Part shown: positions 1 through 64,000 of the stretch, piece after piece
Layout of the letters: the number at the start of each line of letters is the position of its first letter
How positions within the stretch are numbered: the stretch's first letter is position 1
Origin: an uncultured bacterium
Lineage (GTDB): Bacteria; Krumholzibacteriota; Krumholzibacteriia; LZORAL124-64-63
Length of the DNA: 64,000 bases
Reading direction: 5' to 3'
Assembly (NCBI GenBank): GCA_963727525.1
Contig: CAVSGO010000008.1
Coordinates: 32,001-96,000, forward strand
Notes under the pieces: generated by a model
Seen by the model: the letters and a program-made list of their open reading frames with translations, nothing else
Database searches by the model: none
Told to the model about the DNA's origin: nothing
Position numbers and translations under genes: made by a program

Positions 1-603
1 GAGCAGGTCGGCGGGCCGGGGGTCACGGCAGAGGGCGACGAGGCGGGCGCGCGCTTCGTCGTCCCCGACATCCCATTCGACGTCGGTGGCCATCACGACC
101 GCGGCGCCGGTGGACGGTTCGTCGATGCGATAGGCGGCACAGCCGCCGGGATGGGGCACGGTCGACCAGGTGACGCGCAGGCCGCCGTGGGCCCGCGGCG
201 TGGCGCAGGGCGAGGCAAGGTTCTCGAACGCGACGGTCGCGGCCATGTCCTGCACGCCCACCGGCCAGTACGGTGGGGCGAACAGGCCGCGCACGGCCGC
301 TTCGGCCGTGACCGCCTCCAGCGTGGGCGAAGCGATCGTGAGCCGCGCCGTGGCGTCGAGAAGGGGGGCGAAGGTGCCCAGGCCCAGCAGGTGGTCGAGG
401 TGGAAATGCGTCAGCAGTATGAGCGCATCGACACCGGTGCCAACGCGGCGTCCCACGGAACCCAGACCGCTGCCGCAGTCGATGACGATGATCGACCCAT
501 CGGCGCCGATGACCTGAAGACACGTGGTATCGCCGCCGAAAGGCCCCGCCGCGGGGCCGGTGACGACGGTCGAACCTCGAGTTCCGGCGAGATGGACGCG
601 CAC
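1..603 (-). CDS. MBL-fold metallo-hydrolase (possible cyclic-nucleotide phosphodiesterase/RNase Z-like), 3' end runs off window
   Basis: Manually translated, absent from ORF track: GTG 603 MRVHLAGTRGS...GGDTTC...IDCGSG...LLTHFHLDHLLG (HxHxDH)...HPGG...ATD; AGGGAG RBS upstream. Confidence 0.85.
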   Translation of the reverse strand, partial: MRVHLAGTRGSTVVTGPAAGPFGGDTTCLQVIGADGSIIVIDCGSGLGSVGRRVGTGVDALILLTHFHLDHLLGLGTFAPLLDATARLTIASPTLEAVTAEAAVRGLFAPPYWPVGVQDMAATVAFENLASPCATPRAHGGLRVTWSTVPHPGGCAAYRIDEPSTGAAVVMATDVEWDVGDDEARARLVALCRDPRPADLL

Positions 604-749
604 CGGGGGCTCCCTGGACCTGTTCGGGGACGGCCGGGACGATTTGCCATCGCCCCGACCGGTGCATTGGTATACGATGGGAGCATAGGACAGCCGGGGT
701 GGCGGGGCGATGGGAATTCCTGCCTCCCGAAACGCGGGAGGTCGCAGCC

Positions 750-1052
750 ATGTCCGATCTGGTCGTCATCGCGCGCTTTCGCAGCCGGGTGGAAGCAGAA
801 CTCGCTCGGAGTGTCTTGACCGATGCCGGCGTCGACGCCCTCTTGCAGGCCGACGACGCTGGTGGCATGTACGCGGGCATCGATCTGAGCAGCGGCGGCG
901 CGCGCCTCCTCGTGCGGGAGGACGATGCCGATCTCGCGCTCGAGGCGCTCGAGGCGATCGAGGGCGGCGACGCCGATTCCGACGCCGATCCCGATCCCGA
1001 TGCCGACTCCGACTCCGACTCCGATTCCGATTCCGAGACCGCCGAGCTCTGA
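750..1052 (+). CDS. DUF2007 (putative signal-transducing) protein with acidic Asp-Ser/Pro tail
   Basis: EAELARSVLTDAGV...GGARLLVREDD pattern; GGAGG RBS; tail DADSDADPDPDADSDSDSDSDS. Confidence 0.7.
   Translation: MSDLVVIARFRSRVEAELARSVLTDAGVDALLQADDAGGMYAGIDLSSGGARLLVREDDADLALEALEAIEGGDADSDADPDPDADSDSDSDSDSETAEL
969..1034 (+). repeat. Degenerate hexamer tandem repeat (GAYNCC)n encoding Asp-X dipeptides
   Basis: gacgcc gattcc gacgcc gatccc gatccc gatgcc gactcc x3 gattcc x2. Confidence 0.9.
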
Positions 1053-1054
1053 GC

Positions 1055-3823
1055 ATGGCGCGCACCCCTCCGGGCGCTCCCGATGAACTGATCGCGCGAT
1101 GCCTAGCGCGAAGCGACGTCGCCACGGCATTCTCAGCCCAGATCCAGGATCAGACGGGTCTCGACGGGGCCGAGGCCGCATTTGCGACCCGCGTGCTGCT
1201 GCAGGCGCTCAGAGCACGGCAAAACCGTGAGACGCCGGCAGCGGCGGCGCTCCTCGCTTCCCTCGATCCCAGCCACCGGCACCATGCCGAGCACACGCGG
1301 CGCACGGGCCTGTGGTTGTGCCTGCGTATCGAGACCCATCCCGCGCGCCGGGCCGAACTGGCGGCAAACCTCGGGATCAGCGAGCGGCCGGCGCGTGCGT
1401 GGCAAAAGCTCGCCGACGAGGCGCGCGAGTGGATCGGTGATCTGAGCACGCTCTCGGGCCTGGAGCTGGCGCTGGGCGACTCGGGTCTTGGGTTGCGTCT
1501 GCACGGCGGCACGACATCGTCCCTGCAGGCGGCGCTGCCCAGCCGCTGGTTGCGTCCAGCCAATGCCTTCGTGCCGCTGCTGGGCCGCGAGACCGACCTC
1601 GCGAATCTCGAGTCGGTGCTTGGTACGGACGGCCTCTTCCACTGGGTGGTGGTGCACGGCGACGGCGGTGTTGGCAAGACACGGCTCGCCATGGAGATCG
1701 TGCGCGACCTCGCGCGCAAGGGTTGGGACGCGGGTTTCCTCGGGCCGCCCGATCTGCGGCGGCTGGTGAGCCATCCACGCTTCGACCGCTTCACGCCCGT
1801 GGTGCCCACGCTGATCGTCGTTCGCTATGCGGCCACGCAGGAGGCTGCGATCCAGTCGTTCCTCGCACGCTCCGTGGCCGACGCCGAGGAGCGACGCGAC
1901 CTGGCCGGCGCCCCCCCGCTTCGCTTGCTGCTGCTCGAACGGCACGCGTCGCTGCAGGACGGCTGGCTCGCGCGCCTGCTCGGGCGGCGGCACGTCTCGG
2001 CGAACGAGCCGGTGGCGCGCGCGTTCGGCGGGGCGCATCGCCTGGCCGTACCGTCGCATCCGGATCCCGACCAGGTGATGCTACGCATCCTCGACGCCGC
2101 CACGGGGCACTGGGCAGCCCTCGCCATGGCGAGTGCACCGCCGCGGCCGGCATGGAGCGAGCACCTGCGCACGCAGCTCATTCCCGTGACGGGACGGCGC
2201 CCGCTGCTGGTGCAGCTCGCGGCATTGCGGGCTTGCGAGCTGGGCTGCGACCCGCCGACGTGGACGCGCGCCGACGTGATCGGCGCCGCGGTGGCGCGCG
2301 AGCGGGCCCACTTGCGCTCCCACTGTCCCGATCCTGCCCTCGGCGATGCCGTGGAGCGGGGCGCGGCGTTGCTCTGCCTGTGCGGGGCGCAGTCGCTTGC
2401 GCATCCCACCTGGCGCGCCGTGCTGACGGACGACGTTGTCCGGCTCGGCCTCGACGCTGATCGCGCCGGCGATGTCCAGACCTGTTTGCTCGCGGCTCTC
2501 GGCCGCGCGCCCTTGAGCGATCCGCCCGCGCCGTCGCCCATCACGCCCACGGTGATCGGATCGAGCGTCGCCACCGAGGTGCTTGCGGAATCGTTGCAAT
2601 CGGGACGGGATGCGGTGGCGTCGTTGCTCGAACACTACGCTCTCGACACATGGCCGCGTCTGCTGCGCGCCGCCGAGGATACCGACGGTACCGCGGCCGG
2701 CGCCACGTTGCACGCCTGGATCAGCGACTTCATCACGCTGCGTCCGCGCGAGGAGCTGATCGCCGTCGAGCGGCTGATCCCGGCCGGCGCCCCGAGCCTG
2801 CTCACGGTGCGTATCGGCATCCTCGCGCGCCTCGTGGCCGACCTCGCGCACGACCCCGACGACCCCGAGCGCGCGCGCCTGCTCAATCGCTATGGACACG
2901 CCCTGCTCACCCATGATCGCCGTCACCGCGCCCTCGAGGCCACGCAGGAAGCGGTGGCCATCCAGACACGCCTCGCGGCCGCGACTCCCGAAGAGCACGA
3001 GCCCGATCTGGCGAGCAGTCTCAACAACCTCGGCTACATGCACAGCGCCCTGCTCCAGCGCGAGGAAGCCCTGATGGCCACCCAGCGCGCCGTGGCGATC
3101 CGCGAGCGACTGGCCGACGCCGATCCGGATGCGTACGAGCCCGATCTTGCTGGCAGCCTCAACAATCTCAGCTACATGCACAGCGCGCTCGGCCAGTTCA
3201 CCGAGGCCCTGGTGGCGAGCGAGCGGGCGGTGGCGCTGTGCGAGCGGCTGGCCGCGCGCGATCCCGACGTCTACGAACCCGACCTGGCGATGAGCCTCAC
3301 CAATCTCAGCGTCGATCTCAACGCGCGCGGGCGCTGTGAAGACGCGCTGGTGGCGGCGCAGCGTGCGGTGGCGCTGCAGGAGCGGCTGGTAGGGCGCGAT
3401 CCGGACGCGTTCACGTCGGACCTGGCGAGCAGCCTGAACAACCTGGGCAACGTGCACGCCATGGCGGGGCAGGTGGAGCCGGCGCTGGCCGCGATCGAGC
3501 AGGCCGTCCATCTCTACGAGGACCTCGCTGCCCTCGCACCTGGCACCTACGCGCCCGACCGGGCCACGTGCCTGGGCGCGCTGGGGTCGATCCACCTGCG
3601 CAACCAGGATCCCGCCTCCGCGGCCGAGGCCTTCGCGCTCGGCGTGTCGTCGCTCAAGACGAGCTTCCTGCGCGGTCCCACGTCCTTCATCGACCTCATG
3701 CGCCAGCTCGTGTCCGACTACCTGGCGGCCTGCCATCGCGGCGGTCTGGCGGAGGACGAGAAGCTGCTCGCCTCCATCCGCCCCCTGCTCGAGGAAGCGC
3801 AGGATCGCGCGAGCCTCTCGTGA
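1055..3823 (+). CDS. STAND/NB-ARC-like P-loop protein with C-terminal TPR repeats and N-terminal HTH-like motif
   Basis: LGRETDL, Walker A GDGGVGKT; 46-aa TPR repeats EPDLAxSLNNL (138-nt period); RRAELAANLGISER HTH-like; ATG 2 nt after upstream stop. Confidence 0.8.
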   Translation: MARTPPGAPDELIARCLARSDVATAFSAQIQDQTGLDGAEAAFATRVLLQALRARQNRETPAAAALLASLDPSHRHHAEHTRRTGLWLCLRIETHPARRAELAANLGISERPARAWQKLADEAREWIGDLSTLSGLELALGDSGLGLRLHGGTTSSLQAALPSRWLRPANAFVPLLGRETDLANLESVLGTDGLFHWVVVHGDGGVGKTRLAMEIVRDLARKGWDAGFLGPPDLRRLVSHPRFDRFTPVVPTLIVVRYAATQEAAIQSFLARSVADAEERRDLAGAPPLRLLLLERHASLQDGWLARLLGRRHVSANEPVARAFGGAHRLAVPSHPDPDQVMLRILDAATGHWAALAMASAPPRPAWSEHLRTQLIPVTGRRPLLVQLAALRACELGCDPPTWTRADVIGAAVARERAHLRSHCPDPALGDAVERGAALLCLCGAQSLAHPTWRAVLTDDVVRLGLDADRAGDVQTCLLAALGRAPLSDPPAPSPITPTVIGSSVATEVLAESLQSGRDAVASLLEHYALDTWPRLLRAAEDTDGTAAGATLHAWISDFITLRPREELIAVERLIPAGAPSLLTVRIGILARLVADLAHDPDDPERARLLNRYGHALLTHDRRHRALEATQEAVAIQTRLAAATPEEHEPDLASSLNNLGYMHSALLQREEALMATQRAVAIRERLADADPDAYEPDLAGSLNNLSYMHSALGQFTEALVASERAVALCERLAARDPDVYEPDLAMSLTNLSVDLNARGRCEDALVAAQRAVALQERLVGRDPDAFTSDLASSLNNLGNVHAMAGQVEPALAAIEQAVHLYEDLAALAPGTYAPDRATCLGALGSIHLRNQDPASAAEAFALGVSSLKTSFLRGPTSFIDLMRQLVSDYLAACHRGGLAEDEKLLASIRPLLEEAQDRASLS

Positions 3824-3826
3824 TCA

Positions 3827-5842
3827 CTACTTGGCGGTGAGCATCCACACGCCGCGGAACGCGGGGTCGGCCGTGAGCTGCGCGGCGAGCGCGGCGGCGG
3901 CCGGGTCGTCGGGCGCGCCGGCGAGCGCGGCGAGGGCCGCATCGCGCCGACCCTCGCGGCAGAGCTGCAGGGCTTGACGGTGCATCGTCCAGGCTGCCGG
4001 CTCCGGATCGCCCGCCAGTCCGACCAGCTCGCACACGACGACAGGCTCGCGGCGCCCCACCACGACCACGGCGCCCAGTTCGCGCGCACACACCGCGTTG
4101 CCGGCGAGGTCGCGCGTGGCGCGGGAGATCAGTGTCTCGGTGCCGAGGATCTTGTTCACACCCTCGAGGCGACTCGCAAGGTTCACCGCGTCGCCCAGCA
4201 CCGAGTAGTCGAAACGCTGCTGTGAGCCGAGGTTGCCCACCACCGCCTCGCCGGTGTGGATGCCGATGCGCGTGCGCAGAATACAGCCGTAGCGGGCTTG
4301 CCAGTCTTCGCGCCGGCGCGCCAGCTCGCGCTGGCCGAGCACCGCCGCCTCGCAGGCGCGCGTGGCGTGGTCGGGCACGTCGAGAGGTGCATTCCAGAAG
4401 GCGATGATGGCGTCGCCCTCGTACTTGTCGAGGGTGCCGCCGGCGGCGAGGATGATGTCGGTCATCGCCGTGAGGTACTCGTTGAGCAGGGCCGTGAGGT
4501 GCTCGGCGTCGAGCTTCTCGCCGATCGATGTGAACCCCGCAAGATCGCTGAAGAAGATGGTGAGCGTGCGCCGCTCGCCGCCCAGACGGAGCTGGCCGGG
4601 ATCGGCCACGAGCCGCTCGATGACATCGGGGCTGAGGTAGTGGCGGAAGGCCTGCTTCAGGAACCGCCGTTGCCGTCCTTCCGTCGCGTAGTTCACGGCG
4701 AGACCCGCGACCAGTCCCCCCGCCGCACTCAGCTCGCCCGGCACCAGGGGCCACCACCAACCGGCGCCGTAGGCCAGCAGGGCGCCCAGGGCGGGCAGGG
4801 GCAGCAGGATGGCGGCCGCCGCCATCACGTGACGCGGACGGCTCCCTGCCGCGAGCGCGAGTCCGGCCACGGCGCCGAACAGCGCGATGACCAGGGCAGA
4901 CGGCAGCCGCGGGGCGTCGCGCATGAACCGGCCCGAGATCAGATCATCCAGGGCCGTGGCGTGCAGCAGCACGCCGGGCGACACCGCTTGCACCGGCGTG
5001 GGCCGCTGGTCCATGAGCGCGGGGGCGGACACGCCGAACAGCACCGTGCGGCCGCTCAGCGTCGCCGGATCCAGCGTGGGCGTCGCGTCCTCGCCGAGCT
5101 GGATGGCCGACTGGATCACGGCTGCGGCGCTGTAGGCGGGGTAGGTGCCTGGAGGCGAGAAGCCGAGCAGTGCGCGGCCGTGGCGGTCGAGGGGCACACG
5201 GCTGCCCGCGGCCTCCAGCATGCGCGTCTGCACGCGCACCGTGCCGCCGCGCTCCAGCAGGAATGCCGCCAGCGCGAGGGAGGGCAGCGGCGCGCCGTCG
5301 AGGGGCACGGTGAGTCGCGCGCGGCGGAATACGCCGTCACCGTCCGGCGCGTCGGCCACGTTGCCGAGCCGCGCCGCCGCCTGCGCGATTGCCGGCACCG
5401 GCCGCGTGACGCGCGCGCTGTCGCCCGGAGCCGCACCGGGTTGCACCGGCATGGCCACCACGCAGTCGGGCTGCTCGGCCATGGTCGCGGCCAGTGTCGC
5501 GTCGTCCTCCACCCCGTAGAGCGATGTCTCGGTGAACAGCATATCGAAGGCGATGGCCCGCGCGCCGGCGGCGCGGCAGAAGCCGATCACCGCCGTGTAC
5601 ACCTCGCGCGGCCAGGGCCACGACCAGCCGTTCACCTCCTCGGCCCAGTCGAGGCTGGGCTGGTCGATGAGGACGATGGCCAGGGAGTCGGCCGCCGCCG
5701 ACGGCTTCGCGAGCAGGCGCACACGCGCGTCCCAGGTGGCCGCTTCCCAGCGGTCGAAGGCGCCACCCAGCCACAGACCGGCGGCGGCGAGGCCCACGAG
5801 CAGGCCCGCGACGGCGCCGGTCAGGTGGCGGCCGGCGCGCAC
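3827..5842 (-). CDS. CHASE2-domain class III adenylate cyclase
   Basis: WPWPR, AFDMLF, PGVLLHA (CHASE2); TM helices; FFSDLAGFT, DKYEGDA, DYSVLGDAVNLASRLE. Confidence 0.93.
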   Translation of the reverse strand: MRAGRHLTGAVAGLLVGLAAAGLWLGGAFDRWEAATWDARVRLLAKPSAAADSLAIVLIDQPSLDWAEEVNGWSWPWPREVYTAVIGFCRAAGARAIAFDMLFTETSLYGVEDDATLAATMAEQPDCVVAMPVQPGAAPGDSARVTRPVPAIAQAAARLGNVADAPDGDGVFRRARLTVPLDGAPLPSLALAAFLLERGGTVRVQTRMLEAAGSRVPLDRHGRALLGFSPPGTYPAYSAAAVIQSAIQLGEDATPTLDPATLSGRTVLFGVSAPALMDQRPTPVQAVSPGVLLHATALDDLISGRFMRDAPRLPSALVIALFGAVAGLALAAGSRPRHVMAAAAILLPLPALGALLAYGAGWWWPLVPGELSAAGGLVAGLAVNYATEGRQRRFLKQAFRHYLSPDVIERLVADPGQLRLGGERRTLTIFFSDLAGFTSIGEKLDAEHLTALLNEYLTAMTDIILAAGGTLDKYEGDAIIAFWNAPLDVPDHATRACEAAVLGQRELARRREDWQARYGCILRTRIGIHTGEAVVGNLGSQQRFDYSVLGDAVNLASRLEGVNKILGTETLISRATRDLAGNAVCARELGAVVVVGRREPVVVCELVGLAGDPEPAAWTMHRQALQLCREGRRDAALAALAGAPDDPAAAALAAQLTADPAFRGVWMLTAK

Positions 5843-5843
5843 G

Positions 5844-6749
5844 CTAGATCACCTTGCCCAGGGCGGCCGTGAAGCGCTCTGCCCGTGGCGCCGGCTCCAC
5901 CACGGGGCCGTAGCCTGCCAGCCCTGGCGTCACGTCCTTCAGACGGTCCGCCGGCGACGGGTGGGTACGCGCGAATCCCGGTCCCGTGGGGTTCCAGTGC
6001 GTCTGCATGGTCTCGAGCATGTCCTCGAGGCCGCGCGGGTTGTAGCCCACGCGCTCCAGGATGGTGGCCGATGCGGCGTCGGCCTCGCGCTCGAGGTCGC
6101 GGCTGTAGCCGTTGACCACGAGCGTCTGCGTGATGTCCTGCACGCTGCCCTCGAGATCCTTGGCGAGCTTGGCCAGCTTCTCGCCGCCCAGATTCTGCGC
6201 GCCCTCGCTGGCGATGATGGTGAGCGCATTCGTCAGACGGCTCTTCTTGATCGCGCGCAACCCGTGCTTGCCCTCCACGTGACCGATCTCGTGGGCGAGC
6301 ACGGCGGCCAGCGCGTCCTCGCCGTCGCAGCAGCGCACCAGGCCGCGTGTCACCAGGACGAGGCCGCCGGGGCAGGCGAAGGCGTTGATCTCGTCGCTGT
6401 CCAGCAGCAGGAAGTGGTAACCGCCGTAGGTCTCGGGCCGGTCGCTCGCCAGGGCGAGAGTCTGGCCCACGCGGTTCAGGTAAGCGTTGGCGGCGCCATC
6501 GTCGAGAGGCTTGTAGGTGGCCAGCAGCGTGGCCGCCACCGCCCTGCCGATGTAGTACTCCTGCTCGGGCGTGATGTCCTTGAAGGTCATCTCCACCGCC
6601 GTCACCGTGCGGTTGATGGAGCCGGCCTGAGCCTCGTTGATCACGCCCTGGTCCTGTGCCACCTGCGTGGCGACCTGGGAGACCTGCGAGCACCCGGCGG
6701 CAAGTACGACCGCGGCGGCGGCGAGGAGGGCGAGGTGGCGCGTCGTCAT
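5844..6749 (-). CDS. M48 family metallopeptidase, lipoprotein
   Basis: Lipobox LAAGC; INAFACPGG, LAHEIGH, EREAD, THP. Confidence 0.9.
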   Translation of the reverse strand: MTTRHLALLAAAAVVLAAGCSQVSQVATQVAQDQGVINEAQAGSINRTVTAVEMTFKDITPEQEYYIGRAVAATLLATYKPLDDGAANAYLNRVGQTLALASDRPETYGGYHFLLLDSDEINAFACPGGLVLVTRGLVRCCDGEDALAAVLAHEIGHVEGKHGLRAIKKSRLTNALTIIASEGAQNLGGEKLAKLAKDLEGSVQDITQTLVVNGYSRDLEREADAASATILERVGYNPRGLEDMLETMQTHWNPTGPGFARTHPSPADRLKDVTPGLAGYGPVVEPAPRAERFTAALGKVI

Positions 6750-7228
6750 GGCCGGGCCCCCTCGCGCGGGGTGATGCCACCGGCGGCGAGGAAGGCTTCG
6801 CTCTGCTGCGGCGTCACTGTCCAGCTCTCCATGCGGTCGACCCACGTGTAGTCGAGGTCGGTCTCCTTCTTGTATTCCTTCTCGACGTCGGCGGTGAAGC
6901 CCTTGCCCGCCAGGGCCAGCTCGTCGCTGCTGGCGCCGGTGGCCACCTGCTTGTCGCCTGCCTGCATCGTCACCTTCTTCTGACCCAGGGCCGAGCTGTG
7001 CAGCCAGCCATCGTGGCCCTGCGCATCACGCACGTGGAGCCACACGCCCTTGTCCTCGATTACCGTCACCAGCGCGCCGTAGGCCAGGGTCGCCGTGGTC
7101 GCCCCCAGGAACGACGGCTTCGCGCGCAGCTTCGTCTCCTTCACCTGCACGGTCATCTGCTGCGCCGCCCAGGCCGCGACGGCCAGGCCCAGAATCAGCA
7201 CCAGCACCGGCCAACCTTTCATTCGCAT
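6746..7228 (-). CDS. Secreted SH3-domain protein
   Basis: Signal peptide; LRAKPS...WLHVR...GWLH SH3b pattern; overlaps M48 start. Confidence 0.75.
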   Translation of the reverse strand: MRMKGWPVLVLILGLAVAAWAAQQMTVQVKETKLRAKPSFLGATTATLAYGALVTVIEDKGVWLHVRDAQGHDGWLHSSALGQKKVTMQAGDKQVATGASSDELALAGKGFTADVEKEYKKETDLDYTWVDRMESWTVTPQQSEAFLAAGGITPREGARP

Positions 7229-7319
7229 GCTGTCTCCTTATCTTGGTGTTCCGTCTCCACAGATCCGGCGCATCATAGCCGATCGGCACGGGGCGGGGAA
7301 GAGCCAGCGGAGGTGTACC

Positions 7320-8216
7320 GTGACCGAGGTGCCGCACAAGATCCTGGCCGGGGGGCGGCCCTTCACCCGCCCCTGGCTGACCGACCTGCTCTGGGTGGCC
7401 GTGGGCGCCGCGATCCTGGCCACCGGCTACGTGCTCTTCATCATCCCGTACGACATCGTGCCCGGCGGCGTGATCGGGCTCAGCCAGGTACTCAACCGGT
7501 TGCTGGGTACGCCCATCGGCCTCACGGCGCTCGCCATCAACATCCCCGTCCTGCTGCTGGCCACGCGTCTGATGGGACGCGTATACGGGGTGCGCACGGT
7601 GCTGGCCATGATCCTGACGTCGGTGTTCATCGACTCGCTGCTGGGCGTGTATGGCCGCCACGCGCTGACGCACGACCGCCTCGTGTCGACCATCTTCGGC
7701 GGCGTGCTCATCGGCGTGGGTATCGCCTTGATCATCCGCGGCAAGGGCAACGCGGGGGGCACGGCGCTGGCGGGGCAGCTCCTCTCGCGCGTGGCGCGCA
7801 TCCCCGTGGGCCGCGCCATGCTCTTCATCGACGCCGGCGTGGTGCTCACCAGCATCCTCGCGTTCCGCGACCTCGACCTGGCGCCATACGCCCTCATCGC
7901 CATCTGGGTGATCAGCCGCACGGTGGATGCGGTGCTCACCGGTCTGGACGCCAGCAAGGCCCTCATCATCATCTCCGAGAATCACGAGCAGATCCGCGAC
8001 GCGATCCTGCACGGCCTCGACCGCGGTGGTACTTATCTGCTGGGTCGGGGTCTGTTCGAGCCCGAGCGCGAGCGGCGCATCATCTTCAGCGCGCTGAGCC
8101 CACGCGAGTCGGTGGCCTTGCAGCGGCGCGTGAAGGAGATCGATCCCGACGCCTTCCTCATGGTCTTCGACGTACGCGAGGTCATCGGGCAGGGCTTCAA
8201 GCCGTGGACGAACTAG
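7320..8216 (+). CDS. YitT family membrane protein
   Basis: PGGVIG, NIP, GNAGG, RGGTYL..GxG, IDPDAF; GTG start after GGAGG. Confidence 0.9.
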   Translation: MTEVPHKILAGGRPFTRPWLTDLLWVAVGAAILATGYVLFIIPYDIVPGGVIGLSQVLNRLLGTPIGLTALAINIPVLLLATRLMGRVYGVRTVLAMILTSVFIDSLLGVYGRHALTHDRLVSTIFGGVLIGVGIALIIRGKGNAGGTALAGQLLSRVARIPVGRAMLFIDAGVVLTSILAFRDLDLAPYALIAIWVISRTVDAVLTGLDASKALIIISENHEQIRDAILHGLDRGGTYLLGRGLFEPERERRIIFSALSPRESVALQRRVKEIDPDAFLMVFDVREVIGQGFKPWTN

Positions 8217-8259
8217 CCCGGAAACGGATATGATCCGTGCCAGGGGCGAAAGGACTGCC

Positions 8260-8952
8260 TTGAGCAAGACCCTGAAACAACGCTTCGGCCCGGCCACCCA
8301 GCCGGCCATCCCGTTCTATGTGGCCCTGGCCGGCAACATCGGCGTGGGCAAGAGCATGCTCACGCGCCTGGTGGGCGAGACCTGCGGCTGGAGGATGCAC
8401 TTCGAGCCGGTGATCAACAACCCGTACCTCGACGACTTCTACGCCGACATGCGCCGCTGGTCGTTCCACCTGCAGGTGTACTTCCTGAGCCAGCGCTTCA
8501 CCGTGCAGAAGGACATCATGGACCACGGCGGCTCCGCCGTGCAGGACCGCACCATCTACGAGGACGTGGAGATCTTCGCCCCCACCCTCCACCGCCGCGG
8601 CTGCATGGATCTGCGCGACTACGAGAACTACCGCGACGTCTTCGAGAGCATGACGGCCTTCCTGCAGCGGCCCGACCTCATCCTGTACCTCTGGAGTCGC
8701 CCGGAGACCACCCTCGAGCGCATCCGGCAGCGCGGCCGTGCCTGCGAGAGCGAGATTCCCCTGGAATACCTACAGGACCTCCACGCTGCCTACGAGGACT
8801 GGGCCGAGCGCGCCCCGGCTCTCTGCGCCGTGGAACGGATCGATACCGAGGTCCTGAATCTGCACTCGGATCCCGAAGCGCAGGCCCACCTGCTGTCGCT
8901 CATCGCGGAGCACCACCGGGAGAAGGCCGCACGCAATGGGATGACGACATGA
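8260..8952 (+). CDS. Deoxynucleoside kinase
   Basis: GNIGVGKS, NPYLDDFY, QDRTIYED, RIRQRGR; start may be 8230. Confidence 0.92.
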   Translation: MSKTLKQRFGPATQPAIPFYVALAGNIGVGKSMLTRLVGETCGWRMHFEPVINNPYLDDFYADMRRWSFHLQVYFLSQRFTVQKDIMDHGGSAVQDRTIYEDVEIFAPTLHRRGCMDLRDYENYRDVFESMTAFLQRPDLILYLWSRPETTLERIRQRGRACESEIPLEYLQDLHAAYEDWAERAPALCAVERIDTEVLNLHSDPEAQAHLLSLIAEHHREKAARNGMTT

Positions 8953-9818
8953 GCGACCGCCTCGATCTGCTCGCGCCCTCGTTCCGCGCGCGCGTGGCCG
9001 CGGCCGTCGACGCGCTGCGGTCTCGCGGTTGTGCTGGCCGCGCGGGCATGGTGCTGGGCTCCGGCCTCGGCAACGTGGCCGACGCGGTCGAGGGCGGTGG
9101 CGCCGTGAACTATGGCGAACTGCCGGGCTTCCCGGCACCCACGGTGGCCGGCCACGGCGGGCGCGTGGTGTGGGGCACGATCGACGGTGTGTCCGTGGTG
9201 GTGTTGCAGGGCCGGCTGCATCCGTACGAGGGATTGCCGTGGGAGGTGCTGCTGCTGCCCTCAGCCACCCTCGCGTGTCTCGATCTCTCCGTGGTGTTGC
9301 TGACCAACGCGGCCGGTGGATTGAACCTCTACTACCAACCCGGCGATCTGATGGTGATCCGCGACCACGTCGACCTGCACTTCCACGACCCGCTGCGCGG
9401 ACTCCTCGCCGATCCCTGGCGGGGTGGCGCGTTCGCCGTGGGGCGCCACCCGGGCTTTGCGCCGCTGTACGACCCGGAACTTTCCCGCGGACTGGTCGAG
9501 GCGGCAGCCGCCGCCGGCATCGCCGTGCACAGCGGTGTGTACGCCAGCATGTGGGGCCCGACCTACGAGGCGCGGGCCGAGATCGGCGTGCTGCGGCGGC
9601 TGGCGGCCGATGCGGTGGGGATGTCGACGGCGCCCGAGGCGGTGCTGCTGCGCGCACTCGGCGTGTCGGTGGTGGGGTTGAGCTGCATCACGAATCCGGC
9701 GCACGAGACGGGGCAGGCGCCACTGTCGCACCAGGAAGTGATCGACACCGGGCTGCTGGTGCGGGATCGCATGGCGGAGGTGCTGCGGGGGTTTCTGGGG
9801 AGCGTGGGGCGGAAGTGA
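8949..9818 (+). CDS. punA: Purine-nucleoside phosphorylase (trimeric type)
   Basis: LGSGLG, GHGG, GRLHPYEG, TNAAGG, GPTYE, AVGMSTAPE, ITN. Confidence 0.9.
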   Translation: MSDRLDLLAPSFRARVAAAVDALRSRGCAGRAGMVLGSGLGNVADAVEGGGAVNYGELPGFPAPTVAGHGGRVVWGTIDGVSVVVLQGRLHPYEGLPWEVLLLPSATLACLDLSVVLLTNAAGGLNLYYQPGDLMVIRDHVDLHFHDPLRGLLADPWRGGAFAVGRHPGFAPLYDPELSRGLVEAAAAAGIAVHSGVYASMWGPTYEARAEIGVLRRLAADAVGMSTAPEAVLLRALGVSVVGLSCITNPAHETGQAPLSHQEVIDTGLLVRDRMAEVLRGFLGSVGRK

Positions 9819-9903
9819 GGTCGGCCACGCGCTTTTTATCGTGTGATTTGAAACATGCCACGAAGAATGTTGACGGGTCCAGCGCTTGCCTGGGCCCGTC
9901 TTC

Positions 9904-11013
9904 ATGAACACCAAAACCCTCACTTCATGCCCTACGCTTCCTCCCCACTGCCCCAACCCTAACTGCAAATACCACAAGCCTCAGCCGCAACCCTGGCCCT
10001 TCGCGCTCTTCGGCACCTTCTCCCGAAAATCCCCACCCTACACCGTCCAACGCTACCTCTGCCTGGCCTGCGGCAGAACCTGCTCAGACCAGACCTTCCG
10101 CACCACATACTGGCTCAAACGCGCCGATCTCCTGCCCAAGGTCCACAAGCACGCCGTCTCAGGTGCCGCCAACCGCCAGATCGCCAGGCTCCTCGACACC
10201 TCGCCGACGACCGTCGACAACCTCCTCGCCCGCCTCGGCCGACACTGCATCCTCTTCCATCGACACCTGGTGTCCCAGGCGTCACCCTTCGTGGACATCG
10301 CCATCGACGGGCTCGTCACCTTCGAGCACTCCCAGTACTTCCCCTACGAGATCGTCGCGGCCGTCGATCGCCCCTCCAGCTTCATCATCCACTTCGCCGA
10401 GGCCGAGCGGCGACGCAGCGGGGCGATGACCGACGAGCAGAAATGGAAACGGTCCCTCTTTGAACAAAACTATGGCCGGCCGGACCCCAGGTCGTTGATG
10501 CGGGCGCTGCTCGAGGTGCTCTCGGTCTCGCTCGACGGCGCCACCGAGGCCCACATCTGGAGCGACAAGCACAAGACCTATCCCTACGCGATCGCGAAGC
10601 TACGGTATTGCAAGGTGATCCACGAGACGATCGACTCCCGTCAGCCGCGGACGAGTCGCAACCCGTTGTTCGAGGTCAACTTGCTGGACATGTTGCTGCG
10701 GCATTGTTTGAAAGACCACACGCGGGAGACGATCGCGTTCGGGAAGCGACGCCAGCATTCGATCTACCGGCTGGCGATCTTCCTGGTGTGGCGCAACACG
10801 ATCAAGTTGCGTCGGGAGAAGCGGTGCTGGAGCACGCCGGCGATGCAGATCGGGATCGCCATGAAGCCCCTGACCGAGGATGAGGTGTTGTCGCGGCGGC
10901 TGTTCGTGTCGCATATCGAGTTGCCGCCGTTGTGGGATGACTACTACTGGCGACGGGTCGAGACGCGGCCATTGAAGGTGAACCGGAGGCACAAGCTGAC
11001 GTACGCCGCGTAG
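9904..11013 (+). mobile_element. IS1-like transposase (Zn ribbon + HTH + DDE-like core)
   Basis: CPNPNC...QRYLCLACGR; NRQIARLL HTH; IDG..FE, SDKHKTY, EVNLLDMLLRH..RETIAF, TPAMQIG; sits right after punA stop. Confidence 0.7.
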
Positions 11014-11160
11014 TGAGAAAGTCGGGCCTAGCGGGAGAGATCTCGGTGCGAAGCCTCGTCAACATTCTTCTTGGCACAACGTTGGCGTTGCCGGGGCGTT
11101 GCGCGATCGCTACCATGGAGCCACCACGCGTTCACCCCGAGCAAGGCAGACGATTTCACG

Positions 11161-11901
11161 ATGGCACCCCGTCTTCCGCACGTATCCCTGGGCAAGCCGG
11201 CCGAGGCCGGCGACCTCATTCTCGAGCGACGCCACCGCCTCGTGATGGGGCAGGCGCCGAACCGAGGTGGCACGCTGCTCGACTTCGGCTGCGGCCAGGG
11301 GGCTCAAAGTCTGCTCTTTACGGACGACTTCGCGCGTATCGTCGGCGTCGATGTCGAGGCGGGCCACGTCGCGACGTTCCAGCGTACTCTCGCAGCACGA
11401 GGCCTCGAGGATCGGGTAGAGGTGCGCCACTATGATGGCAATCGCTTACCCCTGGACGATGCGAGCGTAGATGCGGTGGTGTCGTTCGAGGTGCTGGAGC
11501 ACGTGCAGGACGAGCAATTGGCACTGGCCGAGATACGGCGTGTCCTGAAGCCCGGAGGCTGGGTCGCGATATCGGTGCCGAATCGCTGGTGGATCTTCGA
11601 GACGCACGGTGCCCGCCTGCCGTTGCTTCCGTGGAATCGCGTGCCGTTCGTGAGCTGGTGGCCTCGCGCGATCCACGACCGCTGGGCGCGCGCGCGGATC
11701 TACCGCCGCCGCGATGTCTGCACGCTGCTTGGCGGCGCGGGCTTCACGATTCGCGAAAGCGCCTACATCACGGCGCCGATGGACGTGGTCAAGCAGCCGG
11801 TGCTGCGCGATGCCCTGCGCCGCACGCTCTTCCGCGGTGACGTCACGGCCGTTCCGTTCAAGGCCACGGCGGTGCTCGTCGTGGCGGAGAAGCCCGCCTG
11901 A
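11161..11901 (+). CDS. Class I SAM-dependent methyltransferase (type 11)
   Basis: LLDFGCGQG, VSFEVLEHV, RVLKPGG. Confidence 0.9.
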   Translation: MAPRLPHVSLGKPAEAGDLILERRHRLVMGQAPNRGGTLLDFGCGQGAQSLLFTDDFARIVGVDVEAGHVATFQRTLAARGLEDRVEVRHYDGNRLPLDDASVDAVVSFEVLEHVQDEQLALAEIRRVLKPGGWVAISVPNRWWIFETHGARLPLLPWNRVPFVSWWPRAIHDRWARARIYRRRDVCTLLGGAGFTIRESAYITAPMDVVKQPVLRDALRRTLFRGDVTAVPFKATAVLVVAEKPA

Positions 11902-11921
11902 TTGCCGATCGCAGGATGGAG

Positions 11922-11953
11922 AAAGGCCCCGCCAGGACCATGGCGGGACCTTC
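11922..11953. terminator. Hairpin between convergent genes
   Basis: aaggccccgcca-ggacca-tggcgggacctt. Confidence 0.6.
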
Positions 11954-11968
11954 ATCGTCGGGTGGCGA

Positions 11969-13645
11969 TCACTTCGCCAGCACCACCTTCTGGACCGTGG
12001 TGCCGGCAGCGGTGCGTAGTACGGCGCAGTACACGCCCGCGGGGGCTGGGTGGCCGGTCGTGTCGCGGCCGTCCCAGGTGGCGGTGTGGGGGCCGGCCGC
12101 CAGCGCGGCGACCTGGAGCACGGCGATCGTGCGGCCGCGCAGGTCGACGATCGTCAGGTGCGCTGGTCCCGCGTCGGCCAGCGTGTAGCCCAGGGTCACG
12201 CGGGGGTTGAATGGGTTGGGCCAGGCGCCGGTGAGGCCGGTGACGGTGGGCACGCCGGCGTCGATTACCGGGGTCTGGCTGTCGGGGAGCTGGTAGCAGA
12301 GGGTGAGCAGGTCGTTCTGCGACGTGTACGAGTAGGCGTAGCCCGTCACCACCACCTCGCCGCCCGGCGTGATGGCGATGGCGGCCGGCTCGTCGCTCTG
12401 ACCCTCGCCATCGTAGCGGACGGCCCAGAGCGGAGCGCCGTCGGCAGGCGCGAAGCCCACGGTGGCGACGTCCCAGCCTGTATCCGTGCCGTCGCTGAAG
12501 CCGCTGGTGACGATGGTGCCGTCGGGGGCCTCGGCCAGCACGCCGGCCACGTCGTACCAGTTGGGCGGTCCCTGGTAGCCACCGGTCCACAGGGGATCAC
12601 CCGTGGCACCGTCGACCTTGAGCACGAAGTAGTCGCCGCCCGAGACGCCGCACACGAGCACGTTGCCGTCACGGTCGCGGACCATCTGCCGCGGGTCGTC
12701 CGCGGTGTTGCCGCTGGAATTCCAGCGTTGCGACCACGCGGTATGTCCGTCCGCCGACTCGTACCGGTGCAGCACGACGTCGTAGCCGGTGGTGCTGCTC
12801 CACGTGCGGCTGGCCATGACCACGTCGTCGTTGTCCATGAGCGCGAGCCAGCTCGTGCGCGCCTCGATGTTGTTGACGGCGCCGGGTTCCTGCTGCAACC
12901 AGAGCTGGGTGCCGTCGTCGCCGGCAAGCTTCGCCGTGACGAAGTCGGCCCCGCCGTCGGCAAGGCCGATGATGCCAGTGACCACGGGGTTGCCGTCGCT
13001 GCCCACCACGATGCTCAGACCGATGTCGTCGCAGACCTCGGCGCCGCCAATGGTCTGGCTCCAGAAGCAGTAGCCGCTGTCACCATGGTATTTCTGGACG
13101 ATGATGTCGTAGTAGCCGGTCGTGAAGGCGCGTCCCACCGTGAAGACGTTGCCCTCGCCGTCGACCGCCAGGTCGAAGATCGCTTCGTTGAATCCCTCAG
13201 GGCTGGCCCAGATCTCGCACCAGAGAACCTCTCCGGTGTCGCCGTGCAACTGGAGCACGGCGATATCGTCGCCATGGCCTCAGCCCACGCAGCCGCGCAC
13301 GTACCCGCCCACGAAGACGTCGCCTCGCGGCGAGATGGCCAGCTTCATCAGCGCCATGTCGTTGCCGCCGGGATCGCCCCAGCGCGCGCTCCACAGCTCG
13401 GAGTGGTCGACACCGGAGAGCTTGCGGACGAAGAGGTCGGACGCGCCATCGAGATCGGTGGATTCGCCGCCCACCAGGAGGTTGCCGTCGGGATCGACGA
13501 CCACCGCCGTGCCGACGTCGTTCTGCAGGAGTCCGCCGTCGTAGACGTCGGAAAACATCAGGCTCGGCTCGGCGGCCAGGGCCAGGCTCGCACCGAGCAC
13601 GAGCGGTAGCACCAGGCGGAGAGCTTTCCAGGCCGGTTCACGCAT
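11969..13645 (-). CDS. Secreted beta-propeller protein with C-terminal FlgD-Ig domain; in-frame TGA at 13280-13282 (candidate selenocysteine, CxxU)
   Basis: ORFs 13280..13723 and 11969..13258 share a frame and are joined as GYVRGCVG-TGA-GHGDDIAVLQL; signal peptide; propeller blades on both sides; PNPFNPR...WDGRD...GVY tail. Confidence 0.8.
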
Positions 13646-13793
13646 GAATTCCAGCTCCTTCGGGACAGGGAGGCATGGCGCATCCTGCCGATGCGCCCTC
13701 AAGACCGAGCGAGAAGGTATCATATTAGCACATCGAAGCGAAAAAGGGGAGACGCCAATGCGCGCGGTGTGTCCTGGCGCCCGCCGGCCCCTG

Positions 13794-14738
13794 CTAGGGC
13801 GAAACGGTGATCGTGGCGAATTCCACGCCGGACGCGTGCCAGTGATCGCGCACCTCCACGGCCACCTCGAATGTGCCCGGATGCTCGACGATGGTGTCCA
13901 GCGTGGCCACGCTCACCCAGGAAGTCCAGGGCGTGTCGACATCGCCGATGCGCCACCGTCGCGTCAGGGTGTCCATGTCGGCGTCATGGCTGGCCGAGCT
14001 GTCGAGGTGGAAGACCGACTGGATCGGTCCGGACGCCGGCGAGACTGACAGCGCGGCCACCGGGTCGTGGTTGGCGAGATAAGCCACGAGCTGGTAGCTC
14101 AGGCTCGGGGCCACGGTACCCGGTTCGGGATCGATGCCCGTCGCGTCCTGTACGCCGACCACGCGGTAGGCGGGCGGCGTGGCCGACGAATCCGCGCGCA
14201 CGTAGATGATCAACTGTCCCGTGCTCGCCGGATCCAGGGCGTAGCCGTCGCCGTGCAGGGTGACCGCCACGTCGAACTCGCCCTGCTGCGAATCCGGCCA
14301 TGGCGAGCCAGACGGCGCGTCTGCGAACGACCTCACCAGCGACCAGGCGGAGACCTCCACCGAGTCGACACCGGCCAGCGGCACGTTCCCGTAGGAGAAT
14401 TGCTCTCCCGAGAACAGGTGCGCGAGCGCACGGCGCAGCTCTTCCGGCGTGAGGGTCTCCACGGGCCAGCCCAGCCGCGCGCGGTCGCCGGGTTCCAGGA
14501 TCCAGGTGGCGTCGGCCGCGAGCACGGAGTCCATGGCCACCGTATCGCGCGTCCCCAGGGCGTCGCGCAGACCTTCGGCGGCGCCGAGAGGCGTCGACAG
14601 ATCGTAGACCACCGGGTCGGGTCCGGCGGGGCCGACCATATCGGCCCCGTGCTTGCGATCCTCGGCACAACCGATGGTCAGGACGATGAGGGCGAGGGGG
14701 ACCAGGAACAGGAACTGTCGTGCGTCGTGAGAGGTCAT
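13794..14738 (-). CDS. Lipoprotein with C-terminal PKD-like domain
   Basis: LTIGC lipobox; LDSSASHDAD..W..GD...PGTFEVAVEVRD. Confidence 0.65.
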   Translation of the reverse strand: MTSHDARQFLFLVPLALIVLTIGCAEDRKHGADMVGPAGPDPVVYDLSTPLGAAEGLRDALGTRDTVAMDSVLAADATWILEPGDRARLGWPVETLTPEELRRALAHLFSGEQFSYGNVPLAGVDSVEVSAWSLVRSFADAPSGSPWPDSQQGEFDVAVTLHGDGYALDPASTGQLIIYVRADSSATPPAYRVVGVQDATGIDPEPGTVAPSLSYQLVAYLANHDPVAALSVSPASGPIQSVFHLDSSASHDADMDTLTRRWRIGDVDTPWTSWVSVATLDTIVEHPGTFEVAVEVRDHWHASGVEFATITVSP

Positions 14739-15517
14739 GATCCCGCCTCGTTCGCGATGTAGCCGGGTGGTGGTTCGAAGAGCTTGGGCGACACCCGTCG
14801 CTCCTGGGCGGCGACCAGATCCGTCGTCGATCTCACCTGGCGGTGGAATACGTCGATGATCGTGGTGGCCCGCACAGGCAGACCCTGGACCTTGGCGAGC
14901 TCCGCCATGGCTGCGGCGCCCCCGGGCAGACCGACGAGCGTGGCGAAGGACGCCCTGCGCAGGAGCCCGAGATCGACTTTCAGATCGCGCGTGACCCACT
15001 GCTCCGTCGTCGTGGTGGCATCGCCCATCCGGATCTCGACGATGTAACGATGGCAGTGATAGCCGTTGATGGTCTCATCGTCGCCCGTGTCCACGACTCG
15101 CGCGGACACGCGCACCATCTCCGTGAGTTGCCTCGTGCGCGGGGTACGGGAATCGGTCGTGTCCGCCACGGCGGCGAGTTGCGAGAGCAGGTGGCTAGCC
15201 TCGTCGAACGTGAGGTTGAGATACGTGCGGTTCTTGCGGTCGAGCAACAGCACCGTGCCTGTATCGGCCCGCAGGACGAACGTCTGCTGGGGGCCTTCGC
15301 GGCGGACGCGATCGGCGGCCAGCCAGGTTTCCGTGGTGTCGGCATGGGCCGGAACATTCTGTCCAGGGAGCTGCGCGGCCTCGGTCCGGGTGACCTGAAT
15401 GAGGTGCATGGCCGGGATGCGCGCATCGCGACCGCAACCGCCTATGACGAACAATACGATCGCGCCAAACGCGACCAGAATCGTCCGAACGTATCGGAAC
15501 CAGCGGTGACTGGGCAT
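14735..15517 (-). CDS. DUF4412-like lipoprotein
   Basis: IGGC lipobox; ETINGYHCHRY..W, GLPVR, LFEPPPGY. Confidence 0.7.
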   Translation of the reverse strand: MPSHRWFRYVRTILVAFGAIVLFVIGGCGRDARIPAMHLIQVTRTEAAQLPGQNVPAHADTTETWLAADRVRREGPQQTFVLRADTGTVLLLDRKNRTYLNLTFDEASHLLSQLAAVADTTDSRTPRTRQLTEMVRVSARVVDTGDDETINGYHCHRYIVEIRMGDATTTTEQWVTRDLKVDLGLLRRASFATLVGLPGGAAAMAELAKVQGLPVRATTIIDVFHRQVRSTTDLVAAQERRVSPKLFEPPPGYIANEAGS

Positions 15518-15698
15518 GGTTCGACCTCGCTCGCGGTGTCCCGTACAGGATACGCAGGCAGGATACGTAGCATCAAGACGGAACACAAGCCGCGGCCTGG
15601 CTCCGCGCGAAGTCGGACTTGTCCCGGCGCGGGATTGGCTGTTTGATTGGCGGCGGCGCGAGACCGCGCCGTCGATCGACTCTGTCCGGGAGGATGTC

Positions 15699-17777
15699 AT
15701 GCGCTCGCGCCGGTTTCCGTTCGTCTTCACCGCCATGGTGGCCCTCACTCTCGGCACGGCCGTCACGCAAGCCGCGCCCGCGGCCGACGCGCCGCAGACC
15801 CTCACCATCACCGACTTCTTGCAGATCCCCACGCTGGGATCGGTCGCGGTGGCGCCGGACGGTCGTCGCGTGGCCTACGTCAAGACGTGGCGGGATCTGG
15901 AGGCCGACACATACCAGCACGAACTGTGGCTGGCGCAGGTCGCTTCGGGGGCGAAGCGGCAGATCACGTTCCAGGACAGCGAGATCGGGCATCTCGCCTG
16001 GCGCCCCGACGGAGCCCTGAGCTTCCTGCGCAACGTCGACGACAAGGCGCAGGTGTGGGTGAATCTCCTCGATGGTAGCGAGCCGCATCCGGTCACCGAT
16101 TTTCCGGAGGGTGTCGACAACTACTGGTGGTCGCCGTCCGGCACCTGGCTCGCGGTGGTTGCGAACGCGGTCGAGGACACGACCGGGCCAAAGAAGGACG
16201 ACCGCGCCGATTGGACGGTGTTCGATCGCCTCGAGCAGCCCGACACCTTCCCGCAGCTCTGGCTCGTGCCGGCGGGGCTCGCCGATCAGCCGCACGACGA
16301 CCGCGAGGCGCGACAGCTCTCCCGGCCGCCGTATCACGTGTACCACGCGGCCTGGTCGCCGGACGGGGCGCAGCTCGCCGTCACCTATAACCCGCGTTTC
16401 TCCAGCCTCGTCGACGAGGAACAGCACGTGGCCCTGGTGGACGTGCAGACCAACGAGTGGCGCGATATCAGCGATCCGCAGCGCCACGCGTCGTACGCGG
16501 TATGGTCGCCCGACGGGAAGCAGGTGGCGTACTTCACCGACCGCGAGCAGGACCTGCGTGCGTACCTGAACCTGAAGGACCTCGTGGTCTACGACCTCGC
16601 CAGCAGCGAGGAAACGACCCTCACCCCTCACCACCAGCTTGCGCTCGGCGGCACCGGGTCCACGCCGGAGTCGGCGCCGCTCTGGAGCGAAGACGGCCGC
16701 ACCATCACCGTGTCCGCGGCCCAGGGTACGGCGTACGATCTCTATGCGGTGGACGTCCGCGCCCGCAAGCTGGCTCCGATCACGCGACTCGCCGGCAATC
16801 TCGGCTCGTGGGACCTGCGCCGCGACACGCTCGCGTACGTCGAGAGTGCGCGGCACCTGCCGGGAAGCCTCTCCGTACGCGCCGCGGTTGGCGGTGAGGC
16901 CCGCGAGATCGACACGACCAATGACAGCGTGGCGCGTTTCCATCTGCTGCCGGCCCGCAAGCTCGCGCTCACGGGCAAGGATGGTCAGCCGATCGAGGGC
17001 TTCCTCTATCTGCCTCCCGGTGCGGGCGACCGCGATCACCTACCGGGCGTCATCGAGATGCACGGTGGGCCCTACTTCCGCTACGGCAACGCCTGGACCA
17101 CGCGGTACCCGTGGCAAGTGCTGTCGCAGGCCGGCTTCGCGGTGTTCATCGTCAATCCGCGCGGCGGCACGGGCTATGGGCAGGACTTCCTGCGTGGCGT
17201 GTACCGCAACTTCGGCACCGACGACTACCTCGATATCATGGCCGCCGTCGACACGCTCGTGGCCCGCGGCACCGTGGACGGCGATCACCTGGGGTTCACG
17301 GGCTACAGCTATGGGGGGCTGATGACCGATGTCGTGATCAGCCGCACCGACCGCTTCAAGTGCGCCGTCTCCATCGCCGGCATCTTCGACTTCGTGTCGG
17401 CCATGGGCGAGAGCAATCCGCAGCTCTTCATCGATAGCTACGCGCAACCCTGGTCGCACGATCTGCAGCGGATGTGGGAGCACAGTCCGGTGTCGCGCGC
17501 CGCTTCGTTCGTCACGCCCACGCTGGTCATGCATGGCCTTGCCGACGAGCCCGTGGATCCGCGACAGTCCATCGAGATGTTCAGCTACCTGCAGCTCAAC
17601 GGCGTGCCCAGTCGCCTCGTGCTGTATCCTGATGAGGGGCACGGCATCAACCGGCCAAGCCACATGCTCGATTACGAGACGCGCGAACTGCAGTGGTTCC
17701 AGCACTATTTGCTGGGTGACGAGAACGCGGCGGGAGCCAAGCCTCCCGTGCCCGTGGAACCCGAACCGGGGCGGTGA
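15699..17777 (+). CDS. S9 family peptidase (acylaminoacyl/dipeptidyl peptidase), secreted
   Basis: Signal peptide; WSPDG propeller repeats; HGGP, GYSYGG, D-EPV, EGHG. Confidence 0.93.
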   Translation: MRSRRFPFVFTAMVALTLGTAVTQAAPAADAPQTLTITDFLQIPTLGSVAVAPDGRRVAYVKTWRDLEADTYQHELWLAQVASGAKRQITFQDSEIGHLAWRPDGALSFLRNVDDKAQVWVNLLDGSEPHPVTDFPEGVDNYWWSPSGTWLAVVANAVEDTTGPKKDDRADWTVFDRLEQPDTFPQLWLVPAGLADQPHDDREARQLSRPPYHVYHAAWSPDGAQLAVTYNPRFSSLVDEEQHVALVDVQTNEWRDISDPQRHASYAVWSPDGKQVAYFTDREQDLRAYLNLKDLVVYDLASSEETTLTPHHQLALGGTGSTPESAPLWSEDGRTITVSAAQGTAYDLYAVDVRARKLAPITRLAGNLGSWDLRRDTLAYVESARHLPGSLSVRAAVGGEAREIDTTNDSVARFHLLPARKLALTGKDGQPIEGFLYLPPGAGDRDHLPGVIEMHGGPYFRYGNAWTTRYPWQVLSQAGFAVFIVNPRGGTGYGQDFLRGVYRNFGTDDYLDIMAAVDTLVARGTVDGDHLGFTGYSYGGLMTDVVISRTDRFKCAVSIAGIFDFVSAMGESNPQLFIDSYAQPWSHDLQRMWEHSPVSRAASFVTPTLVMHGLADEPVDPRQSIEMFSYLQLNGVPSRLVLYPDEGHGINRPSHMLDYETRELQWFQHYLLGDENAAGAKPPVPVEPEPGR

Positions 17778-17781
17778 GGCG

Positions 17782-18579
17782 ATGACCACGGCAGGCACCG
17801 GGCCTCGCGGCGAGCAACCGCTCGCCGGTCGCCGTGTCGTCGTGACGCGGGCCGCCGATCAATCTGCCGCCCTGGTCGCGGCGCTGGGCGAGATGGGGGC
17901 GGAGGTCATCTGCCTGCCCACGATCGCGACGGAGACGGTCGTCCCCGGCGACATGGCGATGCTCCTGAATCGTCTGGGCAGTTACGACTGGATCTTCGTC
18001 ACGAGCGAGAATGGCGTGCGGCATCTGCTGGCTGTCCTGGCCTCTGTCGGCCACGATCCGTCGCCGCTGTCCCGCGCGAGATTCGCCGCCGTGGGGCGGG
18101 GTACGGCGACCGCCCTGGGCCGGGCCGGCCTGGACGTGGCCTTCGTTCCGGCCGTGGCCGCAGGGAAGGCGATGCTGCGCGAATTCGAGGCCGGCTGGGA
18201 CGTGCGCGGTCTGCGCGTGTTGCGCGTGCGTGGCGACCTCGCGGGGCCCGAACTGGAGCGGGGGTTGCGCGCCGCGGGGGCGCAGGTCGACATCGCAACC
18301 GTCTACCTCACTCGGCCAGCCACCCCCGATCCCGATCTCGTGAACCGGATACGGCAGGGAACCCTGGCGGCGGTGACCTTCGCGAGCGGATCTTCGGTCG
18401 AGTCCTTTGCCAAGATGTTCACCAACAACATGTTGTACGTGTCCACGCCTGCGGTGTGCATCGGCCAGGTCACGGCGGCGGCAGCCCGCCGCGCCGGCTG
18501 GCGGCGCGTGGTCGTGGCGGGCCACGCCTCGACCCTGGCGCTGGCCCGCGCCGTCGTGGACGCCGTGTCCTGGTCCTGA
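17782..18579 (+). CDS. hemD: Uroporphyrinogen-III synthase
   Basis: LAGRRVVVTR, DWIFVTSENGV, AVGRGTA, VY, TFASGSSV, CIGQVTA. Confidence 0.88.
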   Translation: MTTAGTGPRGEQPLAGRRVVVTRAADQSAALVAALGEMGAEVICLPTIATETVVPGDMAMLLNRLGSYDWIFVTSENGVRHLLAVLASVGHDPSPLSRARFAAVGRGTATALGRAGLDVAFVPAVAAGKAMLREFEAGWDVRGLRVLRVRGDLAGPELERGLRAAGAQVDIATVYLTRPATPDPDLVNRIRQGTLAAVTFASGSSVESFAKMFTNNMLYVSTPAVCIGQVTAAAARRAGWRRVVVAGHASTLALARAVVDAVSWS

Positions 18580-18700
18580 CGCTCAATGCTACTGCATTCC
18601 GGCCGATATCCCGGGGGTCGACGCCCCCCGCCGGCGCGCTGTCCGGCCCGTCTGTGGGGGGTGCCCACACCCGAGTCGGGTAAGAGGAAGGGCGCAGGGG

Positions 18701-20002
18701 ATGTTTTCGGAATACCTCCATCACGTGTGCCGTGCCGCCCTGGATGTCCTGTCGCCGGCGGTGGCGGGCGATTTCCTGGCCTGCGATCTCGTGCAGATCG
18801 ATCGCAAGGAATTCGACTTCCAGGCAGTGGCGGCCGCCCACTACACGCAGGGGCCGCTGCGGCGACTGGTCGTGGGGTGTGAGCAGCGCCTCGCGGCGAG
18901 CCTCGCGCAGAAGTGGAATCCCGTGTCCACCGTGACTCCGGTGTCCGGGTTGCAATCATTCTGCGAGCGCCTGCAGGTGCGGCTCGGAGCGGAAGCCTCC
19001 TTCGCAACCCTGGGCGGGCAGACATTCCTGGTGCACGATTCGGATCAATTCCGCGTCTTCTGCGATGGCGCCCGCAACTTTCATTTCCGGGTTGCGTTGG
19101 CCGAGGGACGCCTCGATCTCCTGCTCGACATGGCGCCGCGCAATCTTGGTTGCACCTGGCTCGACACGACGCTGCATGCGGCTGCCCACGACCTCACGGG
19201 AGGCGGAACCGGAGAGGCCGTGGCCGAACCCGCCGTCGTCGAACGCATCATGGTGTATCTCTGCGAGTCGGGAGCGGATGTGCAGGTCAAGGTCACCGGG
19301 ATCGGCGGGCGTCTGGAACTCATGCCAGCGACCTTCATCCAGGGAGGCCTCGATCGCCAGAACCGCGCGCTCACATTGACCTGCGCCCGTCGCCCCGGCG
19401 TGCTCGACGAGCACGAGACTCCGGCGGAGGTCGATCTCGTCTTCATTCTGCAGGAAAAGTTGCTCGAGTGTACGTGTCCGGTGATCGAGCAGCAGCCGGG
19501 CGTGCTGGACGACGACATCGCGTTGCCGGTGCTCAGGCTCGGGTTTCCGCGCGGCGTGGCCTATGGGCAACGGCGTGGCGCGTTCCGAATGACGCCGTCG
19601 ACGCGTATCACCGGCACGATCCAGCGCATGTCGGCGCCGGAAGCTAACCTCGGCCTCGTCCGTGGGCGGATCCCGATGGAAGTGGAAGACATCAGCTACA
19701 CGGGTGTGCGCCTGTCTCTTGCGGCCAATGCCATCCTCTCGGGGTTCAAGGGCGGTGCGCCGGTGGAGTGCCGGTTCCAGCTCCCGTCGCCGACAGGACC
19801 GGTGACGGTGACGGGACTGGTGCGCCGGCTCAGCATGTACAGCGAGGGGAAACTGCAACGCGGCGCGAATCTCGGCGTGGAATTCGATGCCACGATCGGC
19901 CAGACCGAGGAGGGACTCGAGGCGATTCGCCGGTACATTCGCAGTTGCTTCGGATCACCCACCGACGGTGGTGTTTCGTTGGAGCCTTGCTGCCGCTCCT
20001 GA
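18701..20002 (+). CDS. PilZ-domain (YcgR-like) c-di-GMP receptor with extra N-terminal domain
   Basis: QRRGAFR (RxxxR), DISYTG (DxSxxG), LGVEF. Confidence 0.75.
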   Translation: MFSEYLHHVCRAALDVLSPAVAGDFLACDLVQIDRKEFDFQAVAAAHYTQGPLRRLVVGCEQRLAASLAQKWNPVSTVTPVSGLQSFCERLQVRLGAEASFATLGGQTFLVHDSDQFRVFCDGARNFHFRVALAEGRLDLLLDMAPRNLGCTWLDTTLHAAAHDLTGGGTGEAVAEPAVVERIMVYLCESGADVQVKVTGIGGRLELMPATFIQGGLDRQNRALTLTCARRPGVLDEHETPAEVDLVFILQEKLLECTCPVIEQQPGVLDDDIALPVLRLGFPRGVAYGQRRGAFRMTPSTRITGTIQRMSAPEANLGLVRGRIPMEVEDISYTGVRLSLAANAILSGFKGGAPVECRFQLPSPTGPVTVTGLVRRLSMYSEGKLQRGANLGVEFDATIGQTEEGLEAIRRYIRSCFGSPTDGGVSLEPCCRS

Positions 20003-20034
20003 GGTTCGCCGGCCGCAGTACGTTGCCCAGAATC

Positions 20035-20068
20035 CACCGGCCGCGGGTGTCGCCACCCGCGGCCGGTG
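20035..20068. terminator. Bidirectional hairpin between convergent genes
   Basis: caccggccgcgggtg-tcgc-cacccgcggccggtg, perfect 15-bp stem. Confidence 0.75.
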
Positions 20069-20094
20069 TCTGTTCCGGTCAGCGATATCACGGC

Positions 20095-21543
<1,449 letters not shown>

Positions 21544-21728
21544 GGTAACCTCCGTATGCTCGTGTTCGCACAGGTCCGCCAGGGGCCGGAGGCTGTGCGT
21601 CATGTGTGTCTACGCTTATGACAGCTATCTGGCGGAAATAGTCACAATCATTTGCCTAAAGCGCCACAACGTTTTTTTTCCGTGACCGTGATACGGTGCG
21701 TGGTGTCCAAGGGACGAAGGAGACGGAC

Positions 21729-22304
21729 GTGAGTGCGCCAACCGACGACGAACTCGTGCAACGGGCGCAAGCGAACGCCGGGCACGATCTGCGGCCATTC
21801 GAGGAACTCATGCGCCGTCACCAGGCCAAGGTGATGGCAAATTGCCGCTATCTCAGCGGTAGCGCGGATGATGCTCAGGATCTGGCGCAGGAGGTCTTCG
21901 TCAAGGCGTACTTCGGATTGCGCCGCTTCCGGCAGGATGCGGCGTTCGGCACGTGGATCCAGCGCATCAAGGTGAACCACTGTTTGAATTTCTTACGAAA
22001 GAAGAAGGACCGGAAATTCGTGGACGCGGATGATCCCGCCATGGAAGTGGAGCTACCTCTGCAGGTCACGCCACGGGCCCACGAGACTCTCCAGGCTGCG
22101 GATCGGCAGCGTCTCATCGCGGCGGCGCTCGAGCGCGTGCCCGAGACGCTCCGCGTGGCCCTGGTCATGGCGGATCTCGACGAGTTGCCCTATCAGGAGA
22201 TCGCCGACCGCCTCGCCGTGGGGTTGTCGGCAGTGAAAATGCGAATCAAACGCGGTCGGGAGGAATTCCGGCGCATCTATGCCGAGCTGTCGGCGAGGCA
22301 GTGA
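21729..22304 (+). CDS. ECF sigma-70 factor
   Basis: AQDLAQEVFVKAY, TWIQRI..NHCLN, YQEIA..L..VKMRIKRGR. Confidence 0.92.
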   Translation: MSAPTDDELVQRAQANAGHDLRPFEELMRRHQAKVMANCRYLSGSADDAQDLAQEVFVKAYFGLRRFRQDAAFGTWIQRIKVNHCLNFLRKKKDRKFVDADDPAMEVELPLQVTPRAHETLQAADRQRLIAAALERVPETLRVALVMADLDELPYQEIADRLAVGLSAVKMRIKRGREEFRRIYAELSARQ

Positions 22305-22333
22305 TGGTGAGCAGGACCGTGGGGAGGTGACGC

Positions 22334-22585
22334 ATGACCGAGGATCATACACCAGGAGCCGATGATGACGTCGACGTGGGCACACCTGTCGTCGAGCTGA
22401 GAGAGTTGCTCGTCATGCCGCCGACCGCGCTGCTCACCAAGGTCCGTGGGAGCATCCATCGCCGTCTGTTCACGGCCGACTCCGTCGATTTCGGTCTCCG
22501 AGGATTCTTCGAGGTCTTCATGGCCTACCTGGATGTCCTGTTCGGGGCTTGCCGCGGCAAGTCCGCCCCCAAGGAGGGACGCTGA
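22334..22585 (+). CDS. Small hypothetical protein (anti-sigma-like position)
   Basis: GGAGG RBS; stop overlaps next start (TGATG). Confidence 0.6.
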   Translation: MTEDHTPGADDDVDVGTPVVELRELLVMPPTALLTKVRGSIHRRLFTADSVDFGLRGFFEVFMAYLDVLFGACRGKSAPKEGR

Positions 22586-23406
22586 TGGAAAGCTCGTTCG
22601 ACATCGTCGGTGCAGCGCGCAGCGTCCTGCAGGATCTCGTGACGGCATTCGTCGACTTCGTGCCCCGCTTCGTGACGGCCGTGATCGTGATCATCCTGGG
22701 CCTCGTGGTCGCGAAGATCGCCGAGCGCACGATCAAGGTCGTGGCCGAGCGCATGAAGTTCGACACCGGCCTGGAGCGGCTCGGCATCACCCTGGCGCTG
22801 CGCCGGGTGGGGCTCACGGGCTCGCCGGCCCGCCTCGTGGCGCGCACGGTCTACCTGCTCCTGGTCATCCTCTTCACGCAGACCGTATGCCGGGCCGTGG
22901 GACTGGAGGTCGTCGCCGAGGCCATCGCGTCGTTCTTCCATTACCTCCCGAACCTGGTCGCAGCTTTCCTCGTCCTGTTGCTGGGCATGATCTTCGCGCA
23001 GTTCCTCGCGCGCACCGTGGCCGTATCGGCCGAGGACGCGGGGATCGACTACGGACCGCTGCTCGGGCGCGCGGTCTCGACGCTGGTCATGTTCGTCGTC
23101 GTGGTCATGGCCCTCGGCCAGCTACGGATCGACACGCAGATCATTCGCCTGGTCGTCCTGGTCATGCTGTCGGGCGCGGCGATCGCGATGGCCCTGAGCT
23201 TCGGCCTGGGCTCGCGGGACATCACCCGCAATCTCGTCGCGGGATTCTACGTGCGGCGATTCGTGCGTGAGGGCGAGATGCTGGAGATCGATTCCGTGAG
23301 CGGCGTGGTCGTGGGGGTCACGCCGTTGCAGACACTCGTCGAGCAAGAGGGACGTACGCTGGCGATCCCGAACCAGGTGTTTCTGGACAAGGTCGCCCGA
23401 CATTGA
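22585..23406 (+). CDS. MscS-related TM-helix-repeat membrane protein
   Basis: FVPRFVTAVI, YLPNLVAA, LSFGLGSRDITRNLVAG, IPN. Confidence 0.8.
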   Translation: MESSFDIVGAARSVLQDLVTAFVDFVPRFVTAVIVIILGLVVAKIAERTIKVVAERMKFDTGLERLGITLALRRVGLTGSPARLVARTVYLLLVILFTQTVCRAVGLEVVAEAIASFFHYLPNLVAAFLVLLLGMIFAQFLARTVAVSAEDAGIDYGPLLGRAVSTLVMFVVVVMALGQLRIDTQIIRLVVLVMLSGAAIAMALSFGLGSRDITRNLVAGFYVRRFVREGEMLEIDSVSGVVVGVTPLQTLVEQEGRTLAIPNQVFLDKVARH

Positions 23407-23468
23407 TGGTTGCGGAATCGGCGTGACGATATGACCCTGGAACCTCGCGCCACGGAAGGAGAGACGTC

Positions 23469-24302
23469 GTGAATCTCGACCCGAATCAGCTCAAGAACGG
23501 ACTGGGATCGCTCTGGGCTTACTTGCAGGTCTACGGGCTGAAGGTCCTGGGCGCCTTCGTCATCCTCATCGTCGGGCGGCTCGTGGCCGGCAGCGTGCGC
23601 CGCTCGGTCGCGGCCGTCGGCGTACGCCGCAACTGGGATCCTGGACTCATCGGTTTCGTCGGCAGCCTGGCCTATTTCTTCGTCATGGCCTTCACGCTGG
23701 TGGCGGTGCTGGGCAGCTTCGGCGTGCAGACCGCATCGCTCGTGGCCGTGCTGGGCGCGGCGAGCTTTGCCGTGGGCCTCGCGCTGCAGGGAAGCCTCTC
23801 GAATTTCGCCGCTGGCGTGATGCTGATGATCTTCCGCCCCTTCAAGGTGGGCGACTACATCGACGCGGCGGGCGTGGCCGGCAGCGTCAAGGAGATCGGG
23901 ATCTTCAGCACGACGCTGGCGACGCCGGACAACGTGCTCATCACGGTTCCCAACAGCAAGCTCTATGGTGACACCATCAAGAACTACGCGGGTTACACGA
24001 CCCGTCGCATCGACTTGACCATCGGCATCAGCTACAAGGACGACATCGGCCAGGCGATCGCCGCCATCGACGAGGTTGTCCGAAGCGATGCCCGGGTGCT
24101 GGCGGAACCGGCACCAATGATCGCGGTGGGCGCCCTGGGCGCCTCGAGCGTCGACCTCGTGGTGCGGCCATGGGTCAACGTCCCCGACTACTGGGATGTC
24201 CGTTTCGCGCTCACCCGGCAGATCAAGGAGAGCCTCGACGCTGCCGGGATCGAGATTCCATTCCCGCAAACCGTCGTCACGATGATTCAACCCGAACATT
24301 GA
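23469..24302 (+). CDS. mscS: Small-conductance mechanosensitive channel
   Basis: GLALQGSLSNFAAG, RPFKVGDYI, IEIPFPQ. Confidence 0.93.
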   Translation: MNLDPNQLKNGLGSLWAYLQVYGLKVLGAFVILIVGRLVAGSVRRSVAAVGVRRNWDPGLIGFVGSLAYFFVMAFTLVAVLGSFGVQTASLVAVLGAASFAVGLALQGSLSNFAAGVMLMIFRPFKVGDYIDAAGVAGSVKEIGIFSTTLATPDNVLITVPNSKLYGDTIKNYAGYTTRRIDLTIGISYKDDIGQAIAAIDEVVRSDARVLAEPAPMIAVGALGASSVDLVVRPWVNVPDYWDVRFALTRQIKESLDAAGIEIPFPQTVVTMIQPEH

Positions 24303-24388
24303 CCGTCGCCCGGAACCACCGTCGACCAGTGGTTCCGCCCAAACACACCGCGGGCGATCGGGCGACGGTACGTCGAAAGGACTCGTCC

Positions 24389-25429
24389 ATGAAGATCCTG
24401 CGAAGGATGATCGCGCTCTCGCTCTCGCTGGCGTCGCTTACGCTGTTCCTGGCCCCGGCGGTGGCGCGCGCCGAAGAGGACGCCCCACCGCCGCCCATCG
24501 GCGAGTGGCAGCGCGAGGCCAAGCTCGGCGTGAACCTCCTGCAGAGCTACTATACGCGGAACTGGAACGGGGCCGACAAGGGCTCGATCGTGTGGGCCGC
24601 CAACTTCGACTACCTCGCCCAGAACCAGCTCACCGAGAAGTGGAACTGGCGCAACACGCTGAACCTCGCCTTCGGCCAGACGCACCAGCAGGATCGCGAC
24701 GCCAACGGCGAACTCGTGTGGCGCAAGCCCGACAAGACCACGGACCTGATCCAGTTCGAATCGCTTTTCCGCTACTCGCTCGATGGCTGGGACCCGTACC
24801 TCAGCCTGGACTTCGAGAGCCAGTTCCAGGACCAGACCGACGCTTCTGACCGCTCGATCGCGTTCAACCCGATGAAATTCACCGAGGCGGTCGGTATCTC
24901 GCGTATGCTCATCAATCAGGGCGATCGGCAGCTCATGAGCCGGGTCGGATTCGCGATGCACGAGAATAGCCGCAAGTTCTTCCTCAGCGCGCCGCCCGAC
25001 AACGCGAAGAAGAGCTACAGCTCCACCGACGGCGGCGCCGAGCTGATCTTCGAGTACAAGGACAAGATCCTGGAAGATCGCGTCGAGTACGCCAGCAAGC
25101 TCGGTCTCTACCAGCCATTCTTCTACAGCGGCAAGTCGGATCTCCAGGATCTGAGCGACGCCGACCTGACGACGGCCGGTCTGCCGACGGATGTGGCCGA
25201 CTACACCGTCGCCCTCGACGCCGACTGGGAGAACACCTTCGTCACCCACATCACCAAGGTCATCAACGTGCAGCTCTACCTGCGCTGGATGTATGACAAG
25301 TACGACAACACGGTGAAGCCTGCGGTCGAGAACGGCACCATCGTCAACGGTGCGGCCGTGAAGTCGGCGATCCGCAAGGCCGGACAGTTCAAGCAGACGA
25401 TGAGCATCGGGCTGGCGTACACGTTCTAG
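24389..25429 (+). CDS. DUF3078-like outer-membrane beta-barrel protein
   Basis: Signal peptide; Q.YY..NW.G, W.N.LNLAFG, K..DLI, terminal GLAYTF. Confidence 0.7.
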   Translation: MKILRRMIALSLSLASLTLFLAPAVARAEEDAPPPPIGEWQREAKLGVNLLQSYYTRNWNGADKGSIVWAANFDYLAQNQLTEKWNWRNTLNLAFGQTHQQDRDANGELVWRKPDKTTDLIQFESLFRYSLDGWDPYLSLDFESQFQDQTDASDRSIAFNPMKFTEAVGISRMLINQGDRQLMSRVGFAMHENSRKFFLSAPPDNAKKSYSSTDGGAELIFEYKDKILEDRVEYASKLGLYQPFFYSGKSDLQDLSDADLTTAGLPTDVADYTVALDADWENTFVTHITKVINVQLYLRWMYDKYDNTVKPAVENGTIVNGAAVKSAIRKAGQFKQTMSIGLAYTF

Positions 25430-25452
25430 TGTCCGGCCACGTAGCCATACGC

Positions 25453-25486
25453 AGCGGGTCTCCGACCAGTCCGGGGGCCCGCTTTT
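25453..25486 (+). terminator. Rho-independent terminator
   Basis: agcgggtctccg...cgggggcccgct followed by T run. Confidence 0.65.
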
Positions 25487-25573
25487 CGTTGACGCCGGGC
25501 CGCCCAGCCGCTAACTTCGCCGAGTTGATTGCGTCTATCCGTTCCCATATCGCAGAAGGCTGGAGGTCCAGGA

Positions 25574-26281
25574 ATGCGGGTGGCCAGTAGTGAGCGTTCC
25601 CGTGTCAGAGTGTGCCCCTCGCTGATCATATCGCTTCTCGTGGTTCTGCTCGCGACGACCGCCCTGGCCCGCTCGGCGCCAGATCCTAGCGATGCGCGGG
25701 TCTTTCTCGGCACCTGGATCTTCGATATGGGATACCAGGTGGACAGTCTGAACGACATCGGCGGCCCCACGCACTTCTTTTCCAGCCGTTTCCAGAACTA
25801 TGCCGGCGGGCGCATCGTCGGCCACTCGGGCACGAAACGCGGCCGCCGGATCTGGCTGGGCAAGTTCGGCGGTCTCGCGTGGACGCAAAGCAAGTTCAAG
25901 CTCGACTGGGAAGTGCCCGACGTGATGTCGCTCGACCCGCTGAAGGCCTCCCTCCTCAGCTTCGCGTTCCCGATCGGGATGGAGCTCAACCTCGCTCTGG
26001 GAAAGGTGCTGCACATCGCACCCTACGCCTCGGTGACGTGGCTGTACCAGAACATGAAGGTGACGATCAGCGACAAGGATTTTCACGGCAGCGTGAGCAA
26101 GCTCGCGCTCACCGCCGGCGCCGAAGCCTCTGTGAACCTCGGGAAATTCCTTGTCACCGCCGGCGCGGGCCGTGTGCAGGTCGTGGGCAAGGATGTCGAT
26201 TTCGATGTCGATGACGTGACGTTCACCGGCCGGTACACATCGCACTCTACGGAGTATTTCGCGGGGGTGACGCTGCGATGA
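25574..26281 (+). CDS. Putative outer-membrane beta-barrel protein
   Basis: Signal-like hydrophobic stretch; amphipathic strands; ends YFAGVTLR; GGAGG RBS. Confidence 0.55.
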   Translation: MRVASSERSRVRVCPSLIISLLVVLLATTALARSAPDPSDARVFLGTWIFDMGYQVDSLNDIGGPTHFFSSRFQNYAGGRIVGHSGTKRGRRIWLGKFGGLAWTQSKFKLDWEVPDVMSLDPLKASLLSFAFPIGMELNLALGKVLHIAPYASVTWLYQNMKVTISDKDFHGSVSKLALTAGAEASVNLGKFLVTAGAGRVQVVGKDVDFDVDDVTFTGRYTSHSTEYFAGVTLR

Positions 26282-26670
26282 AGATCTGGCGGACAGACTC
26301 GTGGTTCGGACTCTGCGCCGTCGCGTGTGTCGTACTCGGCCTGGGAGGCTGCGCCCCACTCCCTCTCGGCAACGATGCGCCCGATCTGCCGGTGATCAGC
26401 TCCACCGGAGTCCTCATACCCAGCTACGGCGTCCCGGTGGACGTGACCGTGGTCGACCCCGACGGTGACCGTGTCGCGGTGCAGTTCCGCGTCTTTTCCG
26501 GACCCACGCCCTCGGATTCGAACTGGACCGTCTACGTGGACAGCGGCACGACGAACACGTTCTACCTCAACCTCGCAGCCGGATCCTACACGCTCCAGGT
26601 CCGCGCCCGCGACGAGCTCGACGAGACGTCGGGCTATGCGGAGATGCCCCTGGTCGTCACGACGAAATGA
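26278..26670 (+). CDS. Lipoprotein with Ig-like/PKD-like domain
   Basis: LGGC lipobox; DPDGD.V..., GSYTLQVRARD. Confidence 0.7.
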   Translation: MKIWRTDSWFGLCAVACVVLGLGGCAPLPLGNDAPDLPVISSTGVLIPSYGVPVDVTVVDPDGDRVAVQFRVFSGPTPSDSNWTVYVDSGTTNTFYLNLAAGSYTLQVRARDELDETSGYAEMPLVVTTK

Positions 26671-26777
26671 CCGCATCCGCTCCGGGCTAAGGCCTTCCCG
26701 CCTCCGTGCCGACAATCGAGACCAGGACTGCCCCGCACGGGACGAGGTCAGCGTGCGTGCGGTCGAGGAGGTTGCGC

Positions 26778-27650
26778 ATGGAAACGCTGCCGACGCATGA
26801 GTGCCGGATCGCGGTGGGCGAGGTCGTCCTCTCGCTGGCGTGCCCGACGGCTGCCTACGCGGCATCGATGCGCGAGTACTTCGTCACCGGCGTCACGGCG
26901 GCGCCGCCCGACGTGCGGCTGCGTCTGGAATTGATCGAGGACACACCCCAGCGACCCGTGCCGAACTCGCTGGTGGCGACGAAGCGCCTCGCCGACGGCG
27001 GATTCGCCATCGCGGACGATCTCGTCACCGGCGCCTACGATGCCGCCGGCGGCGAGGGTTGGCTGCGCGTGCAGTGGTACCTCACGAAGGCACAGCTCAC
27101 GCGGGTCTTCGAACAGATACTCTACCAGGCATTCTATTCCGCCCGTGCACGGCGCGGCTACGACGCCATGCTGCTGCACGCGAGCGCGGTGATCCGCGAC
27201 GGCGACGGTTTCCTCTTCGTCGGGGCGTCGGGCCGCGGCAAGTCGACAGTCGCCGATTTGAGCCGCTCCTGCACCGTCCTCAATGACGAAGTGGCGCTGG
27301 TGGAGTTCACGCCGGCGGGTCCGGAGTTGCGCAGTACGCCGTTCAACGGCCTCTACCGCGACAAGCATGCGGGCCAGGCGCCGCTGCGGGCCGTGTTCCT
27401 GCTCGCCCATGGTCGCGACCATCACCTCGAGGCCGTGAGCGCGGGTGCGGCGGTAGCAGAGATCACCGCGCAGGTGATCGCACCCGTCGCGCTCGAGGAC
27501 ACCCTGAATCCCCGGACGAGTCAGCTCATGCTCGACGCGGCCAGCCATCTCGTCGGCGCGGCGCCGGTGCGGCGGCTCGTCTTCACCCCGGACGCCGGTT
27601 TCTGGCAGGCCATCGACGGAGCCTTCCCGCCGGCAGGAGGTCTCTCGTGA
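26778..27650 (+). CDS. HPr-kinase-related P-loop protein (RiPP-cluster associated)
   Basis: LLHASAV, GASGRGKST, LNDE, STPF, LRAVFLL. Confidence 0.8.
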   Translation: METLPTHECRIAVGEVVLSLACPTAAYAASMREYFVTGVTAAPPDVRLRLELIEDTPQRPVPNSLVATKRLADGGFAIADDLVTGAYDAAGGEGWLRVQWYLTKAQLTRVFEQILYQAFYSARARRGYDAMLLHASAVIRDGDGFLFVGASGRGKSTVADLSRSCTVLNDEVALVEFTPAGPELRSTPFNGLYRDKHAGQAPLRAVFLLAHGRDHHLEAVSAGAAVAEITAQVIAPVALEDTLNPRTSQLMLDAASHLVGAAPVRRLVFTPDAGFWQAIDGAFPPAGGLS

Positions 27651-27928
27651 TCCAGCTCTCGACCATCGCGCACAGGAACGAGGAGTTCTGCGAGCGCACA
27701 CTCGGCGACGAGACGATCTTCCTCTCGCCCGACGGTCAGCAGGTGCACGCGCTCAACGCCGTGGGCACGGACATCTGGGCCATGATCGACGGCAGCGCCA
27801 CGTTCGCCGAGATCCGCGACCGCATCTGCGTCGAGTACGACGTGCCCAGCGACCGCGCCGAGCGCGATCTCCTGGCATTCGCGAACGAGCTGGCCACCAA
27901 GCACCTCCTGATCCTGGAGTCGGCATGA
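27647..27928 (+). CDS. PqqD family RiPP recognition element
   Basis: LNAVGTDIWAMIDG..T..EI...I..EYDV...AERDL..F..EL. Confidence 0.92.
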   Translation: MIQLSTIAHRNEEFCERTLGDETIFLSPDGQQVHALNAVGTDIWAMIDGSATFAEIRDRICVEYDVPSDRAERDLLAFANELATKHLLILESA

Positions 27929-28947
27929 CCGGTCTGCGCGACGAGATCTTTGGGCGCTACGCCGCCGAGAACCGGCTCCACGCGGCGATGATCGAGCTGA
28001 CGCATCGCTGCCCCTGCGATTGCCAGCATTGCTTCCTCGTGCGCGACGGCCGCGACGAGCTGACGACCGCCGAGGTGCTCGACCTGCTCGATCAGCTTCG
28101 CGAGGAGGGCGCCTTCAACCTGGGGCTCACCGGTGGCGAGCCGTTCCTGCGGCGCGACCTGCCGGAGATCCTCGCGCGCGCCCACACGCATCGCTTCTTC
28201 GTGTCCATCCTCACGACGGCGCTCACGATCGGCCCGGCGGAAGTGGCGATGCTCCAGGAGCACCGGGTGCAGCGGCTGGAGGTGTCGCTGCTGGGGGCCA
28301 CGGCTGCCACCCATGACGCGATCATGCGGCGTCCGGGAGCGTTCGCGCGCACGCTGCAAGCCGTGTCCCTGCTCGTGGCCGGCGGCCTCGACGTGCGGCT
28401 GAAGACCACCGTGCTGCGCCCCAACCGCCACGAACTGCCGGCGATCCGCGAACTGGCGCGCGGTCTGGGGGCGCACTACGAGGCCAATATCGTGGTGTCG
28501 CCCCGCATCGATGGCGACCGCGAACCCCTCGACCTCGCGCTCACGCAGGCCGAACTGGTCGACATCGATCCGTCGTTTCTCAATGCCGGGCCGATCCCGG
28601 GCGAGGATCCGTCGGCTGGAGCTGTCCTCGTCTGCAAGGCCGGCCGCACGGTGGCGGCGATCGGGCCGCGCGGCGAGGTGTATCCGTGTCTGCTCTTTCG
28701 CCGGCCGGTGGGCAACCTCCGGGAGCGATCGCTGCGCGGGATCCTGCACGATGCGCCCGATCCGTTCCTGACGGAGCTACGCGCGCTCGAACCGGCGGAC
28801 ATCACGGGTTGCCGGACCTGCGCGCTGCAGGCGCGTTGCCAGCGTTGTCCGGGCATCACGTACCTGGAAACGGGGGATGTGCGGCGGGCGTCGCCGTCGG
28901 CGTGCGCCCTCGCCGAGGGCTTGCATCAGCTCCAGAAAAACGACTGA
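27925..28947 (+). CDS. Radical SAM/SPASM peptide maturase
   Basis: CPCDCQHC (Cx3Cx2C), TGGEP; SPASM CKAG...GEVYPC...CRTC..C..CPG..C. Confidence 0.92.
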   Translation: MTGLRDEIFGRYAAENRLHAAMIELTHRCPCDCQHCFLVRDGRDELTTAEVLDLLDQLREEGAFNLGLTGGEPFLRRDLPEILARAHTHRFFVSILTTALTIGPAEVAMLQEHRVQRLEVSLLGATAATHDAIMRRPGAFARTLQAVSLLVAGGLDVRLKTTVLRPNRHELPAIRELARGLGAHYEANIVVSPRIDGDREPLDLALTQAELVDIDPSFLNAGPIPGEDPSAGAVLVCKAGRTVAAIGPRGEVYPCLLFRRPVGNLRERSLRGILHDAPDPFLTELRALEPADITGCRTCALQARCQRCPGITYLETGDVRRASPSACALAEGLHQLQKND

Positions 28948-28972
28948 CCCCTTCGCGCGAGGGGGTCAGTCG
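28941..28972. terminator. Long bidirectional hairpin between rSAM gene and convergent precursor gene
   Basis: cgactgaccccttcg-cg-cgagggggtcagtcg. Confidence 0.75.
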
Positions 28973-28994
28973 ATCTCTGATTCGTGCGTCGAGC

Positions 28995-29153
28995 CTAGCT
29001 GCAGCACCAGTGGAAGAGCGGATTCAGGAAGTGGATGGGCGTGCAACCCCCACCACCGCCACCCTCGCTACTGCCGTAGTCGCCGTATACGCCGGCCTCG
29101 ATGCCCTCGGTACGGATCTGCGGCTCCGCATACACTTTCTTGGTCGTGTCCAT
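28995..29153 (-). CDS. Putative RiPP precursor peptide, 52 aa
   Basis: Manually translated MDTTKKVYAEPQIRTEGIEAGVYGDYGSSEGGGGGGCTPIHFLNPLFHWCCS; AGAGG RBS; YxxPxI leader motif. Confidence 0.8.
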   Translation of the reverse strand: MDTTKKVYAEPQIRTEGIEAGVYGDYGSSEGGGGGGCTPIHFLNPLFHWCCS

Positions 29154-29241
29154 GATGGGTCTGCCTCTGGTTGTTTGGCCTTGGTTGTCGTGGACCGGGG
29201 CCCAAACCGATTCGATTTGTCCCGCGATTTGATGATATAGT

Positions 29242-29271
29242 ATTATAAATCATGTATAGGGACAAAATCAA
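29242..29271 (-). promoter_or_regulatory. Sigma70-like promoter for the precursor gene
   Basis: Minus strand TTGATT-N18-TATAAT in an AT-rich island, ~90 nt upstream of ATG 29153. Confidence 0.6.
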
Positions 29272-29395
29272 GGTCATTCTGATGGGCGAAGATCATGAGG
29301 CTTGGCGTGGCCCTTGTTCGGGTCACGACCGTCTCGAGACGCAGGGTTCCCGGTACGGGCGCTCGACGGCCTGGCGAGGTGCGGGAGGTATCGTG

Positions 29396-30133
29396 ATGGC
29401 GCCGACCAAGACGACGACCTGGCCCGCGATCGTGCTCGCCGTGGCGATCTGCGGGTGCTCGGACACGGTGTCGCCGGAACGTCCGGGGTCGACCACCACA
29501 CCTCCGGCGGATCTCTCCACGTGGGAGCAGGAGATCGACTCGCATGGGGGCGCCGTCTACTACCTCGACCCCCACGGGGGATCGCTTGCCAACCCGGGTA
29601 CCCGCGAGGCGCCGCGGCCAGGACTGGCCGAGGTCCTGGACGCCGATCTCATCCAGCGCTGGGAACCTGTCGACCACCCCTAAGAGGAGGGTGCTCCGCC
29701 GCACCTCGTGAATCCGGACGCGCCGGTCGCGCCGGGCGACAACCTGCGCCTGCTGAGCGGTGACCACGGGGTGTGCACGATCATGGACGCCCACGAACCC
29801 GACTACATCGCGATCACGGCGGACGAGGGTGCGACGCCGGTGCTTCAGCGTCTGGCCCTGATCGGAGCCGAGCGTTTCGTGATCGCGGGGCCGACTGTGC
29901 GCGGCGAGGCGGGCGGCGATCTCGGCGGTACGCTGGTCGATCTCACGACCCACGGCTGGCGCGGCCCGTGCCGCTACGTGGTCGTGCGCGATTGCCTCGT
30001 CACGAGCGGCGACCACTTCGCCATTCGCGACAACGTCCTGCGCAACGTCGACTTCGGGGTCTCGGTGTCGGGCGACGTGGCGGTGGTCGACCACAACCTG
30101 GAGACCGTCGATCTCGGCGCCTTCGAGCGCTGA
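29396..30133 (+). pseudogene. Disrupted lipoprotein (parallel beta-helix-like) with in-frame TAA at 29681-29683 and probable internal deletion
   Basis: ICGC lipobox; VYYLDPHGGS..NPGT..P; frame continues after TAA (EEGAPPHLVNP..PGDNLRLLSGDHG); ends DLGAFER. Confidence 0.6.
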
Positions 30134-30237
30134 GCGTATTCGCTCCTTGCCGCCTGGCCATGATGGCGCCATCTTCTGGCGGCCGGATGCGTGCCCGCCG
30201 CGCCGCAACATCGTCATGCTTCCCGGAGGATCGATCC

Positions 30238-31296
30238 GTGCCCGAACTCGCATTCCCATTCCGCCGCAGCCTCGTCACCGGTGGCGCCGGCTTCCTCGGC
30301 ATCAACCTCGTGCGCTACCTGCTCGAACGCGGCCACGAGGTCGTGTCGCTGGACATCGCGCCGTTCGACTACCCCGAGCGCGACCGCATCACCGAGGTCA
30401 CCGGCGATATCCGTGACCGCGCCGCTGTCGACCGTGCCATCGCCGACTGCGATCTCGTGGTGCACTGCGCGGCCGCCCTGCCGCTGTACAAGCCAGCGGA
30501 GATCCTCTCCACCGACATCGACGGCACGCGCACCGTGCTGGAGTCGGCGCTCGCCCACGGCGTGGCGCGCGCCGTGCATGTGTCGAGCACGGCCGTGTAC
30601 GGGATCCCGGACCATCATCCGTTGCTCGAGGACGACCGGCTGCACGGCGTCGGTCCGTACGGCGAGGCCAAGGTGAAAGCCGAGCAGGTGTGCGCCGACT
30701 TCCGGTCGCGCGGCATGACCGTGCCGATCATCCGTCCCAAGTCGTTCATCGGGCCCGAGCGCCTGGGCGTGTTCGCGCTCTTCTACGACTGGGCCAAGGA
30801 CGGCCACGGCTTCCCCATGATCGGCAGCGGGGACAATCGCTACCAGCTCTGCGACGTGGAGGACGTGTGTCAGGGTATCTACCTGGCCGCCACCGGACCG
30901 GCCGACAAGGTCGACGATGTCTTCAACATCGGCGCCGCCGAGTTCACCACGATGAAGCAGGACTACCAGGCGGTGCTCGACGACGCCGGTTTCGGCAAGA
31001 CGATCAAGGGCTTCCCGGCCGCCCCCGTGATCGGGACGCTGCGCCTCCTCGAAGCGTGCAAGCTCTCGCCGCTCTACAAGTGGGTGTACGAGACGGCAGC
31101 CGAGGATTCGTTCGTCTCCATCGAGAAGGCGCAGCGCGTGCTCGGCTTCGCACCGCGATATTCCAACAAGGATGCGCTGGTGCGCAACTACCGCTGGTAT
31201 CTCGAGCACGAGAAGGATTTCGTGGGCGCGTCGGGCGTGTCGCATCGCGTGCCCTGGAAGCAAGGGATCCTACGGTTCGCGAAGGTCTTCTTCTAG
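30238..31296 (+). CDS. NAD-dependent epimerase/dehydratase (extended SDR)
   Basis: VTGGAGFLG, SSTAVYG, YGEAK. Confidence 0.92.
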   Translation: MPELAFPFRRSLVTGGAGFLGINLVRYLLERGHEVVSLDIAPFDYPERDRITEVTGDIRDRAAVDRAIADCDLVVHCAAALPLYKPAEILSTDIDGTRTVLESALAHGVARAVHVSSTAVYGIPDHHPLLEDDRLHGVGPYGEAKVKAEQVCADFRSRGMTVPIIRPKSFIGPERLGVFALFYDWAKDGHGFPMIGSGDNRYQLCDVEDVCQGIYLAATGPADKVDDVFNIGAAEFTTMKQDYQAVLDDAGFGKTIKGFPAAPVIGTLRLLEACKLSPLYKWVYETAAEDSFVSIEKAQRVLGFAPRYSNKDALVRNYRWYLEHEKDFVGASGVSHRVPWKQGILRFAKVFF

Positions 31297-31314
31297 CGTG
31301 CCTCGATGTCCATG

Positions 31315-31347
31315 AAGAGGGCCGGGACCAGGAGTCTCGGCCCTCTT
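31315..31347. terminator. Bidirectional hairpin
   Basis: aagagggccgggac-cagga-gtctcggccctctt. Confidence 0.7.
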
Positions 31348-31396
31348 GCCGTGGTTGCGCCGGCCTCAGCCGCCGGACGCCCGTAGCGCTTCGCGC

Positions 31397-31954
31397 CTAC
31401 TGTGCCTGCAACCGTTGTACCAGATCCTCGAGATCGCCGTCGTCGGAGTTCAGCGCGAGGCCGGCGATGGCGGCCAGATCGATGTCGCCCACGAGGTTGG
31501 CGAAGGTGGCGTCGCTGTCGTCGAGCACCATCACCATCCAGCCGGCGACACCCTTGTCGTCGCGCTGCGTGCTGACGGACACCAGCTCCTCCTTGCCCTG
31601 CACGTAGACCAGGCGCTGCCAGCCGTCTTTCTCCAGCGACTTCGCGATCTTGTCGAAATACCCACGTACGCGTGTGGCCTGCTCGGGCGGGAAGGCGAAC
31701 GACTTCACGTGCACGGCCTGGATGCGCGCGATGATCTGCGCCAGGGCGTCGTTGTCGGACGCTTCCTTCTTCACGACGTCGGCGAGCATGTCCGGACCGA
31801 GATCCACGAGGCGCACCTCCGTGGCGTCGTCGGGCACCTCGATCGCGCTCAGATCCACGTAGCCAGGCAGCCGGCTGGTGTCGTTCTTGGCGCTGGCGCT
31901 CACGGCCAGGGTGAGCAGCAGCACCATGATGGGGATTGTCCGCAGCGTCTTCAT
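31397..31954 (-). CDS. DUF4252-like secreted protein
   Basis: Signal peptide; PGYVDL, L..DGW..LV, FANLVGDIDL. Confidence 0.75.
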   Translation of the reverse strand: MKTLRTIPIMVLLLTLAVSASAKNDTSRLPGYVDLSAIEVPDDATEVRLVDLGPDMLADVVKKEASDNDALAQIIARIQAVHVKSFAFPPEQATRVRGYFDKIAKSLEKDGWQRLVYVQGKEELVSVSTQRDDKGVAGWMVMVLDDSDATFANLVGDIDLAAIAGLALNSDDGDLEDLVQRLQAQ

Positions 31955-32385
31955 CCTTCGCCTCCTCGCGACGGGGTCGCGTTCATGTCCAGGGACTTTC
32001 TGAGTGTGCGCGGCAGGCGACTGCCGAGCACGTCGGAAATGGTGGTCTTCTCGGCCACTGCGATGGCCTCGGCGGTGAGCAGGACGGCGGTGCGCGCCTG
32101 CTCGCTCGCGCGGGCGATCTCGGCGTCGCTGTGGCCGGGCGTGGCGGTCCGCGACCACGGCGACCACACGGCCAGAGCCGCGGCGACGGCCAGGACCGCG
32201 GCGATCTCGGACACGCGTGGCCACGTTCGCAATTCCGGCCACGGAAGCACCCGGCGCGGCGCCGTCCGGTCGGTGATGGCCATGAGGCGACGCCGCTGGG
32301 CCGCGGAGAGGTCGTGCCGAGGCAAGCGGCCCAGCGCTTCGCATAGGGTACGCTCGGTGACGAGGTCGTCGTCGTGACGTGTCAT
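31951..32385 (-). CDS. Putative single-TM anti-sigma factor
   Basis: Coupled to ECF gene; one TM helix (IAAVLAVAAALAVW). Confidence 0.6.
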   Translation of the reverse strand: MTRHDDDLVTERTLCEALGRLPRHDLSAAQRRRLMAITDRTAPRRVLPWPELRTWPRVSEIAAVLAVAAALAVWSPWSRTATPGHSDAEIARASEQARTAVLLTAEAIAVAEKTTISDVLGSRLPRTLRKSLDMNATPSRGGEG

Positions 32386-32939
32386 CCGGCCACTCGTTTC
32401 TGCGCGATCGGTTCGTCGCCACCGGGTGCCAGGAGGGGGCGTAGCGCCTTGCGCGCCCGGTGGATGCGTACCTTGATCGTGCTCTCGGGAACCTGCAGGA
32501 CGTCGGCGATCTCCCGCATCGTCAAACCCTGGTAGTAGTGCATGAGCACGACGCTCCGGCTGGCGGCCGGCAGCGTGTCGATGGCGGCCAGCACGGTGTG
32601 CTGCTGCTCGTCGAGCTGCACCTGGCGGTCGGGACCATCACCGGCCCCGGTCGCGCTCGCCAGGTTCGCCAGGTCGTCGCCGCCGACCACGTGCAGGTGC
32701 GCCCGCAGCGTCTTCAGCCGCCGCAGACGGTCGATGCACAGGTTGTGCGTCACGCGCATCAGCCACGCCGAGGCGCCGGCCAGATCATCGGCCGGACACT
32801 GCCGCCAGGCACGCAAAGAGGCTTCCTGCATCACGTCCTCGGCCTCGTGCCGATCCTGCAGCAGGTAGCAGGCGTGGCTGAACACGCGGTCGCCGGCGTG
32901 GTCGATGAGTGCGGTGAATGCCTTGCGGGACATGCTCAT
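32382..32939 (-). CDS. ECF sigma-70 factor
   Basis: AEDVMQEA, WLMRVTHNLCIDRLR, EIADVL..PESTIKVRIHRAR. Confidence 0.92.
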   Translation of the reverse strand: MSMSRKAFTALIDHAGDRVFSHACYLLQDRHEAEDVMQEASLRAWRQCPADDLAGASAWLMRVTHNLCIDRLRRLKTLRAHLHVVGGDDLANLASATGAGDGPDRQVQLDEQQHTVLAAIDTLPAASRSVVLMHYYQGLTMREIADVLQVPESTIKVRIHRARKALRPLLAPGGDEPIAQKRVAG

Positions 32940-33089
32940 GGCCACTCAACGCGCCAGCGGGTGCGAGGGTTACATGCCCCGTGAAGGGTCTTGGTGTGAA
33001 TAACCATTTTCATCTGTCACGCCCGGGGGACCCAATACGTAACCTCGGTTGTCCGCATTTTGAATGGTTTATCTGGATAGGAGGCAATC

Positions 33090-34088
33090 ATGCAGACAGG
33101 TGCGACGCGACGGACGGGATGTCTCGTGGACAGCATGGCTGGACGCGGGGCGTTGATGTTCGTGGCAGTGGTTCTCGTGGCGGCGATGGGCGTATCCACG
33201 GCACAGGCCGAGATCAACACGATGCTCACCCTGCACTTCACGAACCTCGCCACCCTCGATGAGGGCGTGGAGGGGCACTACGAGGGCTGGGCCATCGTGG
33301 GAGGCATGCCGATTTCCACCGGCGTCTTCAATGTCAATGCCATGGGGCAGCCCGTGGAACTGGGCGGCGGCCCGGTGATCAACGAGTTCATGACGGGCAT
33401 GGATCTGTCCATGGCAACCGCGATCAAGATCACGATCGAGCCGGCCGGCGACGCTGACCCGGCGCCGTCGGGTCTGGTGATCGTGGGCGGACCCGTGTCC
33501 GGCATGGATGCGGCGCTCACCACCGGTCTGGAATCGGTGGATGCCGCGACCTGCGCCTACTTTCTGGCCACGCCGAGCGACAACCCCGACATGCCGGACA
33601 ATAACGACCACGGCATCTGGTTCCTCACGATGCCCGGTCCCGAGCCCGGCTTCATGAACCTGCCCGACATCGGCCCCAACTGGACCTACGAGGGCTGGGT
33701 CGTGGACATCTCCGGCAGCTCGCCAGTGCCGTACTCGACCGGCAAGTTCTCCATGGCCACCGGTGCCGACAGCGACGCGGCCGGTCCCATGGGCGGCGGC
33801 CCACCGTTCCCCGGCCAGGACTTCGTGGCGTTCCAGGGCGGCCCCGTGCTCGACCTGGATACGGGCGACTTTGCGGCAGTGATCACCGTCGAACCGGTGC
33901 CGGACAACCTGCCGTCCCCGTTCCAGCTCAAGCCCTTCGCCGGGATGATCCCGACGGACGCCCTGGGCATGAACAACATGGTCGGCAACCAGACCGACGC
34001 CACCTTCCCCACCGGCGATGCGACCCTCAACAACGAGGTGCCCGTCGAGCAGGCTAACTGGGGCAGCGTGAAGGCGCTGTATCGCTGA
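33090..34088 (+). CDS. Secreted protein with two YEGW repeats and C-terminal WGSVKALYR tail
   Basis: AGGAGG RBS; signal peptide; HYEGW..STGVF and TYEGW..STGKF; GPPFPGQDF. Confidence 0.75.
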   Translation: MQTGATRRTGCLVDSMAGRGALMFVAVVLVAAMGVSTAQAEINTMLTLHFTNLATLDEGVEGHYEGWAIVGGMPISTGVFNVNAMGQPVELGGGPVINEFMTGMDLSMATAIKITIEPAGDADPAPSGLVIVGGPVSGMDAALTTGLESVDAATCAYFLATPSDNPDMPDNNDHGIWFLTMPGPEPGFMNLPDIGPNWTYEGWVVDISGSSPVPYSTGKFSMATGADSDAAGPMGGGPPFPGQDFVAFQGGPVLDLDTGDFAAVITVEPVPDNLPSPFQLKPFAGMIPTDALGMNNMVGNQTDATFPTGDATLNNEVPVEQANWGSVKALYR

Positions 34089-34110
34089 TCCGCGATAGCC
34101 ACGATCGAGA

Positions 34111-34137
34111 GGCCGCCTCTTCATCGAAGAGGCGGCC
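34111..34137. terminator. Bidirectional hairpin
   Basis: ggccgcctcttc-atc-gaagaggcggcc. Confidence 0.75.
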
Positions 34138-34160
34138 CCTTGATCATACGGTCCTCGCCC

Positions 34161-34997
34161 TCAACGAACCGGGCGTGCGACGGCGAACGCGGTGACGGCG
34201 GCGAGCGTGGAGTCCGGCCGATCCGCGCCGTCGAGGGACATGAAGGAGAGTGTGTAGCGTCGTCCGGGTCGGAGCATGCGGGACGGCACGCGCAGGACGG
34301 GGACCTTCGCGCCGTCGCTCTGGCGCACCCAGCGCGTTTGACGCGCCACCCGCACGAGAACCGTGTCCGGATCGCTGGCCCCGAGCATGGCGGTATAGGG
34401 AGCGTCGACGACGAGGTCCCCCGATGCGGCGGGGGCGAGGTCGACCAATCGTGCCGGGGATGGCAGATGGATCATCGACGGCAAGATATGCTCACCGCGC
34501 AGCACGAGATGGGGCACGACCCGCACGAGTGGCGCTCGCGAGCCATGCCTCAGGAAGGCCAGGTCATTCGGGAGCAGGTCGTGGGACAGCACGGCGATCG
34601 CCATGCCGGCGGCGACGGCGAACGCCGGTAGCGCGAATCGCAGCCAGCGCCCGGGCCTCGCAGTTCCGCGTCGCGGCGCCGGCCCTGCAGCCCGCTCCAC
34701 CAGCTCGGCGAGCGGCACGGTCACGGCGCTCATGCGCGCGGCGAGGTCGCTGCCATCCGCGTCGTCGTGGACCTGAATGAGCGCGAGGATCTCGCCCTGG
34801 AACGCCGGATCGCCGTGCATCGCCTCGCGCATCTGCCGCCTCTGGGTAGGCGTGGCCACACCGCGGACGTAGGCGTCGATGACGTCGTTGCCCGGGCGCC
34901 GCCAACCCGGCGCCTGGTCCTCGGCAGCGGACAGCAACAGGCGAGCGACCGCGGCCGCGAAGGTATCGAGATCGTCGCGTGGCTCACCGTGCGTCAT
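34161..34997 (-). CDS. Putative anti-sigma factor (cytoplasmic N-domain, TM, extracytoplasmic domain)
   Basis: IDAYVRG..T..QR..M anti-sigma-like helix; TM WLRFALPAFAVAAGMAIAVL; overlaps sigma stop. Confidence 0.55.
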   Translation of the reverse strand: MTHGEPRDDLDTFAAAVARLLLSAAEDQAPGWRRPGNDVIDAYVRGVATPTQRRQMREAMHGDPAFQGEILALIQVHDDADGSDLAARMSAVTVPLAELVERAAGPAPRRGTARPGRWLRFALPAFAVAAGMAIAVLSHDLLPNDLAFLRHGSRAPLVRVVPHLVLRGEHILPSMIHLPSPARLVDLAPAASGDLVVDAPYTAMLGASDPDTVLVRVARQTRWVRQSDGAKVPVLRVPSRMLRPGRRYTLSFMSLDGADRPDSTLAAVTAFAVARPVR

Positions 34998-35659
34998 CGC
35001 GGCACCTCGCGCAGGATTCCCGTGCGGGCCAATCGCTTCTGCAGACGACCGAGGCACCGCCGGTAGCGGTTGCCGACCTCGGCGTTGGCCTCGGGTCGGC
35101 GCAACATGCGCGCGATCTCCTGGTTGTCGTAGCCGCGCCGCAGCCGCCACTCGAGGAGGCAGTAGCACGGCGTGCCGCGGAACGACTCCAGCTCGCTGAC
35201 CAGTTTCTCGCGCAACAACACGTCGGCCTCGGCTCGCGCGGCGGCGGTATGGCCGGCCACGCGATTCACGATATCCGAGTTTACCTGCACCTTGCGCCTC
35301 TGCATGGCTTGACGGCGAATGAGTTCACGGACCTTGTGGTCGGCTCCCACCCGCAGCCAGGCCACGAACGGCCGCCCCTGCGGCCGGTACTTGCGGAGTT
35401 GACGCAGATCATTGTCGACGAAGTGAATGAGCACCTCCACTACGACCTCGTGTGTGCTCCAGTCCGGCAATCCGCGGAACACGGGCAGAGGACGTGCCAT
35501 GAGGTACCGGTAGCCGAGCTCGAGAAAACGCAGACGCGCTCGCCCGGCATCGCGCCCCAGGTCACGTACGAATCCGGGTTCGCTTTCGTACAGCTCCGCC
35601 GCGTCGTGGTCTGGTGCGGCGACGCGCGCCGCGGCGACATCTTGTGCCCGATTGAACAC
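34994..35659 (-). CDS. Divergent ECF-type sigma factor
   Basis: LRKYRP..RPFVAWLR..A.HKVRELIRR (region 2); GYDNQEIARML (region 4). Confidence 0.7.
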   Translation of the reverse strand: MFNRAQDVAAARVAAPDHDAAELYESEPGFVRDLGRDAGRARLRFLELGYRYLMARPLPVFRGLPDWSTHEVVVEVLIHFVDNDLRQLRKYRPQGRPFVAWLRVGADHKVRELIRRQAMQRRKVQVNSDIVNRVAGHTAAARAEADVLLREKLVSELESFRGTPCYCLLEWRLRRGYDNQEIARMLRRPEANAEVGNRYRRCLGRLQKRLARTGILREVPR

Positions 35660-35899
35660 GCACGCTCTCCCTCGCTGATCGGTGCGTGACCATATTACCG
35701 TACCGGCGTAATTGTGCCTCGAAGATTGTTGGCGAGGCCGCGATGGTCAGGGCCGAACGATCTCGTGACCCTTCTGATAACGCACGGCGACCTCACGATT
35801 CTGCAATCGCCAGGCACCTTTGCAACGCAGGACCGCTGTGCTAAGCTCGCCCCATCTCGAACGGCGCCACGGCAAGCACGCACGGAAGGCGCGTTACTG

Positions 35900-38455
35900 A
35901 TGCCATGCAAGCTCTTGATCTGCTTGTTCTTCGTCGGATCTCTCGAGGCTGGGGGCGCCGGTATCGTCGCGGCAGCGGAGCCTTCCGCGACCGTCGCGGC
36001 AACGGTCGATAGCCTCGGTCGAGCCTACGAGGCTGCCGCCGATCGGCTCGCCTGGGACGAGGCGATCGACGCCGGCCGGGCCGAGGCCGACCTGTGCCGG
36101 GCGCAGTGGGGCGACGACGACCCGCGCACGCTCACGGCCATGGACCGCATGGCCGTGGCCCTCGACGAACTCGGCCGCTGGGATGAGGCCGACCCGCTTT
36201 ACCGGCGCGTGCTAGCCGGGCGCCGTCGGGTGCTGGGGCCGCGACACCCCGATACCATCGTCAGCATGGTGAACCTGGGATCGCTCGCCCGGATCGAGGG
36301 GCGCTATCGCGAGGCTGAGCCGCTGCTCACCGAGGCTGTCGCCATGCGCCGCTCGCTCGCGTCGCCCGATCCCCAGGAACTGGCGAACGATCTCGAGAAC
36401 CTCGGCGGCATGAAGAAGGAGATCGGCGACCACGCGACGGCCGCCGAGTGTTTCCGCGAGGCGCTGGGACTCTCCACGAGCCTGGGCGACGCGCGAGCGA
36501 TGGCGCGCGGGCAGAACAACCTGGCGCTCGCCCTCTTCAAGGGCGGGAGGTACGACGAGGCCGATTCCCTGCTGCTCTGCTCTCTCGCGATCCGGGAGAA
36601 TGAATACGGCGCTGACGATCCGCGCGTGGCCACCGTCCTGACCAACCTGGGCCACCTGCGCCGGGAGCGCCAAGACTATGGCACGGCCGAGGATTGCATG
36701 CGGCGGGTCGTCGCGATCCGTGAAGTCGGTGGTGCCGCGATCGGACCCGATCGGCTGCCCAGCGCTCTCGCGGAACTGGCAGCCACCTTGCAGTGCGAGG
36801 CGAAGTTCGCGGAGAGCGAGGCGCTGATGCGCCGTGCCCTGGCGCTGCGCGTCGAGCAGTTCGGCGACGACGATTATCGCGTGGGCGAGAGTCTGTGCGC
36901 CCTCGCCGACCTGCTCTGCGCCGAGCGCCGCTTCGACGAGGCGCTCCCGGTCCTGGAGCAGGCCGCCACGAACTACGAGCACGTGCGGCTCAACGTGAAA
37001 CCCGGCGCCGCGCGTGCCTTGTATCGCGAGTCGCCGTATGCCCGGCTGGCCTACATGCGACTGATGCAGGACGACGGCGAGGGCGCGTGGGACGCGGCGG
37101 AGTTGCACCTCTCGCGAGGGCTGGCGGATGTGCTCCTGCCTCGCGATGCGGATGTCGCGGCGCCGGCGCGTCCCGACCGGCGCGCGCTGCAGTCCGTCCT
37201 TGCGCCGGACGAGGCGCTGGTCGGCTGGCTGCGTCCCTGGGCGCACGTGAGCGCGGGCGCGGCGAACGATCAGGTCTGGGCCTACTGCATCCGCGCGCAT
37301 GGTCCGGTGACCTGGGTGCGTCTGCCCCTCGCAGCGCGCGACGCAGCCTGGGACCTCGCCGACGAGGGCCGGGAGCTGACGGAGTTTCCCGAATGGCGCG
37401 ACGCGCCGGTCGACACGAGCCTGGCGCGCGTGGCCGCGGCGTGGCTGGATCCGCTGCGTCCCCTGCTCGCCGACATCCGGCACCTGCTCGTCGTGGTGGC
37501 CGGGGGGTTGCAAGGTGTGCCGCTCGCGTGTCTGCCCGACGCGCGGGACGGTGGGTACGTCGGCGACCGCTTCGCCGTCAGCTACGTTCCCTCGGCTGCG
37601 ATCCTCGTCGCGATGCGCGCGCGCAGTTCCGGTGGTCTCGCCCCATTCCGATCCGGCACCTGCTTCGCGCTCGGCGATCCGCCATTCAACCCTGATGAAG
37701 CAGCCGCGATGCAGCGCGATCCCGCGCCGGACTGCCATCTCGTCGTCGCCGCGCGACGCGCGCGCGGCGCGACGGGCGGCACCACCCGGATCTCCTTGCG
37801 CAACGCCATGCTCGCGGGCAGCCCCACGGCGCTCACGCAGCTCGAGCGCCTGCCCTGCACGCGGCACGAGGCCGAGCTGGTCGTGGCGCGCCACGCACCA
37901 GGATCGGTACTCCTCATCGGCGAGGATGCGAGCGAGGCGGCGATCCGGGACCTCGCCGTGTCGGGCTCGCTCGCGCGCTTCCAGACGCTCCATTTCGCGA
38001 CCCATGCGCTGCCCGACGATGCGCGCCCCCTGCGGTCCTGCCTCGTGCTGGCCCAGACCGCACCCGTCGATAGCAGCGATGCCACACTCGACGGTCGTCT
38101 GACGGCCGGCGAGATCACGGCGTGGCGACTCCACGCCGATCTCGTGACGCTGAGCGCGTGCCAGACGGCCCTGGGACGGCAGGAGCGCGGCGAAGGCACG
38201 ATCGGTCTGGCCTGGGCATTCCTGAGCGCGGGGGCGCGGAGTGTGCTGGTGAGTCTGTGGGACGTGGAGGACGCGTCGACCGCGCTGCTCATGGACCGCT
38301 TCTACCGCAACTGGCGCGGTACGCCGTCCCTGGCGCGCGACGACGCCCTGCGCGAGGCGCAGCGCTGGCTCCGCGATCTCGAGGTGGACGGTCAGCGTCC
38401 GTACGCCGACCCGTTCTTCTGGTCCGGGTTCATCCTCGTGGGCGACCCGCGCTAG
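35900..38455 (+). CDS. TPR-CHAT (caspase-like HetF) protease, signal-peptide-like N terminus
   Basis: TPR repeats (HPDTIVSMVNLG); LPCTRHEA, HFATH, LSACQT, AFLSAGA..VLVSLW.V, PFFWSGF. Confidence 0.92.
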   Translation: MPCKLLICLFFVGSLEAGGAGIVAAAEPSATVAATVDSLGRAYEAAADRLAWDEAIDAGRAEADLCRAQWGDDDPRTLTAMDRMAVALDELGRWDEADPLYRRVLAGRRRVLGPRHPDTIVSMVNLGSLARIEGRYREAEPLLTEAVAMRRSLASPDPQELANDLENLGGMKKEIGDHATAAECFREALGLSTSLGDARAMARGQNNLALALFKGGRYDEADSLLLCSLAIRENEYGADDPRVATVLTNLGHLRRERQDYGTAEDCMRRVVAIREVGGAAIGPDRLPSALAELAATLQCEAKFAESEALMRRALALRVEQFGDDDYRVGESLCALADLLCAERRFDEALPVLEQAATNYEHVRLNVKPGAARALYRESPYARLAYMRLMQDDGEGAWDAAELHLSRGLADVLLPRDADVAAPARPDRRALQSVLAPDEALVGWLRPWAHVSAGAANDQVWAYCIRAHGPVTWVRLPLAARDAAWDLADEGRELTEFPEWRDAPVDTSLARVAAAWLDPLRPLLADIRHLLVVVAGGLQGVPLACLPDARDGGYVGDRFAVSYVPSAAILVAMRARSSGGLAPFRSGTCFALGDPPFNPDEAAAMQRDPAPDCHLVVAARRARGATGGTTRISLRNAMLAGSPTALTQLERLPCTRHEAELVVARHAPGSVLLIGEDASEAAIRDLAVSGSLARFQTLHFATHALPDDARPLRSCLVLAQTAPVDSSDATLDGRLTAGEITAWRLHADLVTLSACQTALGRQERGEGTIGLAWAFLSAGARSVLVSLWDVEDASTALLMDRFYRNWRGTPSLARDDALREAQRWLRDLEVDGQRPYADPFFWSGFILVGDPR

Positions 38456-38500
38456 CCCGGTGCCGGCCGACCGTTTTTCGGCACACCGACCGTATGGCTG

Positions 38501-40279
38501 TCACTGCACCTTCACGAGCTTGCCCACCCGCGACGCGGCGCCCACCTGCACCCGGTACAGGTACACGCCCGAGGGCGCGGCGCGGCCGGAGGTGTCGCGG
38601 CCGTCCCAGGCCACGAGTTGCGATCCGCCGTCGAGGGGGCCGTTCTGCAGGCGCGCCACGCGACGGCCGCGCAGGTCGTAGATGTCCACCAGCACCTGGG
38701 CCGGGTGGGCGAGGGCCAGGCGCAGCGCCGTGGCCTCGCCGAAGGGATTCACCGTGGGCCGCGCTCCGAAGGCCAGGGCGCCGTCGGGCGTGGCGCTCGG
38801 CGTGCCCACCTGTACGGTCACAGACACGGTGTCGTTCGCGGGGTCCGCATCGCCTGGCAGCGACGTGGTGGCGGTGAGGGTGTAGGTGCCCGATGGCGGC
38901 GTCCAGTCGGCGTCCACCGCGACCGTATCCATCGCCGCGAAGGCGAGGTCGCGCGTGAACGACGCGTCGCCCCAGTCGCCGCTCAGCGTCACGCTCACGC
39001 CGGTCTGATCGGCCAGGCCATAGTTGGTGGCGAGGATCGCGATGGGGATGGGTTCGCCCACGCCGAACACGTCGCCGTCGTTCACTCCCACGAAGCGCAG
39101 GATGCCCACGTCGTCGTCGGCCGGCGTGCCGATGAGCCGGTTCAAGCAGAACTTCGTGAGGTACGTCGTCACCCACGTCATGTCCTCGGTGGGTTGGTCC
39201 ACCGTCTCGGCGGTGATGCCGCCGTCGTCGTCGGTGTCGAGGGAGAGCAGCGCATCGGTCACGAGCACGCCGTTGTCGCGGTAGGTCGTGTTGCCGGTGA
39301 TGTCGTACATCGCGAAGTGTCCGTTGGCGTAGGCGACGTTCCAGGCGCTGTTCCAGTCGTAGCCCACGGTGTTGTACCAGTCCTGCCACACGTCGACATA
39401 ACCGCCGTCGAGGTCGATCCAGGCGGAACCGGCCGCGGGATCATCGCGGAAGACCGAGTTGCACACGCCCCACACGCAGGTGCCCGCGCTCATGGCCCAA
39501 TACTCCCAGCCGAGGCGTGCCGACGGCGCGGCATCGAGCCACGCGAGCACGTCCTGGCCCTGGTTGACGGCGGTGGACATGAGCGCCGGATCGCCGATCG
39601 CCTCGGCGTAGAGGTAGAGGCTTCCCGCGGCCCAGCCTTTCACGAAGGCCCGCAGGCGTTGCGACCACGTGTCGGTGACGTTGAGATTGAGGGAGTGCGT
39701 GCGGATGTACGCGGCGCACGTGACGGCGTACGACTCGTAGTTCATGTCGCCGGTGGCGGCCTGGTATTGCAGCACGGCGGTGAGGCCCCAGGCGCAGTTG
39801 TGGACGCGATAATAATCGTCGCCCACGCTGCCTTCCTCATTCCAGGCGGGGAACTGCAGGCAGTACTGCCAGGCGTTGGCGACGTAGGCGTCGTAGTCGG
39901 TGCGACCCGTCAGTTCGCGAAAGCGCGACCACACCCAGATGGCCTCGAGGGTGTTGTCGGTCTGGATCACGCCGCCCAGCTCGCCCGATTCGGCCTCGAT
40001 CTCGCCCCCGTAGTTCAAGGAGTGGGCATCGGGGTACTGCCACTGCGCCAGGAACGCGGCGATCTGCGCGAACTCCCGCAGGTAGTTGAACGGCCCCAGC
40101 GGTGCCGGCAGCGTGCGCATGCCCTGCGGGCCGGCGATGTCGGGGGGGATCAGCGCGTCGTCCGGCGTGCGCGGCGGCACGGGAACGGTGGCGTGCGCAT
40201 CGGTGGCGAGTCCGAGCAACAGGCCCACCACGGCGATGGCGAGCACGCTGACGATGGCGCGGCGCGAGAACGACGTCAT
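38501..40279 (-). CDS. Secreted helical-barrel enzyme-like protein with CARDB-like and FlgD-Ig C-terminal domains
   Basis: Signal peptide; helical W/Y-rich core; NYG..DQ..GTYTL..D..PAND; NPF..WDGRD..GVYLY. Confidence 0.7.
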   Translation of the reverse strand: MTSFSRRAIVSVLAIAVVGLLLGLATDAHATVPVPPRTPDDALIPPDIAGPQGMRTLPAPLGPFNYLREFAQIAAFLAQWQYPDAHSLNYGGEIEAESGELGGVIQTDNTLEAIWVWSRFRELTGRTDYDAYVANAWQYCLQFPAWNEEGSVGDDYYRVHNCAWGLTAVLQYQAATGDMNYESYAVTCAAYIRTHSLNLNVTDTWSQRLRAFVKGWAAGSLYLYAEAIGDPALMSTAVNQGQDVLAWLDAAPSARLGWEYWAMSAGTCVWGVCNSVFRDDPAAGSAWIDLDGGYVDVWQDWYNTVGYDWNSAWNVAYANGHFAMYDITGNTTYRDNGVLVTDALLSLDTDDDGGITAETVDQPTEDMTWVTTYLTKFCLNRLIGTPADDDVGILRFVGVNDGDVFGVGEPIPIAILATNYGLADQTGVSVTLSGDWGDASFTRDLAFAAMDTVAVDADWTPPSGTYTLTATTSLPGDADPANDTVSVTVQVGTPSATPDGALAFGARPTVNPFGEATALRLALAHPAQVLVDIYDLRGRRVARLQNGPLDGGSQLVAWDGRDTSGRAAPSGVYLYRVQVGAASRVGKLVKVQ

Positions 40280-40462
40280 GACGACCTCCACGATTCGGGC
40301 GATCCGGGGACGCCCCGATGACAGAACCCCTTGTGTGGCCGCATTGTAGCACAGGACCCGCTTCCGTGGGGTCGCAATCCCGCGCCTGACGGGCGCTCCG
40401 GCGGGTTCCGTGGTACGATGGCCACGCACGTTCGTCCGGACGACCAGCGGAGGAAGAACACC

Positions 40463-41725
40463 ATGCCCGCACGTTTCGCGATCGAGATCCAAAGCGAGGT
40501 GGGGCGCCTGGAGGGCGTCATCCTGCACGAGCCCGGCCCGGAGGTGGCGCTCATGACGCCCGCCACGGCCGAGAAGGCGCTCTACAGCGATATCCTCAAC
40601 CTCGGGGTGGCCCGGCACGAGTACCGGCAGCTCCAGGGCGTGCTCGCCCGCTGGACCACCACGTTCCAGGTACGCGAGCTGCTGGCCGAGACGCTGACCA
40701 GTGAAATCGCGCGGCGCGAGCTCATCGCCGCCATCTGCACGCGCGAGGCCGTACCACAACTGGAGTCGCAACTGATCGGCCTCGCGCCGGCCGATCTCGC
40801 GAGCCGCCTCATCGAGGGCGTGCCGCTGATCAAGGACAATCTCACGCGCTTCCTCAGCGCCGATCGCTTCGCCCTGCCGCCCCTGCACAATTTCTTCTTC
40901 ACCCGCGATGCCGCCGCTGTCGTGGGCCAGCGCGTGGTGATCGGCAAGATGGCCAACGTCGTGCGCTGCCGCGAGGCGCTGATCATGGAGACGATCTTCA
41001 AGCACCATCCGCGCCTGCATGCGCCCACGTTGAGCGTGGAACGCGAGTCGCCCGCGCGTGCCGAGGTGACGCTGGAGGGCGGCGACGTGCTCGTGGTGAG
41101 CGACGACATCCTCGTGATCGGTATCGGCGCGCGCACGAGTAGCCAGGCGGTCGATGCGATGCTCACGCGCCTGAGCGAGGGGCCGGGCCCGCGCCGCATC
41201 CTCGTGCAGGAGCTGCCGCGCTCGCCGGAGTCGTTCATCCACCTGGACATGGTGTTCACGCTGCTCGACGGCGACGCCTGCATGGTCTACGCGCCGCTGA
41301 TCCTGGAGCACAACCACCACGAGACCGTGGTCATCGAGCTGGGCGACGGACGGGTGGGGCGCATCCACACGGTCGACAACCTGCTCGCCGGATTGCGGGA
41401 GCTGGGTGTGGACCTGGAACCCATCGTCTGCGGCGGAACCGACGACCGCTGGCGTCAGGAACGCGAGCAGTGGCACAGCGGCACCAATTTCTTCACCCTG
41501 GCGCCGGGCAAGGTGATGGGCTACGCGCGCAACGAGTACACGCTCGCGGAGCTGGATCGCCACGGCTTCCGGGTGGTGCCGGCGGCCGATGTGATCGACG
41601 GCCGCGATGATCTCGAGGGGCCGGGACGCTGCGTCGTGACGATCGGCGGTTCCGAGCTTGCGCGCGGCGGCGGCGGTTGCCGCTGCATGACACTCCCGAT
41701 CCGGCGCGCGTCGGTCCCGCGGTGA
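40463..41725 (+). CDS. arcA: Arginine deiminase
   Basis: SEVGRL..V.LHEPG, FFTRD, LEGGD, HLDMVF, ELARGGGGCRCMT. Confidence 0.9.
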   Translation: MPARFAIEIQSEVGRLEGVILHEPGPEVALMTPATAEKALYSDILNLGVARHEYRQLQGVLARWTTTFQVRELLAETLTSEIARRELIAAICTREAVPQLESQLIGLAPADLASRLIEGVPLIKDNLTRFLSADRFALPPLHNFFFTRDAAAVVGQRVVIGKMANVVRCREALIMETIFKHHPRLHAPTLSVERESPARAEVTLEGGDVLVVSDDILVIGIGARTSSQAVDAMLTRLSEGPGPRRILVQELPRSPESFIHLDMVFTLLDGDACMVYAPLILEHNHHETVVIELGDGRVGRIHTVDNLLAGLRELGVDLEPIVCGGTDDRWRQEREQWHSGTNFFTLAPGKVMGYARNEYTLAELDRHGFRVVPAADVIDGRDDLEGPGRCVVTIGGSELARGGGGCRCMTLPIRRASVPR

Positions 41726-41732
41726 ATCGGCC

Positions 41733-43031
41733 ATGGTGATCCGCCGGCTCGAGCCGGTGGCGCGGGCCCTGCGGCACCGCAATTTCCGGCTGTTCTTTGC
41801 GGGTCAGAGCCTCTCCCTCGTCGGCACCTGGATGCAGCGCATCGCCCTGGGCTGGCTCGTCTACCGGCTCACCGACTCGGCGTTCCTGCTCGGCGTCGTG
41901 GGCTTCGCGGGCCAGATCCCGTCGTTCCTCGTGGCGCCTCTGGCGGGGGTGCTGGCCGACCGCGTGAACCGGCATCGCCTGCTCGTGGCCACTCAGGTGC
42001 TTTCGATGCTGCAGGCGCTCGTGCTGGCCGCGCTCGTGCTGAGCGGGGTGATCCACATCGTCCACGTGATCGTGCTCGCCGTGGTTCTGGGCGTGATCAA
42101 CGGCTTCGACATGCCGATCCGCCAGTCGTTCATGATCGAGATGATCGAGGACAAGGCCGACCTGGGCAATGCCATCGCCTTGAACTCGACCATGGTCAAC
42201 GGTGCGCGTCTGCTGGGGCCCACCATCGCCGGTCTGCTCATCGCGGCGGCTGGCGAGGGTGTGTGCTTTCTCGTGAACGGACTGAGCTACCTGGCCGTGA
42301 TCGTCTCGCTTCTGGCCATGCGCCTGCCGCCGCGCGCGATCGCGGTTCTCTCGTCGCGGGTCTGGCAAGGTCTGGCCGAGGGCGTCCGCTACGCGGCGGG
42401 TTTTGCGCCGATCTGGGCCCTCCTCGTCCTTCTGGCGCTCTTCAGCCTGGCCGGATTGCCCTATGCCATCCTCATGCCGGTCTTCGCGCGCGACATTCTG
42501 GGCGGCGGGCCGGATGCGCTGGGCTTCCTGATGGGAGCCGCCGGCGTGGGCGCGCTGATCGGTGCCCTGAACCTGGCGTCGCGCCAATCGGTCATGGGTC
42601 TGGGGCGCATGCTCGCGCTGGCGAGCGCGGTGTTCGCCGGCAGTCTGCTGGGGTTCGCGTGGTCGCGCTCGCTGCCACTGTCGCTGGCGCTCATGGTCGG
42701 CGTGGGCTTCGGGCAGATGGTGCTCTTCGCGGCCAGCAACACCCTGCTGCAGACCCTCGTCGACGACGACAAGCGCGGCCGCATCATGAGCTTCTACACG
42801 ATGGCGTTCATGGGCTTCGGCCCGCTGGGCAACCTCGCGGCCGGCGCCATCGCCCACCGCTGGAGCGCACCGTGGGCCCTCACCGCAGGGGCCACGGTGT
42901 ACGCTCTGGGTGCCGCGACGTTCGTGCACCGCCTGCCCTCGCTGCGTGCCGAGGCGCGGCCGGTGCTGGTGGAGCGGGAACTCGTGATCGCGGACCGGCC
43001 GGATTCCAGCCGGTCCGCCACGGATCAGTGA
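41733..43031 (+). CDS. MFS transporter
   Basis: RNFRLFF.GQ.LSL.GTWMQ, GVLADR, ARLLGP; ~12 TM. Confidence 0.92.
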   Translation: MVIRRLEPVARALRHRNFRLFFAGQSLSLVGTWMQRIALGWLVYRLTDSAFLLGVVGFAGQIPSFLVAPLAGVLADRVNRHRLLVATQVLSMLQALVLAALVLSGVIHIVHVIVLAVVLGVINGFDMPIRQSFMIEMIEDKADLGNAIALNSTMVNGARLLGPTIAGLLIAAAGEGVCFLVNGLSYLAVIVSLLAMRLPPRAIAVLSSRVWQGLAEGVRYAAGFAPIWALLVLLALFSLAGLPYAILMPVFARDILGGGPDALGFLMGAAGVGALIGALNLASRQSVMGLGRMLALASAVFAGSLLGFAWSRSLPLSLALMVGVGFGQMVLFAASNTLLQTLVDDDKRGRIMSFYTMAFMGFGPLGNLAAGAIAHRWSAPWALTAGATVYALGAATFVHRLPSLRAEARPVLVERELVIADRPDSSRSATDQ

Positions 43032-43465
43032 GGCGTCGCGACCAGTGAGCGCAGGTAGGCCACGACGGAGCGGGCGTCGTCCTCGTTCATGTGGAAACGC
43101 GGCATGGGCGGAGCCGGCGGGCTGCCATCGGGCATGGTCGCCTTGGTGAGCAGGGCCACGGCCTCGTCGTCATCCCAGCCAGGCAATCCCGCGATGGCCG
43201 GCGCCACCTCCGACCAGCCGGGAATGGGTACGGTGGGCTTGAAGACCAGCTCGGAGCCCATGAGCCAGCGCGACATGTCGGGCCGACCGTCGGGCGTCAT
43301 GGGCGTGTGGCAATCGGCGCAGTTGGCCACGTTCTCGACGATGTACTTGCCGCGCGCCACGAGTGCGGTCTGGTTGGGCGTGGATCCGGCCCGGGCGCCC
43401 ATGGCGATGCTGGCCACGATGGTAAGAACGCCGACCCCGAGGATCGATGTAAACTGTCGCTTCAT
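43025..43465 (-). CDS. Monoheme cytochrome c
   Basis: Signal peptide; RGKYIV..CADCHTP; PPMP; distal Met. Confidence 0.88.
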   Translation of the reverse strand: MKRQFTSILGVGVLTIVASIAMGARAGSTPNQTALVARGKYIVENVANCADCHTPMTPDGRPDMSRWLMGSELVFKPTVPIPGWSEVAPAIAGLPGWDDDEAVALLTKATMPDGSPPAPPMPRFHMNEDDARSVVAYLRSLVATPH

Positions 43466-43675
43466 GGCATGTCCTTCGCGGAAATCCGGCGGCGCGCCCA
43501 TGTGCGGCCCGTGGCCACCCGTGATCGCGGAATGAGGATCCGCCACAGCCACCGGCCGCGCGGCACTCCGAGGCGCCGGGACCGGTAGGGATAGTCGCGG
43601 TTGGCCGTTTATGCAAGACGTTGATTGTCTAGATGAGATCTCTCGTCACCGTTTCGCCCCGAGGAGGTCCCAGCC

Positions 43676-44071
43676 ATGGTTCGCCGCACACGTCGCACTC
43701 CCTGGCGCGGGCGCATCGTCTACGGCCTCGTGGCCGGGGCCACGCTCGTCGTCCTGGACAACATCGCGTTCGGCGGTGAGATCAGCCCCGTGGTGATCCT
43801 GACGGTACTGATCGCGGCGACCATCATCCCCGGATTGCGGTGGGGCGGTGGCGGTTGGCTCACGTCGCTGCTCGCCTGGGTCGGCCTGCCGCTGGCGCAC
43901 GTGATCAAGCATGCGCTCGGCCTGCCGGATACGCTGCACCCGGATACGTACCTGTCGATCGGGTATCTTGCGGGGTTCACGCTCGCCGTCACGATCGCGG
44001 CGACTTTCGCCGGCGCCATCGTGCACCGGATTCGCCATGGCGGATCATCCAGCCGACGGTTGCGCGGCTAG
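43676..44071 (+). CDS. Hypothetical 4-TM membrane protein
   Basis: GAGGAGG RBS; hydrophobic segments. Confidence 0.6.
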   Translation: MVRRTRRTPWRGRIVYGLVAGATLVVLDNIAFGGEISPVVILTVLIAATIIPGLRWGGGGWLTSLLAWVGLPLAHVIKHALGLPDTLHPDTYLSIGYLAGFTLAVTIAATFAGAIVHRIRHGGSSSRRLRG

Positions 44072-45628
44072 GGCGGGCGGGTCGTCGGGGGCGGCGAGCA
44101 GTCGGGCCCACAGGACGCGCGCCTCGTCGTCGACGAATGCGCCGAAGGCGCCAGCGAACGCCGCGCGCACCTCGCGTTGCCGGTCGGCGAGGGCGGTGGC
44201 GAGGCCGCCGAGCGCGGCGGCTTCCTGCAAGGCGAGTTGCGACGAGAGGGTCAAGCGCGCGAGGTCCTCGCGTAACGTCGCCTGCTGCACCACGAGGTCG
44301 TGGTCCTCGCCGAGGTTGTCCTGCATCGCCTTCAGCCGCGCCACGAGCGGGTCCACCGCATCGTCCGGCAAGAGCGAGCTGAAGAACTCGAGCAAGTAAC
44401 GCAGCTTCTTGCACTCGATGCGCAGGCGGTGTCGGGCGGCGTCGGACGTGGTGGCGTCCACGGCCGAGCCCTGGCGTCGCACGCAGTCGTAGCGATGCGC
44501 GATGCGCTCGCGGGCCATCTCGGCGATCGGGCGTGACGCGTGGTGCGTGGGCGGCAGATCGTGCCCCGCGGGCGGATGGAGCACGGTCGCCCAGCGCTGC
44601 AGCAGTCGTCGGTACTCGAGGCTGCGCAGCACGTTGACGAGCAACGCCAGCTCGTCTTGCCGTTGCTCCCGCAAGCGGGCGTACACGGGGTCGAGGCCGG
44701 CGCGCAACGCCTCGGGCAGCCGCGACCGCGTGCGGTCCTCGTCGAGCAGGTGCACGTCGAGGTCGCGCAGCGGCCCAGTGGCGCGGCCGAGTGCGCGGAA
44801 CTCGCGCTTGAACTCCCGCACCACGGGGGCGGGGAATACGTCGGCGAGCTGGCTGAGAAGGGCACGCGTGCGGCGAATGGCGACGCGATAGTCGTGCAGG
44901 AACTCTGTGTCGATGTCCGCCTTCACGCCGCCCTCGTTCTGGCGCATCGTCGTCAACAGGGTCCTCAGGATCGTGCGTACGGCGTCGCGCGCGGACTGTC
45001 CCGGATCGAGCTTGACCGTGATCCGCGAGCCCGTGGCGCCCGGCTTCAGTCCGGCGGCGGCGAGGGCCCAGTCGAGCGGGTCCACGGTCGTTGGTATCAG
45101 TCCGAACGCCCCGAGGGCGGAGGCGATCCGACGTCGCACCGCCGCGTGCCCACGCACGGGCACCAGCGCGAGCTGGCGGCGCACCGTGCCGGTCCGCCGG
45201 CGGTTCTCGAGTTGCCAGGTCGCGTCGTGGATGTGGAGAACCGGCCGGCCCTTGCGATCGAAGAGCGTGTACCGGCGCGTCTGTACGCGCGCGCCGACGA
45301 GGGGGATCAGGGCCCGCAGTTTGAGCTTCTGCGCCAGGATCTTGCGCACACGCCCGGCGCGCAGGTCGGCAGGGACTCGCGGCGGCTGCATCTGGGTCCA
45401 GCGCACGCGGGCGCGCGTGCGGTCGCGTGCCAGGTCCACCAGCCGGCAACGACGTCCGTCGAGTTCGCACACCAGGCCCGCGGCATGCAGGCGCCAGTCG
45501 AAGCTGTCCAGGTAGACGCGTCGCTCCTCGTCGCGATCGCTCGAAACGAGGGCGAAAGCGCGGTCGATGGCGGCGTGCCAACCGGTGGCGTCGGCATCGG
45601 GTGGGAAGAGGAAGATGTCGGTTGTCAT
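44045..45628 (-). CDS. CHAD-domain protein (N-terminal CYTH-like region)
   Basis: YLDSFDWRL; EFLHDYRVAIRRTR, RDLDV, HRLRIECKKLRY, QDNLG..HD. Confidence 0.9.
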   Translation of the reverse strand: MTTDIFLFPPDADATGWHAAIDRAFALVSSDRDEERRVYLDSFDWRLHAAGLVCELDGRRCRLVDLARDRTRARVRWTQMQPPRVPADLRAGRVRKILAQKLKLRALIPLVGARVQTRRYTLFDRKGRPVLHIHDATWQLENRRRTGTVRRQLALVPVRGHAAVRRRIASALGAFGLIPTTVDPLDWALAAAGLKPGATGSRITVKLDPGQSARDAVRTILRTLLTTMRQNEGGVKADIDTEFLHDYRVAIRRTRALLSQLADVFPAPVVREFKREFRALGRATGPLRDLDVHLLDEDRTRSRLPEALRAGLDPVYARLREQRQDELALLVNVLRSLEYRRLLQRWATVLHPPAGHDLPPTHHASRPIAEMARERIAHRYDCVRRQGSAVDATTSDAARHRLRIECKKLRYLLEFFSSLLPDDAVDPLVARLKAMQDNLGEDHDLVVQQATLREDLARLTLSSQLALQEAAALGGLATALADRQREVRAAFAGAFGAFVDDEARVLWARLLAAPDDPPALAAQPSAG

Positions 45629-45779
45629 GGCACTCGGTCGATCACTCGGTGGCTCGGTTTCTCTGAACATGATCATAACACGAGGTCGGGATCTCGAGTG
45701 TTAATAACGACGTGCAAAGGCCGGGATAGGCTGCTATCTTGCCACCGTCGCGAGTTTTCTCCCTGTCTGGAGCGAGACC

Positions 45780-47000
45780 ATGCCCCTGCTGCCTTCGCGC
45801 ACCCGATGCATCGGCATCCTCACGGCCGGCGGCGACTGTCCGGGACTGAATGCGGCCATCCGGGGCATCACGAAGACGGCCATTCATGACTACGGTATCA
45901 AGGTGGTGGGGATCCGCGACGGCTTCCGCGGCCTGGTGGAGAACCGCACCGTCCGCCTCGACAACGCCATCACCAGCAACGTGCTCACCCTCGGCGGCAC
46001 CATTCTCGGCACCTCGCGCGACCGGCCCAAGAAGATGGTCATGGGCGGCAAGATGCTCGACATGACGATGGCGGCGGCCGAGAACGCGCGCGGCAACGGG
46101 TTCGATTGCGTCGTCTGCCTGGGCGGCGGGGGTACCCAGAAGAACGCCTACCACCTGCATCGCGTGGGCGGCATCGACGTGCTCACCCTGCCCAAGACCA
46201 TCGACAACGATGTGGCCGAGACCGACGTCAGCTTCGGCTTCGACACCGCCCTGCAGATCTGCACCGAGGCGATCGACCGCCTGCACACCACGGCCACCAG
46301 CCACGACCGCATCATCGTGGTCGAGGTCATGGGCCACAATGCGGGCTGGCTCGCCCTGGGCGCCGGCGTCGCGGGCGGCGCCGACGTCATCCTCATTCCC
46401 GAGCTGCCGTACGACGTGCGCTTCGTCTCCGAGTACCTGCTCGAGCGCCAGCGTGTGTATGGTAAGAAGTTCTCGATCATCGTCGTGGCCGAAGGTGCGA
46501 TCACGCGTACCGAGGCCGAGCTGAAGCGGCAGGAAGCACAGCGCAAGTCCAAGAAGAAGGCCGCCAAGCGCGACGACGATGCCGACGAAGACGATGCCGA
46601 CGACAACGGCGATCCCGACGCGGTGGAAGCGAGTGACGAGCCCGACTACCGCCTCGTGCGCGAGAGCCTGGCCAGCCGGTTGGCGCGCAACCTGCAGAAC
46701 CTCGCACGCACCGAGGCGCGCGTCACCAGCCTCGGACACGTGCAGCGCGGCGGCGTGCCCTCGGCCGCCGATCGTCTGCTCACCACCCGCCTCGCCGCGA
46801 AGGCTACCGAGCTGATCGCCGCGGGCACCATGAACGTCATGGTGGCGGTCAGGGGGGAGGCGTGCGTGCCGGTGCCTCTGGAGCAGGTGGCCGGCCGGCG
46901 CAAGCTCGTACCCCTCGATCATCACTGGATCCAGACCGCTCGCAGCCTCGGCACCTGTCTCGGCGTTCCTGACGCCGAGCTGCCGCACCACACCGACTGA
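45780..47000 (+). CDS. pfkA: 6-phosphofructokinase (group III-like)
   Basis: [39 protein letters not shown]. Confidence 0.93.
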
Positions 47001-47016
47001 ATCGGGGATGCAACTC

Positions 47017-47850
47017 ATGGCCAAACGCAAGAAGCGCACCGGCAAGCAAGCCAACACCCTGCCGCGGAAGTTCGCCGACCGTCACCTGCTCTACCAGTGG
47101 TCCGTGCAGGCCCCGGAATACGAGGTTGCCTTCATCGACCGTGTCTTCACCGAGAAGCACGGCCGCGCGCCGCTGAGCATGCGCGAGGACTTCTGCGGGA
47201 CGGCGTACCTGTCGTCCGCATGGGTGGCGAGCCACCCCGAGCGCACAGCGCTGGGGCTCGACCTCGATGAGGAGACTCTCGACTGGGGGCGTCAGCACAA
47301 CGTGGCCGCGCTGGGCGGCGATGCCGGGCGCGTGACATTGCGTCTCGAAGACGTGCGCACCGTCACCAAGCCAGGCCTCGACGTGGTCTGCGCGTTCAAT
47401 TTCAGCTATTTCCTGCTCCACCCGGTGGACGAACTCGTGGGCTACTTCCGGAAGGTGCGCGAGAGCCTGGCCCCCGGCGGCATGCTCTTCCTCGACTGCT
47501 ACGGCGGCTGGGAGGCGCAGCAGGTCGTGATGGAGCCGCGCCTCGTCGAGGCGGACGAGGGCACGTTCACCTACACCTGGCATCAGGCCGAGTACAACCC
47601 CATCGACAACGTCACGCGCTGCCACATCCACTTCGAGGTGGCCGGCGGCCACAAGATCAAGAAGGCGTTCACGTACATCTGGCGCCTCTACACGCCGGCC
47701 GAGATCACCGATGCCCTGCGGGCCGCGGGATTCGCCAAGACCACGGTATACTGGGATATTTCCGAGGACGAGGACGAGGATATCTACGAGATCCGCCAGA
47801 TGGCGGAGAACCAGCCGGGCTGGCTCGCTTACGTCGTGGGCGAGGTGTGA
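47017..47850 (+). CDS. SAM-dependent methyltransferase
   Basis: LYQWSVQ, MREDFCGTA, AFNFSY, WRLYT..E. Confidence 0.8.
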   Translation: MAKRKKRTGKQANTLPRKFADRHLLYQWSVQAPEYEVAFIDRVFTEKHGRAPLSMREDFCGTAYLSSAWVASHPERTALGLDLDEETLDWGRQHNVAALGGDAGRVTLRLEDVRTVTKPGLDVVCAFNFSYFLLHPVDELVGYFRKVRESLAPGGMLFLDCYGGWEAQQVVMEPRLVEADEGTFTYTWHQAEYNPIDNVTRCHIHFEVAGGHKIKKAFTYIWRLYTPAEITDALRAAGFAKTTVYWDISEDEDEDIYEIRQMAENQPGWLAYVVGEV

Positions 47851-47870
47851 CCGGCGGCGAGGGGCGTCGC

Positions 47871-48704
47871 ATGAGCAAGCACGACTGGGACGAGATCGAG
47901 CACTACCGCGTGCATCATGGCAGCGACTTCTCCCTCGCCGATGTCGATCCGGACGATCGCCGCTGTTTTCCCGACGGCGACAAGGACGCCGGTCGCAAGC
48001 AGCTCACCAAGGACGCCGAGGAACAGGAGGCGCGCCAGCGTCTGCTCTGGGCCGATGGGCGCCATGGCGTGCTCCTCGTGCTACAGGGCATGGACACGGC
48101 GGGCAAGGACGGCACCATCCGCCATGTGGCCGGCCCACTCAATCCGCAGGGCGTGGCCGTGGCCAACTTCAAGCGTCCCACGCCCGAGGAGGCGTCGCAC
48201 GACTATCTGTGGCGCGTGCACGCCCATGTCCCCGCGCGCGGCATGATCGGCATCTTCAACCGCTCGCACTACGAGGACCTCGTGGTGCCGCGTGTCCTCG
48301 CCCACCTGTCCGACGACGCGTTCACGGAACGCTGCGACCACGTCACCGCGTTCGAACGCTACCTCACGTCGAACGGCATCGCCATCGTCAAGGTATTCCT
48401 GCACATCTCGAAAGACGAGCAGAAGGACCGGCTCCAGTCGCGCCTCGACAACCCCGAGAAGAACTGGAAATTCGAGCCGGGCGACCTCGACACTCGCAAG
48501 CTCTGGGACGATTACCAGCGCGTCTACTCCGAGGTGATCGCCCGCACCAGCCACGCCTGGGCGCCCTGGTACGTGGTGCCCGCCAACCACAAGTGGTATC
48601 GCGACCTCGTGGTGGGCCAGCTGCTGCACCGTACCCTCGGTGGCCTCGATCTCGCGTATCCGCCGCCCCATCCCGATCTCGAGTCGTTCGTGATCGAGGA
48701 CTGA
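47871..48704 (+). CDS. ppk2: Polyphosphate kinase 2 family
   Basis: QGMDTAGKDG, FNRSHYED, FLHISKDEQ, KNWKF, PWYVVPA. Confidence 0.92.
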   Translation: MSKHDWDEIEHYRVHHGSDFSLADVDPDDRRCFPDGDKDAGRKQLTKDAEEQEARQRLLWADGRHGVLLVLQGMDTAGKDGTIRHVAGPLNPQGVAVANFKRPTPEEASHDYLWRVHAHVPARGMIGIFNRSHYEDLVVPRVLAHLSDDAFTERCDHVTAFERYLTSNGIAIVKVFLHISKDEQKDRLQSRLDNPEKNWKFEPGDLDTRKLWDDYQRVYSEVIARTSHAWAPWYVVPANHKWYRDLVVGQLLHRTLGGLDLAYPPPHPDLESFVIED

Positions 48705-48706
48705 GG

Positions 48707-49453
48707 GTGCGCGTCGCTTTCCTCACCGACGTGCACGGCAACCTGGCGGCCTTGCAGGCCGTCCTCGCGCACGCGCGCGCCCAGGGTGCCCAGGCGTTCT
48801 GGAATGGCGGCGACATGGTGGGTTACGGCCCGGAACCCGAGTCCTGCGTGTGCCTGCTGCGCTCCGTCGAGTCGGCAGCCGTGGTGGGCAACTACGACCG
48901 CAAGGTGCTGAGCGTGCCGCAGAAGCGCGAGGCATGGTCTCGCAAGAAGCATCCGCTCAAGCTGAAGGCATTCCTCTGGGCCTACGACCAGCTCACGGAT
49001 GCCAGCCGCACCTACCTCGACACCTTGCCCGAACGCTGGCGCGCCGACGTCGCCGGCGTGCGCGTGCAGATCAACCACGCCTCGCCGGTCTCGATCCAGG
49101 AACATCTGGGACCGCACACCGCCCACGCGCGATGGCACGAGCTGGCCTCCCTGGCCGACGCCGACCTCGTGCTCTGCGGCCATACCCACATTGCCCACGA
49201 GCACCAGGTGAACGGAGTCCACTTCGTGAATCCGGGCGCCGTGGGGCGCCCCGAGGGTGGCGATCCTCGCAGCGGCTACGCCCTCCTCGACCTCGCCGAC
49301 GGCACCGCCGCCGTCACCCTCCACCGTGTTCCCTACGACACCGAGGCCACCGCCGCCGCCTGCCGCGCCGCAGACCTGCCCGAGGCATTCGCGCAGATGT
49401 TCCTGCAGGGACGGCCGCTGGGCGAGATACTCGGCGGCGTCGGGTCGGATTGA
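48707..49453 (+). CDS. Calcineurin-like metallophosphoesterase
   Basis: DVHGN, GDMVGYG, GNYD, GHTH, NPGAVG. Confidence 0.9.
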   Translation: MRVAFLTDVHGNLAALQAVLAHARAQGAQAFWNGGDMVGYGPEPESCVCLLRSVESAAVVGNYDRKVLSVPQKREAWSRKKHPLKLKAFLWAYDQLTDASRTYLDTLPERWRADVAGVRVQINHASPVSIQEHLGPHTAHARWHELASLADADLVLCGHTHIAHEHQVNGVHFVNPGAVGRPEGGDPRSGYALLDLADGTAAVTLHRVPYDTEATAAACRAADLPEAFAQMFLQGRPLGEILGGVGSD

Positions 49454-49496
49454 ACCGCCGTCATCACGCCGCGAACGCGGGTGCCGTCGATGGAGC

Positions 49497-49988
49497 TCAG
49501 GCGACCAGCACCCGGGGTGGCAGCAGCCACATCAGGCAGCCGTCCAGGGCGGGGCCCGGCATGACGTCGACGCGGGCCAGGGAGCCCTTCTTGCAGACCA
49601 CGTGGCTGCCGCCGGTGATCGCACCGATCACGAGGCTGAAGGTGGGTTCGTGGCCGACGAGCAGAACCCGGGTCATCGTGGCAGCAAGGTCGTCGAGGAT
49701 GTTCGCGAGCTCGACCACGTCGAAGCGGCCGTCCAGGCGGATGTCCTCCCGTAGAACGTCGCCGGCGCCGAGCTGTTCGGCCACGATCTCCGCCGTCTGT
49801 CGCGCGCGTACCAGCGGGCTGGTGAGGATGACGTCGAAGTCCAGTCCGAGGCGTTCCATGCAGGCGGCCTCGCGCGCCATGCGTCGCTTCCCCTCCTCGG
49901 TGAGCGGGCGCTCGTGGTCCGAGCCTGACCAGGACGGCCAGTCGGCGAGGCCGTGGCGCAGGAAGTAGAGCTGGCGGTCGGGCCTCAT
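49497..49988 (-). CDS. sixA: Phosphohistidine phosphatase SixA
   Basis: LRHG, RPLT..G, SPLVRARQTA, VGHEP. Confidence 0.88.
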   Translation of the reverse strand: MRPDRQLYFLRHGLADWPSWSGSDHERPLTEEGKRRMAREAACMERLGLDFDVILTSPLVRARQTAEIVAEQLGAGDVLREDIRLDGRFDVVELANILDDLAATMTRVLLVGHEPTFSLVIGAITGGSHVVCKKGSLARVDVMPGPALDGCLMWLLPPRVLVA

Positions 49989-52130
49989 CTAGCGACGACT
50001 CCTGGCCATGGCTGCGAGAAACGACTCCTGGCTGTTGACGGCCGGCTGGTCGCCTTCCGCGACGGCGCGTACGTAGCTGCCGTCGGGCTGCATCAGGTGC
50101 GCCTTGGCGCTGTCGCGCAGGTAGGTGGCCAGGATGGTCTCCTGCACGCGCTGCACGAGCGAGGGGTCGGTGACCGGGAACACCACCTCCACGCGATGGT
50201 CGAGGTTGCGGAACATCATGTCGGCGCTGCCCAGGAAGAGCTCGGGCGTGCCGCCGTTGGCGAACCAGAAGATGCGGCTGTGCTCGAGGAAGCGGCCAAC
50301 GATGCTGCGCACGCGGATCGTCTCACTCAGGCCTGGTACGCCCGGTCGCAGCGTGCACATGCCGCGCACGAGGAGATCGATCTGCACGCCGGCGCGCGAA
50401 GCTTCGTAGAGCAGGGCGATCATCTGCCGGTCGACCAGGGAATTGCACTTGAAGATGAGGTGGCCATCGCGCCCCTCTTGCTGATGCTCGATCTCGCGAT
50501 TGATCCGCGCCGCCAGGCACGAGCGCAGGTTCAGTGGCGCCACGAGCAGCTTTCGGAAGTCGTTGATCGCCGAGTAGCCGGTGAGGTAGTTGAAGAGGTC
50601 GGTGACGTCGGCGCCGATGGCGTCGTCGCAGGTGAACATGCCGAGGTCCTCGTACAGACGCGCAGTGGTGGCGTTGTAGTTGCCTGTGCCCAGGTGCATG
50701 TAGCGGCGCACGCGGTCCTTGTCGCGGCGCACGACGAGCAGGAGCTTGGCGTGGGTCTTCAGGCCGAGCAGACCGTAGATGACGTGCACGCCTTCGCGCT
50801 CCAGCATGCGCGCCCAGCCGATATTGCTCTCCTCGTCGAAGCGCGCCTTCAGCTCCACGAGCACCGTCACCTGCTTGCGGTACTCGCGGCGCGCCTCCAG
50901 CAAGGCCTGCACCACGGGCGCATTGCGGCCCACGCGGTACAGCGTCTGCTTGATCGCCAGCACCCCCTCGTCGCGTGCCGCGGCCTGCAAGAATTCGACC
51001 ACCGGATCGAAACTCTCGTACGGTTGATGCAGCAGGATGTCGCCCTGGCGGATCTGTTCGAACGGGGTGATCGACTCGCGCAGCTCCGGCCGCCGCGGCA
51101 GCGGCAGGGCGGGCGTGAAGGGCGGAAACTTGAGGTCGTAGCGATCGATGTCCGCGAGTTGCATCAGGCCGCTCAGGCCCAGCGGTTCGGGTAGGCTCAC
51201 GGAGTCTTTCGGATCCATCTCGAGGTTGCTGATGAGTACGCGGCGGGTGGTCTCGTTCATGGCCGCCGCCGTCTCGAGTCGCACCACGGCGCCGAACTGC
51301 CGCTCGTACACGCGCTCGCGCATGGTCTCCAGAAGATCGGCAGCCTCCAGCTCCTGGATCTCGATGTCCGCGTCGCGTACCACACGGAAGGCATAGGAGC
51401 CGAGGATGGTCATGCCCGGGAAGAGATCTTCGAGGTGTGCGGCGATGAGTTGCTCCAGCCACACGAAGTAGTGGTTGCGCGGCACGGTGCCGTCGCGTTT
51501 CTCGCCGCCCGAGGAGCGCTTCAGCGGCACCAGGCGCGGCAGCAGGGCCGGCACCTTGAGGCGGGCGAAGTGTTCCTCGCCCTTCGGGTCGCGGATCTGG
51601 ACGGCGAGATTCAGGCTCACGTTCGAGATGTGAGGGAAGGGGTGGCCGGGGTCGAAGGCCTGCGGCGTCAGCACCGGGTAGATCTCCTCGACGTAGATGC
51701 GCTGGGCCACCTCGCGCTGCCGCGGCGAGAGGTCGGCCATGGTGAGCAGATGAATCCCGGCAGCGTCCAGGGCCGGCTTCAGCTCCGAGTGCCAGTGCGA
51801 GAGCGCCCTGTCCATGATGTCGGCCAGTTCCTTGCGGATGGCCGCGAGCTGCTCGGCGGGCGTGCGTCCGTCGACGGAGAAGTCGACCAGGCCGGACCGC
51901 TTCTGCACGACGAGCCCGGCCACGCGCACCATGGTCATCTCGTCGAGGTTCGACCCCACGATCGACAGGAACTTCACGCGTTCGAGCAGGGGATTGGTCG
52001 GATCCGTGGCTTCCTCGAGCACGCGTCGCTGAAACTGCAAGAGGCTCAGCTCGCGATTCAGATAGAGGCTGCCGGCATCCTGGCTCGCGCCCTGGCCGGA
52101 GTCGGCGGTCTTCATCATTTCCTCGTCCAT
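49989..52130 (-). CDS. ppk1: Polyphosphate kinase 1
   Basis: NRELS, HPFPHISN, IKQTLYR, ELKARFDEE, KTHAK, GTGNYN, RFLEH. Confidence 0.95.
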   Translation of the reverse strand: MDEEMMKTADSGQGASQDAGSLYLNRELSLLQFQRRVLEEATDPTNPLLERVKFLSIVGSNLDEMTMVRVAGLVVQKRSGLVDFSVDGRTPAEQLAAIRKELADIMDRALSHWHSELKPALDAAGIHLLTMADLSPRQREVAQRIYVEEIYPVLTPQAFDPGHPFPHISNVSLNLAVQIRDPKGEEHFARLKVPALLPRLVPLKRSSGGEKRDGTVPRNHYFVWLEQLIAAHLEDLFPGMTILGSYAFRVVRDADIEIQELEAADLLETMRERVYERQFGAVVRLETAAAMNETTRRVLISNLEMDPKDSVSLPEPLGLSGLMQLADIDRYDLKFPPFTPALPLPRRPELRESITPFEQIRQGDILLHQPYESFDPVVEFLQAAARDEGVLAIKQTLYRVGRNAPVVQALLEARREYRKQVTVLVELKARFDEESNIGWARMLEREGVHVIYGLLGLKTHAKLLLVVRRDKDRVRRYMHLGTGNYNATTARLYEDLGMFTCDDAIGADVTDLFNYLTGYSAINDFRKLLVAPLNLRSCLAARINREIEHQQEGRDGHLIFKCNSLVDRQMIALLYEASRAGVQIDLLVRGMCTLRPGVPGLSETIRVRSIVGRFLEHSRIFWFANGGTPELFLGSADMMFRNLDHRVEVVFPVTDPSLVQRVQETILATYLRDSAKAHLMQPDGSYVRAVAEGDQPAVNSQESFLAAMARSRR

Positions 52131-52290
52131 ACCCGCCCTCCCATCGCGAGGCCGGCAGCCTGTCCGCCGGGCGCAGGGAGTATGGGGGGCGTGTTCGTGG
52201 GCCACAACCAGGAGGCGGAATCTTCACGTATTTCTAACATGTGTCGCCGATCATCGCCATCTTCGAGACTACGGGCGGGAGGTCGTGTCC

Positions 52291-52455
52291 TTGGGAGACA
52301 AGGTGAAGGTGCTCTGCAAGTGGAAACGCGACGACTATACCAGGGATTTCGAGCACCTGGTGAAGATCGTCGCGTCCCCGCATTACGTCTGCGAGAAGTG
52401 CGGACGCGTCGCCGACAAGAAGAAGTGGCTGTGCGAGCCTCGCCCGCTCGATTGA
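52291..52455 (+). CDS. Small basic 4-Cys (putative Zn-binding) protein, 54 aa
   Basis: Manually translated from TTG: MGDKVKVLCKWKRDDYTRDFEHLVKIVASPHYVCEKCGRVADKKKWLCEPRPLD; GGGAGG RBS. Confidence 0.75.
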   Translation: MGDKVKVLCKWKRDDYTRDFEHLVKIVASPHYVCEKCGRVADKKKWLCEPRPLD

Positions 52456-52465
52456 GCCCGATGGC

Positions 52466-53230
52466 TCAGTGGTCGCTCGACGTCGTCTTGCCCATCAGGA
52501 ACGGCTTGATGAGATCAATCGGCAACGGGAAGATGGTGGTGCTGTTGTTCTCTGCGGCAATCTCTGTAAGCGCCTGCAAATAACGAAGTTGCATGGCTGA
52601 CGGATGCTCTTCGATGATGGCCGCGGCCTCACTCAGCCGCGTGGCGGCCTGGAATTCGCCGTCGGCATGGATCACCTTGGCCCGCCGCTCGCGCTCCGCT
52701 TCCGCCTGCTTGGCCATGGCGCGCTTCATTTCCATCGGCAGATCCACGTCCTTCATCTCCACCACCGACACCTTGATGCCCCAGGGGTCGGTCGCCTCGT
52801 CCAGGATGGTCTGTAGCGCCAGGTTGAGCTTCTCGCGCTGGGACAGCAGCTCGTCCAGCTCGGCCTGGCCCACGACGCTCCGCAGCGTGGTCTGAGATAG
52901 CTGGCTCGTGGCGAAGAGCGCATTCTCGATCTCGATGATCGACTTCTCCGGGTCCACCACGCGGAAGTAGACGACGGCATTCACCCGCACCGACACGTTG
53001 TCGCGCGTGATCACATCCTGGGGCGGCACGTCCATGGTCACCGTACGCAGGCTCACCTTCACCATGCGCTCGATGAACGGCACCAGGATGATCAGGCCGG
53101 GGCCCCGCGTGCCGACGAAGCGACCGAGGCGAAAGACCACCGCCCGCTCGTACTCGCGCAGCACGCGTAGCGAGTTGGACAGGACGAAGAGCACCAGGAT
53201 GATCAGAACGATGGGAGTCATGTACAGCAT
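52466..53230 (-). CDS. SPFH/stomatin-like (slipin) protein
   Basis: [36 protein letters not shown]. Confidence 0.95.
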
Positions 53231-53266
53231 GCCATCTCCTTGACGATGTGACGGACAGCCGCCAGG

Positions 53267-54580
53267 TCAGGACTCGAGACTGGCGACGGGGCGCACCTGC
53301 GCCACCCGTCCCTTGAGGGCGATCACCTCGATCCGCTGGCCCTCGGCCAGCTCCTGCTCCGCCACGGCGTCCCAGACCTCGCCGTGATAGATCACCTTCC
53401 CGGTCTCGTGGCCGCCGGGAATGCGCCGCACCACGCGTCCCCGTTCGCCGATCAGCGCGGATCGTCCGGACACCGGGGGGCGGCGCCGGCTGCGCACCAC
53501 CAGCGCCACGCATAGCAGGAAGAATCCGGCGAATACCGCCACGCCCGGCACGAGGACGGCCACCTTGAGCCGCGCCCACGGTTCGCCCGAGTTGAACGCC
53601 AGGAGCGAGCCCAGCGTGATGGCGGCGAGGCCGCCGATCGTCAGACCGCCGTAGCTATGCACCTTCACCTCCAGCACGAGCATGATCACGCCCAGCAGGA
53701 TCAGGCCGATGCCCGCGTAGTTGATCGGCAATGCCTGGAACGCGAAGAGCGCGAGCAGCAGGCAGATGCCGCCCAGGATGCCGGGCACCAGCGCGCCGGG
53801 ATTGCTCAGCTCGAAGAACAGGCCGTAGATCCCCAGCAGCATGAGGATGTAGGCCAGGTTGGGATCGGCGAGACGCTTGAGCAGTCGCTGCCGCCAGCTC
53901 AGCGCGTCGTGCACGATGGGCGCGTCGACGACGTCGAGGATGACGGTGGCGTCGCCAAGGTGCACCGTGCGTCCTTGCAGGCTGTCCAGCAACGCCGGCA
54001 GCGTGGGGACGAGCAGGTCCACCACGCCCCGCTCGCGCGCCTCGATCGCCGTGACGTTGGCCGCCGTGGCCACGAAGGAACGCGCCAGCTCCACGTTGCG
54101 CCCGCGCTGGGCGGCGATGGCGTCGATGTAGGCGACAGCGTCGTTGGCCACCTTGTGGGCCATCGTCGAGTCGGGCGTGCCGCCGCCGAGCTGCACGGGA
54201 CTCGCCGAGCCGATGTTCGTGCCCGGTGCCATGGCCGCCACGTGGGCGGCCAGCGTGATGAATGCCCCGGCGCTCGCCGCGCGGCTGCCCGACGGCGCCA
54301 CGTACACCACCACCGGCACCGTGGCCGCCAGCTCGGCCTTCACGATCTCGCGCATGGCCGTGTCGAGGCCGCCCGGCGTGTCGAGCTGGATGATCACGGC
54401 CGCAGCGCCCGCCGCCTCGGCCCGCGCGATCCCGCCCACGAGGTACTCCGATGCCGCCGGGGTGATGGCGCCGTCGTAGGTGAGTACGTGCACCGGCGCG
54501 CCCAGCGCCAGGGAGGGGACGAGGGCCATCAAGCCGGTGAGGATGGCCAGAAGCAACCGCCGGAATAGGCTGCAGGGCAT
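53267..54580 (-). CDS. nfeD: NfeD family membrane-bound serine protease
   Basis: LDTPGG, RAASAG, MAPGTNIG; TM region; C-terminal OB fold GEVW.A; upstream of stomatin. Confidence 0.9.
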   Translation of the reverse strand: MPCSLFRRLLLAILTGLMALVPSLALGAPVHVLTYDGAITPAASEYLVGGIARAEAAGAAAVIIQLDTPGGLDTAMREIVKAELAATVPVVVYVAPSGSRAASAGAFITLAAHVAAMAPGTNIGSASPVQLGGGTPDSTMAHKVANDAVAYIDAIAAQRGRNVELARSFVATAANVTAIEARERGVVDLLVPTLPALLDSLQGRTVHLGDATVILDVVDAPIVHDALSWRQRLLKRLADPNLAYILMLLGIYGLFFELSNPGALVPGILGGICLLLALFAFQALPINYAGIGLILLGVIMLVLEVKVHSYGGLTIGGLAAITLGSLLAFNSGEPWARLKVAVLVPGVAVFAGFFLLCVALVVRSRRRPPVSGRSALIGERGRVVRRIPGGHETGKVIYHGEVWDAVAEQELAEGQRIEVIALKGRVAQVRPVASLES

Positions 54581-54719
54581 GGCGGGTCCTTCCCGGTCCG
54601 GGAGTGGGGGGTGCCGGCACAACATAGCGCAAGATGGAGGTCACGGGAATGGACGAATGCTTTCAACTGCCGACCCGCGAGCGATTTGCCGCCCGGCGAG
54701 AAGCGCGTTCCTTGTGGGG

Positions 54720-55562
54720 ATGCGAAACCGACGCGCCTCGATCCTCATCGTCATCGCCAGCACGCTGGCCGTGTTCGCGCGGGCTGATGACGTCACACCT
54801 CCCAGGGTGGACGTGCAGCTCGTGGCCGCGACCACGGCCGTCGCTGCCGGCGACAGCGTGCAGCTCGGCGTCGTGCTCACGGCGCCGCCCGGCTGGCATC
54901 TCTACTGGGACGGCCTGAACGACACGGGCTTCCCGCCGAGCGCGCGCTGGCAGGTGCCCGACGGTGCCCGCGTCACACCGCTCCTGTTGCCCGTGCCCGT
55001 GCGGCAGATCTCGCCGGGCGATATCCTCGACCACGTGCTCGAGGGCGAGACCGTCGCGCTCGCCACGCTCGTGTTGCCGCCAGGCCTGGCGGGGCCCACC
55101 GTCGCCGTGAGTTGCCACGTCGAGTGGCTCGTGTGCCGCGACATGTGCGTGCCGGGGCGGCGCGACCTCACCCTGACCCTGCCCGTCGTGACTGCGGGCG
55201 TCTCGCGGCCGGAGAGCGCCGACGCCCCACGCCTGGCCGCCGCGCGCCGCGCCTTGCCGCGGCCGTTGCCGCCGGATGGCCCGGTGCGCGTCGACCGCGC
55301 CGACGCGGTGGTCACGATCTCCGCACCTGGATCCGCCCGGCTCGAATTCTTCCCTGCCGCCGACAGCGCGCGCCCGCGCGACCTGCTGCGCGACGGCGTG
55401 AGCGCCGGCGATCGCCTGCGACTATCTCTGCGTCCCACCGACTCCGCCCGACCGCTGCGCGGCGTACTCGTCGTACATCGCGGCGACGGCGCGACCGCCA
55501 CGTGGCGGCTGGACATATCCGGGTCGCCTGCCGACCCGCAACCTGCGAAGGAGACACCATGA
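54720..55562 (+). CDS. DsbD N-terminal-like domain protein
   Basis: GWHLYW...G.PP..W; WLVCRDMCVPG. Confidence 0.8.
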   Translation: MRNRRASILIVIASTLAVFARADDVTPPRVDVQLVAATTAVAAGDSVQLGVVLTAPPGWHLYWDGLNDTGFPPSARWQVPDGARVTPLLLPVPVRQISPGDILDHVLEGETVALATLVLPPGLAGPTVAVSCHVEWLVCRDMCVPGRRDLTLTLPVVTAGVSRPESADAPRLAAARRALPRPLPPDGPVRVDRADAVVTISAPGSARLEFFPAADSARPRDLLRDGVSAGDRLRLSLRPTDSARPLRGVLVVHRGDGATATWRLDISGSPADPQPAKETP

Positions 55563-56188
55563 TCCGCATCACGCGCCGCGCGTCGACCGTTGCCGCCTGC
55601 GCCGTCGTCGCGCTCGGCGTGCTCATCGCCCCGGTCGTGGCCCACGCCGCGGCGGCCGTGGGGGAGAAGGCACCCGATTTCACGCTCACCGACACCGACG
55701 GCAACACGCACGCCCTGAAGGACTACGTCGACGCCGGCAAGATCGTCGTGCTCGAGTGGTTCAATCCCGACTGCCCCTTCATCAAGAAGCACCACGAGAC
55801 GTTTCACACGATGATCGACCTCGAGAAGAAGTACCGCGACGACGGCGTGGTGTGGTTCGCCATCAACTCCGGCGCGCCCGGCAAGCAGGGGCATGGTCTG
55901 GAGCGTAACCGCGCGGCGCGCGAGATCTACCACATGAGCTATCCGATCCTGCTCGACGAGTCGGGCGATGTCGGGAAGTCGTACGGCGCCAAGACCACGC
56001 CGCACATGTTCGTGATCAATCGCGACGGCACGCTCGTCTACGCCGGGGCGATCGACAACGATCGCAGCGCCGGCACGCTGGGCAAGACCAACTATGTCGA
56101 CGACGCTCTCACCGCTCTCCTCGCCGGCCGGCAGGTCGCCGTCGCGGAGACCGGATCCTACGGCTGTGGCGTGAAGTACGCGGACTGA
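55559..56188 (+). CDS. Thioredoxin-like/AhpC-TSA redoxin
   Basis: APDFTL, WFNPDCPF, TTPHMF, YAGAID, YGCGVKY. Confidence 0.88.
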   Translation: MIRITRRASTVAACAVVALGVLIAPVVAHAAAAVGEKAPDFTLTDTDGNTHALKDYVDAGKIVVLEWFNPDCPFIKKHHETFHTMIDLEKKYRDDGVVWFAINSGAPGKQGHGLERNRAAREIYHMSYPILLDESGDVGKSYGAKTTPHMFVINRDGTLVYAGAIDNDRSAGTLGKTNYVDDALTALLAGRQVAVAETGSYGCGVKYAD

Positions 56189-56217
56189 CCCGGACGCCGA
56201 CCATGGGAATGAAAATC

Positions 56218-56246
56218 GGGCGCCGGTTCGTGATGAACCGGCGCCC
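56218..56246. terminator. Hairpin
   Basis: gggcgccggttc-gtgat-gaaccggcgccc. Confidence 0.7.
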
Positions 56247-56448
56247 ATATCGTCTGGTCATATTCTGCGTTTGACCATATTTCCTGGCATCTTCTTCCGT
56301 GCCAGCCCCGACCCTGGAAGTTCTTCTGCGATGCACCGTCTAGAACGGTACGAAACCAGCGCACGAGAGCATTCTCACGCATCCGTGATCGCCGTGTCAA
56401 TTCGCAGCTTCTGTAGCCGCAATAAGGTAGAAGCGCAGATGCGGGGGC

Positions 56449-57009
56449 TCAGCGCCAGCGCGCCTTGACCGCGCCCCAGGCGGTGGCGGCCACGGGAACG
56501 ACGCAGGGGTGCAGGTTGTCGCTGCTGCGCAGCTCGTAGCGGCCGAAGTCCATCGAATCGAACCAGGCCAGCATGATCACGTAGATCCGGTCGGGATCGA
56601 GCACGATCCCGTCCTCCGGGCCGAACCGCGCCATGGCGCCCGGGCCGTCGTCGTCGTCGTACGCGATGGCCCCCTCGCGGGGGTCGACGGGGTCGAAACT
56701 GTCGCAGTAGAGATACAGCACCGGGTCGTACTCGGTGGCCGGCAACGTGGTCTCCAGCGTGATGGGCTGGCGGTCGGTCGCCTGGACGCAGAAAAGGGCA
56801 TAGGGCGACGGCCACTCGAGCTCGGCGCCGTCCAGGGGCAGAGCGCAGTCGAGGTTCACGCTGTCGGGGTCGGCCGGCGTCCAGCGTACCCACGTGGGGC
56901 TGGCGGGATTGAAGGCGCCGGCGACGGTGAAGGCGTGGGCGGCCGCGCTCCCGATCAGGAGCGCGGAGATCAGGACCATTGGCCCGAGAACGACTCGCAT
57001 TGCGGTCAT
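56449..57009 (-). CDS. Secreted PPC-like domain protein with C-terminal WGAVKARWR tail
   Basis: Signal peptide; DPVLYLY..FDP..P...AYDDDDG; start overlaps upstream stop. Confidence 0.7.
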   Translation of the reverse strand: MTAMRVVLGPMVLISALLIGSAAAHAFTVAGAFNPASPTWVRWTPADPDSVNLDCALPLDGAELEWPSPYALFCVQATDRQPITLETTLPATEYDPVLYLYCDSFDPVDPREGAIAYDDDDGPGAMARFGPEDGIVLDPDRIYVIMLAWFDSMDFGRYELRSSDNLHPCVVPVAATAWGAVKARWR

Positions 57010-57947
57010 TCGCTTTCCGGGAGATCGGTGGTGGCTATGCGCTGCAGGACCGCAGCCATCGTGCCAGCTGGCGTGCTCACCTCCACCCGCACGGGAAGAC
57101 GCGCGGGATCGTCCGTGACGACGAGACGCAGCTCGCGGCCGGCGCGTCCGGGCGCGAGGCCATCGAGCCAGGCGTCCACCACGAGGCACGCGCGGGGGCC
57201 GAGAGGTGTCTCGGCGTGGACACGGTTGGCGACCGTCAGGTGCAGGGTATGCGCGCCGCCGCTGATCATGACCGGCAGGGCGCAGGTGTCGGCCACGGCG
57301 AGGGCGAGGCACCGGACCCGGTACCACGCCGCGAGGATATCGTGGCAGCCGGACACGACCCTGCCGCACCGCCCGCTGGTGTACGTGATGACGCCGCGCG
57401 CGTGGTCGATGTCGGCCTCGAGTCGCTCGCGGTAGGCACCTTCCTGCACACGCGTCTCCAGGTGGAGACAGCGCAGATCGGTGGTGTCGGCCACGCTCTC
57501 GAGATGATCGCGCACGCGGTAGATCATCGACATCGCCCGCCCCGTGGCGATGGACAGCGACAGGCGCCAGCACGCCCGGTCGGCGAAGGCGACCGGCCCC
57601 TCGGCGCGCAGCACGGCCGTGCCTGCCGAGATCGGGCCGAAGCGCAACGAGTACTGCAGCTCCTCGCCGCGCGGCCACGGACGCCGGGGCAGCACTGCCG
57701 AGGGCTGCCCGCAGGCGGCGACGGCCAGGCCAACGAAGGCCAGGTCAACGAAGGCCAGGCCGACGAGTGCGAGCACGACGAGCCGACGCGCCGCGGGTGT
57801 CGCCGCGCGTTGACGGCTGTCAGGGCACTGTCCACGCAGGTTGACAGTCTGCGCCGGTAATCCGACTATCGGGATCGGGATTTTCGTAAGTGACGATTTT
57901 TCAGTATGCTCCGGCTGTGGCGGCTTGCTCCGCAACGGTCTGGTCAT
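57006..57947 (-). CDS. DUF3108-like protein (start uncertain)
   Basis: GEELQY..FG.ISAG, YRVRD..ES, D.LAAWYRVR, TDDPARLPV. Confidence 0.7.
   Translation of the reverse strand: MTRPLRSKPPQPEHTEKSSLTKIPIPIVGLPAQTVNLRGQCPDSRQRAATPAARRLVVLALVGLAFVDLAFVGLAVAACGQPSAVLPRRPWPRGEELQYSLRFGPISAGTAVLRAEGPVAFADRACWRLSLSIATGRAMSMIYRVRDHLESVADTTDLRCLHLETRVQEGAYRERLEADIDHARGVITYTSGRCGRVVSGCHDILAAWYRVRCLALAVADTCALPVMISGGAHTLHLTVANRVHAETPLGPRACLVVDAWLDGLAPGRAGRELRLVVTDDPARLPVRVEVSTPAGTMAAVLQRIATTDLPESE
57723..57767. repeat. Three imperfect 15-bp tandem repeats
   Basis: ggccaggccaacgaa / ggccaggtcaacgaa / ggccaggccgacgag; encodes LVGLA FVDLA FVGLA on minus strand. Confidence 0.85.
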
Positions 57948-58061
57948 TACGTTTGTCTCCGGATTCGAGATAGGGAAGACGCGCGCATAGCAGGGACACT
58001 AGCCACATCCGTGCCGCCCGTCCCCGCCCGCACTCGCGGGCGATGTGCGCGAACAAGGAGC

Positions 58062-58808
58062 ATGGCGATGCTGGACCGACGAGCGTTCCTCCAGAACGTG
58101 GGCGTGGGTGTCGCTGCCTTCGGACTCGGGCTCGGGCTGGGCCGCAGCCACCTCCACGACATTCCTGCCACCCGCACCGTGCTGCATGCGTTCCTGCCGG
58201 CGCGCGAGGAGGCGATCGCCGACGCAGTGCGCGCCTTCCTGGCCGCCGCGCCCGCGGCGCTGCCGGTGCCGGCGCTCGACGTGTCGCCGCGCTGGCGCGC
58301 CGCCGTGGCCACCGGCCTCGGCGATCGCGTCGCCGACATGCGCCGCGGCGATCCGCGCGCGCTCAACCTGCAAATCGCCGATCTTGCGCAGCCGATTCCC
58401 GCCGACCTGCTCGTGCAGATCGGCGGACGCGTGCTCGATCCCGGTTCGCAGTTCAGCGCCGATCTGCTCGCGTTGCGCCGACGTTACCATGCGCAGGAAG
58501 CCACGCTCGTCTTCACCGCTTGCCTCGACGTCCGCGACGATCCGCGCGGCGCCGACCGCGTGCTCGTGGTGGAAACGGAGCGGGGATTGCAGGATCGTAT
58601 CGTATTGACCGGTGCCCCGCGGCAGCTCGTGCTCCACGGCCCGGCCGGGCGCACCGTGGTCGCGTTCGCTGCCGACGGCGCTCGCGTGACGGAGACCTGC
58701 TGCCGACACCGCACCTGCCAGCTCCAGGGCACGGTGCGTGCGGCGGGCGACCTCATCGCGTGCGCACCGAACCGCATCATCCTTCGCGTGGAATCGGCGT
58801 CGGCATGA
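58062..58808 (+). CDS. Tat-signal protein with C-terminal NusG domain II-like fold
   Basis: DRRAFL Tat motif; CRHRTC..G.....LIACAPNRI. Confidence 0.7.
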   Translation: MAMLDRRAFLQNVGVGVAAFGLGLGLGRSHLHDIPATRTVLHAFLPAREEAIADAVRAFLAAAPAALPVPALDVSPRWRAAVATGLGDRVADMRRGDPRALNLQIADLAQPIPADLLVQIGGRVLDPGSQFSADLLALRRRYHAQEATLVFTACLDVRDDPRGADRVLVVETERGLQDRIVLTGAPRQLVLHGPAGRTVVAFAADGARVTETCCRHRTCQLQGTVRAAGDLIACAPNRIILRVESASA

Positions 58809-59818
58809 GCGCGCGCCATGGCTCGCGATTCGGTCCGCCGTGGATGCCTCTGGTGGTGCTCGTGACGGCGATCGCGGGGGGTTGGGGTGTCGGCCGCCTG
58901 TTCGCGCCCACCCACCTGGGCGACCCCGCGCCGCTGGTGGCGATGCGCCCCCTCATGGGCACGGTCGTGGAGATCCAGTGCCGCCGGGACACCGGCACGG
59001 ATGCCGAGACGGCGCGGATCGACGCGGCGATCGCCGCCGCCTTTGGCGAGATGGCGCGGGTCGACTCGCTCTTCTCCACCCATCTGCCTCGGCCCACCCT
59101 GCGGGCGCCATCCGCTCGTCGCCGCGAGACGCTCGCGCTGCTGGACGAGGGGCTCGCCGTGATGCGGCTGACCGACGGCGCTCTCGATCCCCGCCTGCGC
59201 CCGTTGCTGACACTGTGGGGTTTCGAATCGGACGCGCCATCGCGACCGGCAGAACAGGACGTGGCGGCCGAGACCGCGCGACTGCGCGCCGCTGGCTGGC
59301 CGCACGACGCGGAAACGCTGCTTGCCGATCCGCAGATCTTGCACTTCGGCGCCTGGGCCAAGGGCTACGCCGTCGATCGTGCGATCGCGGTGCTGCGCGA
59401 CCACGGCGTCGACGAGGCGCTCGTGAACGCGGGGGGCGAGATCCGCACCCTCGGCGACGGCTGGACCGTGGGCGTGCAGCATCCTCGCCTGCGCGGCGCC
59501 GTGCTCGCGCGCGTGACACCCGGGGCGATGGCGGTGGCCACGTCGGGCGACTACGAGCAGGAGTTCACGCAGGAAGGCGTGCGCTACCACCATTTGCTCG
59601 ATCCGCACACGGGCGCCCCGGCGCGCGGCTGCCAGAGCGTCACCGTGCTGGCACCCACATGTATGCGCGCCGACGCGCTCGCGACAGGCATCTTCGTGCT
59701 CGGGCCTGAGCGTGGTCTCGCTCTGATCGATAGCCTCGACGAGACCGCCTGCCTCATCATCGACGCCGCGGGTCGGCGCCACGAGAGTGCCCGCCTCCGT
59801 GCGTACCTGGTCGATTGA
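58805..59818 (+). CDS. apbE: FAD:protein FMN transferase
   Basis: MGT, AKGYAVD, NAGGE, ATSGDYE, HHLLDP.TG, ADALAT. Confidence 0.9.
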   Translation: MSARHGSRFGPPWMPLVVLVTAIAGGWGVGRLFAPTHLGDPAPLVAMRPLMGTVVEIQCRRDTGTDAETARIDAAIAAAFGEMARVDSLFSTHLPRPTLRAPSARRRETLALLDEGLAVMRLTDGALDPRLRPLLTLWGFESDAPSRPAEQDVAAETARLRAAGWPHDAETLLADPQILHFGAWAKGYAVDRAIAVLRDHGVDEALVNAGGEIRTLGDGWTVGVQHPRLRGAVLARVTPGAMAVATSGDYEQEFTQEGVRYHHLLDPHTGAPARGCQSVTVLAPTCMRADALATGIFVLGPERGLALIDSLDETACLIIDAAGRRHESARLRAYLVD

Positions 59819-59824
59819 TCGGTA

Positions 59825-61117
59825 TCAGTGGTGCGACTGCGTGGCGCGCGCGCGCCCGTCGATGAGCGTGCGCACCATCTGCGCGAGCTGGCGGGGGGCG
59901 AAGGGGCGAACCAGGAATCCCACGACCTCGGGGTCGTGATCCGGCCAGGTGGGCGCCGACACCGGCGAGAGGATCAGCAGACGCTGCTCCGGGTCGAGCC
60001 GGCGAGCCTCGTCGGTGAGCTGCTGGCCGCCCAGCCCAGGCTGCACCAGTTCGCAGATCACGATGTCGAATCGCGTGCGTCGTTCGCGCAGCAGCGTGAG
60101 CACCTCCCAGCTACTGCGCACCACCATGAGCCGGTAGCCGAGCTGCATCAACGTGTTCGACACCAGCCCGCGCAGGCCGGGATCGTCTTCGAGCAGCAGC
60201 ACCGATTCGTCGTCGCGCGCCACGGGGAGCGTGTCCTGCCGCGGCATCTCGTGGCCCACGAGAGCGGGCCACACCAGAGCGATCTCGGTGCCGCCTCCGG
60301 GAACCACGCGCGCATGCACGGTGCCGCCGGCAAGCCGAGTCAGGCTCCACACCTGCGCGAGATCGAGGTGCACCTCGTGCGGAGGCGATGTCTTCGTGAA
60401 ATCGGGTTCGAAGAGCCGCTCGAGCGCGGCGTCATCGAGCGCCATGCCGTTGTCCGACACGGCGATCTCCACGTAGCGGCCGATCGCCTGGCGCGGGAGC
60501 GTATCCGGCGTGACGACGACCGTCCGTACCGAGATCGTCACCCGTCCCGCCTCCGCGGGCTCGGGGTGCGACGCGATGGCCCGGCCTGCCCGGGCGACGA
60601 GAGCGAGGAGGCACATCTCGAGTTGCCCGGCGTCGGCCTTGATCGCCGGGAGATTCTCGATGCGCTCGAGAACCAGATCGGTCTCGGGGGCCAGGCTCGC
60701 CCGCAGGCTCGGCAGAACCTGGGTGAGGAAACCGGTCACGTCGATCGCTTGCGGCTCGGCGTGGTTCGGATGCCCCGCGCCGAGCATCCTCTGTACGAGC
60801 GCCGCGGCACGGCCGCCCGCCCGCCCGATCGCCTCGAGGTCCGCCTGCACGTCGCGCGACAGATCGGGGCACTCGCGCGCGAGTTGTGTGTGTCCGTTGA
60901 TCGCAGTGAGCAGGTTGTTGAACTCGTGCGCCATGCCCGCACTGAACGTGCCGATGGCATCCATCCGCGCTTCCTGGAGATGCTCCAGGCCGCCGGCCGG
61001 GGACGCCATGGGGCTCGTCCCGCGCCGCCGACCCAGCCAGAAACCGGCCCCGCCCCCCAGGAGGATCCCCAGTACACTCAGAAATGTGCCCGACACCATA
61101 TGCACGGCCAATTTCAC
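59825..61117 (-). CDS. Atypical hybrid histidine kinase/receiver (CckA-like architecture, degenerate)
   Basis: N-terminal TM; H box AHEFNNLL; VSDNG; receiver LLEDD; N and G2 boxes degenerate; start may be 61099. Confidence 0.8.
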   Translation of the reverse strand: MKLAVHMVSGTFLSVLGILLGGGAGFWLGRRRGTSPMASPAGGLEHLQEARMDAIGTFSAGMAHEFNNLLTAINGHTQLARECPDLSRDVQADLEAIGRAGGRAAALVQRMLGAGHPNHAEPQAIDVTGFLTQVLPSLRASLAPETDLVLERIENLPAIKADAGQLEMCLLALVARAGRAIASHPEPAEAGRVTISVRTVVVTPDTLPRQAIGRYVEIAVSDNGMALDDAALERLFEPDFTKTSPPHEVHLDLAQVWSLTRLAGGTVHARVVPGGGTEIALVWPALVGHEMPRQDTLPVARDDESVLLLEDDPGLRGLVSNTLMQLGYRLMVVRSSWEVLTLLRERRTRFDIVICELVQPGLGGQQLTDEARRLDPEQRLLILSPVSAPTWPDHDPEVVGFLVRPFAPRQLAQMVRTLIDGRARATQSHH

Positions 61118-61310
61118 CTTTAATAAGTATTTCAGTAAAAATGTTAAGCGGTGGTGGCGCTACTGCAACAGGAAAATCTGTAAACGATAAGAATCATCAC
61201 GAATCGTCGCATTCCGGCCCCGTCAAAAACCCCGTGGCCCCGGCCCGGCCGAGGTACTAGGTTTCGACCACACAAGCCCGTCCAGCACCGCACGGAAAGG
61301 ACCCGAACCC

Positions 61311-62539
61311 ATGGCCGACACGATCCGCCCCCACGGCAGCGACACCCTGCTGCCCCTCCTCCTGCAGGGCGACGCCCGCAAGCAGGAACTCGCCCGCGCC
61401 GAGCAGATGCCCCAGTGGACCATGTCCAGCCGCGAAACCGGCGACGTCATCATGCTTGGCATCGGCGGCTTCACCCCCCTGAAGGGCTTCATGAACGCCA
61501 CCGACTGGCAAGGCGTCTGCGCCGACATGCGCACCGAGAGCGGCATCTTCTGGCCCATCCCCGTCACCCTCAGCGTGACCGAGGAATTCGCGAAGAGCCT
61601 CAAGCCCGGCGCCGAGATCGCCCTCCGCAGCGCCGACACCAACGAGATCATGGCCACCATGAAGGTGGAAGAAACCTACAACATCGACCCCGACCACGAA
61701 TGCCAGCACGTCTTCAAGACCACCGACAACAACCATCCGGGCGTGAAGATGGTGAAGGAACAACCCCCGGTAAACGTGGCCGGCCCCCTGAAGGTCCTGA
61801 GCGAGAGCTACTTCCCCACCGAGTTCGCAGGTCTGTACATGCGCCCCGCCGAGAGCCGCAAGATCTTCGCCGAGAGAGGCTGGCAGACGCATCGCCGCCC
61901 TCCAGCTGAGAAACCCGATGCACCGCAGCCACGAATACCTGGCCAAGATCGCCCTGGAGGTGAGCGATGGCCTGTTCATCCACCAGCTAGTCGGCAAACT
62001 GAAGCCCGGCGACATCCCCGCCGACGTGAGAGTGAAGTGCATCGACACCTTGGTAGAGAACTACTTCATCAAGGACAGCGTCCTCTGCGGCGGCTACCCC
62101 CTGGACATGCGCTACGCCGGCCCGAGGGAAGGCCTCCTCCACGGCCTCTTCCGCCAAAACTTCGGCTGCACCCACATGATCATCGGCCGAGACCACGCCG
62201 GCGTAGGCGACTACTACGGCCCCTTCGACGCCCAGAAAATCTGGACACGAGATCCCGACCGGCAGCCTGGAAATCCAGATGCTCCCCATCGACTGGACCT
62301 TCTGGTGCTACAAATGCGGCGGCATGGTCAGCATGAAGACGTGTCCGCATGGCAAGGAAGACCGGTTGTTCCTGAGCGGCACCGCGCTGCGGAAGGGACT
62401 GAGCGAGGGCGGGGATATCCCGACCGAGTTCTCGCGGCCGGAGGTGCTGGAGATCCTGAAGGAGTACTACGCCGGCATCGACGAGAAGGACAACGTCAAG
62501 GTCGAGCTGCATAAGCATGCAAAGGGCGAGACGAAGTAA
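61311..62539 (+). pseudogene. sat: Sulfate adenylyltransferase with two +1 frameshifts (~61890, ~62246); pseudogene or sequencing error
   Basis: FTPLKGFM, WPIPVTL (frame 1); [27 protein letters not shown] (frame 2); CYKC..TCPH, LSGT, FSRPEV (frame 3). Confidence 0.85.
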
Positions 62540-62574
62540 GACAATTCTACACCTTCAAGGAAAACCGACCTAAC

Positions 62575-62602
62575 AACCCGCCACCCAACGGTGGCGGGTT
62601 TT
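62575..62602 (+). terminator. Rho-independent terminator after sat
   Basis: aacccgccacc-caac-ggtggcgggtt + tt. Confidence 0.8.
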
Positions 62603-62958
62603 CCCTTCCGACCATCGATCCCTTCCCCAACGATCGCACTTGAAGCAAATCCGCAGCCGTGCGAAAATCCCCCCGCAGTCCCAAGGCGCCAAACCGAACG
62701 CGACAAGGACCGCATCCGCGGAGGGGGCAGACTGTCAATTTCAGCCACTACACCGCCTATTGTACCCCGCACTTCGGAAACGAGAGCCACAACTCCATGA
62801 TATCGCGATACGCAGACCAACGTCACCTTGTCTCCTGTCTGTATATTACGATATCGAGGTCGGGATAATTGTACGTTAGCGAAGTTACGGCGCCAGAGTA
62901 GGTTGCGCGACAAGTCGGCTTCGGGTTATTATGATTCGTGGCAATTAGGAGGTGATTC

Positions 62959-63249
62959 ATGACGACTTTCGAGGTGCTGCGAGCTAGGCGGTCCGACGTG
63001 CTGGCAATCGCGCAAAAGCATGGGGTTACGTCTGTTAGGGTGTTTGGCTCGGTCGTCCGGGGGGAGGATTCGGCTGACAGTGACGTCGATTTTCTCGTCA
63101 CAACTGGACCGGAGGTTAGCTCCTGGTTCCCTGCTGGGCTCATTCTAGAACTCGAGACCCTGCTCGGCAGGCGTGTCGACGTCGTCACAGAGGCCGGCGT
63201 AAACTCACATATTCGAGATGAAGTCTTCGCAGAGGCGGTACCGCTTTGA
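62959..63249 (+). CDS. Minimal nucleotidyltransferase antitoxin (MntA-like)
   Basis: FGSVVRGEDSADSDVDFL (GSx10DxD); AGGAGG RBS. Confidence 0.9.
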   Translation: MTTFEVLRARRSDVLAIAQKHGVTSVRVFGSVVRGEDSADSDVDFLVTTGPEVSSWFPAGLILELETLLGRRVDVVTEAGVNSHIRDEVFAEAVPL

Positions 63250-63581
63250 AAAGCGACGGTGCCTACCTCCGCTACATCATCGAGACCATCGGACGAATCG
63301 AATCCGCGATAAGTGGCGGAAAGGCGGCCTTTCTTGCGTCGTCAATTCACCAGGATGCCGTTCTTCGTAACCTGCACACGATGACAGAAACGACGCAACG
63401 CCTCTCGACCGAATTGAGAGCTAACCATCCAGAAGTCGAATGGGCGGAGTTGTCGGCATTTCGTAATGTGCTAGTTCACGACTATCTCGGTATCGACATC
63501 GACTTGATTTGGCGCGTCGTAAGTATGGATGTTCCGAAGTTCAAGGAGCAGGTTACGCAGATGCTCGACGAGGTAGTTTAG
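63246..63581 (+). CDS. HEPN/DUF86 ribonuclease toxin (HepT-like)
   Basis: RNVLVHDY (Rx4HxY); overlaps MNT stop. Confidence 0.9.
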   Translation: MKSDGAYLRYIIETIGRIESAISGGKAAFLASSIHQDAVLRNLHTMTETTQRLSTELRANHPEVEWAELSAFRNVLVHDYLGIDIDLIWRVVSMDVPKFKEQVTQMLDEVV

Positions 63582-63622
63582 GTCGCTATTGGCTCTGGCG
63601 TGACGGTTGGCTGGTGGGGATT

Positions 63623-63722
63623 CGCTAACGGACCGTTGGAGCAGTCGGATCGGCCCTGTCACGTCGCTTGCTGGCGCAAGCGCCGCGCCAGGCCCGCCCG
63701 CTGCTCAAGGTAGACGTTACCT
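63623..63722 (+). mobile_element. attC recombination site (100 bp)
   Basis: CGCTAAC..TTGGAGCAG...cgcttgc-tggc-gcaagcg...CTGCTCAA..GTTACCT: R''/L''/L'/R' layout with an extra G in L''. Confidence 0.85.
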
Positions 63723-63740
63723 GCAAGAAGGTGACGTACT

Positions 63741-64000
63741 ATGAGGCAACTTGGTCTTTGCATCTTGGCGGTGTACATCTGTCTTCATTGCGTTGCTGGT
63801 GGAGCGACCGTGAGTGACGGTGCCGTGTATCCGGTAATTCAGGTCGACGCGATGCACAATCAGGCGTACGTGGAATCGGGAGCAATGCCGCAGGTCTATG
63901 TGGTGGCCGCTGCTGGTGGGCTCACTCTAAACGCTGCGGAGGTTGATTTCGAGCCGCCGGAGAACATGCCCGCGGAGCTGAGTATTCCAGATGCAGTTCA
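63741..64000 (+). CDS. Second cassette ORF, secreted hypothetical protein (partial)
   Basis: ATG 25 nt after the attC crossover G, AAGAAGG RBS; MRQLGLCILAVYICLHCVAGG signal-like; open to window end. Confidence 0.6.
   Translation, partial: MRQLGLCILAVYICLHCVAGGATVSDGAVYPVIQVDAMHNQAYVESGAMPQVYVVAAAGGLTLNAAEVDFEPPENMPAELSIPDAV

Follow-up and report, generated by a model that had tools for sequence, protein, structure and literature searches.

The closest described counterparts of the site reported here are the CxxU selenoproteins (GrdA, HdrA, and the SelW-like and AhpD-like proteins; PMC13188914), which carry a single Sec two residues past a conserved Cys and are decoded by SelB with a coding-region stem-loop directly past the UGA. 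The gene that we describe appears to share all of these features. However, the known CxxU selenoproteins are thioredoxin-like or AhpD-like, whereas the present protein is a predicted exported propeller with a T9SS-type tail; furthermore, no Cys homologues of it were found, some of its family members carry CxxxU, and its SECIS-like RNA lies outside the consensus range. Searches of Pfam and NCBIfam gave no thioredoxin-family match, and the motif sits in a strand-strand loop rather than at the N-terminus of a helix.

Sec has likewise been described in non-thioredoxin envelope proteins of anaerobes, namely the TonB-dependent receptor with an FCYXU motif (NF049945), the GSU2204/MtrB-PioB barrel and ExtKL (PMC13188914). 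These families, like the present one, are known from computational evidence only, and they do have Cys homologues (for the TonB-dependent receptor, see PMC12013277, Table 3); no relation to the propeller in sequence or fold, and no NCBIfam match, was found. The relatives of the propeller itself are the SBBP propellers (PF06739; for example LipL53 of Leptospira, NF047494), with which it shares the repeat signature at a PF06739 score above the cut-off, and its neighbours in structure are CylK, BamB, the PQQ alcohol dehydrogenases and tetrathionate hydrolase. None of these has the G-C-x-G-U-G-H loop that concerns us here, and the loop is also absent from the best 150 SBBP relatives in a search of 1.84 billion representatives. 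The likeness to BamB and the PQQ-dependent dehydrogenases is at the level of fold only (TM 0.41-0.50, 11-17% identity), and no Pfam PQQ model reaches E 0.1.

A propeller, SBBP or FlgD entry is missing from the 119 selenoprotein families in Table 1 of a 2026 review (PMC13188914), a comparison confined to that table. The terms propeller, SBBP, FlgD and PQQ do not occur in PMC13188914, PMC12013277 or PMC13326102, and no selenoprotein model of NCBIfam release 20 matches the protein. The statement in the initial annotation that no selenoprotein family was known with this architecture thus agrees with both Table 1 and NCBIfam. Given a Sec reading that is strongly supported, the exported propeller would be a selenoprotein family absent from these current lists.

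The gene lies on the minus strand of the window, that is, the whole stretch of 64,000 nucleotides analysed, and occupies positions 11969..13645. From the ATG at 13643-13645, which is preceded at a distance of 9 nt by a Shine-Dalgarno-like AGGAG (13655..13659, minus strand), a single frame runs to a terminal TGA at 11969-11971 and is open throughout save for one TGA at 13280-13282 (minus strand), which corresponds to residue 122 and which we take as Sec122. The codon of its partner, Cys119, is a TGC at 13289..13291 (minus strand), in an alignment column that is invariant. Calling of ORFs with translation table 11 cuts the gene into two, 13280..13723 (147 aa) and 11969..13258 (429 aa, with a GTG start). 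It had been proposed from the letters alone that these two ORFs are one frame broken by a single TGA; translation bears this out, with the exact context GGYVRG-C-V-G-[TGA]-GHGDDIAVLQL and a product of 558 aa on readthrough, and the gene's own copy is complete, spanning residues 1-558 with one TGA. Beyond the stop codon, at 18 nt, a GC-rich 10-bp hairpin followed by UUUCU (11925..11950, minus strand) is possibly a terminator held in common with the convergent methyltransferase gene. A scan for promoters and terminators returned no sites of either kind, the hairpin at 11925..11950 failing the T-run rule of that scan. No RNA sequencing runs containing the gene are listed, and the DNA runs that do contain it carry small shares (0.08-0.15).

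The predicted product starts with a Sec-type signal peptide, continues as an eight-bladed SBBP/PQQ-like propeller and ends in a FlgD-Ig/T9SS-type sorting domain. The segment from residue 1 to about residue 24 (MREPAWKALRLVLPLVLGASLALA; 13574..13645, minus strand) reads as a signal peptide; the N-terminus, MREPAWKALRLVLPLVLGASLALAA, is typical of one, residues 3-23 are modelled as a helix, and each of the 17 aligned orthologues has a hydrophobic N-terminus. The propeller spans residues about 27-452 (12290..13567, minus strand). It scores 40.2 bits with Pfam SBBP (PF06739), for which the cut-off is 20.5, so that it belongs to the family by gathering score as well as by its predicted propeller fold. 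In the AlphaFold model (pLDDT 83.2, pTM 0.74) there are 32 strands, making eight blades of four that continue without a break across the TGA. The best Foldseek match is CylK (7roo; E 9e-19, TM 0.53), with further matches to BamB and PQQ dehydrogenases, and sequence identity with solved structures is low, at 11-22%. The tail, residues about 473-558 (11972..12229, minus strand), matches PDB structures of FlgD and scores 36.6 bits with Pfam FlgD_ig against a cut-off of 27. Hence the signal peptide upstream, the FlgD-Ig tail downstream and the blade pattern running on past the stop, all of which the initial annotation had read from the sequence, were each recovered.

With regard to export, the tail scores 22.1 bits with the type A sorting domain model TIGR04183, just below its cut-off of 23, and Pfam Por_Secre_tail gives E 0.06, with the related FlgD_ig above cut-off. 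The genome itself contains T9SS genes (SprA, 480 bits summed against a cut-off of 200; PorU, 436.5 bits against 420), and yields 151 matches to the propeller protein, nearly all of them to the C-terminal tail alone. From the succession of signal peptide, propeller and FlgD-Ig/T9SS-type tail, export by the T9SS is therefore probable, and the protein most likely crosses the outer membrane by type IX secretion and is then displayed at the surface or released.

The evidence that carries the Sec reading is the conservation of the TGA. Exactly one in-frame TGA is present in all 18 full-length copies, which come from 17 of the 41 genomes of the class (own genome included), and the relatives' copies are only 37-48% identical to the protein. 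The 17 aligned copies have one U each and no other stop, and the U falls in a single column. Furthermore, a search of 185,579 species genomes confirmed 47 loci, for which the titles that give a name are mostly Krumholzibacteriia, and the TGA stands at the site in 47/47, as it does in one tandem second copy. A Cys always precedes it by 2-3 residues in these loci (C-x(2-3)-U), some members having CxxxU (GCGTGU) instead of CxxU. Within the protein, conservation is highest at the motif, with G118, C119, G121, U122, G125, D126 and D127 invariant among the aligned orthologues. No sense codon occurs at the Sec column in 65 copies. A fixed TGA column of this kind is, judged from the alignments, far beyond chance. 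The initial annotation had named Trp, Arg or Gly at this position, or a base-call error, as outcomes that would speak against it; the former did not occur, neither in the 18 class copies nor in the 47 further loci, and the latter is ruled out because the same error cannot have arisen independently in about 50 assemblies.

Two other ways of reading the UGA have to be weighed against this conservation. One is that it simply terminates, giving a 121-residue secreted peptide and a reinitiated 429-residue protein devoid of a signal peptide, or that the gene is a decaying pseudogene. This is how gene callers annotate the locus, and public protein sets contain only C-terminal fragments that start past the TGA. 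However, a nonsense mutation would not persist at one column through about 50 assemblies at 37-48% identity, both sides of the TGA are under purifying selection, and the break would fall, according to the model, inside blade 2 of a single propeller. Nor is a restart codon conserved, since the GTG at 13258 that the ORF caller used as a start is GTC in 13 of the 16 Val codons at that site, and the C-terminal product would be left with no signal peptide, which T9SS cargo needs. Termination is accordingly very improbable. The other reading, that Trp, Cys or Gly is inserted by near-cognate suppression or through a reassigned code, has in its favour that plain readthrough would keep the frame open too. 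Against it, TGA is the terminal stop of 5 of the 17 copies, namely this gene and four orthologues, and so still functions as a stop in the host; the genome is 67% G+C and encodes a dedicated tRNA-Sec alongside the complete machinery; and the GGU-loop hairpin past the codon resembles that of the genome's Prx-like gene. A sense codon would also have been simpler to evolve, yet none was seen. We regard insertion of a standard amino acid as scarcely credible. The reading of the UGA at 13280-13282 as selenocysteine is, by comparison of the sequences, strongly supported.

The machinery for decoding is in place. The tRNA-Sec was detected both by aragorn and by RF01852 (70.4 bits, cut-off 47), and SelA (462 bits), SelB (302 bits) and SelD (365 bits) are all above their curated cut-offs; the absence of such machinery, which the initial annotation had raised as a further objection, is thus not what the genome shows. 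SelA is above its cut-off in 40/41 class genomes, among them every one of the 17 with the propeller gene, and for this reason co-occurrence of propeller and Sec machinery is uninformative. The whole explanation, in which one exported propeller of 558 residues is produced with its UGA decoded as Sec by the host SelA, SelB, SelD and tRNA-Sec, is in our judgement highly probable.

Other selenoprotein genes of the same genome offer points of comparison. The SelD gene itself contains a TGA, with a GGA loop 20 nt past it, and in a Prx-like gene a GGUC loop lies 17 nt past the UGA. The Prx-like gene and a Trx-like gene were picked by eye from a genome-wide GC3 scan for in-frame TGAs, the 451 candidates of which were mostly antisense artefacts. 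An exported UxxC thioredoxin-TPR selenoprotein (G000:C6:185918-187102) resembles the propeller protein in having a signal peptide and a conserved in-frame TGA, and in being split by gene callers, but it has a thioredoxin fold and UxxC and the propeller protein has neither. Among its relatives' copies, 20/23 have one or two in-frame TGAs and 3/23 apparently have none. It was considered as a dedicated reductant or partner of the propeller and rejected, because the two do not co-occur (it is found in 7/17 class genomes with the propeller and in 16/24 without).

Nearly all selenoproteins have Cys homologues (PMC13188914, section 6; PMC12013277), and a homologue check for CxxC and CxxU forms, as the initial annotation had suggested, gave a divided answer: the TGA forms were there throughout, and Cys forms were not found. 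A search of 5.8 billion clustered proteins with region 40-230 gave eight matches, none of them a Cys form; three were post-TGA fragments (P0002-P0004) and five were distant propellers that do not have the motif. A Cys-coded pattern was not found in the 185,579 species genomes. Of 84,973 matches to residues 1-230 among 1.84 billion representatives, the motif was in none of the best 150, which were long multi-repeat SBBP proteins of 648-6014 aa; being swamped by such proteins, this profile search says little about Cys orthologues. In metagenome contigs, the pattern C-x-G-C-G-H-G-D-D, which represents the commonest motif only, gave 61 DNA matches, none of them related. Related genomes contain two paralogues, 29% identical, whose loop has no Cys and no Sec. 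That no Cys homologue was found in these searches counts against the Sec reading; a Cys counterpart is the criterion used by SECIS-independent searches, and is typical rather than obligatory.

The RNA immediately 3' of the UGA can form two hairpins. Hairpin 1 (13239..13263, minus strand) has a 9-bp stem and a 7-nt loop, UCCAGUU, and begins 16 nt past the UGA; hairpin 2 (13218..13238, minus strand) has a 9-bp stem closed by a GGU triloop at 13227-13229. Both are supported by folding and covariation. Over 50 distinct sequences of the two-hairpin region, 89.4% of cells pair, compared with 33-59% in slid registers, and both-sided changes are seen at nine pairs, values that were reached by none of 500 shuffles; covariation of both hairpins was also seen in the 17-sequence set. 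The two hairpins differ in what is conserved. Hairpin 1 has the most compensatory changes, at 5/9 pairs of its stem (GC to AU at one pair in 11/50), and its loop is variable, with 14 different loop sequences among the 50. In hairpin 2, 98% of cells are paired, a compensatory change from GC to CG occurs, and the loop is GGU in 46/50, the remaining four retaining G-U. The codon involved is GTT in 16/16 Val at the site, as against 71/813 (8.7%) of Val codons elsewhere.

A textbook bacterial SECIS had been expected here, and this expectation failed, as the downstream RNA departs from the published model both in the spacing of hairpin 2 and in the loop of hairpin 1. The published bSECIS consensus places the loop 16-37 nt from the UGA (Zhang and Gladyshev, in PMC13188914, section 5). 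Hairpin 2 conforms to the rules for loop, stem and energy in 50/50 (MFE -9.6 to -14.4 kcal/mol), but its loop is 49-50 nt from the UGA. Hairpin 1 has a loop spacing of 22-27 nt, inside the consensus range in 50/50, and agrees with all four rules in 28/50. In the window's own gene no element fits the consensus fully, hairpin 1 having no G at loop positions 1 and 2, and an Rfam search of 13100-13400 gave chance-level matches only (best E 0.32). Hairpin 2 resembles the canonical bacterial SECIS in its 9-bp stem, in a 3-nt loop that opens with G-G-U and in its energy, and differs from it in its spacing and in the second covarying hairpin that lies in between.

One proposal is that the two-hairpin RNA as a whole directs recoding, with hairpin 2 as the apical element bound by SelB through its GGU loop, G-G-U loops being typical of SelB sites. 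Hairpin 1 would then be a spacer which, by folding out 25 nt, leaves an effective distance of 25 nt between the UGA and the loop of hairpin 2. There may be precedent for spacing bridged by structure, as an E. coli SECIS has reportedly been placed in a 3'-UTR. On this proposal the chances seem to us evenly balanced. Alternatively, hairpin 1 alone could be the recoding signal, an ordinary bacterial SECIS with relaxed loop rules lying 24-27 nt past the UGA, and hairpin 2 would be kept for ribosome pausing, for mRNA stability or by a strict codon or peptide constraint on TGEVLW. The in-range spacing of hairpin 1 in every sequence, its full agreement with the rules in just over half of them and its wealth of compensatory changes are all consistent with this. 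So too are the loops 17-20 nt past the UGA in the genome's other selenoprotein genes, which indicate that the host SelB works at canonical spacing. However, hairpin 1 lacks a conserved loop and 22/50 sequences, that of the gene itself included, break one or more of the four rules, while the GGU of hairpin 2 is held by a codon otherwise rare for Val, which is the pattern expected of a loop recognized by protein. A signal in hairpin 1 alone is thus possible rather than probable.

Turning to the protein, Cys119 and Sec122 are predicted to lie in a short insertion, the loop G-C-x-G-U-G-H, which joins strands 2 and 3 of blade 2. The AlphaFold model places the motif between two beta-strands at residues 118-124, so the suggestion of a Sec in a loop of an exported propeller is supported as far as the loop is concerned, and its export is the part that we infer. 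Propellers usually bind ligands on one particular face, and from the order of the strands the loop would appear to be on that face. The Cys119-Sec122 pair may be proposed as the functional centre of the protein, and the two chemistries that we consider, redox and chelation, are drawn only from the spacing of the two residues. That the pair is a redox pair, forming a reversible selenenylsulfide, is plausible without quite being probable.

The pair could instead be a binding site for soft metals or chalcogens, capturing, for instance, Hg, Cu, Cd, As or sulfide/selenide on the outside of the cell, with no catalytic redox role. Several predicted bacterial selenoproteins with C/U pairs are metal-related, such as those of mercuric transport (C/SxxU) and the metal-binding UxxU and CU proteins (PMC13188914, Table 1). 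The His at +2 is mostly conserved (14/17), Asp is invariant at +4 and at +5, the site would be extracellular where there is no obvious thiol reductant, and the exported Trx-TPR selenoprotein does not keep company with the propeller. On the other hand, some orthologues have Q, A, E or S in place of the His, both Asp belong to the general SBBP repeat pattern, since they are present in other blades as well, and no metal-handling gene is found among conserved neighbours. We think a metal or chalcogen site rather unlikely.

Genomic context gives no function, because the family has no conserved neighbour: in all-against-all clustering, the best cluster of flanking ORFs is present at 15/64 loci. The neighbours in the window, a methyltransferase (11071-11901, plus strand), a PKD-domain ORF (13794-14999, minus strand), a DUF4412 gene and an S9 peptidase, seem unrelated. 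In one subclade, the propeller gene adjoins a gene for a CbcL-like multiheme cytochrome c/cytochrome b quinol oxidase, a possible sign of a link with extracellular electron transfer. An ORF of about 223 aa between the two genes in that subclade was set aside as it looks like a wrong-frame call, with no Pfam match and an odd composition.

In summary, what we tentatively put forward, as a possibility that is on balance somewhat improbable in its entirety, is an obligate selenoprotein family with no Cys counterpart at all: a T9SS-exported propeller of anaerobic Krumholzibacteriia, with a Cys-x-x-Sec surface loop for redox or chalcogen/metal handling, whose mRNA would carry a new class of SECIS, a SelB-binding GGU hairpin that lies 50 nt past the UGA and is put into register by a spacer hairpin that covaries. 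Searches for bacterial selenoproteins rely either on a SECIS model or on Sec/Cys pairs. A new SECIS class together with the lack of a Cys form would explain how the family was missed by both kinds of search; it appears to escape them, in that no Cys homologues were found and the best SelB-like hairpin lies beyond the spacing of the model, and this points to a blind spot in selenoproteome surveys. Public annotations cut the propeller genes in two, and a correction is due. If the two-hairpin arrangement functions in the way proposed, the rules for the position of a bacterial SECIS would be wider than at present, with a bearing on gene prediction and on recombinant Sec engineering. The family would also add to the 119 listed ones a fold, the beta-propeller, and a probable location, extracellular as cargo of type IX secretion. 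Finally, a selenol at the surface of an anaerobe would be chemically unusual, and could point to a new extracellular activity in redox or in the handling of metals or chalcogens.

We consider it very likely that the propeller gene is a genuine selenoprotein gene. It occupies 11969-13645 on the reverse strand as a single frame, from an ATG at 13645 to a terminal TGA at 11969-11971, and its translation meets only one internal stop, a TGA at 13280-13282 (residue 122) in the context GGYVRG-C-V-G-TGA-GHGDDIAVLQL. A table-11 ORF listing breaks this frame in two, 13280..13723 (147 aa) and 11969..13258 (429 aa, GTG start). The sequence reads AGGAG 9 nt upstream of the ATG and a typical signal peptide at the N-terminus, and Pfam finds both SBBP (40.2 bits; cut-off 20.5) and FlgD_ig (36.6 bits; cut-off 27). 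The initial annotation, which had described one frame with a single TGA in a CVG-TGA-GHGDD context, a signal peptide and a FlgD-Ig tail, was right in every detail. The decoding mechanism would be the one already known from bacteria, and CxxU is a common motif.

The TGA is conserved throughout the family. Searched in six frames, the class sample (41 genomes, the window's own among them) yielded 18 matches over the full length, spread over 17 genomes (E 0 to 5.5e-101); relatives' copies are 37-48% identical to the query, and all 18 have exactly one in-frame TGA. Orthologues occur in families f1 (13/24) and f5 (3/3) and were not found by this search in f2 (0/4), f3 (0/2), f4 (0/3), f6 (0/3) or f7 (0/1); the remaining matches are confined to the C-terminal tail, except for two paralogues (29% identical) whose frames contain no stop. 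In an alignment of 17 of the genes, from which the second of the tandem copies was omitted, every sequence contains one U and no further stop, and all the U residues share a single column. Conservation along the protein peaks around this column, where the consensus reads G-[YFH]-[IV]-x-G-C-x-G-U-[GSD]-[HQA]-G-D-D-[IV]-x-V-x-K-[LV]-D-x-x-[TS]-G-[EQ]-[VL]-[LV]-W. Family f5 and a tandem pair have CxxxU instead of CxxU (GCGTGU, GCGGTU); the tandem genes (L056:3343 and L056:5080, from the same genome as loci L035 and L053) both carry the TGA and are both CxxxU (GCGGTU, GCGTU-type).

A scan of 185,579 species, one genome each, gave 47 confirmed propeller loci, all 47 with TGA at the site; 42 came from the first pattern, L064, L075, L093 and L096 from reading, and L092 from a looser pattern. 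As the TGA recurs at this site in all copies, a sequencing (base-call) error or a recent nonsense mutation is excluded as its source. The record titles of the loci are Candidatus Krumholzibacteriia/Krumholzibacteriota, 'uncultured Fibrobacteraceae', Latescibacterota (one) or 'bacterium'. The Fibrobacteraceae and Latescibacterota titles (L054, L065, L068-L070, L074, L075, L083, L089, L090, L097 and L100) may be mis-assigned, the other carrier loci being titled Krumholzibacteriia. TGA still functions as a stop in the carriers, because it terminates 5 of the 17 propeller genes, including the window's own; the G+C content of this genome is 67%.

The genome also holds the machinery to decode selenocysteine. 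A tRNA-SeC(tca) at C7:1642602-1642699 was found by aragorn and scores 70.4 bits against RF01852 (cut-off 47), and SelA (462 bits), SelB (302 bits) and SelD (365 bits) are all present. The SelD gene, outside the window at G000:C8:225636-226547 (locus L018), itself has one in-frame TGA (AGU-AAK), with a 5-bp stem bearing a GGA loop 20 nt downstream. Every genome carrying the propeller gene can decode selenocysteine; since SelA is above cut-off in 40 of the 41 class genomes (the sole miss being 88% complete), this co-occurrence has no discriminating power. Two further TGA genes were seen in the same genome. One, picked by eye in a crude scan, is peroxiredoxin-like (FTFVUPTE; C7 around 1882232; L102:358-1272, minus strand) and has a textbook hairpin whose GGUC loop lies 17 nt downstream of the UGA. 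The other encodes an exported 395-aa thioredoxin-TPR protein with the motif WUPSC (C6:185918-187102; L101:619-1803, plus strand), which has homologues in 23 of the 41 genomes sampled from the class. A single in-frame TGA is present in 19 of the 23 listed copies from relatives, and two are present in a further copy; the last three lack it, so that cysteine forms seem to exist for this family, unlike the propeller family. This protein was rejected as a dedicated partner of the propeller protein on comparison of the class genomes.

Folding places two adjacent hairpins 3' of the UGA in every orthologue. On the reverse strand of the window, hairpin 1 (13263-13239; 9-bp stem, loop UCCAGUU) starts 16 nt after the UGA and is followed by hairpin 2 (13238-13218; 9-bp stem, GGU loop at 13229-13227), and RNAalifold yields the same two helices. 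Across 17 sequences, 92.2% of cells are paired and 7 of 18 pairs show changes on both sides; across 50 distinct sequences, 89.4% are paired (98.2% in helix 2) and nine pairs show double changes, such as GC to AU in helix 1 (11/50) and GC to CG in helix 2 (3/50). None of 500 shuffles reached any of five measures in the smaller set or the observed values in the larger, figures that overstate the case because the sequences are related; the slid registers, which pair 34-58% and 33-59% respectively, and the compensatory changes are independent of kinship. Synonymous sites point the same way. Where the hairpin 2 loop encodes valine, it does so with GTT in all 16 sequences (the 17th has leucine, TTG, with a compensated stem), a codon that makes up 71 of 813 valine codons (8.7%) elsewhere in these genes, and the adjoining ACC, GAG and CTC codons are also invariant.

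Which hairpin serves as the SECIS can be weighed against the published bacterial rules (PMC13188914) for loop, stem, energy and a loop 16-37 nt from the UGA. That hairpin 1 is itself the SECIS is possible but somewhat doubtful: it satisfies all the rules in 28 of 50 sequences, the window's gene not among them, and has 14 different loops. Hairpin 2 fits the rules for loop, stem and energy in all 50 sequences (loops GGU in 46, AGUUG in three and GUU in one) and lies 49-50 nt from the UGA. We give about an even chance to a model in which hairpin 2 would be the element recognised by SelB and hairpin 1 a structural spacer. With the 25 nt of hairpin 1 folded out, the path from UGA to GGU would comprise 16 nt plus the 9-bp stem, an effective distance of 25 nt, inside the range that the rules allow. 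A precedent is reportedly the E. coli experiment of Su, Li and Gladyshev (2005) with a SECIS in the 3'-UTR.

The missing cysteine form counts formally against the selenocysteine reading, and our searches covered the commonest motif best. Scoring on residues 40-230, a collection of 5.8 billion clustered proteins gave eight matches and no cysteine form: five are generic propellers (26-33% identity) without the motif, and three are fragments of the C-terminal part, their gene calls starting right after the TGA. These three public records (P0002, the window's own; P0003, 81% identical; P0004, 67%) open at a Met or Val just past the TGA (423-429 aa) and are left without the signal peptide and the first one and a half blades. 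A cysteine-coded pattern, one of two used in the 185,579 species genomes, found no cysteine locus, all confirmed loci being TGA. A profile search of 1.84 billion representatives is dominated by long SBBP repeat proteins, and the motif is absent from the best 150 listed; the degenerate DNA pattern C-x-G-C-G-H-G-D-D gave 61 matches in 241 million metagenome records, none related to the 17 orthologues (tblastn, E <= 1e-3). In two distant paralogues from related genomes, the loop contains neither cysteine nor selenocysteine. Confinement of the family to a class with near-universal selenocysteine use would explain the missing form.

An AlphaFold2 model built on the 17-sequence alignment (pLDDT 83.2, pTM 0.74) has a helix at 3-23, 32 strands forming eight four-stranded blades (residues 28-452), a low-confidence linker (456-479) and an all-beta C-terminal domain. 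The loop joining strands 110-117 and 125-133 consists of residues 118-124 (G-C-V-G-U-G-H), and we take these two strands to be the second and third of blade 2 by the PQQ/SBBP repeat register; on that register, the loop would lie on the face of the blade-to-blade connecting loops. The best Foldseek match in the PDB is the CylK propeller (7roo, E 9e-19, TM 0.53), followed by BamB, PQQ/lanthanide alcohol dehydrogenases and tetrathionate hydrolase (11-22% identity); by sequence, the PDB gave FlgD alone, matching only the tail. No NCBIfam model scored above cut-off; TIGR04183 (T9SS type A sorting domain) reached 22.1 against 23. The genome has SprA (480 bits summed) and PorU (436.5 bits), and 151 matches to the protein within it are nearly all to the FlgD-Ig/T9SS-like C-terminal domain alone. 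The protein is thus most probably a T9SS cargo, one among roughly 150, and the T9SS secretome appears very large.

Gene context says little on function. No flanking gene is common to the whole family (best cluster 15/64 loci), and the window neighbours look unrelated: a convergent methyltransferase (11071-11901, forward strand), an S9 peptidase and, upstream on the reverse strand, a PKD-domain ORF (13794-14999; 22.9 bits, below cut-off) and a DUF4412 ORF (14735-15832), of which at least one start is wrong because they overlap by 265 nt. Between the propeller and methyltransferase genes, a 10-bp GC-rich hairpin with a short U tract (11925-11950) may be a bidirectional terminator; it failed a consensus terminator scan. 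In one subclade, the propeller gene is preceded on its own strand by a gene for a fusion of about 670 aa, which joins a multiheme cytochrome c (11 CXXCH) to a cytochrome b561/HydC-type membrane domain; in locus L071 the two genes are about 1 kb apart. This architecture presumably resembles Geobacter CbcL. The fusion is upstream in 16 of 64 loci (L071:30-2039, L069:57-2069 and L097:183-2144, all plus strand, and 13 more), or 10 of the 37 whose upstream flank reaches 2.4 kb or more; some genomes are represented twice among the loci. An AT-rich gap of about 270 nt before the propeller gene makes co-transcription doubtful in L071. Two homologues in the window's genome lie on another contig (C6 near 108-111 kb and 329-332 kb), and we regard the cytochrome neighbour as a lead, not evidence. 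As the functional centre we commit to a Cys119/Sec122 pair exposed at the surface. That it works as a reversible selenenylsulfide redox site has, in our estimate, slightly less than an even chance; a soft-metal or chalcogen ligand is less likely, and something else takes the rest.

The initial annotation knew of no selenoprotein family with such an architecture, and the literature agrees as far as it was covered: the family is absent from the 119 families and subfamilies in Table 1 of PMC13188914. The terms 'propeller', 'SBBP', 'FlgD' and 'PQQ' are absent from the main texts of that paper, deep-Sep (PMC12013277) and BSepDB (PMC13326102). Full-text searches linked no selenoprotein to SBBP and, going by titles and the starts of abstracts, gave no bacterial propeller selenoprotein in work on selenoproteins, beta-propellers and SECIS, only unrelated bioreactor ecogenomics for Krumholzibacteri with selenocysteine, and only unrelated hydrothermal-plume genomes for selenocysteine with type IX secretion. 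The family is probably previously undescribed. It would be a selenoprotein family new among selenoproteins in both fold and location, with no cysteine form found, a SECIS-like element outside the consensus, and genes that public records mis-annotate.

Follow-up and report, generated by a model that had tools for sequence, protein, structure and literature searches.

On which peptide might an HprK-like kinase, a PqqD-type protein and a radical SAM (rSAM) enzyme encoded by overlapping genes act, and what might they make of it? This question is raised by a locus within a 64,000-nucleotide stretch of DNA (hereafter the window) from an uncultured member of the Krumholzibacteriia. An earlier note on this DNA had reported kinase, PqqD RRE and rSAM/SPASM genes that overlap, a hairpin after the rSAM gene, and a minus-strand open reading frame (ORF) of 52 amino acids. 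All of these features were recovered, and the peptide sequence is exactly as originally read. The elements of the locus are as follows.

26778..27650, plus strand: HprK/PEPCK-fold P-loop kinase-like protein (LppK/ScmC-like), 290 amino acids, ORF from an ATG
27647..27928, plus strand: discrete PqqD-type RiPP recognition element (RRE), 93 amino acids, Pfam PqqD 2.1e-16
27925..28947, plus strand: radical SAM/SPASM peptide maturase, 340 amino acids, Pfam Radical_SAM 2.2e-17 and SPASM 1.9e-7
28941..28972, no strand assigned: GC-rich hairpin with a perfect 14-bp stem, located where the rSAM and precursor genes converge
28995..29153, minus strand: 52-amino-acid precursor peptide, an ORF with homologues convergent to the rSAM gene in nine of ten loci
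29242..29271, minus strand: sigma-70-like promoter of the precursor gene, TTGATT-18-TATAAT, matching 10 of 12 positions, a consensus match only

We are highly confident that these elements include a real precursor peptide and its maturase cassette. On balance, the window probably holds a trimmed copy of a six- to seven-gene RiPP cluster of uncultured Krumholzibacteriia that operates by the mechanism proposed below.

The candidate precursor has a clear layout: a leader of the form YxxPxI(R)xE...GV[FY]GxYG is followed by a Gly/Asp/Ser linker and then by a hydrophobic core that ends in P-x4-CC-S. The earlier note had set beforehand the check that such a peptide be kept beside homologous rSAM genes. 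Indeed, a convergent homologue is present in nine of the ten orthologous loci fetched, and the contig carrying the tenth stops 33 bases beyond the rSAM gene. Across loci the homologues share 43-58% amino-acid identity, and their indels are in frame. There are 45 homologues at E ≤ 0.01 in a public protein collection, and a library of 1.84 billion proteins yields 36 representatives at E ≤ 1e-10. The wider family defined by the leader counts 280 representatives. The peptide matched no NCBIfam or Pfam family, and a protein-atlas lookup returned only unnamed clusters with scores below 0.9.

In an alignment of 36 homologues, the residues Y8, P11, G21, G24, Y26, P45, C50 and C51 never vary, and nearly all members carry I, V, L or M at position 13. 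The leader motif YxxP(x)L/I, named in the earlier note, includes two of these residues, Y8 and P11. Apart from P45, C50 and C51, the invariant positions fall in the two blocks of the leader. The linker differs between members in both length and make-up. The same note had drawn attention to a Gly6 linker and an FHWCCS core; the Cys pair of that core is conserved, but the Gly6 run and the remaining FHWCCS residues are variable, and what is retained in their place is the leader block GVFGxYG together with P-x4-CC. Ser or Thr occurs in the linker between leader and core in 32 of the 36 family members and is missing from four. In a set of 41 members, the residues after the CC pair are Ser (16), Asn (8), Gly-rich (15) or other (2). 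Judged from these alignments, there is no universal phospho-acceptor downstream of the leader, which speaks against a fixed phosphorylation site.

The kinase/PqqD/rSAM side and the precursor gene are convergent and separately transcribed, the latter from its own predicted promoter. This putative promoter lies in an AT-rich island approximately 90 bases upstream of the ATG, and two promoter-like sites were observed in the region versus 0.4 expected from shuffled sequences. A Shine-Dalgarno-like AGAGG precedes the ORF. The hairpin between the converging genes includes the rSAM stop codon and has a predicted folding energy of -29.9 kcal/mol (z -3.2), with none of 200 shuffles equally stable. It is likely a two-way terminator, and it is missing from a consensus terminator scan because it carries no T-run. 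The public sequencing runs listed include no RNA run and two DNA runs with small shares. We also considered whether the neighbouring lipoprotein gene (29396-30133) is a pseudogene. This was rejected: GAGGAGG and then a GTG start come after its in-frame TAA, and therefore the region holds two ordinary coupled genes.

The kinase ORF could alternatively begin at a GTG at position 26706 to yield 314 amino acids, whereas its homologues are 285-290 amino acids long. We found 138 homologues at E ≤ 1e-5, including one from Spirochaeta isovalerica, and a precomputed assignment places the protein in Pfam family PF27840; the local Pfam library gave no match. The NCBIfam matches are weak and all under cut-off (ScmC 2.6e-7, HprK_rel_B 1.3e-5, HprK_rel_A 3.1e-5). 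In the AF2 model (pLDDT 95.9), structure alignment relates residues 128 through 290 to the catalytic domains of HprK/P (1jb1_A, Z 10.3; 1ko7_B, Z 10.1) and the full-length model to PEPCK (1ii2_B, Z 13.5). Foldseek placed PEPCK alone among its top rows, and HprK/P surfaced with a wider aligner. The Walker A residues G149, G154, K155 and T157 and the N169-D170-E171 motif are invariant among 60 sequences.

The start of the PqqD gene shares four bases with the kinase stop, and the start of the rSAM gene likewise shares four bases with the PqqD stop. Orthologues of the PqqD protein adjoin the kinase at eight of ten related loci, and its top NCBIfam match is the lasso PqqD chaperone NF033536 (3.8e-9, under cut-off). 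The rSAM protein carries no fused N-terminal RRE. In its alignment, C29, C33 and C36 are invariant, as are seven SPASM cysteines (C237, C255, C296, C299, C305, C308 and C327). It gives 51 NCBIfam matches, none close to its cut-off; the highest scores, also far under cut-off, belong to the heme-pathway enzymes AhbD and NirJ. Among sequences of solved structures, PqqE (6c8v, 1.7e-23) is the best match and SkfB (6efn, 1.3e-22) the second. PqqE forms C-C bonds and uses a discrete PqqD, whereas SkfB forms thioethers. By this measure the enzyme is equidistant from the C-C-forming and the thioether-forming example, which speaks against a firm call of its chemistry.

Cassette-bearing genomes number 10 of 208 in the phylum, and all fall within one family. 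In relatives, the fuller cluster comprises a PF14907 nucleotidyltransferase (NTase), a signal peptidase I of the archaeal type (SpI), the kinase, the RRE, the rSAM enzyme and the precursor. By tblastn, both the NTase and the SpI-like peptidase lie upstream of kinase-PqqD-rSAM at four loci (L025, L027, L033 and L037), whereas L035 has the peptidase without the NTase and L026 the NTase without the peptidase. No peptidase, exporter or transferase gene lies in the window. However, a second locus in the same genome (G000:C2) encodes an NTase, an SpI-like ORF (TIGR02228 4.9e-11, under cut-off) and paralogues of both the kinase (46% identity) and the PqqD protein (47%). The identity of this NTase to cassette-linked NTases is 40-43%, compared with 30% to one from a different type of operon. 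Elsewhere in the genome (G000:C5), an MsbA-like exporter gene directly precedes an orphan peptide that shares the precursor's leader. In all, the genome holds two orphan peptides with this leader in addition to the second kinase/RRE pair.

The kinase is present at eight of the ten loci. Genomes G025 (97% complete) and G134 carry the rSAM gene and an intact precursor without an adjacent kinase or PqqD, and a genome-wide search of G025 found no kinase match and no PF05402 match. Therefore, the kinase and RRE are accessory, and the rSAM enzyme is presumably active without either. A distant relative in an Elusimicrobiota MAG has an rSAM protein that is 31% identical, a PqqD, and a downstream ORF of 47 amino acids whose leader opens in the same K-rich/YxxPxI/SE way. 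The core of this peptide is a different one that includes three Cys residues and does not keep the aromatic pattern. Since this different core is nevertheless Cys-bearing, Cys is the element common to the cores.

These observations suggest the following mechanism, which draws on the precedents discussed below and on conservation. The PqqD protein would bind the YxxPx[IV] motif of the leader and hand the peptide to its partner enzymes. The rSAM/SPASM enzyme would then modify the short hydrophobic core, and conservation favours Cys-based chemistry, with thioether and cyclophane both candidates. The chance that this enzyme makes Cys-based cross-links is, in our estimation from the sequences, about even; the likeliest product would bear one or two thioethers that join the invariant Cys50 and Cys51 to residues upstream of them in the P-[LF]-F-x-hydrophobic segment. 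By analogy to characterised kinases, it is an evenly balanced proposition that the kinase phosphorylates the precursor peptide. If so, (poly)phosphorylation may fall on a linker Ser/Thr close behind the GVFGxYG block, in the way that LppK modifies Ser3 of its core. The signal-peptidase-like enzyme of G000:C2 might cut off the leader in trans, and the MsbA-like ABC exporter encoded elsewhere in the genome might carry the product out. Because the window lacks a peptidase, an exporter and a transferase, processing and export in trans are assumptions of this scheme. The coupling of the rSAM gene to the cassette speaks for a product that is more than linear.

How does this cassette relate to known systems? 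The earlier note had proposed kinship with SynChlorMet-type cassettes and phosphorylating lasso peptide clusters. At the level of the kinase/PqqD modules this kinship holds, but the closest characterised system is that of the linear polyphosphorylated peptides (LPPs) rather than the lasso peptides. According to the available text of the LPP report (Popov et al., Nat Commun 2026, PMC13381572), LPP clusters encode LppA, LppK, LppB, LppS, LppD and LppN; LppK polyphosphorylates Ser3 of the core, polyphosphorylation of a Ser near the cleavage site is the main modification of the linear product, the leader motif YxxPx[V/I/L] binds the RRE, the peptidase requires the RRE and favours phosphorylated substrate, and LPPs are termed restricted to Bacillota. 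Judged against that text, the likenesses are a precursor leader with YxxPx[V/I], an HprK-like kinase adjoining a discrete RRE, a gene set in relatives that equals the LPP set once the rSAM gene is subtracted, and an MsbA-like exporter beside same-leader peptides in the host's own genome. By the same standard, there are clear differences. An rSAM/SPASM enzyme is added here, whereas the terms radical SAM, rSAM and SPASM are absent from the available portion of PMC13381572. GVFGxYG takes the place of HQxIxFETxxS as the second leader block, and a short hydrophobic P-x4-CC segment makes up the core. The host belongs to Krumholzibacteriia rather than Bacillota, and the genes for the signal peptidase I of archaeal type, the NTP transferase and the MsbA-like exporter lie outside this window (G000:C2 and G000:C5).

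The phosphorylated lasso peptides (paeninodin PadeK/ThcoK and pseudomycoidin PsmK/PsmN), as described in the available part of PMC9266682, share an HprK-like kinase that acts on the precursor, a PqqD-type B1 RRE, a YxxP leader and an accessory nucleotidyltransferase, and the top NCBIfam match of the window PqqD points the same way. The lasso kinases are described there as targeting a strictly conserved C-terminal Ser. In contrast, just 16 of 41 family members here end in Ser; we therefore rejected this residue as the general phosphorylation site. The domain PF13471 of the transglutaminase-like lasso leader peptidase B2 has no match in the host's own genome (96.7% complete) or in the Pfam-scanned contexts, and no macrolactam cyclase was seen in the Pfam-scanned locus contexts.

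The SynChlorMet (TIGR04248-TIGR04251: ScmD, ScmC, ScmE, ScmF) and GeoRSP (TIGR04302 and TIGR04303, with the HprK-related kinase B TIGR04355) cassettes each combine the same three kinds of protein, namely a P-loop protein related to HprK, a chaperone of the PqqD family and an rSAM/SPASM enzyme, and their models are among the NCBIfam matches of all three window proteins. However, all scores stay far under their cut-offs, both for SynChlorMet (score/cut-off: ScmC 30.3/125, ScmD 33.2/100, ScmE 95.7/400, ScmF 67.5/400) and for GeoRSP (geo_PqqD 31.1/100, GeoRSP_rSAM 57.3/400, HprK_rel_B 24.5/200), and the SynChlorMet models name two rSAM enzymes versus one here. Our literature search found no paper on either cassette. 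Thioether-forming RiPPs, namely sactipeptides (subtilosin/AlbA and SKF/SkfB) and ranthipeptides, offer the likeness of a seven-Cys SPASM rSAM enzyme and a Cys-bearing core, in which C50 and C51 are invariant here; SkfB is the second-best match noted above, and the StsB and AlbA models are among the matches. Maturases of sactipeptides and ranthipeptides usually carry a fused RRE, whereas here the RRE is discrete, a kinase is coupled to the operon, just two adjacent Cys residues lie near the C-terminus, the thioether is a predicted one, and model scores fall far short of their cut-offs (StsB 98.8/625, AlbA 62.6/850). The PQQ and mycofactocin models likewise are not reached (PqqE 94.3/381, PqqD 27.7/46, MftC 95.8/265). 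None of the curated NCBIfam models is matched at cut-off, those for SynChlorMet, GeoRSP, PQQ, mycofactocin and sactipeptide systems included. The view of this locus as an uncharacterised RiPP cassette holds.

Several other explanations deserve weight. Small ORFs are plentiful in sequence of 68% GC (125 of at least 30 amino acids in 12 kb), and the 52-codon frame might be open by chance, with something else serving as the rSAM substrate. The kept position and orientation, the identity and in-frame indels across loci, the 36 library representatives, and the frame's own promoter-like site and AGAGG all oppose this reading, which the conservation data have already refuted to the point that we give it negligible weight. 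An unlikely, although more serious, alternative is that the rSAM/SPASM enzyme forms C-C or ether links on core aromatics in the manner of cyclophanes or of PqqE or StrB, leaving Cys for metal binding, disulfide formation or later tailoring. Phe, Trp, His and Leu abound in the core, and the best solved-structure match is the C-C-forming PqqE with its discrete PqqD. However, none of the aromatic positions there is invariant: F47 gives way to Leu or Cys in two of the 36 homologues, and F, L, W, I and M interchange at positions 42, 43 and 49, while C50 and C51 stay constant. The Elusimicrobiota relative likewise retains Cys but not the aromatic pattern.

The role of the kinase can also be read in another way. 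Two genomes pair the rSAM gene and precursor without kinase or RRE, no Ser/Thr past the leader is universally conserved, and besides its second kinase/RRE pair the host genome encodes two orphan peptides that share the leader. A reading that we find possible but doubtful is that the kinase-like protein spares this peptide, serving as a scaffold or ATP-dependent RRE helper or acting on the other same-leader peptides, such that the product is only cross-linked. Phosphorylation of the precursor is nevertheless suggested by the translational coupling of the kinase to RRE and rSAM, its presence at eight of ten loci, the invariance of its nucleotide-binding and N-D-E motifs in 60 homologues, and the fact that characterised relatives of the module phosphorylate their precursors in the available accounts (PMC13381572; PMC9266682). 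It is very improbable that the cassette yields an intracellular redox cofactor built from the peptide, comparable to PQQ or mycofactocin, rather than an exported product. A small peptide, a discrete PqqD, an rSAM/SPASM enzyme and a window without protease or transporter would fit such a role, but the PqqE, PqqD and MftC models are far under cut-off and the spread is very patchy (10 of 208 phylum genomes, a single family). Moreover, relatives' clusters encode a signal-peptidase-type leader peptidase, an exporter sits beside same-leader peptides, and no partner dehydrogenases were seen in the contexts scanned.

Our preferred reading remains that of a precursor that is probably cross-linked and perhaps also phosphorylated. 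The literature search found nothing that links an HPr kinase, SPASM and a precursor peptide, and what it found on HPr kinase, radical SAM and RiPPs concerned lasso clusters only. The kinase/RRE/signal-peptidase toolkit was characterised just in 2026 and, in the available text of that work, in Bacillota only and for linear peptides only (PMC13381572). Here, in a candidate phylum, this peptide-phosphorylation toolkit is joined to a radical SAM/SPASM enzyme. To our knowledge, almost no natural products are known from that phylum. With a compact precursor family identified that carries two invariant Cys residues, a type of HprK-like, PqqD and rSAM cassette that had been catalogued yet unstudied becomes directly testable, and the natural variants without kinase or RRE provide a built-in test of which gene each modification needs.

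More tentatively, the locus might represent a RiPP class of hybrid character, with two chemistries directed at a single precursor: polyphosphorylation of the Gly/Asp/Ser linker by an LPP-type module and cross-linking of the hydrophobic P-x4-CC tail by the rSAM enzyme. The YxxPxI...GVFGxYG leader would then be a 'pan-class' element shared among uncultured bacteria. If this is true, the product would be amphiphilic, its phosphate head anionic and its hydrophobic end rigid. Through the shared leader, core types of at least three unrelated kinds (CC-ended, Trp-rich/basic, and hydrophobic-H-M-E-ended) would be passed to different enzyme sets, and LPP machinery would reach well beyond Bacillota.

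The source genome (4.66 Mb, 96.7% complete) carries the cassette as three plus-strand open reading frames (ORFs), encoding a kinase-like protein, a PqqD-type RRE and a radical SAM/SPASM enzyme (rSAM), that overlap one another and converge on a 52-aa ORF. The earlier note had described the overlapping genes, the hairpin that follows them and the minus-strand ORF, and all were found as stated, with a peptide sequence identical to the one given there.

Features of the cassette (positions within the window)
26706 or 26778..27650, plus strand: kinase-like gene (ORF listing, two start positions)
27647..27928, plus strand: PqqD gene (ORF; Pfam PqqD 2.1e-16)
27925..28947, plus strand: rSAM gene (ORF; Pfam Radical_SAM 2.2e-17, SPASM 1.9e-7)
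28941-28972, between the convergent rSAM and precursor genes: perfect 14-bp hairpin (fold -29.9 kcal/mol, z -3.2)
28995..29153, minus strand: precursor ORF, 52 aa (ORF listing)
29271..29242, minus strand: promoter-like TTGATT-18-TATAAT (10/12 consensus matches), in an AT-rich island upstream of the precursor ORF

None of 200 shuffled sequences folds as well as the hairpin, and Pfam assigns no family to the kinase-like protein or to the 52-aa peptide. The neighbouring genes on both sides appear unconnected with the cassette. Those upstream (21696-26670) encode an ECF-type sigma factor, two MscS-like channels, a small lipoprotein, and DUF3078 and beta-barrel outer-membrane proteins; downstream (29396-34088) come a coupled pair of lipoprotein-like ORFs, a gene for an NAD-dependent epimerase, and a DUF4252 gene paired with one for an ECF sigma factor.

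On sequence comparison, the small ORF at 28995..29153 is a real gene. The rSAM, used as a query against 61 related genomes, yielded five orthologues (50-59% identity). A scan by two short patterns, covering one genome from each GTDB species, yielded 10 loci, nine of them 49-59% identical and one, from an Elusimicrobiota MAG, 31% identical; some members may have escaped these patterns. Merging duplicates left 10 orthologous loci besides the window, and counts over such relatives are not independent. The earlier note had proposed in advance that the peptide should be judged by its conservation beside homologous rSAMs, and a homologous gene indeed lies directly 3′ of the rSAM, always convergent, in nine of these 10 loci; at the tenth (L033/L054) the contig stops 33 bases beyond the rSAM. 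The public protein collection gave 85 candidates, of which 45 are precursor homologues at E <= 0.01, none carrying a name beyond ‘hypothetical protein’. A full HMM search across 1.84 billion cluster representatives gave 280 matches with E <= 0.001, of which 36 reach E <= 1e-10. Within the phylum, a scan found the rSAM in 10 of 208 genomes, the source genome included, all members of a single family (9 of 90 others) and spread over 7 of 81 genera.

The precursor leader follows the pattern K-rich-YxxPx[IV]-[RK]-x-E-x-[IVL]-x-[IV]-G-V-[FY]-G-x-Y-G and leads into a linker of Gly, Asp, Asn and Ser that varies in length, followed by the hydrophobic core P-[IVL]-x-hydrophobic-hydrophobic-x-P-[LF]-F-x-hydrophobic-C-C. 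Across 36 aligned precursors, Y8, P11, G21, G24, Y26, P45, C50 and C51 are invariant, and conservation reaches at least 90% at E16, V22 and F47. The window copy's Gly6 run and its core His and Trp, which the earlier note had pointed out, are not conserved in this alignment. The Cys pair is followed by Ser in 16, Asn in eight, a Gly-rich tail in 15 and other residues in two of 41 precursors.

Many of the 280 HMM representatives match the leader alone. Among the 183 peptides sorted by core type, 80 combine the leader with CC near the end, 25 have Trp-rich tails, 18 end in M-E or M-D, and 60, many of them basic, have ‘other’ cores, a count that includes three further CC peptides that escaped the leader pattern. 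This spread indicates that the leader is common to several core types. Beyond CC, the superfamily of 280 representatives (E <= 0.001) shows at least two core types, one with Trp-rich or basic tails and one with tails ending hydrophobic-H/R-M/L-E/D. In the source genome itself, this leader (YxxP...GV[FI]FGxYG) recurs on two orphan peptides whose cores are different: one (L021:9428-9580, contig C5) ends in H-M-S-M-E and directly follows an MsbA-like ABC exporter, and the other (L022:9176-9373, contig C6), whose tail is rich in His and Gly, is flanked by a hybrid sensor kinase and a DUF4126 gene.

The CX3CX2C motif of the rSAM begins at residue 29, and therefore the enzyme has no fused RRE. Its seven SPASM cysteines are invariant among six orthologues, and the closest solved structures by sequence are PqqE (1.7e-23) and SkfB (1.3e-22). 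No cassette protein reaches a curated NCBIfam family: 51 models match the rSAM, none near its cut-off; ScmC, HprK_rel_B and HprK_rel_A match the kinase below threshold; and the lasso, SynChlorMet, GeoRSP and PQQ chaperone models do likewise for PqqD. For the kinase-like protein, 138 homologues were found at E <= 1e-5 (precomputed Pfam tag PF27840), and an AlphaFold model built from 60 homologues scored pLDDT 95.9 and pTM 0.93. Residues 128-290 of this model align with the catalytic domains of HprK/P (1jb1_A, Z 10.3; 1ko7_B, Z 10.1; rmsd 3.1-3.5 Å across about 122 residues). The model as a whole aligns with PEP carboxykinase (1ii2_B, Z 13.5, 247 residues), a fold also returned by Foldseek. Walker A residues G149, G154, K155 and T157 and the N169-D170-E171 triad are invariant. 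These structural matches and invariant motifs bear out the label ‘HprK-like’ used in the earlier note, and the protein appears capable of catalysis.

Two genomes of genus g26, G025 (L028, G025:C20) and G134 (L055, G134:C120), retain the rSAM together with an intact precursor but lack kinase and PqqD genes upstream. In G025 (97% complete), topoisomerase VI genes abut the rSAM, and genome-wide searches gave no kinase match and no PF05402 match. Because both genomes keep the rSAM-peptide pair without kinase or PqqD, this pair is the smallest conserved unit; in these genomes the kinase and RRE are accessory. The distant Elusimicrobiota locus (L038:3726-5307) likewise has no kinase: PqqD is followed by the rSAM and then, in the same direction, by a 47-aa ORF whose leader is of the K-rich/YxxPxI/SE type and whose core has three Cys but otherwise differs.

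Other loci are more elaborate. In three relatives' loci, Pfam analysis of the flanks shows a nucleotidyltransferase gene (PF14907) that runs divergently from the kinase; a transferase lies beside the cassette at L025, L026, L027, L033 and L037, and a signal-peptidase-like ORF lies immediately 5′ of the kinase at L025, L027, L033, L035 and L037. Among all loci searched, the window, L024 and L031 have neither gene beside the cassette. Contig C2 of the source genome, however, holds a second module (L049:3852-7683) with a divergent PF14907 transferase (3e-37), a signal-peptidase-like ORF of archaeal type (TIGR02228 4.9e-11 and SipW 4.3e-5, both below cut-off), paralogues of the window kinase and PqqD (46% and 47% identity) and a convergent Exo_endo_phos family gene; no rSAM or precursor was seen beside it. 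Its transferase is 40-43% identical to cassette-linked transferases, versus 30% to that of another operon type. In the kinase tree, the window pairs with L024 of relative G019 (support 88/92), which also has a second peptidase-kinase-PqqD locus (L050) without rSAM, and the extra kinase copies of both genomes fall in the same 11-member clade. The simplest reading is that the kinase-RRE pair was duplicated, after which one copy may have remained beside the peptidase while the second accompanied the rSAM and precursor.

Linear polyphosphorylated peptides (LPPs) are said to be restricted to Bacillota (Popov et al. 2026, PMC13381572). In contrast, two Krumholzibacteriia operons (L051, G015:C29; L052, G020:C14) encode, in order, a kinase (33-35% identity), an MsbA-like ABC exporter, a PF14907 transferase, PqqD, a peptide of roughly 40-50 aa whose leader reads YxKPV...LGVYGxYG, and a PP2C phosphatase, and on this basis LPP-like systems are present in the phylum. 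LPP precursors carry a YxxPxVLxHQxIxFETxxS leader, LppK adds several phosphates to core Ser3, and LppS cuts after T-1 in an RRE-dependent manner and acts poorly on unphosphorylated precursor (PMC13381572).

By analogy with lasso and LPP systems, the RRE would bind the YxxP motif of the leader. The rSAM would modify the core. We favor thioether formation from C50/C51 as the predicted chemistry, because the Cys pair and P45 are the sole invariant core positions among the 36 precursors while every aromatic position varies, and because the Elusimicrobiota relative retains a YxxPxI leader and a Cys core. The kinase, like LppK on Ser3, might phosphorylate linker Ser/Thr just past the leader; such residues occur in 32 of 36 precursors. 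The lasso kinase instead targets a C-terminal Ser (PMC9266682), present in just 16 of 41 precursors here, and a genome-wide search of the source genome found no lasso B2-type domain. With four precursors lacking linker Ser/Thr and so few ending in Ser, no phospho-acceptor past the leader is universal in the family. The C2 peptidase could remove the leader in trans, with export by an MsbA-like pump.

The LPP paper (PMC13381572) does not mention radical SAM, and our literature search found no paper on a RiPP cluster that combines an HPr-type kinase and an rSAM/SPASM enzyme. As read from its genes, the cassette couples an rSAM to an LPP-type module, and its CC-core precursors form an undescribed family within a shared leader superfamily.
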